Source: Cyanobacteria bacterium P01_A01_bin.123
Lineage (GTDB): Bacteria; Cyanobacteriota; Cyanobacteriia; Phormidesmidales; Phormidesmidaceae
DNA: 37,628 bases
NCBI GenBank assembly: GCA_039815185.1
Contig: JBCBZT010000062.1
Span: 1-37,628, forward strand
Direction: 5' to 3'
The notes below the pieces were generated by a model. That model was not told the DNA's origin and made no database searches. It was given only the letters and a program-made list of their open reading frames with translations. Position numbers and translations under genes: made by a program. Within the stretch, counting starts at the first letter, position 1; each line of letters starts with the position of its first letter. Positions 1-37,628 of the stretch are shown one piece after another.

Positions 1-800
1 ACATTCACCATGCCGTTATGTAGCCAATAGTTCGCCAACGGTTTACCTGTGGCGGCTTCAGACTGAGCAATTTCATTTTCGTGGTGGGGAAAGACCAGAT
101 CAGCACCGCCTGCGTGGATGTCAATGGTGTCTCCCAAGCGATCGCGCACCATTGCCGAACACTCAATGTGCCACCCCGGACGACCTTGCCCCCAAGGTGA
201 CTCCCATGCGGGTTCTTCAGGCTTGGCCCCCTTCCACAGGGCGAAATCGAAGGGGTCTTCTTTTTGGGGCGCATCGGGATCGTCATTGAGGCGACCGCTG
301 GCCCCCGCCTGCATATCCTCAAGTTTGCGCCCCGACAGCTTGCCATACTCAGAGAAGCGATGAACCCGGTAGTAAACATCTCCTTTGGAGGCATAAGCAA
401 ACTGCTTATGCTCTAGCTCGGCAATTAATCGTTTAATGCCATCCATCGTATGGGTGGCGCGGGGATAATCATCGGCTTCCATGACATTGAGCCGGGCCAT
501 ATCTTCAAAATAAGCTTGAATAAACCGCTCAGACACGGCCTCCATGGACGTACCTTCTGCCCGCGCCCGGTTCAAAATTTTGTCGTCGATATCGGTGAAG
601 TTTTGCACGTAGCACACATCATAGCCAGACCATTGCAAGTAGCGCCGCACCACGTCCCAAATGATGCAGGCCCGAGCATGGCCCAGGTGGCAGTAGTCGT
701 ACACCGTGACGCCGCAGTAATACATGTTCGCCTTTCCCGATTCGATCGGTTGAAAGATCTCTTTTTTACGCGTCATGGAGTTGTACAGGGTCAGCGTCAT
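1..800 (-). CDS. cysS: Cysteine--tRNA ligase, 5' portion (runs off the left edge)
   Basis: Manual translation from ATG at 800: [16 protein letters not shown]...[20 protein letters not shown] (HIGH-type motif); at the window edge YWLHNGMVN, which precedes KMSKS in CysRS. Absent from the ORF track because no stop lies in the window. Confidence 0.97.
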
Positions 801-966
801 GGCTTTACGGCTGAACGATCAAGCTCCATTGTTGCAAATCACGGGTGACAAATCACTGAGTTTGGAAATGACTGCTAATCTTAAGTCTTCAGCAAGGTCT
901 CCCGCTGCCCTGGAATCAAATCGCTAAGATAGGAATCTATCGTGTTGTTTTCAAAAGCATAGGCGT

Positions 967-2133
967 ATGTCTTCGGTTGCCAGCCCCGTTTCTCCCCAAT
1001 CTACTGACGATACTAAGCACGGTTTGCCCGTTACCATCATCACAGGATTCCTCGGTAGCGGCAAAACCACCCTGCTCAACCACATTCTGTCGAACCAGGA
1101 AGGCTTAAAAACCGCTGTATTGGTGAACGAATTTGGTGAGATCGGCATTGACAACGATCTGCTGATTCAAACTGACAACAGCGATGACACGATGGTGGAA
1201 CTCAGCAACGGCTGTATTTGCTGCACCATCAATAATGACTTACTCGATGCCGTCTATAAAGTGCTTGAGCGCAAAGACAAAATTGACTATTTAGTTGTCG
1301 AAACCACGGGCCTAGCCGATCCATTGCCCATTGCCTTGACTTTCTTAGGGACTGAACTGCGGGATTTGACCCGGTTAGATTCTATTGTCACCATGGTTGA
1401 TGCAGAGAATTACAGCCTAGATTTGTTTAACTCTCAAGCGGCTTACAACCAGATTGCCTACGGTGACATCATTTTGCTCAACAAGTCGGATTTGGTAGAT
1501 AAAGCCGATCTCGATTTACTTGAAGTCAAGGTTCGTGAGGTTAAAGAAGGGGCTCGGATGTTGCGCACCAAGCATTCTCAAGTGCCGCTACCGTTGATTC
1601 TCAGCGTGGGGTTATTTGACTCGGATAAATATTTTGATGCTGGCAATGGCCATGAGCATGAGCATCATGACCACGAGCATCATGACCACGAGCATCATGA
1701 CCACGGGCATGATCATAGCCACGAGCACCACGACCACTCAAACTGCGATCACGATCACGGCCATAGTGAGCATGACCACGACCACGATCACCACCATCAT
1801 TCCAATCATCTAGAGGTGGATGGGTTTTCGTCGGTATCTTTCCAAAGCGATCGCCCCTTTGCCATCCGCAAGTTTCAATATTTCCTCGACAACCAGCTTC
1901 CCGAAAATGTCTTCCGGGCTAAAGGCATCCTTTGGTTTGATGAAAGCCCCAAACGCCATATCTTTCATCTCAGCGGCAAACGCTTTTCTTTAGACGACGA
2001 CGAATGGCAAGGGGATCCCAAAAACCAGGTGGTGTTTATCGGTCAAAACCTTGATCAAGACACGCTTAAAGCCCAGATCGAGAACTGCCTGGGGACATCA
2101 AAAGCCGAACACGGCAAGGGCTTTGGCAAATAA
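967..2133 (+). CDS. COG0523/CobW-family metallochaperone GTPase with His-rich insert
   Basis: GFLGSGKTT Walker A, NEFG, GCICC (CxCC), ETTGLADP, NKSD, a His/Asp/Glu-rich tract, and a CobW_C-like C-terminus (VFRAKG). Confidence 0.95.
   Translation: MSSVASPVSPQSTDDTKHGLPVTIITGFLGSGKTTLLNHILSNQEGLKTAVLVNEFGEIGIDNDLLIQTDNSDDTMVELSNGCICCTINNDLLDAVYKVLERKDKIDYLVVETTGLADPLPIALTFLGTELRDLTRLDSIVTMVDAENYSLDLFNSQAAYNQIAYGDIILLNKSDLVDKADLDLLEVKVREVKEGARMLRTKHSQVPLPLILSVGLFDSDKYFDAGNGHEHEHHDHEHHDHEHHDHGHDHSHEHHDHSNCDHDHGHSEHDHDHDHHHHSNHLEVDGFSSVSFQSDRPFAIRKFQYFLDNQLPENVFRAKGILWFDESPKRHIFHLSGKRFSLDDDEWQGDPKNQVVFIGQNLDQDTLKAQIENCLGTSKAEHGKGFGK
1660..1704 (+). repeat. Three perfect tandem copies of 15-bp GAGCATCATGACCAC (EHHDH) in the His-rich tract
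   Basis: Read directly at 1660-1674, 1675-1689 and 1690-1704. Confidence 0.95.
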
Positions 2134-2150
2134 GTTGAGTTGTCTCCGTT

Positions 2151-2630
2151 TTGGATAAGTCGGTTGCCCAATTTTGTCCAGATTGTCTCGCCTGCCAAAT
2201 CTTGAGTGGGCAACTTTCAACACCCGGTGGTACCATCGCCGAAAATGAGTGGTGGCTGGCCGATCACTGCCTTGGCCCCTATGGCGTGGGTAGCGTTGTG
2301 GTGAAAACTAAGGCGCATCGCGAAAATATCAGTGACCTGACTGCCAATGAATTGGCGGCGATGGGCTTTTTCTTGCAGCAAATTTCAACGGCAATGGAAC
2401 AAGCTTTAGGGGCGGAACGGATTTATATCAATTTATGGGTCGATGAAGCACCTCATCATGTTCATTTTGTCCTACAACCCCGCTATCCCGGCAAACAAGA
2501 ACTAGGCCTCAAAGGCATCGAGTTACAGGTTTTTCGAGCATTGGCTACCCCCCCCACTGCAGATCAGGCGGCGGCAGCAGCAGAAAAAATTCGCCGACAG
2601 CTCAATCTCTTGAAGGCAACCCAAGCATGA
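2151..2630 (+). CDS. HIT-family hydrolase-like protein
   Basis: N-terminal CxxC (CLAC), KAHRE, and [11 protein letters not shown] resembling the HIT motif; TTG start uncertain; stop overlaps the dtd start (ATGA). Confidence 0.8.
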
Positions 2631-3067
2631 AGGTTGTGATTCAACGGGTGAGTGCTTCCCAAGTCAGCGTCAATGGTGAAGTGATTGGCCAAATTGGACG
2701 GGGTTTAAACCTGCTGGTTGGCATCGCTGAGACGGATACCACAGCAGAACTGGATTGGATGGTGAAGAAATGCCTGGAGTTGCGAGTCTTTCCCAAGGAT
2801 GGTCAGGGACGGTTTGATTGTTCCGTGCAAGATATCCAGGGTGAACTCTTGGTCATTAGCCAATTTACGCTTTACGGAGACTGTCGCAAGGGGCGCCGTC
2901 CATCATTTGATCAAGCCGCTACGCCGCCCCAAGCAGAACAGCTATATGACCAGTTTGTCGCCAAACTCAAAGCCAGTGGTTTGAAGGTTGAAACCGGTAA
3001 ATTTGGGGCGATGATGCAGGTCGCGATCGCGAACGATGGCCCCGTTACGCTACTGCTAGAACGGTAA
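2627..3067 (+). CDS. dtd: D-aminoacyl-tRNA deacylase
   Basis: [21 protein letters not shown] and NDGPVT signature motifs. Confidence 0.97.
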
Positions 3068-3078
3068 GTCTTGTCCAA

Positions 3079-3123
3079 GTCCAGACCTGGCGTTTCCCTA
3101 CGGATAAAACGCCAGGTCTGGAC
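3079..3123. terminator. Perfect 17-bp inverted repeat after dtd (terminator or REP-like element)
   Basis: GTCCAGACCTGGCGTTT (3079-3095), 11-nt loop, AAACGCCAGGTCTGGAC (3107-3123). Confidence 0.65.
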
Positions 3124-3281
3124 CTAGATTTGGCTTAGCTTTTACATAAGCAACACTTATAAGCATTCGTATAAGCTTAAGTTTAGTCAATATTAAACCT
3201 TCCAATGAATTCCCCAATCCATTTATGGGCTTGCTATGGTTAAGACGAGTTTCTTAACATTTTGTAAGGTTGACTGGCCCT

Positions 3282-4091
3282 ATGACCCATAATGTGCAAT
3301 CGACGTCACCTAGAAACAAAGTTACTGTAGGCATTTCAAGGCGTTTGCCATTAACGCCGGGCTCTACAATTTTCTGTGACTTCGACGGGCCGTTGGTTGA
3401 TGTTTCTGATCGTTACTACAGTACCTATCAGCAGGCATTGACCGCCCTTGCAACTGACCACATAGCCCAAGGCCTCAGAATCCATCTCCGCAGATTGAGC
3501 AAGGTGGAATTTTGGCGGATGAAACAAAATCGAATGGGCGATCGCATGATTGCCCAATGGTCTGGCCTCGAGGGTCAACAAATTGATGCCTTTTTAGACC
3601 GGGTTCAACAGATCGTCAATCAACCGAGTTTGTTACACCAAGATTGTTTGCAGCCCCACGTGAAACAGGCTATTCAAGGGCTGAAAGTTCAGGGTGTTCG
3701 CATTGTGTTGGTCACATTACGTCAGCAAGATCAGGTGCTTGAAATTTTGCGAGCTCACCATTTAGATCATGCCATTAGTTGCGTTTATGGCGCGACTGAA
3801 CGCGATGCCGCCTATTGCAACCATGCTGACCATAAAACAGCGTTACTCCAAACTGCGATTTCAGCCCAGCAGTCAGACGGATTCATCACCCACAATGCTT
3901 GGATGATTGGCGATACCGAAGCAGATATCCTTGCTGGTCAGTCCTTGGGGATACCCACGTTGGCATTAACCTGCGGTATCCGTAGCGAAACTTACCTCAA
4001 ACGCTATGGGCCAACGGCCATTTGCCATGATTTGCGCTCCGCTGTTGATTTCTTGTTGCCAATCTGCCAACTTACGCTTCAGTTTGCATGA
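3282..4091 (+). CDS. HAD-family hydrolase (phosphatase-like)
   Basis: DFDGPL motif I, VTLR motif II, IGDTEAD motif IV; ATG 3282 preferred over TTG 3270. Confidence 0.9.
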   Translation: MTHNVQSTSPRNKVTVGISRRLPLTPGSTIFCDFDGPLVDVSDRYYSTYQQALTALATDHIAQGLRIHLRRLSKVEFWRMKQNRMGDRMIAQWSGLEGQQIDAFLDRVQQIVNQPSLLHQDCLQPHVKQAIQGLKVQGVRIVLVTLRQQDQVLEILRAHHLDHAISCVYGATERDAAYCNHADHKTALLQTAISAQQSDGFITHNAWMIGDTEADILAGQSLGIPTLALTCGIRSETYLKRYGPTAICHDLRSAVDFLLPICQLTLQFA

Positions 4092-4217
4092 CTATGATGT
4101 GACAGCCACTACTGAAGAGAATCAAATTGAAGTCAAATAAAAAAACACCATCACGCCTTAACGCTACAGTTCGTTAGAGTGTTTAGGGATAGGCTAGATC
4201 TCTAGGAGGATAGCGCC

Positions 4218-4640
4218 ATGTCCACAGCACCTCGATTAAAGATTGGTGAGGTCTCTAAGCAAACTGAGATCGCTGTGGGGGCACTGCGTTATTACGAAAG
4301 CTTGGGTTTGCTGCACTCTGAGCGCGGTGAGAATAGCTATCGTTACTATCCTAGGGAGGCAGTGCAGCAAGTCCAGTTCATCAAAAAGGCTCAAGCGCTA
4401 GGTTTCTCCTTAGAAGATATTGGTCAGGTGCTTAATATCCATCAGCAAGGGGACGTGCCCTGCGAGTTTGTAAAATCGCTGCTGCAGGAAAAGATTGAGC
4501 AGCTTGAAGCGCAGATTCAACAGATGATGGCATTCAAAGCCGACCTAGAACAATATCGTGACAGTTGGGGCGCGACCCCGCCTCACCCTCACCCTGGGGA
4601 AATTTGCCCACTGATCGACACCGTACCGTTGTCTCCATAG
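4218..4640 (+). CDS. MerR-family heavy-metal-responsive transcriptional regulator
   Basis: IGEVSK...LRYYESLGLL...YRYY...LGFSLEDI HTH; Cys in GDVPC and EICPLI; AGGAGG RBS upstream. Confidence 0.93.
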   Translation: MSTAPRLKIGEVSKQTEIAVGALRYYESLGLLHSERGENSYRYYPREAVQQVQFIKKAQALGFSLEDIGQVLNIHQQGDVPCEFVKSLLQEKIEQLEAQIQQMMAFKADLEQYRDSWGATPPHPHPGEICPLIDTVPLSP

Positions 4641-4821
4641 ACAGGCAGGCGGCAAATCATGCGGTATCTTCTATCTGCACCGCTGATCAAGGCCTTCCGA
4701 GCGTCATTAGCAACGCAATGCCTCAGCAATAGCGATCCCCTCGGGGCGATAATTTTTCAGGTTCTCCTGATCGGCTCCCCCCAGTCGAGAAGAAATAGGT
4801 GGTAGATGCACCCTGATTGAT

Positions 4822-4863
4822 AACCCCTGAGAGACCTGGAGGGATCTTGGGGGTTTTTCTTTT
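4822..4863 (+). terminator. Rho-independent terminator between merR and ddl
   Basis: AACCCCTGAGA (4822-4832) pairs with TCTTGGGGGTT (4845-4855), two G-U pairs, followed by TTTCTTTT. Confidence 0.7.
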
Positions 4864-4941
4864 GCCATCGACGTCTTTGGGTTGTGGTACGCTATCCGCA
4901 ATCAATTGCACAAATGACGAACGAATGGTGGGGAATCGGCA

Positions 4942-6081
4942 ATGGCTAAACTGCGAGTAGGACTTTTGTTCGGCGGTTGTTCGGGAGAGCATGAGGTCTC
5001 TATTCGCTCAGCTCAAGCGATCGCAAAGGCCCTAGCTAGCGGTGGGAACGTCGATAAATATGACATATTGCCCATTCACATTGACAAAGACGGTCAATGG
5101 TTAATGGGCAAAACAGCTCAGCAAGTCTTAGCCACTGGCAAACCGCTCCCTGCCATGGAGAGCGAGGCGGATCAGGCGGCAATGCCACTTGACAGAATCT
5201 CACCGACAGACGCTACTGACCGTGCATTGACGCCAACCGTCAATCCTTACCTCAGTCGATTGCCCGCCTTCAACCAAGCCGCTGGGGTTGATATTTGGTT
5301 TCCCATTCTGCATGGCCCCAACGGAGAAGACGGCACACTGCAAGGCTTACTCAAGCTCATGCAAATGCCCTTTGTGGGCTCTGGCGTATTGGGCTCAGCC
5401 TTGGGAATGGATAAGATCGCCATGAAAATGGCATTTGCCCAAGCGGGATTACCCCAGGTGAAATATGTGCCAGTGACCCGTGCCGAAATTTGGTCCAACC
5501 CCTGCGTGTTCCCAAAACTCTGCGATCGCATTGAGGCCGAACTGGGCTACCCTTGCTTTGTAAAACCTGCCAACCTAGGCTCATCGGTGGGGATTTCCAA
5601 GGTGCGATCGCGCAGCGAACTTGAAGCCGCCCTCGACAGCGCCGCTAGCTACGATCGCCGCATCATCGTAGAAGCTGCGGTTGAAGCCCGTGAAGTAGAA
5701 TGCGCCGTGCTCGGCAACGACACGCCTAAAGCCTCAGTCGTGGGTGAAATCGCCTTCAATAGCGACTTTTACGACTACGAAACCAAGTATTCCGAGGGGC
5801 TCGCCGATCTCCATATCCCAGCCAATCTGCCCAACCAGGTCACCGCTCAAATTCAAGATATGGCCGTCCAAGCCTTTCAAGCCGTGGATGCCGCCGGTAT
5901 TTCCCGAGTTGATTTCTTTTATGTGGAGAAAACAGGCGCAGTCTTAATCAACGAAATTAACACCATGCCTGGGTTTACCGCCACCAGCATGTACCCCATG
6001 CTCTGGGACGCCAGCGGGGTTTCCTTCCCAGACTTGGTTGATCGCTTGGTGCAGCTTGGATTAGAGCGGACAGCCGCTTAA
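4942..6081 (+). CDS. ddl: D-alanine--D-alanine ligase
   Basis: [47 protein letters not shown]. Confidence 0.97.
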
Positions 6082-7808
6082 GACATCTCAAACTGCTGGG
6101 CATAAAAATGGGCATACCGCTCACCTTGAGCGAGCAGTTCCGTGTGGGTACCTGACTCAATCAGTTGCCCCTGTTCCATCACGACAATGCGATCGGCGCG
6201 GCGAACGGTGGCGAGGCGGTGGGCAATGATAAATACGGTGCGATCTTGCATCAGCCGTTCTAAGGCTTCTTGCACCAGGGCTTCAGATTCAGAATCGAGG
6301 GCTGAGGTAGCCTCGTCTAGAATCAAAATCTTGGGATCGAGCAGAACAGCGCGGGCGATCGCCACCCGTTGACGCTGCCCCCCGGATAGGTTGACGCCCC
6401 GCTCTCCCACCCAGGTGTGATAACCCTGGGAAAACTGACTGATGAAGTCGTGGGCGTTAGCAATTTTGGCTGCGTGCTGTACCCCCTCTAAATCAAATTT
6501 GGATTGCCCAAAGGCAATATTTTGCGCGATCGTACCCGAAAACAAGACGCTGTCTTGGGGCACGATGCCGATTTGCCGTCGCAAGCTTTGCAATGTCACG
6601 TCGCGAATGTCATGGCCATCAACCAAAATCTGCCCAGCCTGGGGATCATAAAAACGAGGTAGCAGGTTAACTAGCGTCGTTTTACCCGCCCCAGATGCCC
6701 CCACTAGCGCTGTAGCTTCCCCTGGCATAACCCGTAAATTCAGGTCTCTGATTACAGGGGTGTCGGATTTGTAGCGAAAGCTGACCCCGCGATATTCCAC
6801 CTTGCCCGCTATCGGGGGCAACACCTTGGCCGTTGCCGATTCGCGCACCGCCGGTTCTACCTCAAACAGTTCAAAAATGCGATCGACTGAGGCTTCCCCC
6901 TGCTTGAGTTGACCATAGTTGTCAATCAAATGGGTGACTGGATCGATCAGCATTAGGGCCGCAGCCACATAGCTGCCCAGTTGCTCTCCCGTGAGGTTCC
7001 CTGAGGCAATTTGCCAACTGCCCGTGAGAAACAGCAAAATCACCACCAAGGCATATAAAAAACCCACCACCGGATATTGCACCGCCTTGAGCCATTCTGC
7101 AGCGTATTTGGCTTGGCGGTTGCGATCGGCTTCTTCACTAAAGCAGTCAATCGCATATTGTTCAGCGGCAAACGCTCGAATTAAACGAATACCGCTAAAA
7201 GTCTCGGTCAGTTGGGAAGAAAGATCGGACACCAGATTTTGGCTGCGGCGAGAAAAGTGCAGCATCCGGTTGCCAAACCAGCCGCCCAAAAACGCTAGCA
7301 GGGGTACTAGAGTCAGGGCAACTAGGGTGAGTTGCCAGTTGAGATAGAGCATGTAGCCCAGCACCACCACCAGTTGCAGCACACAGGGCAACAGGTCGTG
7401 AAAAAGACGGTTAACCACCTCGCCAATGCGATCAATGTCTTCGGTTAGGCGATAGGCGAGATCCCCTGTTTTGGCTTGCTCGAAGTAGGCCAGGCTGAGG
7501 CTTTGCAAATGGGCATAAACCTGCTTGCGCAGGGTAAATGCGATATTCAGGGCAGCCTTGGCCATGAGAGCATCTTGCCCATACTGCCCCACTTTATGAA
7601 TCAGGAAACCACCCACGGTAACAGCTGCCACCTGGGCCAGAGCCACCACCTCCCCCTGAACCAGCAAAGACAGCATTTTGCCAGTCAACCAAGCCAGGAT
7701 GGGCCAGAAAGCTGTGAAAATCAGCGTACAAAAAAAGGCTTGGACGATAATGCGCCATTGCTGTTTTACATAGGGCGCTAAGCGCCAGTAGTTAGATCGG
7801 TTTTTCAA
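6078..7808 (-). CDS. ABC exporter, fused permease/ATPase (MsbA-like)
   Basis: N-terminal TM helices, [34 protein letters not shown] 7808 is a more plausible start than 7934. Confidence 0.92.
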
Positions 7809-7971
7809 GGGTTGGGCCGAAAGAAAGTGGTTAACCTGGACGACAGCTAGCTCTAGGATTTTCCGGATGGGGATGCAAAGCCCTGCGTTCCTGAGCAAGT
7901 TTTCAAGTTGATAGGGTTTAGCAGGTATTCCCACACGCTATCAGCTTAAGTAACTTTGCTGCTAGAGATTA

Positions 7972-8093
7972 GGGCGTGTCATCAATAAACGCGAAAAGCT
8001 TTATGGCTGAGCCTTGCCACGCCCGACCCAACTCAATAAGGGTCTGTAACCGTTGTTCTAAAACCAATAGACAAGCTAATTGTTGACAGCCTC
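7972..8093. mobile_element. MITE copy 1 (~122 bp, TA-flanked)
   Basis: Ends GGGCGTGTCATCAATAA ... TAATTGTTGACAGCCTC are imperfect inverted repeats; TA at 7970-71 and 8094-95; homologous to 34183-34307. Confidence 0.8.
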
Positions 8094-8231
8094 TAAAAGG
8101 CTCTGAATTTGGCAGCCGAAATGGGGTGTGTCAAAATGGCGATCGCGCATTTTCCCGCTGACTGTTTCCATCTGGTTGCATCTCCCCCCTGTTCTTTCCG
8201 CGCCCATCTATTCGCAGTTAAGGAGACATTG

Positions 8232-8807
8232 ATGACGATCGTGATTGTGGCCACAGGTAACCCTGGCAAACTCAAAGAAATGCAAGGCTATTTAACGGCT
8301 TTAGACTGGGAACTCAGACTCAAACCTGAAACGATTGAGGTGAATGAAACCGGGCAGACCTTCATCGAAAATGCCCGTCTCAAAGCCTCTGAAGTCGCCG
8401 TGGCAACGGGAGAATGGGCGATCGCTGATGACTCTGGCCTCCAGGTAAATGCTCTAGACGGTGCGCCAGGGATTTATTCTGCGCGCTATGGCAACTCCGA
8501 TCGCGATCGCATCGACCGCTTGCTAAGGGAGTTGGCAAACAAAACCGAACGTCAAGCCCAGTTTGTCTGTGCCCTTGCGATCGCCCGCCCCGACGGCACC
8601 ATAGCTGCCGAGACAGAAGGACATTGCCCGGGGGAAATCCTGATTGCCCCCCGAGGCGAAGGGGGCTTCGGCTATGACCCGCTCTTTTATGTACCGTCTC
8701 AAAGTAAGACTTTTGCTGAAATGTCCCCTAGCGAAAAAGACCGCCATAGCCATCGTGGGGTTGCTTTCCAGCAGATTATGCCGCAGTTAGAGGGGCTAGG
8801 GATTTGA
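8232..8807 (+). CDS. rdgB: Non-canonical purine NTP pyrophosphatase (RdgB/Ham1)
   Basis: ATGNPGKLKE, ADDSGL, APGIYSARY, GFGYDPLF, SHRG; AGGAGA RBS before ATG 8232. Confidence 0.96.
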   Translation: MTIVIVATGNPGKLKEMQGYLTALDWELRLKPETIEVNETGQTFIENARLKASEVAVATGEWAIADDSGLQVNALDGAPGIYSARYGNSDRDRIDRLLRELANKTERQAQFVCALAIARPDGTIAAETEGHCPGEILIAPRGEGGFGYDPLFYVPSQSKTFAEMSPSEKDRHSHRGVAFQQIMPQLEGLGI

Positions 8808-8929
8808 GGGAGGATAAGTATCTGGGGGAAGGAGATAACAGTGCGTGTTGGACATGCCCACTTAACCATCAACGATTAGCCATTACCAAAATCCAACGCT
8901 TATCTCCCCTCCTCTCTCCTCCCGCAAAC

Positions 8930-9286
<357 letters not shown>

Positions 9287-9350
9287 CTATATCCTGCCGA
9301 TGGGTTATCCGGCAGCCTTATGTTTAACTCAGGCAGAGGGGGGGTGCACA

Positions 9351-9364
9351 GTATCGCAAGATAC
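9351..9364. promoter_or_regulatory. NtcA-binding site upstream of glnB
   Basis: GTA-TCGCAAGA-TAC matches GTA-N8-TAC exactly, 82 bp upstream of the glnB start; glnB is an established NtcA target in cyanobacteria. Confidence 0.8.
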
Positions 9365-9393
9365 TTTTTCCCAACCTGAGTTACATTGTGACA

Positions 9394-10017
9394 TTAGCGA
9401 TTGTTCATTAGCGGCTTCATAATCAAAAAGCCCGCGCCAAATGCTGTTGACACAATTACCACAATCGAAAGCACTAACCAAAGGGTGCTGAAATCCCGCT
9501 GCCCCGCCTTCTTGGATTGAAGCGATCGCTGGAGAGCCATCGGCTGCTCTGTATAAAGCGACTCACGCATTTTGGGAAACCCGCCCAGCGGGGCAGGGTT
9601 AGATGGCCCGCCAAAATCGTCTAGTTCTTTGGGTGGCTGTGCTTTTGCTGCCGCAGAGGGTTTAGGGGATGATTTCGGGGCAACGCGTTTGGGTTCGGGC
9701 GGGCTAGGCTTTGGCATCACAGCCCCGTTTTCTGATTGGCGGATAGGCTGACTTGAAGCCTGGGGCATGCCAGCCATATGCCCCAACTGCATTGAGAAGT
9801 GGACAAAGTGTTGAATTTCTTGGCGCAACTGATGATTTTGTTGCATCAGTTGGTCATTCCGCATTTTCAAGGCATCTACGGTTGCCTTTGTCGATTGAAG
9901 CTCTGCCGCGAGTTCTCGATAAACTGAGATCGGCACAGAGGGCGTCTGGCGATTGGGCATGGCAGCAACTTTACCTGGCGCGGAAGAAGGGAAGTCAGAC
10001 TGTAAAGGCGGGTTCAT
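9394..10017 (-). CDS. Hypothetical protein: coiled coil, Pro-rich linker, C-terminal TM anchor
   Basis: PSVPISVYRELAAELQ heptads, then a low-complexity linker, then LWLVLSIVVIVSTAFGAGFLIM; start may be 10041, 10017 or further downstream. Confidence 0.8.
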   Translation of the reverse strand: MNPPLQSDFPSSAPGKVAAMPNRQTPSVPISVYRELAAELQSTKATVDALKMRNDQLMQQNHQLRQEIQHFVHFSMQLGHMAGMPQASSQPIRQSENGAVMPKPSPPEPKRVAPKSSPKPSAAAKAQPPKELDDFGGPSNPAPLGGFPKMRESLYTEQPMALQRSLQSKKAGQRDFSTLWLVLSIVVIVSTAFGAGFLIMKPLMNNR

Positions 10018-10273
10018 AGAAAGGGCTAATAGGGGATTCAAGATAGGACGCAGCGAAGCGCCGTAGCCGTGGGTTGGAGGAAGTCGTTCAAATTAGAGCA
10101 ACTAAACGATGATTCGTCAAGTAAAACCCCATCCGATTTAGAAACTGGAGCGTTGAGGTCACAAAAAACGTGGATTATGACTTGACCAGAGTTTGCTTAG
10201 CATTAGCCTGCCAAGTAAATAATATAGAGAGTAGCGATCTAGCCCCTTGTTTTTGATTAAGTTCAAGAAAATT

Positions 10274-10723
10274 ATGATCAACGAACCCATGATTAGCGAA
10301 AGTGTCACCAGCGACCCTCCTGTTCAAGCCGAGCCCAATCCCCCTGAAACCCTCAAGTATGGAGAACGGAAAATTCAGTCAGGAGAGCTGATTACCTTTC
10401 CCAATCCTCGGTTGGGGCGACGCTACACCATCACTGTAACGCTGCCTGAATTTACCTGTAAGTGCCCTTTTTCAGGGTATCCCGACTTTGCCACGATTCA
10501 CATTGCCTACGTCCCCAACGAGCGGGTGGTTGAACTCAAGGCATTAAAGCTGTACATCAACAGCTACCGCGATCGCTACATTTCCCACGAAGAATCAGTC
10601 AATCAGATTGTGGATGATATGGTTGCAGCTTGTGATCCGCTCGATATGACGGTTAAGGGAGACTTTTCACCCCGGGGTAACGTGCACACGGTGATAGAGG
10701 TTCGTCACCAAAAACCAGAATGA
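10274..10723 (+). CDS. queF: preQ0 (7-cyano-7-deazaguanine) reductase
   Basis: PEFTCKCPFSGYPDFA, VELKALKLY, HEE, PRGN; start 10274 or 10289. Confidence 0.96.
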   Translation: MINEPMISESVTSDPPVQAEPNPPETLKYGERKIQSGELITFPNPRLGRRYTITVTLPEFTCKCPFSGYPDFATIHIAYVPNERVVELKALKLYINSYRDRYISHEESVNQIVDDMVAACDPLDMTVKGDFSPRGNVHTVIEVRHQKPE

Positions 10724-10770
10724 TCAGAAGGGGAGAAGTCACAAGAGAAATCAATCAACGGGCTCTACCC

Positions 10771-11295
10771 TTAACTCTTGAGCTTACTTTCCAAGGACTT
10801 TAGGTATTCCGTATTGACACCAGATTCGCGGGGCAACGCAATTTTACCCGTGCGGGCAATTTCGCGGAGGCCAAAGCGCCCAAGCACTTGAACGATCGCC
10901 ACCATTTTGCCTGGGTCACCCACCACTTCTAACGTTAGGGAGTCTTCGGCGACATCCACCACCCGTGCCCGGAAAATCTGGGCCAATTCGATCACCTCAG
11001 AGCGAGTACTGCTAGACGCATTCACTTTAAGCAGCATCAGTTCCCGTTCCACACAGGGGGTCTCGGTGATATCCTGCACCTTGAGGACGTTGATCAGTTT
11101 GTAGAGCTGCTTCGTCAACTGTTCAATGGCGCGATCGTCTCCCGGAACCACCATCGTGATTCGGGAAATGCCAACTTGCTCAGCTGGCCCTACGGCTAAG
11201 CTTTCAATGTTAAATCCTCGTCTGGCAAACAGCCCGGCAATTCGGGTCAAAACACCCGCTTCATCTTCCACCAAGACCGACAAAGTATGTTTCAC
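10771..11295 (-). CDS. ilvN: Acetolactate synthase small (regulatory) subunit
   Basis: GTG start, then [32 protein letters not shown]...ERELMLLKV...EIARTG. Confidence 0.96.
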
Positions 11296-11745
11296 AGCAA
11301 CCAAAGATTCTCGAGAATAAACAGTTAGACGGGAATGCATAGCCAGATGACGCTTAAGGCAAGTCAACAGAGAGATCTGTTGCATAGATGCTTGATCTTA
11401 TCTTGCGCAATAGCCCTTGTTAAGAGGCAAGAGAGGATTTTTGTGGAATCGTAGACAAGTCAGCACAACCACATCTTTTGTGACATTTATTTACTTTTCT
11501 CCGGAGCGCGCGGTTGTTATCATCGATTCCCAAACAATATCGGGAAAAATAGGCTTGAATAATGCTCCACCGCTTTAACATATAAACCCAAGCCCGACCA
11601 TATCCAGATCCCCACATCCAAATCCATGGCTTTTCACTTACAGGGACGTTAGCGTAGCCATCCCAGAGAGCGATGGGCACTCACCCTGACTCAAGTCTTC
11701 AGATCGGATGTGGGTTAGCCACGCTAAACCATAAGCTGCTCTTTT

Positions 11746-14715
11746 ATGACCACAAGCCGTTTCTCTTCGACCCAACCTAACGGGGCACAGCGCTTGATGC
11801 AGGTCTTTAACCTGCGCTCTGGAGAAGGCGATCGCACCCTGTTGATGTTTGTCTTTTATACGGCAATGTCGATGGGCATTCTCTGGCTTGAAGTGAGTTC
11901 AGCAGCTTTGTTTCTAGATCAGTACGGGGCTCAGTCTTTACCGTTTATCTATATCTTTAGTGCTGGAATTGGGTTTGGCCTGAGCTTTGTCTACTCCTGG
12001 CTGCAACGGTTGATGCCGCTGCGATGGGTGATTGTCGTGATTGCCTTGCTCATGGCCGCACCGCTACTGATGTTTCGATTTGGTCTGGCTTTACCGATCA
12101 CGGCAGCCGCAACGGTATTTGTCATGCGGCTGTGGGTAGAAGCAATTTATGGCCTCAACGATTTGAATGTGTCGGTCACGGCTAACCAACTGTTTAACAT
12201 TCGAGAGATTAAGCGCACCTACCCAATCATTAGCAGCGGCAACCTGGTAGCCGACGTGCTCAGCGGCTTTTCGGTCTATTTACTGCTAGAGCTTTTGGGG
12301 TTGCCTAATGTGATGGTGTTGGCCTGCTTGATCATGGTGTTTGGCGCAGGGGTGTTGTTCTATATCAGTACCCAATATGAGCATGCCTTTCCCGATGCGG
12401 TGAAGCGTAGCGAAGACAGTATTTCTCAACATTCGACTCAACGCTTACGAGGATCAATGCGGCAATACGTGGTGTTGCTATTTAGCTTCTTTGTGCTGGC
12501 TCAAATTGTCATGTATCTGGTGGAGTTTCAATATCTTGACCAGCTCCATCAGACCCTAGATGCTGAGGGCATTGCAGGATTTTTGGGGATTTTTAGCGGG
12601 GTGCTGGGGCTGATCGAACTGGTGACCCAATGGTTTACCTCCAGTCGTCTGATTGAACGGGCAGGGGTATTCACCGTCACGATGTTGCTGCCAGTGCTGA
12701 TCATGAGTGTGAGCGCGATGTCACTGGTGGTGAGTTTGCCAGCTATTTTGGGTGCCGCTAGCTTATTTGGTGGGTTGATTGCGGTTAAATTTATAGACGA
12801 GTGGCTACGCTATACCCTGGTAGCGAGTACGCGTCCAGTGCTGTTTCAGCCCATTCCAGATTTGAGTCGGGGGCAAATCCAGTCGTTGGTGGGCGGCATT
12901 GCTGAGCCGCTTTCTATGGGTTTCACAGGCATTGGCATTTTGGCCACGATTTGGCTTTGCCAATTGCTGGGATTCTCGACATCGCAGCAAAGCCAGTTGT
13001 TTCTCGTCGGGGTTTTGATAGCTTCAGCGGTATGGGTAGTGAATATTTACCTGCTGCGATCGCACTATTTAAATCTGCTGGTCGTGAGCGCAGAAAGGGG
13101 ATTACTAAGTTTCTCTGATGCCAATTTACGGGTTTTGAAGAAGGCGTTTATTGATCAGCTTAAAGAAGGCCGAGAAGAGGACAAACGCTCATGTATTGAG
13201 CTGCTGAGTCATATTGATCCCAAAGGCGTCGGGGAAGTGTTGGCCCCTTTATTACCCCAACTCAGCTCGCCCCTGCAGCGCCAAAGCCTAGAAGCTATGT
13301 TGGAATACCCCAACTCAGACTATCTAGAGGCGGTGCGACAACTGACCCAATCTGCCCATCCGCCTGAGGTGTTGGCCCGTGCCCTACGCTATGTCTGGAT
13401 TGCCGAAGAAAGTCCAGATATCCAGGCACTCAAAGCCTATTTGAAACCTGAAATTGACCCTGTGGTGCGGGGTACAGCAGCATCATTGATGTTGAAATAC
13501 GGCAGTGCCCAGCAACGCGCCGAAGCCACCAATACACTGCGGCAAATGCTAACCCATGAGCGCGAACGCGAACGGGTAATGGGGTGCCGGGCATTGGGAG
13601 AGGCGCGCTACATGCAGGCCCTACGCCTTTACATTCCAGACTTATTGCAGGATGAATCCCTCAGGGTGCGACGGGCGCTCTTGGATGCGATCGCAGCGAC
13701 CCATCTCGAAGAATATTATCCATCGCTACTGCGGGGGCTTCAGTATAAGTCTACTCGGGATGCTGCGATTCAAGCCCTGACGCGTCTCGGTAACGAGGCG
13801 CTGCCGCTGTTGATTGATCTCGCCGAAGATGTTTACCAACCTGATTTGCTCAGAAGTCAAGCCTGGCAGGTTATTGGCCAAATCGGTACTCCGGAAGCCC
13901 TAGATGTCTTGATCGCCAATTTACTCACGTCTTGGGGAGACACCCGCCACAGCATTTTGCGGATTCTCATGCGCCTCTCCCAAGAAATCGGACTGAAGCG
14001 GGCTGCTGGCATTGATGCGGCACTGGATCGCCTGGGTCGACCAGGGATTGAACGCTTACTGAATCAAGAGCTCACCTTCCTGGGACAACTCTATGCAGCT
14101 TTAGTCGATTTAGACAAAACCCAGGTTACCGGCAGAGCAGCCGAACTGTTGCGCAATGCCCTCAAAGACATGGTAGCCGACACCATTAATCGCCTGTTTG
14201 TCCTGATGCGATTTTTATATCCCGTTGGAGCAATTCAGGCTGCTCAGGTATCCTTTCAAGGATCAGCCTCAATACAGGCTCGGGGATTAGAAATTTTAGA
14301 CAATACCCTGGATATTCCGAATAAACGAGCGTTGCTCAGTGTGTTGGATGGCCGTAATACGCTCGAAAAGATTCACAGCTTAGAGGGGTTGATTCACTAT
14401 CGACCCATGCCCCCCAGCGATCGCCTCCGATATTTGCTTGATCTCCGCTATTTCATGTCAGATTGGAGCCTAGCCTGCTGTTTTCACCTAGCGCGGCAGC
14501 AGCAGTGGAGTATCACCACGGAACAAACAGTGGCGTGTTTACGCCATCCCTCCAGCTTTTTGCGTGAGGCAGTGCTGTCTTATTTAGCCATGGCATCTCC
14601 CCGAGCCCTGCGCAAACTTTTGCCTGCCATGCGTCATGATCCCAATCCGCTAGTGGCAGCCCAAGTTGATCACCTGATAGAAAACTTGGGGGTGCAATCC
14701 GCCACGTCCTCTTAG
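11746..14715 (+). CDS. MFS/TLC(Npt)-like membrane domain fused to HEAT repeats
   Basis: About 12 hydrophobic segments in the first ~440 aa (FNIREIKRTYP loop), followed by helical HEAT-like repeats (LLQDESLRVRRAL, HPSSFLREAVL, DPNPLVAA). Confidence 0.8.
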   Translation: MTTSRFSSTQPNGAQRLMQVFNLRSGEGDRTLLMFVFYTAMSMGILWLEVSSAALFLDQYGAQSLPFIYIFSAGIGFGLSFVYSWLQRLMPLRWVIVVIALLMAAPLLMFRFGLALPITAAATVFVMRLWVEAIYGLNDLNVSVTANQLFNIREIKRTYPIISSGNLVADVLSGFSVYLLLELLGLPNVMVLACLIMVFGAGVLFYISTQYEHAFPDAVKRSEDSISQHSTQRLRGSMRQYVVLLFSFFVLAQIVMYLVEFQYLDQLHQTLDAEGIAGFLGIFSGVLGLIELVTQWFTSSRLIERAGVFTVTMLLPVLIMSVSAMSLVVSLPAILGAASLFGGLIAVKFIDEWLRYTLVASTRPVLFQPIPDLSRGQIQSLVGGIAEPLSMGFTGIGILATIWLCQLLGFSTSQQSQLFLVGVLIASAVWVVNIYLLRSHYLNLLVVSAERGLLSFSDANLRVLKKAFIDQLKEGREEDKRSCIELLSHIDPKGVGEVLAPLLPQLSSPLQRQSLEAMLEYPNSDYLEAVRQLTQSAHPPEVLARALRYVWIAEESPDIQALKAYLKPEIDPVVRGTAASLMLKYGSAQQRAEATNTLRQMLTHERERERVMGCRALGEARYMQALRLYIPDLLQDESLRVRRALLDAIAATHLEEYYPSLLRGLQYKSTRDAAIQALTRLGNEALPLLIDLAEDVYQPDLLRSQAWQVIGQIGTPEALDVLIANLLTSWGDTRHSILRILMRLSQEIGLKRAAGIDAALDRLGRPGIERLLNQELTFLGQLYAALVDLDKTQVTGRAAELLRNALKDMVADTINRLFVLMRFLYPVGAIQAAQVSFQGSASIQARGLEILDNTLDIPNKRALLSVLDGRNTLEKIHSLEGLIHYRPMPPSDRLRYLLDLRYFMSDWSLACCFHLARQQQWSITTEQTVACLRHPSSFLREAVLSYLAMASPRALRKLLPAMRHDPNPLVAAQVDHLIENLGVQSATSS

Positions 14716-14722
14716 CCCCACG

Positions 14723-14773
14723 CCTGCTTTCCCGAGCAGGGCACTAAATGGGTCTCGCCAAGGCAAGACCCAT
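14723..14773. terminator. Two hairpins between convergent genes
   Basis: CCTGCT-N6-AGCAGG (14723-14740) and ATGGGTCTCGCC-AA-GGCAAGACCCAT (14748-14773). Confidence 0.5.
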
Positions 14774-14799
14774 GCAATAATCTTCAGGCTGACAAATCA

Positions 14800-15669
14800 C
14801 TAAGCATCTGCCTTACGGGCAGTCTTATTGACAGGGAGCATTTTGACCTGAGTGGCCATCCCCAACTTTTTCATAGCTTTGATTGTCAACCAAGTAACAT
14901 CAATCTCCCACCAGCGGCAACCAGTTTGAGCCGATTGGGGAAAAGCGTGGTGGTTATTGTGCCAGCCTTCACCATAAGTCAACAGCGCCACCCACCAGAG
15001 ATTACGAGAATCATCTTCAGACGAAAAGGTACGATATCCCCACTTGTGCGTGGCGGAGTTAACAAACCAGGTCGAGTGCCACAAGAACACTGCCCGCACA
15101 AAAATGCCATAGAGTACAAACGACCAACCGCCAGCAACATAGAGCAAACATGCTAGTGGCACTTGCAGTATTAGAAAGTTACGATCAAGCCAGCGGTAAT
15201 AAGGCTGTTTTCCTAAATCGGCCGCGTACTTACCATAATGCTCTGGATCAAAGGCAGCCGGTTCAGGACGTAAAATCCACATAATGTGACTCCACCAAAA
15301 TCCTCGATCTGCGGAGTAGGGATCTTTGTCGTAATCTTCTGTGTGGATGTGATGCTGGCGATGGCCGCTGACCCAAAAAATAGGCCCCCCCTGGATGGCC
15401 AAAGCCCCCATCAAGGCAATTATATATTCTACCCATTTAGGCGCATGAAAGCTTCGGTGGCTAAGCATCCGGTGGTATCCCAGACAGATGCCGATGCCCC
15501 CAAAGAGCCAGTGGAGTAAGATGGCCACGCCGATAGCCGACCAAGAAAAGAACCAGGGTGCGACAAACAGGGCAAGTGCATGAAACGAGGCAAAGAACAA
15601 AACGTTTATCCAGTTTAGGGCTGGCCAACTAGCCCGGGGAGGATCGCGCCTAACGGCAGAGGTAGCCAT
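14800..15669 (-). CDS. Delta-9 acyl-lipid/acyl-CoA fatty acid desaturase (DesC-like)
   Basis: His boxes HRMLSH, HRQHH and HNNHH; GFWWSH; GEGWHNNHHAFP. Confidence 0.93.
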   Translation of the reverse strand: MATSAVRRDPPRASWPALNWINVLFFASFHALALFVAPWFFSWSAIGVAILLHWLFGGIGICLGYHRMLSHRSFHAPKWVEYIIALMGALAIQGGPIFWVSGHRQHHIHTEDYDKDPYSADRGFWWSHIMWILRPEPAAFDPEHYGKYAADLGKQPYYRWLDRNFLILQVPLACLLYVAGGWSFVLYGIFVRAVFLWHSTWFVNSATHKWGYRTFSSEDDSRNLWWVALLTYGEGWHNNHHAFPQSAQTGCRWWEIDVTWLTIKAMKKLGMATQVKMLPVNKTARKADA

Positions 15670-15706
15670 ATAACTCTATTTCCTTTTGTGAACTGTTACA
15701 GTATGG

Positions 15707-15773
15707 ATGCAAGTGATGCTTTCATTTGCAATCCTAACAAAACTTTTTGATTTTGTGCAAGTAACACTTGCAT
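15707..15773. promoter_or_regulatory. Two related palindromic operators in the desaturase/TetR divergent promoter
   Basis: TGCAAGT-AAC-ACTTGCA (15756-15772, perfect) and ATGCAAGT-GAT-GCTTTCAT (15707-15725, degenerate). Confidence 0.7.
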
Positions 15774-15779
15774 TATCCT

Positions 15780-17042
15780 ATGCCTGCTTCTCCCACAACT
15801 CGTCAAAAGCTGATTCAAGCTGCATTAGAACTGTTTGTCTCCCAGGGGGTGAGCAATACCACCACACGTCAAATTGCCAATCTGGCAGCAGTTAATGAGG
15901 TTACTTTGTTTCGCCACTTTGGCAATAAGTATGGTTTGTTGCTAGCGGTGCTGGAAGAGTCGACAGCCTTTACAGGCCTCGGAGAAACGCTGGTGCAGCA
16001 ACTCAATTTTTCGGGGGATATGACCCAAGCCCTGAAAGATTATGCTAGTGCTTACTTACATGCATTACAGCAGGTGGCCCCGTTGGTACGCTCTGTGATT
16101 GGTGAAGCCGATCAATATCCGCCAGAAAATCGGCAGGCTTTAGGGCAGGGGTTAACCCAGGCAAATCGGCATGTCGCAGAGTATTTTGCTACTGTTATCC
16201 AACGCGGGCACTTGAATACGCTGTTGCCACCACACAAGCTGGCTAGCATGCTGAATGGCATGTTGCTGGGCTACGCCACCATTGAATTTACCACCGAATT
16301 CCACGAACTTTGGGAAAGCGAGGCTGACTTTCTAGAACATGTCAGACTGCTGTTTTTACAAGGGGCGATCGCCCACTCGACCACTCCCACCTTTGAACCC
16401 TCTAACGGAACAACAGCAGATTTTTCGCTGCAATTAACGTCTTCCCCTGCGATTGCACCGGAAGTACTTGATCTGCCTGAATCCTTAGTACACGAAATTT
16501 TGCAGCAGGCCCGCAAAGGGACGCCACAAGACTACGCCATTGCCTATGTGCTATTCGGTGCTGGGTTAACGGCTGTGGAACTGCTGAACCTAGAACGTGT
16601 CCATCAAATCTGTGACAGTAATCAACACCTTTTGCAGGTGACTACTTATCAGGGGATACGCCAAGTGCCTGTTAACCAGTGGATCTTTGGCAAACGCTAC
16701 GGCTCTTATACCAACAACCCCCTAACCCGATGGATCAAAAGTCGTAAGGATGGCAGTATGGCCATGTTTTTAGGCGATGGTGAGGAACCGTTAACCGCCG
16801 ATGAGCTGCAACAGCGATGGCAAGGTTGGGGATCAGGATTAGTCACACCGCAAAGCAATCCCCCAGAACTCATGCAAGCCCAGCACACTTGGCGTGTGGA
16901 GATGCTCATGCGGGGCATGAGTTTAGAGAATCTCAGTATTTTGACGGGGCGATCGCTAGAAGCACTCCAACCCTACGCTGAACGGGCTAAGCAAAAAGCA
17001 GCTTTAGAACAAGCAACCCAATTGGATCGAAAGCCAGGATAA
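15780..17042 (+). CDS. TetR-family regulator fused to a degenerate tyrosine-recombinase-like C-terminal domain
   Basis: N-terminal TetR HTH (TTTRQIANLAAVNEVTLFRHFGNK); C-terminal QDYAIAYVLFGAGLTAVELLNL and HTWRVEMLMRGMSLENLSILTG...PY resemble integrase boxes I and II. Confidence 0.85.
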   Translation: MPASPTTRQKLIQAALELFVSQGVSNTTTRQIANLAAVNEVTLFRHFGNKYGLLLAVLEESTAFTGLGETLVQQLNFSGDMTQALKDYASAYLHALQQVAPLVRSVIGEADQYPPENRQALGQGLTQANRHVAEYFATVIQRGHLNTLLPPHKLASMLNGMLLGYATIEFTTEFHELWESEADFLEHVRLLFLQGAIAHSTTPTFEPSNGTTADFSLQLTSSPAIAPEVLDLPESLVHEILQQARKGTPQDYAIAYVLFGAGLTAVELLNLERVHQICDSNQHLLQVTTYQGIRQVPVNQWIFGKRYGSYTNNPLTRWIKSRKDGSMAMFLGDGEEPLTADELQQRWQGWGSGLVTPQSNPPELMQAQHTWRVEMLMRGMSLENLSILTGRSLEALQPYAERAKQKAALEQATQLDRKPG

Positions 17043-17049
17043 GGATACG

Positions 17050-18963
17050 TTACTTATAACTACGCTGGGTCAACTGTACATGCTCAAATTGGAGATCTTC
17101 TTTATGGAGCTGGGGCAGTCTTTCCGCGCCTCCATACTGCCAAGCCGCCACGTAGGCAAAATTCTGATCATCTCGCTTGGCTTCACCATCAGAAGTCTGA
17201 TACTCTTCCCGAAAATGTCCCCCACAAGACTCTTCTCGGTGCAGGGCGTCCCGCGCCATCAGCCCCGCTAACTCTATAAAGTCTGCAACCCGTCCGGCGA
17301 ACTCTAGGTTTTTGTTGAGCGTGTTGGCAGTGCCGGGGACGTTTAGGTTCTGCCAAAATTCTTCCCGCAGGTCTTGAATCCGGGCGATCGCGGCCTCTAA
17401 TCCCTCGCGATTGCGGGCCATACCCACGTGATCCCACACGAGCCGTCCCAGTTCTCGGTGGAAGGTCATCACCGTTTTGCCACCCTGGATAGAGAGAAGG
17501 CGCGTGATGCGATCGCGGGCGTTGGTTTCTGCCTCAGCAAAGGCAGGATGACCCGTATCCACTGCTGGCAATTCTGTTCTGGCAATGTAATCCCCCAGGG
17601 TATAGGGAATGATGAAATACCCATCTGCTAACCCCTGCATCAGGGCACTGGCTCCTAAACGGTTTGAACCATGGTCAGAGAAATTGGCTTCCCCCAGAAC
17701 GAACAGACCGGGCAGCGTACTCATCAACTGGTAGTCCACCCAAAGACCACCCATGGTGTAATGAACAGCGGGGTAAATTCGCATGGGGACCACGTAGGGA
17801 TCTTCCCCTGTGATCCGCTGGTACATGTCAAACAGGTTGCCGTATTTGGCTGCGATCGCGTCCTGGCCTTGGGCTGCGATCGCGTCCCGAAAGTCCAGAT
17901 ACACCGACAGCCCTGTTTCCCCGACGCCTCGCCCCTCATCGGTCATGTGTTTAGCATTGCGAGAGGCGACATCGCGGGGCACCAAGTTGCCAAAGCTAGG
18001 ATATCTACGTTCGAGATAATAGTCGCGATCGCACTCTGGGATTTCACCGGGCGATCGCCGATCATCAAGCTGCTTAGGCACCCACACCCGCCCATCATTG
18101 CGCAATCCTTCGCTCATCAGCGTCAGCTTCGACTGATAAGCCCCCGACACTGGAATGCAGGTGGGATGAATCTGGGTGTAGCAGGGGTTAGCAAATGCTG
18201 CCCCGCGTTTGTAACAGCGCCATGCCGCCGTCACATTAGAATTTTTGGCATTGGTCGACAAATAAAACACATTGCCATAGCCCCCCGTACACAACAGCAC
18301 CCCATCGCCGGCATAGCGTTCTAACTCACCATTTACCAAATTACGAACGATGATGCCCCGCGCCTGCCCATCAATGGTGACCAAATCTAACAGTTCACGT
18401 CGAGACAATACCTCGATATGGCCTGCCGCTACCTGGCGCATCATTGCACTGTAGGCTCCTAGCAAAAGCTGCTGTCCCGTTTGCCCCCGCGCATAAAACG
18501 TGCGTGATACCTGCGCCCCCCCAAAAGATCGGTTGGCTAACAACCCGCCATATTCCCGGGCAAAGGGCACCCCCTGGGCCACACACTGGTCAATAATTTG
18601 ATTGCTAATTTGAGCCAACCGATAGACATTGGCCTCGCGGGATCGATAGTCGCCCCCCTTAATCGTGTCGTAAAATAATCGCCACACTGTATCGCCGTCG
18701 TTGGGATAATTCTTTGTGGCATTAATCCCACCTTGGGCGGCAATACTGTGGGCTCGACGGGGCGAATCTTGAATACAAAAGCTCTTAACGTGGTAGCCCA
18801 AGTCAGCCAGGGTCGCGGCAGCTGATGCCCCGGCCAATCCAGTTCCTACGATTAAAATGGTGTGCTTGCGTTTGTTGTTGGGGCTAACCAGTTGGCAGTG
18901 ATCTTTGAAGTTATCCCATTTGTCGGCCAAAGGCCCCTCGGGAGTCCGCGCATCCAAATTCAT
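17050..18963 (-). CDS. sdhA: Succinate dehydrogenase/fumarate reductase flavoprotein subunit
   Basis: [17 protein letters not shown] (covalent FAD His), [29 protein letters not shown]. Confidence 0.95.
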
Positions 18964-19674
18964 TTAGCCAACCCACCCGCCATAAATCGCCAACGGCAAA
19001 ATCACAAATCCCACCGCAATCAACACCGCCAATAGAGAACCCAGACCGTAGACAACGGGCTTCAATCCCCGACTCATTGCCCCAAGCGACTGCAACGCAC
19101 TCCAGATACCGTGACGCAGATGAAATCCCAGCATCACCGTTACCGCAGCATACCCAAAAGCGTAGAGCGGATTTTTAAAGGTTTCAATCACCAAACGAGA
19201 AAAATCGCGGCTTTCAACCCCCGCGATCGCGGTTGAGTAAACCACCCCAAATTTGAATGTCAGCAGATGACTCACCAAAAACACGGCCAGTACGCTACCC
19301 GTAACAATCATCGTGCGTGAACTGATCGACTGGTGGCTGGGTGCCCCAGCAGACTGGTAAGCCCTATAACCAATGGGACGAGCCTGACGTTTCGCCCAGA
19401 AAATTTGGATCCCCACCGTTGCGTGAAACAAACCCGATATCAGCAATACAGCCTCAATCGTATAAAACACTGGCCATACTTGTTCGAGGCGATAGGCATA
19501 AGTATTGTAGGCATCACGCCCGACAAACAGCAGCAAATTGCCCAACATATGTGCCAACACAAACGTAGCCAAAGCCAGCCCCGTAATCCCGGTGATCAAC
19601 TTTTTCCCAATCGGAGATCGGTAAATTCTCAACAGCTGTGCAGGGATTGATGTCCATGAAGAGGCACTGTCCAT
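18964..19674 (-). CDS. sdhC: Succinate dehydrogenase cytochrome b558 subunit
   Basis: SPIGKKLITGITG, HMLGN, five TM segments with heme-ligand His residues, HLRHGIWSALQSLG; stop abuts the sdhA start. Confidence 0.9.
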   Translation of the reverse strand: MDSASSWTSIPAQLLRIYRSPIGKKLITGITGLALATFVLAHMLGNLLLFVGRDAYNTYAYRLEQVWPVFYTIEAVLLISGLFHATVGIQIFWAKRQARPIGYRAYQSAGAPSHQSISSRTMIVTGSVLAVFLVSHLLTFKFGVVYSTAIAGVESRDFSRLVIETFKNPLYAFGYAAVTVMLGFHLRHGIWSALQSLGAMSRGLKPVVYGLGSLLAVLIAVGFVILPLAIYGGWVG

Positions 19675-19854
19675 TAATCAAAGATGATGGGTTATTGCAA
19701 TATGAGCTGACTCCATCCTAATCGGCGCATTCAGCATTAGGGCATTCCCTAAAGGAAATAAACTACATCCGATTAGCTCAGGGAAAAGCGCTTGAGCTTT
19801 TAGCCCAAGAGAGCTAAGGATCGGGATAGAACTAAAATTCATCAACCACGAAAC

Positions 19855-19868
19855 GTAGCGTGTGCTAC
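19855..19868. promoter_or_regulatory. Candidate NtcA site between divergent sdhC and fbp
   Basis: GTA-GCGTGTGC-TAC (GTA-N8-TAC) within the palindrome CGTAGC-GTGT-GCTACG; no canonical -10 seen 22 nt away. Confidence 0.45.
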
Positions 19869-20028
19869 GGATGCAACTTAGTCTGCCAGCAGCCCCTCAA
19901 GATTTCTATAGTTGATCTAAAGGATAGTCTCCATCTCCAGAAGCCTTCTTAAGATGTGAGCAAAGGCATCAAAAATAGCGCTCTGCCTTGCAGTTAAGCC
20001 TGAGATTCAGGGAATAGGAGAATTCACA

Positions 20029-21087
20029 ATGGATAGCTACCAGCCTGCTCAGGAGTACGCTTTAGATCGAGACTCCACGACGCTCTCACGTCATGTCTTG
20101 CAGCAGCTTCAGAGTTTTGGCCCTGAGGCCCAAGACATCAGCGCATTGATGAATCGCATTGCCCTGGCAGGCAAGCTAATCGCCCGACGCCTGACCCGCG
20201 CAGGGTTGGTAGAAGATGCTCTCGGCTTCACAGGGCGCACCAATGTTCAGGGTGAGTCCGTCAAAAAGATGGATGTCTACGCCAACGACGTGTTTATTTC
20301 GGTCTTTAAGCAAAGCGGTCTGGTGTGCCGCTTAGCCTCTGAAGAAATGGAAGATCCTTATTACATCCCAGAGAATTGCCCCATTGGTCGCTATACCCTG
20401 CTCTATGACCCCATTGACGGGTCTTCTAATGTAGATATCAACCTTAACGTCGGCTCAATTTTTGCGATTCGCCAACAAACGGGTGATGACCTCGATCAAA
20501 CCGGCCAAGATCTCTTACAAAATGGACGGGATCAACAATTGGCCGCAGGCTATATTCTCTATGGGCCCAGTACGATCCTGGTCTACTCCATTGGGCGTGG
20601 GGTTCATGCCTTTACCCTCGATCCTAGCCTGGGTGAATTCATTCTTGCGTCAGAAAATATCCAGGTACCCACCCACGGCCCTAACTACAGTGTCAATGAG
20701 GGTAACTTTTGGCAATGGGACGACTCTATCCGTGACTTCATTCGCTACGTCCACAGGCATGAAGGCTATTCTGCCCGCTACAGTGGCGCATTAGTCGGCG
20801 ACTTCCATCGAATCTTGATGCAGGGTGGGGTCTTTCTATACCCCGGTACGGTGAAAAATCCCAACGGGAAATTGAGATTGCTGTATGAGTCGGCACCCCT
20901 GGCCTATTTGATTGAGCAAGCCGGCGGGCAAGCCAGTACAGGCACCCAACCGATTCTGGACGTGGTGCCGGACAAACTCCATTACCGGACTCCCCTCGTG
21001 ATTGGCAGTTCCGAAGACGTCGCTTTGGTTGAATCCTTTATTAGCGAGCGCCTTCGAGAGGCTGAAGTACTGACTTCCTCTAGCTAG
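20029..21087 (+). CDS. fbp: Class 1 fructose-1,6-bisphosphatase
   Basis: [40 protein letters not shown]. Confidence 0.97.
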
Positions 21088-21226
21088 TTATCATCCATTC
21101 TTCCCAACCGGGATCATCATGGTAAAGCGTCTTTTTTGAGCGCTCAATGGTTAATTTTCCCAGCCTATCTTTGACACCCCGTTTGCCAGTTGGTATTGCC
21201 CTACCTATCTCTAAATTGGTCTGACT

Positions 21227-22756
21227 ATGATTGCACTCTTCGAAAATCCTCTGCGCGTTGGCCTCCAACAAGATCGCATTCCTGATCCCCAGATTTTGAC
21301 TATTTTTGGTGCCTCTGGAGATTTGACCCAGCGTAAGCTGGTTCCTGCCCTATATCAAATGCGCCGAGAGCGCCGTCTGCCCCCAGAATTGACCATTGTT
21401 GGTGTCGCCCGTCGGGATTGGAGTCACGACTATTTTCGTGACCACATGCGCGAAGGAGTAGAAGATTACGGTAACGGCATCGGCCATGAAGAGATGTGGA
21501 ACGACTTTGCTAAAGGGTTGTTCTATTGTCCGGGTGATATTGACAAGCCTGAAAGCTACCAGAAACTCAAGGCATTTTTGTCTGAGCTAGATGAGCAGCG
21601 GGGAACGCTAGGCAACCGAGTCTTTTATCTATCCGTTGCCCCTCGTTTTTTTGGAGAAGCCGCGCAGCAACTGGGGCAGGCGGGGATGTTGAGTGATCCC
21701 AGCAAACATCGATTGGTGATTGAAAAACCGTTTGGCAAGGATCTTGCCACCGCCCAAACCCTCAACCGCGTTGTGCAAGACGTTTGCCAAGAAAACCAGA
21801 TCTATCGCATCGATCACTATTTGGGGAAAGAAACGGTACAAAACCTGATGGTGTTTCGCTTTGCCAACGCTATTTTTGAACCGTTGTGGAACCGTCAGTT
21901 CGTCGATCATGTGCAAATTACCGTTGCTGAGACCGTAGGCTTGGAGGGCCGGGCCGGTTACTACGAAACCTCAGGCGCACTAAGAGACATGGTGCAAAAT
22001 CACCTGATGCAGCTATTTAGCTTGACAGCCATGGAGCCGCCTAATTCCCTCGATGCAGACAGCATTCGCAATGAAAAAGTCAAGGTGGTACAGGCGACGC
22101 GTTTGGCCGATATTGAAAATTTAGAAACCTGCGCGACGCGAGGGCAATACTCTTCAGGGTGGATGAAGGGCAAGCAAGTCCCGGGTTATCGGGCTGAGGA
22201 AGGTGCGAGCGACACCTCAACAACACCAACCTATGCAGCCCTCAAGTTGGTGATTGACAACTGGCGTTGGAAGGGGGTGCCCTTTTATCTACGCACGGGA
22301 AAACGTATGCCCAAGAAGGTGAGCGAAATTTCGATTCACTTTAAAGAGGTGCCCTATCTGATGTTTCAATCGGCATCACGGCAGATGAATCACAATGTAT
22401 TAGCTTTGAGAATTCAGCCCGATGAGGGCATTGCCATGCGGTTTGAGGTTAAGACGCCGGGCAGTTCTTTGAGAACCCGTTCGGTCGAAATGGATTTCCG
22501 CTACGATGCGGCCTTTGGTCAAGCTAATACCGATGCCTATAGCCGACTTTTGGTGGACTGCATGCTCGGTGACCCGACCCTCTTTACCCGAGGGGATGAG
22601 GTCGAGGCATCTTGGCGAGTTTTAACGCCCTTGCTAGAAGTTTGGGATGCTCCCGCTCCCCCAGAGTCAATTCCCATGTATGAGGCCGGCACTTGGGAAC
22701 CTGTGGAAGCAGAACTTTTACTTAACCGTGATGGTCGCCGTTGGCGCAGACTTTAG
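21227..22756 (+). CDS. zwf: Glucose-6-phosphate dehydrogenase
   Basis: [30 protein letters not shown]. Confidence 0.98.
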
Positions 22757-22929
22757 GCATCGCTTTGAGTCAGGTTCTGTGAGGTTATCCATCCATGGCT
22801 TTACAGACGTGTATTATCCCCACCTAGCCCAATCCAAGAGATTGGCTAGCATGTAGAAAACGCCCGTTTAATTCTGTTCTGATCCGCATTTAGGTTCTAT
22901 ACCCCAATCCTTAAATCTGCAAAAAGACT

Positions 22930-24261
22930 ATGACGACTACTCCCATCGTTGCCCTTCAGAGACCTAAGGACATTTCCTTAGATGAAATTGAAGCCGAACT
23001 CCGCAACATTTGGCATAGCCCGGATTCAGGTAAGTCTGCCCCCGTGGTCACCCGAGCATCGACCTTTAGCATGGTGGTCTATGAACCCGAAGAGTTCCAG
23101 CAACTCTTAGCGGCTTTGGGATTTTATCAAGGGCCGATTGATGGCATCCATGGCACCCAAACCCGAGATGCCGTGCGTCAGGCTCAAACCACCTACAAAC
23201 TGCGCATTACCGGGCGTGTTGGCCCCCATACCCTAGAACGACTGCGGGAGGAATACGGTAAGCTGCCTCCTGAGCAACAGCAAATTTCTAACCCTGACTT
23301 ACGGGGATTTACGCTGAATGAAGCGATCGCGGCCCAAAACCCCTGCCGGGTGATTACGCTATGCTCCACCCTGGGGGAAGAAGATACCGGTATCACAGCC
23401 CAGGTGTCTGCGTATTGCCCAGTCCAAAAGCGGAGTGGCAGCAATTTGATCTGCTGTGAATACATTACCCTACGTGGCACGAAATCAGCACTCAAACGCG
23501 TAGAAGATTTGGTCACCTCCCTGATGATTGCAGACCTACCGAAGTTTGTTTGGTGGAAAGCCACACCAAATCCTGAGCAAAGTCTCTTTCGAGCCCTTTC
23601 CAAAACCTGCAACTGTGTGATCGTTGATTCCAGCTATTTCAGTGACGCTGAAGCCGAACTGCTCAAAATGCAAACGTTGGTTGGGAAAGACAACTACATT
23701 GCAGACTTGAATTGGCATCGACTTGCCCCCTGGCAAGAATTGACTGCTGCTGCATTTGACCCCCCTGAGCGACGTGAAGCATTGGTAGATGTCGACCGCT
23801 TTAGCATCGACTACGAGAAAGGAAATGCGGCCCAAGCCTTGATGTATCTCGGTTGGCTGGCAAGCCGTCTCAGCTGGCAGCCGACTTCATACGTAGAAGA
23901 AGGGGGCGATTACGACATTCGCAAGGTCTATTTCAAGACCCCCCAAGGGCGGGATGTTGAAGCTGAACTAGCGGCGGTGCCCGTGGCTGATTGGGGTGAA
24001 GTCATTGGTGATTTAACTGGGCTTAGGCTCTCATCGACTAATATCCAGGCTGATTGCTGCACCGTGCTGTGTTCTGAAACCACTGGCTGCATGAGAATGG
24101 AAGCTGGGGGTGGAGCCCAATCTTGCCGAATCGAGCAAGTAACGGCACTCTCTGACCAAAAAGCCGAATTCATGCTGAGTCGACAACTTCAACGCTGGGG
24201 TCAAGATGTCCTTTATGAGGAGAGTTTAGACCTGACAACCCAGCTGTTGAAATTGAAATAG
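22930..24261 (+). CDS. opcA: G6PDH assembly/allosteric effector OpcA with a PG-binding-like insert
   Basis: Immediately follows zwf; PKDISLDEIEAEL, LPKFVWW, DLNWHRLAPWQ; LGFYQGPIDGIHGTQT is a PG_binding_1-like segment. Confidence 0.94.
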   Translation: MTTTPIVALQRPKDISLDEIEAELRNIWHSPDSGKSAPVVTRASTFSMVVYEPEEFQQLLAALGFYQGPIDGIHGTQTRDAVRQAQTTYKLRITGRVGPHTLERLREEYGKLPPEQQQISNPDLRGFTLNEAIAAQNPCRVITLCSTLGEEDTGITAQVSAYCPVQKRSGSNLICCEYITLRGTKSALKRVEDLVTSLMIADLPKFVWWKATPNPEQSLFRALSKTCNCVIVDSSYFSDAEAELLKMQTLVGKDNYIADLNWHRLAPWQELTAAAFDPPERREALVDVDRFSIDYEKGNAAQALMYLGWLASRLSWQPTSYVEEGGDYDIRKVYFKTPQGRDVEAELAAVPVADWGEVIGDLTGLRLSSTNIQADCCTVLCSETTGCMRMEAGGGAQSCRIEQVTALSDQKAEFMLSRQLQRWGQDVLYEESLDLTTQLLKLK

Positions 24262-24267
24262 TCAATC

Positions 24268-24346
24268 GCTAGATTAAAGCTCGTCCACATCTAGATCCCT
24301 AAAACTAGATCCCTAAAGCTCTAGAACTAAAAGCTCCGGAGCTTTT
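24268..24346. repeat. Short degenerate direct repeats plus a palindrome after opcA
   Basis: CTAGATCCCTAAA at 24291 and 24305; recurring CTAGA...AAAGCTC; perfect palindrome AAAAGCTCCGGAGCTTTT (24329-24346). Confidence 0.6.
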
Positions 24347-24471
24347 TCATAAGCTAGACGCTTAAGTTTGCACATCGGATGTGGTTTATCCGTTAATAGG
24401 GACGGGAAGCCTGTCCCTGTTAGGATGACAGCGGATTCATATGACAACACGGTGACTATTGAAACTTTCTC

Positions 24472-24870
24472 ATGAATGTTCAAGCTTCAGCTCAGTCTTC
24501 TGCCGATGTGCTGAATGACGAGCGCAATTTGATGTCGATTGAAACGGTTCAAAAATTGCTTAATCGATCGCGGGCTTCGGTTTATCGCTATGCTAATACT
24601 GACGTTGAGCTGATCAATCCGCCCTTTGACAGTAAACGCCTTAATCCTGAAATTCGCATCAACCGAGATGACCCGCTGCGATTTCACCCCAATGAGGTTG
24701 CCCGCTTCGCCCGGGATGTATTGGGGATTAAACAAATCACCATTGAAGTTCAACAATCCCCAGAGACCACCACTGACAAAACACTCAAGGAGATCCTGGC
24801 AGAGCTGAGATTGATTCGACAGATGCTCCAAAATCAGACTCCGTCTGGGTCTGATGGCCAAGTCAAATAG
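24472..24870 (+). CDS. Small Xis/AlpA-like HTH protein
   Basis: LMSIETVQKLLNRSRASVYRY winged-HTH pattern and LRFHPNEVARF wing; no serine-recombinase catalytic domain. Confidence 0.75.
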   Translation: MNVQASAQSSADVLNDERNLMSIETVQKLLNRSRASVYRYANTDVELINPPFDSKRLNPEIRINRDDPLRFHPNEVARFARDVLGIKQITIEVQQSPETTTDKTLKEILAELRLIRQMLQNQTPSGSDGQVK

Positions 24871-25081
24871 GGAATACTCGATGGGAGTGCCGATCGCCTG
24901 TAAAGAATGCTAACTTTTAGAGAGTGAGTTGTTGGAGGGGCCTTGTTTGGTGTGGCGCTTGACTGTTTTTGGTTGATAAATTCTTAAGATAGGGATGTAG
25001 GGCTATAAGCCCCCCATCTTGCCCAAGCTAAGCTCTGTCCTGAATTGCCTGTTTAACTCAAAATTTGTCCATACCTCATTT

Positions 25082-25267
25082 ATGGAATCTGCAAGCCAGT
25101 CTGATAACCCTCCGGAATGCCCCCATAGTCGACTCGCTGTATTTATGGGTGTTGTTATTGCTCTCGCTACGCTGGTTTTGCCAGTTTTTGCAATTGCGCA
25201 CTTCTCATCCGCAAGGGTGATTCCCCCTGAATCGTCCCAACCCCAACTTTTCCGACCCAGAGAGTAG
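25082..25267 (+). CDS. Small single-TM hypothetical protein (61 aa)
   Basis: ATG 25082; one hydrophobic segment LAVFMGVVIALATLVLPVFAIAHFS. Confidence 0.65.
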   Translation: MESASQSDNPPECPHSRLAVFMGVVIALATLVLPVFAIAHFSSARVIPPESSQPQLFRPRE

Positions 25268-25504
25268 AGACACCAGACACTCGCGAATCACTTAGCAACT
25301 GCTATTCATCCCTAATGTTTGGGCAAGCCTGGTATAGATCAAAGTCAGGCATTTTTAGAGTTTTAGTGAATTGGTCTATCAAGATAAGGTCAAGATAGGG
25401 TATTGCTACCTAATTCGCTTAAAATCTGATTTGGGATGGGTGAGTTGAGCTGATTCAAAGCTCAAGGACACTCTACCCTATGAAAACTGTCTTGGAGAAT
25501 CGCA

Positions 25505-26020
25505 GTGGAGTTATCTCGAATTCCCGCTCAACCTAAACCAGGGTTGATCAACGTTTTGGTAGAAATCCCTGCTGGGAGCAAGAATAAGTACGAATTCGAT
25601 AAAGACATGGGGGCGCTTGCCCTCGATCGGGTTCTGTTTGCGTCAGTGCAGTATCCCTATGACTATGGCTTCATCCCCAATACTTTGGCGGATGATGGCG
25701 ACCCACTAGATGGCATGGTGATGATGGATCAACCCACCTTCCCCGGATGTGTCATTGCTGCACGGCCTATCGGCATGTTGGAGATGATTGACGGGGGCGA
25801 TCGCGACGAGAAGATCCTATGCGTACCTGATGCCGATCCCCGCTATGCTGATGTCAAATCCTTAAAGGATGTCGCGAGTCATCGCTTGGATGAAATTGCC
25901 GAGTTCTTCAAAACTTACAAGAACTTAGAAAAAAAAGTGACCGAAATTCTGGGCTGGAAGGATGTTGATCAGGTAGCGCCTTTAGTCGAACAATGCATTA
26001 AAGCCTATCCATCTACCTGA
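25505..26020 (+). CDS. ppa: Inorganic pyrophosphatase
   Basis: [44 protein letters not shown] and GTG start. Confidence 0.98.
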
Positions 26021-26041
26021 CCATCAAACTGGGATCCCCAG

Positions 26042-26137
26042 AGTGAAATGGGTATCTTGCTGACAACAGTTTCGCTTGCTGATTGTCTCTGATCGGGAGA
26101 TAGCAGGTATGCTTAAGTCAGGGGTACCCATTTTACT
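26042..26137 (+). other. Long G-U-rich stem-loop downstream of ppa
   Basis: AGTGAAATGGGTATCTT pairs fully with GGGGTACCCATTTTACT when G-U is allowed; inner stems TGAC/GTCA, GCTTGC/GCAGGT and TGTCTCT/GGAGATA. Confidence 0.65.
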
Positions 26138-26364
26138 GATGCCAAACACTTAATCAGGTATATTTTATTCAACTAAGCGTTCGTGAGTTCCTTGAGTTTC
26201 AAGAAACCTAGTTATTGCCGATTCAGAACTTTTCCCGAAGCGTTTTGTTATGGATGGTATATGGATATAGCTTGTGGGTTATGACCATCCTTGTGATTTA
26301 ATCCATTCATTAGGCTTATTTAAACTCAGTTATATTGCTTTGCGCGCAATGATTTCTCGCCGAT

Positions 26365-27300
26365 ATGCCGGATTCTGATACCCCATCGATTCACCAACCC
26401 GTTGATGGACAGGGCGACTCTACCATCCCTGCCTCTACCACAACGATCACAGCTACCCATCCTGCTTCTAGCTTTACCGTGCAATTTTGGGGCGTTCGGG
26501 GCAGCATTCCGACTCCGGGAGCCGACACCGTACGCTACGGCGGCAATACCGCCTGTGTTGAAATTTTAGTCGGGGATCAGCGCTTAATTTTTGACGGTGG
26601 CACAGGATTACGGGTGTTGGGCAAGCATCTGCTTAATCACCATCAAACCATTTCGGCTCACCTCTTTTTCACCCATACCCATTGGGATCGAATTCAGGGG
26701 TTTCCGTTTTTTAACCCAGCCTTTGTTGCCGGTAACTGTTTTGAGATCTATGGCGCGACGGCTCCCAATGGCGCGTCCATTAAGCAATGCTTAACTGATC
26801 AAATGCTACGCCCCAATTTCCCGACGCCCCTGCAAGAAATGCGGTCTCAGATGCAGTTTCACAATCTGGCTGCGGGGAGCGTGATCCCCATTGAAGACGT
26901 GTTAGTTGAAACAATTTCACTGAATCGATTTACCAGTGCATTGGGGTTCCGGGTCACGTGGCAGGGCTATTCCCTGGTCTATGCTACAGATACTGACCAT
27001 TCCATTGAAGGCGGCAATCAAAACCTGATCTATCTCGCCCAACAGGCTGATCTGCTGATCTACGATGGCAGCTATGCTGATCGGATTTATCCTGACATTA
27101 AGCCCCAAGCAGAACTTGATAGTCCATCCTGGTACGCGGGGGTAGAAATGGCTAAGGATGCAGGGGTTCGTGAACTGATTATGTTCCATCACCATCCAGC
27201 TCACGATGACGATGCCCTTGATCGGCTTGAGATGGAGATGCGATCACACTTTCCCCGCGCTAGATTAGCCCGGGAGGGTATGATTCTGCAAATTGCTTAA
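26365..27300 (+). CDS. MBL-fold metallohydrolase (RNase Z/phosphodiesterase-like)
   Basis: FWGVRGSIPTPG, YGGNTACV, DGGTG, THTHWDRIQG, YATDT, FHHHPAHDD. Confidence 0.9.
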   Translation: MPDSDTPSIHQPVDGQGDSTIPASTTTITATHPASSFTVQFWGVRGSIPTPGADTVRYGGNTACVEILVGDQRLIFDGGTGLRVLGKHLLNHHQTISAHLFFTHTHWDRIQGFPFFNPAFVAGNCFEIYGATAPNGASIKQCLTDQMLRPNFPTPLQEMRSQMQFHNLAAGSVIPIEDVLVETISLNRFTSALGFRVTWQGYSLVYATDTDHSIEGGNQNLIYLAQQADLLIYDGSYADRIYPDIKPQAELDSPSWYAGVEMAKDAGVRELIMFHHHPAHDDDALDRLEMEMRSHFPRARLAREGMILQIA

Positions 27301-29150
27301 AAACTCTCTGCTAAACAAACGCGATTACGACCAGATTGCTTAGCTTTATAGAGCGCCTGATCAACAGCCAACACGAGCGATTCTGAGGCGTGATTGAGAC
27401 GGGGAATAATGCTCGCAGCGCCCAAACTCACGGTCAATCGCTCACCAACCTGGCTCGAACGATGAGGAATGTTGAGATCAAAAATCACTTGCCGAATTTG
27501 CTCAGCCACTTGTAGTGTGCCGAGCTCATCTGTGTTTGGCAAGATAATGGCAAATTCCTCTCCCCCATAGCGAGCGACTAAGTCACTCGCCCGCCACCCG
27601 GATTGGGCCAATGCTTCTGCAACTTGCTGCAAACAGTCGTCACCCACTAAATGGCCATAGGTATCGTTGAAGCCTTTAAAATAGTCGATGTCGCAAAAAA
27701 TTAACCCCAGGGGAGACTGCTCTCGGGCTAACCTTGCCCACTCATAGGCAAGCTGTTCATCAAAACAGCGCCGATTGGCAATCTGAGTTAATCCGTCAAC
27801 CATTACCAAACGCTTTAGTTCTTGATTGGCTTGCTGGAGTTTCTCATAGATGAGACTTTGTTGAATCGCGATCGCCAAATGTCCACCCAATTCTTCCAGT
27901 AGATCAACTTCCCACTCAGGCCAAAGTCTATGGGTCGCGCAACAGTGGGCTGATAAAAATCCCCACGGCACTTGATTCACCACAATCGGTACCACTAGGT
28001 TGGTTTGGATAGTGAATTGCTGCAGTTGGCGTTTATCGTCAACCGTTTGGGGCTGGTCATGGACAACCCGAGCTACCGTTAAGGGGGATTGCGGGGTTTG
28101 GCCATTAGTCCAGACCGCGGTCATCTCTTGATCTAGGGTGTACCCCATCATGGCTAAATAAGGGGTGACGACTGATTCACTGATCACTGTGCTGTGGCCA
28201 TTAACTTCAAACTGAGCGAGAATCACCCGATCCACATTCAAGAGCTGACGAACTTCTGCAGTCGCGATCGCCAAAATATCGCTGAGTTCTAAAGACTGAC
28301 GAATGCGTTGGGAAATATTGTTGAGTAACCTTTCCCGTTTTGCTTTGAGTTTCAGGGCAGTTTCAGCTCGTTTGCGTTCGTCTTCCAGGCGTTTTCGCTC
28401 GCTAATGTCTTCAACAATTGCCACAGAGAATTTTGGAACGCCCTGTTGATCGCAAACCGCACTCACGTGCAAACTGGCCCAAATGATTGTTCCATCTCTG
28501 TGGATAAAGCGTTTATCCATGGCATAGTAGGGAATCTCCCTGGCAAAGAGCTGACGAATACAGGCCAAATTTTCCGCCCAATCCTCAGCATGGGTTACAC
28601 TTTGCACCCTTAGCTGCAACAATTCTGCTTCGGTATATCCCAACATTTTGCAAAAGGCAGGATTCACTTGCAAAAATTGCCCACTCACATCAATGTGATT
28701 AATCCCAACCTTGACTTGTTCAAATAAAGCCCGAAGTCGGGCATCACTTTCTAAAAGGCTTTCCTCTGCTTGCTTTTGGTCGGTAATATCTTCTTCAATG
28801 GCTAGGAAAAATGCCTTTTCATCCGCACAAGCGTGAACCAAAACTATTGTGGATTTAACCCAAATCAGGGTGCCATCTTTGCAGCGATCGCGGCGCTGCA
28901 AATCAAAACGATCCATCTGTCCCTGGATCAAGGCCTGAAATCCCCGCTTCATCTGGGCCAGATCTAGGGGATGAACAATACTTTGACAGGATAGAGCACA
29001 CAAGTCTTCTACCCCGTACCCCAACATGGCACATCGTTGAGGATTCACTCGCAAAAATTGCCCTGCCAAGTCTATGCAGCTAACACCAACAGGCAATCTA
29101 TCAAAGATTGTCTTAAACAAAACCGCATTGTCTCTTAGCAGTGCCAACAA
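27297..29150 (-). CDS. PAS-PAS-GAF-GGDEF diguanylate cyclase
   Basis: Two PAS/PAC repeats (EDITDQKQAE, EDISERKRLE), a GAF domain, DGLTQIANRR, RASD I-site, ARYGGEEF; AAGGAG before the TTG start. Confidence 0.94.
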   Translation of the reverse strand: MLALLRDNAVLFKTIFDRLPVGVSCIDLAGQFLRVNPQRCAMLGYGVEDLCALSCQSIVHPLDLAQMKRGFQALIQGQMDRFDLQRRDRCKDGTLIWVKSTIVLVHACADEKAFFLAIEEDITDQKQAEESLLESDARLRALFEQVKVGINHIDVSGQFLQVNPAFCKMLGYTEAELLQLRVQSVTHAEDWAENLACIRQLFAREIPYYAMDKRFIHRDGTIIWASLHVSAVCDQQGVPKFSVAIVEDISERKRLEDERKRAETALKLKAKRERLLNNISQRIRQSLELSDILAIATAEVRQLLNVDRVILAQFEVNGHSTVISESVVTPYLAMMGYTLDQEMTAVWTNGQTPQSPLTVARVVHDQPQTVDDKRQLQQFTIQTNLVVPIVVNQVPWGFLSAHCCATHRLWPEWEVDLLEELGGHLAIAIQQSLIYEKLQQANQELKRLVMVDGLTQIANRRCFDEQLAYEWARLAREQSPLGLIFCDIDYFKGFNDTYGHLVGDDCLQQVAEALAQSGWRASDLVARYGGEEFAIILPNTDELGTLQVAEQIRQVIFDLNIPHRSSQVGERLTVSLGAASIIPRLNHASESLVLAVDQALYKAKQSGRNRVCLAESF

Positions 29151-29630
29151 TCGAGCGTGCTCCTTCTAAATCCTACCCAGCCCCTGAGCATAACTTTAGC
29201 CCACCCTACATTGGGACTAGTACAAAATTAATTCTTCAAAGACAGTCTAGTCATGCCGCTTAAACCCATAAATCAGACACGGCTAAATTACGGATTTGGG
29301 GAGGATCCAAACATCATCGCACTCTCTTTGGATCTGGCAGGATTGGAGCTGACTGGACAAGGGCGTAACCTTAGGATTACCTGAACCTTGCGAAAACTAA
29401 CAAAGTCTCCCAACTAAATCACATTCGAGCAGCATGCCGACCTGAAGTAGCCAAAGTCTCTGGAACCAGAGACCCTACCAGCGGTTCTAATTAACTGGGC
29501 CCCATAGCCGGAGAAAAAATAAGCACACTGTTAAGCTGGGAATAAGTTTTACACGCTAGTCGCAATGAATCGCAGTCAGAATGTATCTCAACGGGTAAGG
29601 CAAATTCAACTATTACAAGGAAAATCCCCT

Positions 29631-30041
29631 ATGACTTTGACTCAATCCCTGACGGCTCTTGCCTCTGGCGTAATGGTAGCCACGGCGATGATTTCTCCAG
29701 CACTGGCCCAAGACCCATCGGTTGATGAGGAGTATTTAGCTTCACTCTATGAAATTATGGGGAGTATTGAGGCAGAGTATGATCCGCTGTGGATGGCGAC
29801 AGAATTTCTGTCTCCAGAGGAGAATGTAGAGTATGCTCAATTGATTTGTCAGGGATTTGAAGACGGCATGACCCCCGATGATATTTTGAATAGCGCCATT
29901 GGGGGGTTGATTGACAACCCCGACTTACCCCGGGAACGGTTAGAAGATGCGGCCTACTATGCGGGGGCATCGATTCCGATTGGCACCTACTACTACTGCC
30001 CAGATTACTTTTCTGTCGTAGAAGACTGGTTGAATCAGTAG
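29631..30041 (+). CDS. Secreted DUF732-like protein
   Basis: Signal peptide ending PALA-Q; DEEYLASL...AQLICQGF...YYCPDY two-Cys pattern. Confidence 0.65.
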   Translation: MTLTQSLTALASGVMVATAMISPALAQDPSVDEEYLASLYEIMGSIEAEYDPLWMATEFLSPEENVEYAQLICQGFEDGMTPDDILNSAIGGLIDNPDLPRERLEDAAYYAGASIPIGTYYYCPDYFSVVEDWLNQ

Positions 30042-30043
30042 GG

Positions 30044-31084
30044 TTAAAGTTGGAGATTGGGCCAGTCTGCGATCGCATCAGTTGACTTCACCAGGTGCAT
30101 ACCCGCATTGGCGTAGCGCTGAAAGGCTGCATTGGCGGGGTCAGTAAAGTCCACCACACCCGGTACGACCACCGGGGAAGTGCAGTCTTCTAGTAGGTAA
30201 ACCTTTTGGGCCAAGCTTGGATCTTGAGCCTGAATCTCTAACAGAAGATCGTCAATGGTCCAAGCAACACAGTGACTTTTGGCCTGTCCGGCAATGATGA
30301 TGGCATCAAACTTCAGCAGTTTTTCGATGAAACAGGTGTTTTTTTGAGCAATGGGGTGGCCATCAGCGTCATCAAGCACTTCTGGACTTAAAACGGAATA
30401 GTTTTCCGTTAATGGGTTACCCCCTTTGATTTCAAAGCGGGTTTGACTGTTGCGAGCCATATTGTGAAAGAAGCAGGCTTCTTCAACTGCTGACACTAGG
30501 GCATGGCCAATCCCCCCTAGCATTGAGTGGTAAGGCCAAATGGTCAGCGGATACTTATCGCGATCGCGGAGCTGCCGAGTGTAGTGCAGGGCGTAGGATT
30601 GCAGCACCTCATAATTACCATTGTCAATGCTATAGACAATATCAGGGTTGACCTGCCAAATCCCCTGCTGCACATCATCGTAGGTAATCATCGTCATTGG
30701 AGTCGGATTTGCACCCGCGTCATTCACCCAAAAGGCCGGGTGAAAAATTTGCATTGTAGTGTGGGTATCTAGGGTGGGGGCGATTTCGGTAATTAGCCCC
30801 AGGTTGCGATAGATAAACTCACACAGACGTTGATTGTCTTCCACTGCACCCATACCCGAGCGTCCCCCCACGAACAGCTCATGGTCTGGAATGCAGAACG
30901 TATTTTGCACATCGATAGCCATTAGGCAAATGCGCGTTTTGTCTTTGGCTGCTGGGGAAATTTGGTGTTGTTTAGCCCAGCTCTTGGCCTGCTCTGCCCG
31001 GTCTTGATAGGGCACACGCCAGATTTCCCCAACGCGATTGGCTTTGAAGAAAGGCGGGATGGGAAATTGGGTTAGGGTCGTCAT
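30044..31084 (-). CDS. Isochorismatase-superfamily cysteine hydrolase, probably nicotinamidase (PncA-like)
   Basis: IDVQNTFC, TLDTH, IWPYH, KG...TENYS, AGQAKSHCV; ATG 31084; NrtR-like box upstream. Confidence 0.85.
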   Translation of the reverse strand: MTTLTQFPIPPFFKANRVGEIWRVPYQDRAEQAKSWAKQHQISPAAKDKTRICLMAIDVQNTFCIPDHELFVGGRSGMGAVEDNQRLCEFIYRNLGLITEIAPTLDTHTTMQIFHPAFWVNDAGANPTPMTMITYDDVQQGIWQVNPDIVYSIDNGNYEVLQSYALHYTRQLRDRDKYPLTIWPYHSMLGGIGHALVSAVEEACFFHNMARNSQTRFEIKGGNPLTENYSVLSPEVLDDADGHPIAQKNTCFIEKLLKFDAIIIAGQAKSHCVAWTIDDLLLEIQAQDPSLAQKVYLLEDCTSPVVVPGVVDFTDPANAAFQRYANAGMHLVKSTDAIADWPNLQL

Positions 31085-31242
31085 GGGGTTGAAACTGTAA
31101 TCAGGAGGATTGGAATGGGTAGACCAACCAGGGCACAATTGCCCGCTTTGCACAACCGAAAAAGTTTAGAGAACGCTTTGAATCCAAGAAGCCGCTTGGC
31201 ATCAGCGAGAGGGAGCAAATTACTGTGCCACTTTTTAACATC

Positions 31243-31263
31243 TTAGTGTCAGAATAACACTTA
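31243..31263. promoter_or_regulatory. NrtR-like 21-bp operator
   Basis: TTAGTGT-CAGAATA-ACACTTA, a palindrome with a GT-N7-AC core, upstream of the nicotinamidase-like gene. Confidence 0.7.
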
Positions 31264-31678
31264 GAAACAATAATGACAAGTCCCCGATCGAGTTACCCTC
31301 TTGCCCATGAGTAGAATTGCAGGCAGCAGGAGCAGATTCATCGCCGGAAAGCTAGCCATCACGGCAGCCTTACCAAGGGTTCACAATTACTTCAGGGGGT
31401 TTTAACTTTAGCTTCCCGCAATGTTTGTTGTAATAGGGCGTAGTGCAAGCTGTTTATAGTCGAAAGGTCATTGTCTGGAGAGGCGCGGATTAGAATCTGA
31501 CTTGATCAATACCCAGGCGCAATCCTTGGAGCGTTCGCGCGCTCGTTGGGTGGGCATCCTAATTTTGAAATTGCTTTAATCCGGGTCAGGTGTTAGCAAG
31601 TTGGAGTACTATTCAGAGCTGCCTCACTTTCAAACAGATTGGGTTTATGGTCAACATTGACGGGCATAATTTATCTCT

Positions 31679-32299
31679 ATGGCAAGACTTTCAGTAGAAC
31701 TGGATCGGTTTTTCTTTGAGGAAGAACGGGCTCCCAAAGTGACCCTCAAAGATATCCTGGAACTCGCTGGGGAACGAACTTTCGGCTTTTTATTTGTACT
31801 GCTATCCATTCCGTCAGCCTTGCCAATTCCAGCGCCGGGGTATTCGATTCCGTTTGGGGTCGTGCTGTTGATCATTGCCATTCAGTTAGTGATCGGTCGT
31901 CAGCGACTTTGGTTTCCCAGATTTGTAGAGAGATGTGCCTTTGACCTCAAGAAGATACAAGGCATCGTCAAAGCGGCGATGCCCTGGTTAAGACGGATTG
32001 AGGCCGTTTCTAGACCGCGGCTGAGTTACATCTGCACCAGCTTGCCAGGGCGAGTGGTGATTGGCACTGCGATCGCGGTTATGTCAGTTTCAATGATGAC
32101 GCCCATCCCCCTAACCAATACGCTGCCCGCCATGGGCATCTTTGTGACTGGGTTTGGCTTGCTTGATGACGACGGCGCGATTAGCTTAGCAGGTCTAGTT
32201 GTTTGCCTGATGGGGGCAACCCTGACAACCCTGATTTTGATATTTGGCTATGAAGCGGTCAAAGCCGTAATCGATCTCATCCGCAACAGCCTGTTTTAA
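31679..32299 (+). CDS. exoD: ExoD-family exopolysaccharide synthesis membrane protein
   Basis: VTLKDIL...GERTFG...PSALPIPAPG...LWFP...PIPLTNTLPA...DDG. Confidence 0.9.
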   Translation: MARLSVELDRFFFEEERAPKVTLKDILELAGERTFGFLFVLLSIPSALPIPAPGYSIPFGVVLLIIAIQLVIGRQRLWFPRFVERCAFDLKKIQGIVKAAMPWLRRIEAVSRPRLSYICTSLPGRVVIGTAIAVMSVSMMTPIPLTNTLPAMGIFVTGFGLLDDDGAISLAGLVVCLMGATLTTLILIFGYEAVKAVIDLIRNSLF

Positions 32300-32306
32300 T
32301 CCGGGT

Positions 32307-32669
32307 CTACACCGCCGCTACGGGGGCAGGTTCGTAGAGATACTCAAACCAGTTCCCGTCTAAATCTTTGCCATAAAAGGAGGCAGTACCGTCGCGATGT
32401 TCGTGGATTTGGGTAACAAAGATGCCTTCTTTTTTGAGCCGTTCATAGGCGGCATCGACTTCGCTACGATCGTCAAACACAAAGCCAAAATGGGGGCCAG
32501 CTTGCTCATAACTCGGGCTCAGCAACGCTAATCCGTCATCTCCGGCTTTGAGATAGGCCCAATCAGCATCTTGCCAAGCCAATTCCATGCCTAGATTTTG
32601 ATAGAACTGAGCAGCTTTTTCGATGTCTTTAACACAAATGGCAACGTGCCCTAAACGCTTGATATTCAT
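32307..32669 (-). CDS. VOC/glyoxalase-family protein
   Basis: LGHVAICVKDIEKAAQFY...HFGF...SFYGKDLDGNWFE. Confidence 0.9.
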   Translation of the reverse strand: MNIKRLGHVAICVKDIEKAAQFYQNLGMELAWQDADWAYLKAGDDGLALLSPSYEQAGPHFGFVFDDRSEVDAAYERLKKEGIFVTQIHEHRDGTASFYGKDLDGNWFEYLYEPAPVAAV

Positions 32670-32884
32670 TGGGATTAACGGTGCCGATCGCGGCGTCTTC
32701 AATGGTTTTATTGTATCGCAGCCCCCGATAGGCAGGGTTGATAAGATAAAGACATCTGCTTGCCCTCCAGAGCAGCTAATGGCGACGTTACAGCACCGAC
32801 AACTCGATGAACCGTCAGAGCATCAACTTGTGCAACATCAGGTCAGCGGCTCAGCGATTGAGGCCAGCTTGACGGAGTATTAAT

Positions 32885-33802
32885 TTGTTACTGCGTCTCC
32901 CGTCCCAACCCAGCAAACCCGTGCTTTGCTTAGAAACCATTGCGGATCGCCTCAGCCATTACCATAGGCTTTTTAGCCTGGCCCAAGATATCGCCCAACT
33001 GCCTGAAGACTGCCTTGAGATCACGGTTGATTTTAGTTATTGCGAGTTTTTAGGACATTTTGGCGTTGCCTTTCTGGGGGGATTGGTTCACTTGATTCAA
33101 GCCCGTGGAGGCTGTGTTCACTTCGACTGGAAGGGGCTGCTGCCCAAGATTCGCACAAATCTAGCTCAAAATGGCTTCTTTCATCATTTTGGGGGCGGGG
33201 CTGAACCGTGGGATGGCAATTCGATTCCCTATCGGAGAGATCTGCAATACGACACAACCGATATCGGCGACTACCTGCGGTACAAATGGCTGGGCAAGGG
33301 GTGGGTCAACATTAGTCCGGGGCTACAAGCCGCGATCGCAGGGCAGGTTTCAGAAATCTACCTCAACGCGTTTGAACACAGTCAATCAAGCATTGGGGTC
33401 TTTAGCTGTGGACAGCACTATCCCAATCAAGGCATGCTCCATCTCACCGTCATTGACTTTGGCATCGGCATTCCGGCAAATGTCCGTTCACTTTCGCAAA
33501 ATGTCTCATTGACCCCTTCAGATGCCTTTGCCTGGGCATTCCAAGCTGGAACCACCACAAAAATCAATGGCATTTCCCGTGGATTAGGGTTAAATCTACT
33601 GCAAGCGTTCGTGATCCAAAATCATGGAAGTTTGATGATTTTCAGCAATGACGGTTATGTTGTTATAGACGGTAATGGTACTCAATATAGAAACAGTCAG
33701 GCTAGCTTTGCTGGAACGCTAGTCAATATTGCGTTTCAGTGTGACGAGCAATATTATTGCTTGGCTTCTGAGGTTCCACAACGCAATAAACCGCTATTTT
33801 AG
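32885..33802 (+). CDS. STAS-like domain plus HATPase_c (anti-sigma-type Ser kinase-like) protein
   Basis: N-terminal VDFSYCEFLGHFGVAFL...GGCV...PKIRTNLAQNGF resembles SpoIIAA; GHKL boxes SEIYLNAFEHS (N), IDFGIGI (G1), RGLGL (G2), GTLV (G3); start TTG 32885 or GTG 32921. Confidence 0.85.
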   Translation: MLLRLPSQPSKPVLCLETIADRLSHYHRLFSLAQDIAQLPEDCLEITVDFSYCEFLGHFGVAFLGGLVHLIQARGGCVHFDWKGLLPKIRTNLAQNGFFHHFGGGAEPWDGNSIPYRRDLQYDTTDIGDYLRYKWLGKGWVNISPGLQAAIAGQVSEIYLNAFEHSQSSIGVFSCGQHYPNQGMLHLTVIDFGIGIPANVRSLSQNVSLTPSDAFAWAFQAGTTTKINGISRGLGLNLLQAFVIQNHGSLMIFSNDGYVVIDGNGTQYRNSQASFAGTLVNIAFQCDEQYYCLASEVPQRNKPLF

Positions 33803-33835
33803 AGATCAGGCATTGAGGGAAGAGGAGAGTCAGCC

Positions 33836-34183
33836 ATGAAATTACAAATCTGCGCCATTACTGGAGAATACGCGACTGATGCTGACAGTGGCCAGCAGAT
33901 ATACGAGGCCATCCATCCTCAACTCTTGGCGGGTGAAGCTGTTGAGCTAGACTTCACCACAGTCAATGTTTTCGCATCTGCATTTTTCAACTTCGCGATT
34001 GGTCAACTGCTTCAAGATCTCTCCCCGGATACCCTCAATCATCAGCTCAAGATTGAAGGGTTATCTCCCCACGGGTACAGCATCCTCAAGCGCGTGATCG
34101 ACAATGCCAAGCATTATTACGCCGATGCTCAGTACCAAGCAGCGGTTGACACTGTGATGGAAGAATACGCTGCTAGTTTCTAG
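33836..34183 (+). CDS. Stand-alone STAS-like protein (DUF4325-like)
   Basis: GQQIYEAI...VELDFTTVNVFASAFFNFAIGQL; purine-rich RBS (GAGGAG) upstream. Confidence 0.85.
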   Translation: MKLQICAITGEYATDADSGQQIYEAIHPQLLAGEAVELDFTTVNVFASAFFNFAIGQLLQDLSPDTLNHQLKIEGLSPHGYSILKRVIDNAKHYYADAQYQAAVDTVMEEYAASF

Positions 34184-34307
34184 GGCGTGTCATCAATTAA
34201 TCACCGAGGCTTTACGGTATGAGCCTTGCCATGCCCGCTTAGACTAAACAAGCTAGGAGCTGGATCCCTCATTTTGAAAGTATATGAAGCTAATTGATGA
34301 CAGCCCC
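34183..34307. mobile_element. MITE copy 2 (~125 bp) inserted at TA within CTAG
   Basis: TIRs GGGCGTGTCATCAATTA / TAATTGATGACAGCCCC (15/17 match); TA at 34181-82 and 34308-09. Confidence 0.88.
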
Positions 34308-34313
34308 TAGTTC

Positions 34314-34943
34314 ATGCCAATTAATCTCACTGTCCAAGCGGATGTTGTTGATGTTCGCGAGGATACGCCACGTCAAGACGACATTTTTCTGGTGGATACC
34401 AATGTTTGGTTGTGGCAAACCTATACGAACGCGATCGCCACATCTCGTTGGGCACCCAACAAAATTCGAGCTTACACCCCTTACCTCAGTAAATCTCGGC
34501 GGAGTGGGGCAACGCTGGCCTACACGGGGTTAATCTTGTCAGAACTGGCCCATGTGATTGAGAAAACAGAACGGGAAATTTATAGTCGCCGGACCAGACG
34601 GTCTTTGCCACCGAAAGAGTATCGCCACAATACCCCCAATGAACGAGCCAATGTTGTCGCTGAGGTTAAATCGGCCTGGCAACAGGTGGAGGGGTTAGCT
34701 GTTCCTCTCGATTTGACGATCAATGAAGAGACGACCCGTGCTTCACTCCAGCGCTTCGGGATGCAAGCGCTGGACGGTTATGATTTGCTGATTTTAGAAG
34801 CGATCGGTAGGGCGGGTGTCGGGCAAATCAAGGTGATTACCGATGATATGGACTATGCAGTCGTCCCCCATATTCAACTCTTTACCGCTAACGATTTGGT
34901 CATTCAACAGGCTAGAGCACAAAGGAAGCTACGTTTGCGTTAA
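34314..34943 (+). CDS. PIN-domain ribonuclease
   Basis: Acidic tetrad intact: FLVDTNVW, LSELAHV, LDGYDLLI, ITDDMDY. Confidence 0.88.
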   Translation: MPINLTVQADVVDVREDTPRQDDIFLVDTNVWLWQTYTNAIATSRWAPNKIRAYTPYLSKSRRSGATLAYTGLILSELAHVIEKTEREIYSRRTRRSLPPKEYRHNTPNERANVVAEVKSAWQQVEGLAVPLDLTINEETTRASLQRFGMQALDGYDLLILEAIGRAGVGQIKVITDDMDYAVVPHIQLFTANDLVIQQARAQRKLRLR

Positions 34944-35140
34944 AGGCATCGCTAAAATAGACGCAATATTATGCGGCCTGCTCTTGCTTGACGGTCACAG
35001 ACAGCTTTAAGCCTAGTTCGTTAAGCAATAGAGACTTGGTGAGATACGTACGGTAACGCTTATGAGTCGGCATTTTTTCTCTTCTGGAAATCTGCCCAGT
35101 TTAGCTAGTATAAAGGCACTTTGTTTTGCCAAAGACGCTG

Positions 35141-35791
35141 ATGGTGACCTTGCAACTCCGACAACTTGATGTGCCCCCTGGGCAGCGGCTTTTGCTGCAC
35201 GATGTCAGTTGGGTTGAATTTGAGGCAATTTTGACAGAACTGGGTGATCAGCGAGGTTCCCGTATTGCTTACAACAACGGCTTGTTAGAAATTATGGCTC
35301 CGCTGGCAGAGCATGAAGATGATAAGGAAATCATTAGTGATTTTCTAAAGGTGTTTTTAGAAGAGCTAGATATTGAATTCCGAGCTTTGGGATCAACCAC
35401 CTTCAAGAATGCAGCGATGTTGAAGGGAATTGAACCGGATCAGTGCTTTTACATTCAAAATGAGTCGGCGATTCGGGGAAAGAAGCGATTGGATCTGATG
35501 GTTGACCCACCGCCGGACTTAGCGCTGGAGGTGGATGTGACGTCCCGGACGCATCCGGAGACCTACGCAGCATTGGGGGTGCCAGAGTTGTGGCGGCGGG
35601 TTGATGGGGTGATTCGGATCTATCGATTGCAGGCTGGGGAGTATGTCGAGGTTGCGGAGAGTGGTTTGTTTGCGGGATGGGCATTGCAGATTGAGATTCC
35701 GAAGTATTTGGAGATGAGTCGGGTTGAGGGGCGGAATCGGGCGGTGCGGGCGTTTCGTGAGTGGGTGAGGAAACAGCTCGGTCAAACTTGA
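35141..35791 (+). CDS. Uma2/DUF820 PD-(D/E)xK endonuclease-like protein
   Basis: LLHDVSWVEFE, LEIMAPLAEHE, IEPDQCFY, PPPDLALEVD, YAALGVPELW. Confidence 0.93.
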   Translation: MVTLQLRQLDVPPGQRLLLHDVSWVEFEAILTELGDQRGSRIAYNNGLLEIMAPLAEHEDDKEIISDFLKVFLEELDIEFRALGSTTFKNAAMLKGIEPDQCFYIQNESAIRGKKRLDLMVDPPPDLALEVDVTSRTHPETYAALGVPELWRRVDGVIRIYRLQAGEYVEVAESGLFAGWALQIEIPKYLEMSRVEGRNRAVRAFREWVRKQLGQT

Positions 35792-35944
35792 GCAAATCCT
35801 ACAGGAAGGAGCAACAAAAGGGGGCCTATAAAGATAGGCAACAACTGTAGAGATTTATGTGACGAGAAATAGAAAAGTGAAATAATCTTATGTCCTCATC
35901 ATAAAATTGATACACTTTACATTTTAAGTAAAAGTGTACTATCT

Positions 35945-37135
35945 ATGCTATCCCCGAATCGTATCAAACCATCTGTCTTAGATATATTTTCCGGAGCAGG
36001 AGGGATGAGCCTCGGATTCCAAAGAGCTGGCTGTGCAATATTAGGTGGCATTGACGAGAACAAATATGCTGTTGAAACCCATCACAAAAATTTCCCTAGA
36101 TGCAAACTTAGGTTACCTCCTCAAGACATACGTAAATTGCTTGATCTTAAGTCACTGGGTATAAAACCTGGTGAGATAGACATTCTAATTGGTGGTCCAC
36201 CATGTCAAGTTTTTTCAAGAGTTGGCTTGGGAAAAATGAAACGAGATCTAAATAGGAATATCCAGGAAGATCATAGGAACTTTCTCTATAAAGAGTATGT
36301 AAGGTTTTTAAATTACTATAAACCACTCTTTTTCATAATGGAAAACGTTGACAATCTAGCACATAAGAAAAAATTAATGGGGGAAATAAAGGATGAATTA
36401 ATTGCATGTGGATATCGAGTAGATTCTAAGGTGTTAGATGCATCAAAGTTCGGGGTTCCTCAAAGAAGATTGAGAGTCTTTATTGTTGGTGTACGTGAAG
36501 ACCTAAAGTGGAATCCAGTTTTCCCAAAAGAGCGTCATAAAAAATCTTTAACTGTAGGTGAGGCCATCGGAGATCTACCTGAACTGCAAGCTTTTTCAAT
36601 GCCACTAAAAGAAAAATCTAGTGGCCCAAGACAAAAAGACTCTAACTTGCCTTATAGAACCGAACCTTTATCAAATTATCAAAGAATTATGAGGCGATAT
36701 AATGGATCAAATGTACGTAATCATCTGTGCCGCGCACACAATTATGAGGATTTAAGCATATTTGAAATGCTAAATCAAGGTGAAAGATATCGAGACTTAC
36801 CCAAAGAAGTGATGAGATATCGGGTTGACATTTTTGATGATAAATACAAGAAACTAATCTGGAATGAGCCATCTTGGACACTTACGGCTCACATGAGGAA
36901 GGATTGCTTGGCTTATATTCATCCTTTTCAAAACAGGAGCATTTCTGTTAGAGAAGCTGCAAGAATTCAAAGTTTTCCTGATAATTTTATATTTTATGCA
37001 CCAATGACACGGATGTTTGAACTTGTAGGAAACTCCGTACCTCCACTGTTAGCAGAAGCCGTCGCAAAACCGATAGTAAAACTAGTTCGCGAGCATTACG
37101 CAAGTAAAATTAGCAGGTCAACTTTAGCATCGTAG
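35945..37135 (+). CDS. DNA (cytosine-5) methyltransferase
   Basis: FSGAGG (I), GGPPCQ (IV), ENV (VI), QRRLR (VIII), REAARIQSFP (IX), GNSVPP (X); AT-rich. Confidence 0.96.
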   Translation: MLSPNRIKPSVLDIFSGAGGMSLGFQRAGCAILGGIDENKYAVETHHKNFPRCKLRLPPQDIRKLLDLKSLGIKPGEIDILIGGPPCQVFSRVGLGKMKRDLNRNIQEDHRNFLYKEYVRFLNYYKPLFFIMENVDNLAHKKKLMGEIKDELIACGYRVDSKVLDASKFGVPQRRLRVFIVGVREDLKWNPVFPKERHKKSLTVGEAIGDLPELQAFSMPLKEKSSGPRQKDSNLPYRTEPLSNYQRIMRRYNGSNVRNHLCRAHNYEDLSIFEMLNQGERYRDLPKEVMRYRVDIFDDKYKKLIWNEPSWTLTAHMRKDCLAYIHPFQNRSISVREAARIQSFPDNFIFYAPMTRMFELVGNSVPPLLAEAVAKPIVKLVREHYASKISRSTLAS

Positions 37136-37170
37136 AAATTCAGAACACTCTCGCTATATTGATCATCTAT

Positions 37171-37490
37171 TTATTGACTACTCTGATTATATATTTCGAT
37201 GAATTCACTGTGATATTGTTTTGACTGTTCGAGCAGCTCCCTATAAGTTTTTACGAAAACTTCCCCAGATGCCCTGTAGGTCTTTTCTTTCTGCTTAAAG
37301 GGGCCATCAGTTGATTTCTCGCCGCCAACGACGAAGGAAACTACTTTCGAAAATCCCGACTCAGTTGCATACTTATCAGTCAGAAAAGCACCATATCCCC
37401 AAGCCTGCTCGAGCGCCTTCATATCTATTTTATACTTACTTCTTTTTATCTCAATAACATATAGAATGCCTCCCAAAGCATTGCTACATA
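37171..37490 (-). pseudogene. 3' fragment of a PD-(D/E)xK nuclease-like gene interrupted by an IS
   Basis: The frame reads LCSNALGGILYVIEIKR...ALEQAWGY...KTYRELLEQSKQYHSEF and is cut at the IS end at 37491; no convincing native start; AT-rich like the MTase. Confidence 0.7.
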
Positions 37491-37628
37491 GGGCTCGCTG
37501 AAAAAGTCACTTTTGACGATTTTGTGAAACGGTAGCGCGATCAGACGTGTCCGGCAGACAGTGGTTAAGGTCATGCTTTGGCGAAGGTGTGACGGCCTTG
37601 CCAGGGAGCGACCGTAAGTCGCCAAAAA
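37491..37628 (-). mobile_element. End of an IS5-like insertion sequence or derivative (continues beyond the window)
   Basis: Abrupt composition change after TA (37489-90); terminus GGGCTCGCTGAAAAAGTC; an open minus-strand frame runs from the edge through the IR as ...SDFFSEP and stops at 37446. The family call rests on recalled end sequences. Confidence 0.65.

Follow-up and report, generated by a model that had tools for sequence, protein, structure and literature searches.

What do a STAS-domain kinase, a small STAS protein and a PIN nuclease do together in one cyanobacterial gene cluster? The question was raised by a sequence-only reading of the window (the whole 37,628-nucleotide stretch of DNA that was analysed), which described three co-oriented, closely spaced genes and took them for a possibly new system in which a partner switch gates an RNase. 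Three open reading frames were found as described, all on the + strand, at 32885-33802 (305 aa), 33836-34183 (115 aa) and 34314-34943 (209 aa). The close spacing holds for the first two genes, which are 33 nt apart, but not for the second and third, which are 130 nt apart because a MITE is inserted between them. Each of the three occurs once in the assembly, and their GC content of 0.48-0.50 is host-like (genome 0.50).

Identity of the operon

A PDB search linked the small protein to chain A of entry 9Z7O, "Escherichia VapS" (E 1.1e-18), and the third protein to chain C, "Escherichia VapC" (E 1.2e-40). This entry comes from Chambers et al. (EMBO J 2026, PMC13373217), and the locus was therefore identified as vapKSC. 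In the literature searched, vapKSC turned up in that paper and in its preprint. Judged by these matches, the three genes are a cyanobacterial copy of the published vapKSC toxin-antitoxin / anti-phage operon, which removes the claim that the system is novel. The locus is real and is not new, except for the MITE that lies before vapC in some strains.

Chambers et al. describe a three-gene operon from Escherichia sp. E4736 (PMC13373217; PDB 9Z7O) and catalogue 289 instances, many of them cyanobacterial, of which 103 (36%) lie within 10 kb of another immune gene. Escherichia VapC is toxic and its D28A mutant is not. VapS neutralises the toxin; deletion of the VapS C-terminus or the S48E substitution abolishes neutralisation, S48E acting as a phosphomimic that frees VapC. 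Against phage Bas42 the operon protects by about 2 logs, an effect that is gone in VapC D28A, VapS S48A and VapK F54A. The VapS-VapC structure is 2:2 (9Z7O). The authors do not choose between a mainly anti-phage role and a general response to DNA damage (PMC13373217).

The locus shares with this operon its gene order, domain make-up, protein sizes, VapS S48, VapC D28 and the VapS C-terminal helix. It differs in the 125-bp MITE in the vapS-vapC gap and in a kinase loop discussed below. A PADLOC check had been suggested by the earlier reading; with PADLOC 2.0 and NCBIfam 20.0 the three proteins gave no meaningful match, just weak DrmA pieces (E 0.0014 and 0.023). This blank reflects the age of the libraries and not the novelty of the system.

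The VapK kinase

The first gene, vapK (32885..33802, + strand), starts at a TTG codon with a GGAG 7 nt upstream. Its 305-aa product is covered over 99-100% by many close homologues. Pfam recognises HATPase_c (E 1.6e-6) and, weakly, STAS_2. The structure predicted by AlphaFold2 from a 126-sequence alignment has a pLDDT of 94.6 and a pTM of 0.92. In this model, residues 1-104 align to the STAS domains of anti-sigma antagonists (Z 10.8, rmsd 2.1, 96 aligned), and residues 111-289 align to SpoIIAB (1L0O; Z 13.7, rmsd 2.6, 136 aligned), which was also ranked top by Foldseek. The model and the structural alignment agree with the description of an N-terminal STAS domain followed by a complete GHKL kinase, and they place no His-phosphotransfer domain between the two. 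The GHKL boxes are intact (E157, N161, H165, D191-G193-G195, G233-G235). Searched with phmmer, the kinase found 0 matches in the PDB, a profile search of the PDB found generic GHKL and STAS matches alone, and VapK is without a solved structure. Nine long kinase homologues of 370-404 aa were scanned, and they have no extra domain in common.

Two residues connect this kinase to the published one. N161, the N-box Asn, corresponds to Escherichia VapK N160, and F55 is the counterpart of VapK F54, the residue predicted to stack on ssDNA. Both positions were matched by visual comparison with Appendix Table S2, where the numbering of VapK is, by hand count, 5 lower than in the paper. E157 and N161 are kept in all 119 close homologues and in all 117 distant ones, the distant set being the full-length representatives left after 33 of 150 sequences under 270 aa were set aside. 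F55 is kept in 117/119 close and 88/117 distant kinases, and is replaced by W in one relative, L024.

The published K180/K181 pair, which the paper shows at the predicted ssDNA site in Escherichia VapK, is N181/Q182 here. The loop is without a basic residue in 29/119 close and 21/117 distant homologues, and also in relative L008. It is thus variable among homologues, and the lysine pair was rejected as a defining feature of vapKSC. The cyanobacterial VapK, which is without the loop lysines, may sense a different nucleic-acid signal. The His that had been noticed in the kinase's own STAS domain is present (His58), but it is not a family invariant: it is His in 112/119 close homologues and in 19/117 distant ones. 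On that distant count, His58 was rejected as a functional phosphoacceptor.

The VapS antitoxin and the VapC toxin

The second gene, vapS (33836..34183, + strand), encodes 115 aa of STAS domain plus helices, including a C-terminal helix at 98-113. It matches Pfam DUF4325 (E 2.3e-16), and Ser48, the putative phosphoacceptor, is present at the same residue number as in Escherichia VapS. Among 21 relatives this position is Ser in 20 and Thr in 1. The account of a small STAS-like protein with a Ser48 is therefore borne out, and the S48A and S48E results on the Escherichia orthologue (PMC13373217) argue for Ser48 as the switch residue. The same paper sets VapS S48 at the site equivalent to the SpoIIAA phosphoacceptor, but the residue-level alignment given earlier was not reproduced. 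The fold search with VapS listed RsbV first and SpoIIAA fourth, weakly (E 0.11-0.2).

The third gene, vapC (34314..34943, + strand), encodes a PIN-fold toxin. No Pfam match was found for the protein, and its PIN identity follows from the 9Z7O match together with a Pfam PIN match found for the VapC of a Deinococcus member of the family. D28 sits at the identical position in Escherichia VapC. The acidic residues reported by the sequence-only reading are there, and six such positions (D28, E77, D154, D157, D178, D180) are intact here and kept in 18/18 intact VapC relatives. VapC was matched in 7 of 60 further sampled relatives, a patchy spread that is typical of such systems.

VapC and VapS were then co-folded, as the earlier reading had proposed. 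The pair scored 0.90 and the best control 0.00; the mark used for this score is reached by 116/157 solved pairs and 2/215 mismatched pairs. Contacts were 100% consistent across runs, with partner pLDDT of at least 93. In the model, VapS S48 contacts VapC 35-38 and 124, and the interface takes in VapS 99-115 and VapC 85-93 and 176-179, which agrees with the description of the crystal structure (9Z7O). Since a like complex has already been solved, the predicted complex shows likeness and not binding.

Gene order and decay among relatives

A scan of species genomes for the kinase returned 14 cyanobacterial loci, and the K-S-C order is present in 14/14 of them, as a conserved three-gene unit would have it. 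The same order is found on a Deinococcus gobiensis plasmid, at 25% kinase identity. Among the cyanobacterial relatives, L003 is 64% (K), 52% (S) and 56% (C) identical to the locus, and L008 is 60%, 48% and 56% identical. The organisms of L003, L008 and L024 are present in Dataset EV3 of the published catalogue. Two of the 14 cyanobacterial loci are from organisms in that dataset, Nostoc sp. PA-18-2419 and Anabaena sp. UHCC 0204, and the plasmid locus is from a third, Deinococcus gobiensis; all were matched by organism name and not by gene id. In most relatives the S-C junction is 2-3 nt, versus 130 nt here. L017 and L020/L023 also have long S-C gaps, of sequence unrelated to the MITE, which shows that tight S-C coupling is not universal.

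A survey of 21 other loci found 12 intact and 2 cut by contig ends. The other 7 have a broken or missing gene: vapK is lost or broken in 4, with vapS and vapC intact; vapC is broken in 2; and 1 is without vapS, its vapC match beginning at residue 65 and so without D28. All 17 other loci with an intact vapC have an intact vapS. This loss pattern is supportive of VapS as the antitoxin and VapK as the trigger only, in a sample that contains many related Nostoc loci and MAGs, where assembly errors are possible and the counts are not independent statistics.

The conserved order also bears on a classical reading, in which the kinase and STAS protein would form a partner switch for a sigma factor encoded elsewhere and the PIN gene would be a passenger. 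SpoIIAB/SpoIIAA and RsbW/RsbV are indeed the nearest solved folds (1L0O for the kinase, Z 13.7; 6M36 and 1TID, weakly, for the small STAS protein). The locus differs from them in that the kinase has its own STAS domain and the STAS substrate retains a nuclease. Against the sigma-factor reading, a PIN gene comes next in 14/14 kinase-found loci, and a VapS-VapC complex has been solved (9Z7O) and is modelled for the pair here. We regard the sigma-factor reading as very improbable. Of the 61 ORFs in the window, 39 were scanned and gave no sigma factor and no PP2C phosphatase, the other 22 being mostly short overlapping frames; this accords with the earlier statement that the locus has neither.

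Two other known systems are close enough to compare. The CapK-CapS pair, described in the same paper, resembles the locus in having a STAS-GHKL kinase, a STAS substrate with a conserved Ser and an ssDNA-stacking aromatic (CapK W68). It differs in that CapK carries an HTH at its N terminus, while CapS is a transcriptional repressor with a C-terminal wHTH. Both helix-turn-helix parts are missing here: the kinase opens with its STAS domain, and the 115-aa protein is STAS plus helices. The output here would also differ, being the release of a toxin. Classical VapBC shares the PIN/VapC-type toxin, but its antitoxin is the small DNA-binding VapB, whereas the antitoxin here would be a phosphorylatable STAS protein. 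The claim that the locus is without a VapB-type antitoxin is right to the extent that the upstream gene is DUF4325/VapS and not VapB, but VapS is itself the antitoxin. A 2017 classification of PIN domains has a group (PIN.4) coupled to DUF4325 genes (PMC5499597).

Proposed mechanism and trigger

Based on the orthologue, a mechanism can be proposed for the locus. At rest, VapS would bind VapC, with its C-terminal helix blocking the RNA-binding cleft and Ser48 buried in the interface. Single-stranded DNA arising from DNA damage, repair or phage infection would bind the STAS-GHKL groove of VapK, stack on F55 and turn the kinase on. VapK would then phosphorylate VapS Ser48, the complex would dissociate, and the freed VapC would cut cellular RNA, leading to growth arrest or abortive infection. 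We consider this sequence, in which ssDNA turns VapK on, S48 is phosphorylated and VapC is freed to cut RNA, to be likely. From orthology, the conserved residues, the gene order and the complex model, we infer that this copy works as the Escherichia orthologue does. The core idea of the earlier reading, that a partner switch has been turned to the gating of an RNase, is upheld by the results on that orthologue, where S48E frees VapC and the operon protects against phage (PMC13373217).

The proposed trigger is a different matter. In the sequence-only reading, the kinase/STAS pair would let VapC go on a drop in ATP or on interference with the kinase by a phage protein. In its favour are the ADP/ATP-dependent behaviour of SpoIIAB-SpoIIAA, the missing loop lysines in the kinase here, and the predicted nature of the VapK ligand: in PMC13373217, ssDNA activation and Ser phosphorylation are shown with purified parts for CapK and are predicted for VapK, which was insoluble. 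The same paper argues against it on three counts: activation is lost with S48A and mimicked by S48E, protection disappears when the predicted ssDNA site carries F54A, and the homologous CapK is activated by ssDNA. Phosphate transfer requires ATP and appears to be the ON step, so release upon a fall in ATP is probably wrong: phosphorylation by an active, ATP-using kinase is probably the ON signal, and falling ATP would push in the opposite direction. We judge the trigger by ATP fall or phage protein to be quite improbable as a whole. A phage-protein ligand for VapK is possible, though nothing points to it; ssDNA is the proposed ligand, by analogy with CapK.

A MITE between vapS and vapC

The gap between vapS and vapC holds a MITE of 125 bp (34183..34307) that lies within the stop codon of vapS and is bounded by imperfect terminal inverted repeats of 17 bp. 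Its TA target is duplicated at 34181-34182 and 34308-34309, and removing the MITE and one TA leaves an S-C gap of 3 nt. The genome carries a set of such elements, with 28 matches to a profile, 20 of them almost complete, and the other copies found by BLAST are 70-75% identical to the one between vapS and vapC. No autonomous transposase is apparent beside 8 solo MITE-like ends, judged by eye from ORF starts, and the element is therefore left without an IS family. No ORF of at least 50 aa lies wholly inside the gap. A report of a MITE in vapKSC was not found in the literature searched, which had most subscription papers outside its reach.

Close strains were compared in 4 of the 11 listed sequencing runs; the listing includes no RNA run. 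Contigs of runs X2 and X6, which come from two studies, join 34179 to 34307, skipping exactly 127 nt, and thus show an empty site. The flanks of the site are 99% and 97% identical in X2, a run of the same study as the possible source run, and about 95% identical in X6. Run X5, of a third study, reads through the filled site, and X9 reaches across its left junction. Based on the empty site in X2 and X6 and the filled site in X5, the insertion is strain-variable, present in some close strains and not in others.

As RNA, the MITE is predicted to form a hairpin of -46.3 kcal/mol (z -3.26), with 1 of 200 shuffles equally stable. The hairpin includes the vapS stop, and its 3' end lies 3 nt before the vapC AUG. 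Co-transcribed MITE-like elements can change mRNA stability, according to a review (PMC3184786). An effect of this MITE on VapC output is what we infer from here on. The hairpin would mask the start of vapC unless the stem is opened by ribosomes completing vapS; alternatively, the MITE would create a processing site between vapS and vapC. Rfam gave 0 matches across 31000-37628, and a promoter and terminator scan found 1 site each, under the shuffle means of 2.9 and 2.7, and is hence uninformative.

Two outcomes can be imagined from such an effect. In one, the MITE would be a strain-variable control element that sets toxin dose, an idea that we put forward tentatively. In the other, the locus would hold the same three-part switch in a damped or silenced copy, where the hairpin prevents the translation of vapC or divides the transcript, so that hardly any toxin is produced. 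A stable hairpin so near the vapC AUG would fit such damping, as would the empty allele, whose 3-nt junction is like that of most relatives, and the decay seen in 7/21 other loci of the family. Against it, the three ORFs and every tested catalytic residue are intact, the filled allele is seen also in another study's run (X5), and ribosomes terminating at the vapS stop in the 5' arm could open the stem. Differences from the empty-site strain X2 are mostly at third codon positions as well (24 of the 29 differences listed across the vapKSC ORFs, from a list that is complete for vapK and vapS and maybe partial for vapC), and the three ORFs look maintained in their sequence. A damped copy seems unlikely on this balance, less so than the ATP-fall trigger; the working three-part switch remains the preferred reading of the locus.

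Genome context

The operon had been placed in a defence hotspot beside Uma2, a methyltransferase and an IS. A degenerate 5' remnant of uma2 (32767..32883, + strand; tblastn 54% over 37 aa, E 5e-4) lies directly before vapK and contains the GGAG ahead of its start. Downstream are a Uma2 putative endonuclease (35126..35791, + strand), which is among about 14 genomic tblastn matches and lies outside the vapKSC system, and a Dcm-type C5 methyltransferase (35945..37135, + strand) with a GC content of 0.38 versus 0.50 for the genome. Next comes a fragment of a BbrUII/HgiDII-like restriction enzyme, its C-terminal part (37171..37490, - strand; NCBIfam NF050001, E 5.9e-4, profile 548-647), and the contig stops in a repeated element, an IS end (37491..37628), that is 99-100% common to five contig ends and in which no transposase was read. 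A piece on contig C59 matches NF050001 over profile positions 3-537, stops at an IS end of the other type and lies near a further VapC gene. The two restriction-enzyme pieces would be one gene split by the IS.

Uma2, the Dcm methyltransferase and an IS end do adjoin the operon, but the hotspot is modest, with one restriction-modification pair whose endonuclease is IS-split. Such a small cluster of defence genes agrees with the published catalogue, where 36% of the loci have another immune gene nearby. The X2 contig continues with unlike sequence after 35770 and the X6 contig after 34970, which indicates that vapKSC borders a strain-variable stretch. Missing read coverage over the methyltransferase is given no weight here. 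Synteny was also followed through the glyoxalase gene and proved uninformative: the gene is present in 6/12 relatives and adjoins vapK in none, and the single congener gave no match.

Implications

The discovery value of the locus is small: vapKSC was named, structurally solved and tested in 2026, and cyanobacteria are already in its catalogue. The family is unrecognised by PADLOC 2.0 and NCBIfam 20.0 and so will go on appearing new in automated scans. The key step of the proposed switch is ssDNA-activated phosphorylation of VapS, and with the Escherichia VapK insoluble, the divergent orthologue here is a further candidate for purification.

With both a filled and an empty MITE allele among close strains, the setting of toxin dosage can be tested cleanly. 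If the MITE does act as a control element, it would set a new ratio of antitoxin to toxin, and the thresholds of DNA-damage- or phage-triggered arrest would differ between strains that carry it and strains that do not. The alleles would then be a natural two-allele experiment on the dosing of a kinase-gated toxin that is without a known phosphatase or autorepressor.

Insertions and possible recombination around vapKSC

The vapKSC operon may have entered the genome at a uma2 gene. An intact uma2 lies downstream of vapC in the window, and a degenerate 5' remnant of uma2 (32767-32883) sits immediately ahead of vapK. When the window was compared with contigs of sequencing run X2, from a close strain, there were zero differences over 31951-33477 and many from 33478 on, a pattern which hints at recombination within vapK.

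Two copies of a MITE family are found in the window, at 34183-34307 and at about 7972-8093. The family is ~125 bp long with a TA target duplication, and has 28 profile matches in this genome, 20 of them near full length. No autonomous partner was identified in this genome among the ORF starts beside 8 solo MITE-like ends, as judged by eye. Long vapS-vapC gaps of about 90 and 115 nt are seen in two relatives' loci from the same genus (L017 2110-2190, - strand; L023 1383-1497), and their sequences are unrelated to the MITE. The vapC of L017 may instead start upstream.

An IS appears to have interrupted a BbrUII/HgiDII-like restriction enzyme, so that its parts lie at the ends of two contigs, in the regions window 37171-37628 (IS end included) and 14686-16348 of L025, the locus at the end of contig C59 in the same genome; the methyltransferase alongside is intact. 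A second VapC gene, unrelated to the first, adjoins the N-terminal piece (L025 13669-14061).

Relatives and their neighbors

Kinase homologues P0121, P0163 and P0207 are extended at the N-terminus by about 90 aa that contain CxxC-like motifs and match nothing in Pfam. Two others, P0191 and P0242, are fused to pieces of restriction systems and are possibly miscalled genes. In Chambers et al (EMBO J 2026, PMC13373217), the text numbers for VapK (F54, N160, K180, K181) equal the Appendix Table S2 sequence position +5 by hand count.

Relatives are often decayed (L002, L011, L012, L014, L019, L020/L023, L021): four loci keep vapS-vapC intact and have a vapK that is absent, cut short or interrupted by a 1.5-kb insertion, vapC is frameshifted in two, and one has a partial vapC with vapS absent. 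Genes for a terminase (prophage), a UvrD-like helicase and a type I restriction subunit border vapKSC relatives at L006 3638-5161, L007 4321-5871 and L012 2885-5875.

Chambers et al describe CapK signalling as dependent on UvrA/UvrB. Among 14 cyanobacterial loci found through the kinase, eight, all Nostocales, have uvrB beside vapKSC (convergent or within about 3 kb), downstream of vapC on the opposite strand (L001-L005, L008, L009, L013); its identity was Pfam-confirmed in 3/8 and assigned in the others by an N-terminus in common. This linkage in Nostocales may represent a single inherited insertion.
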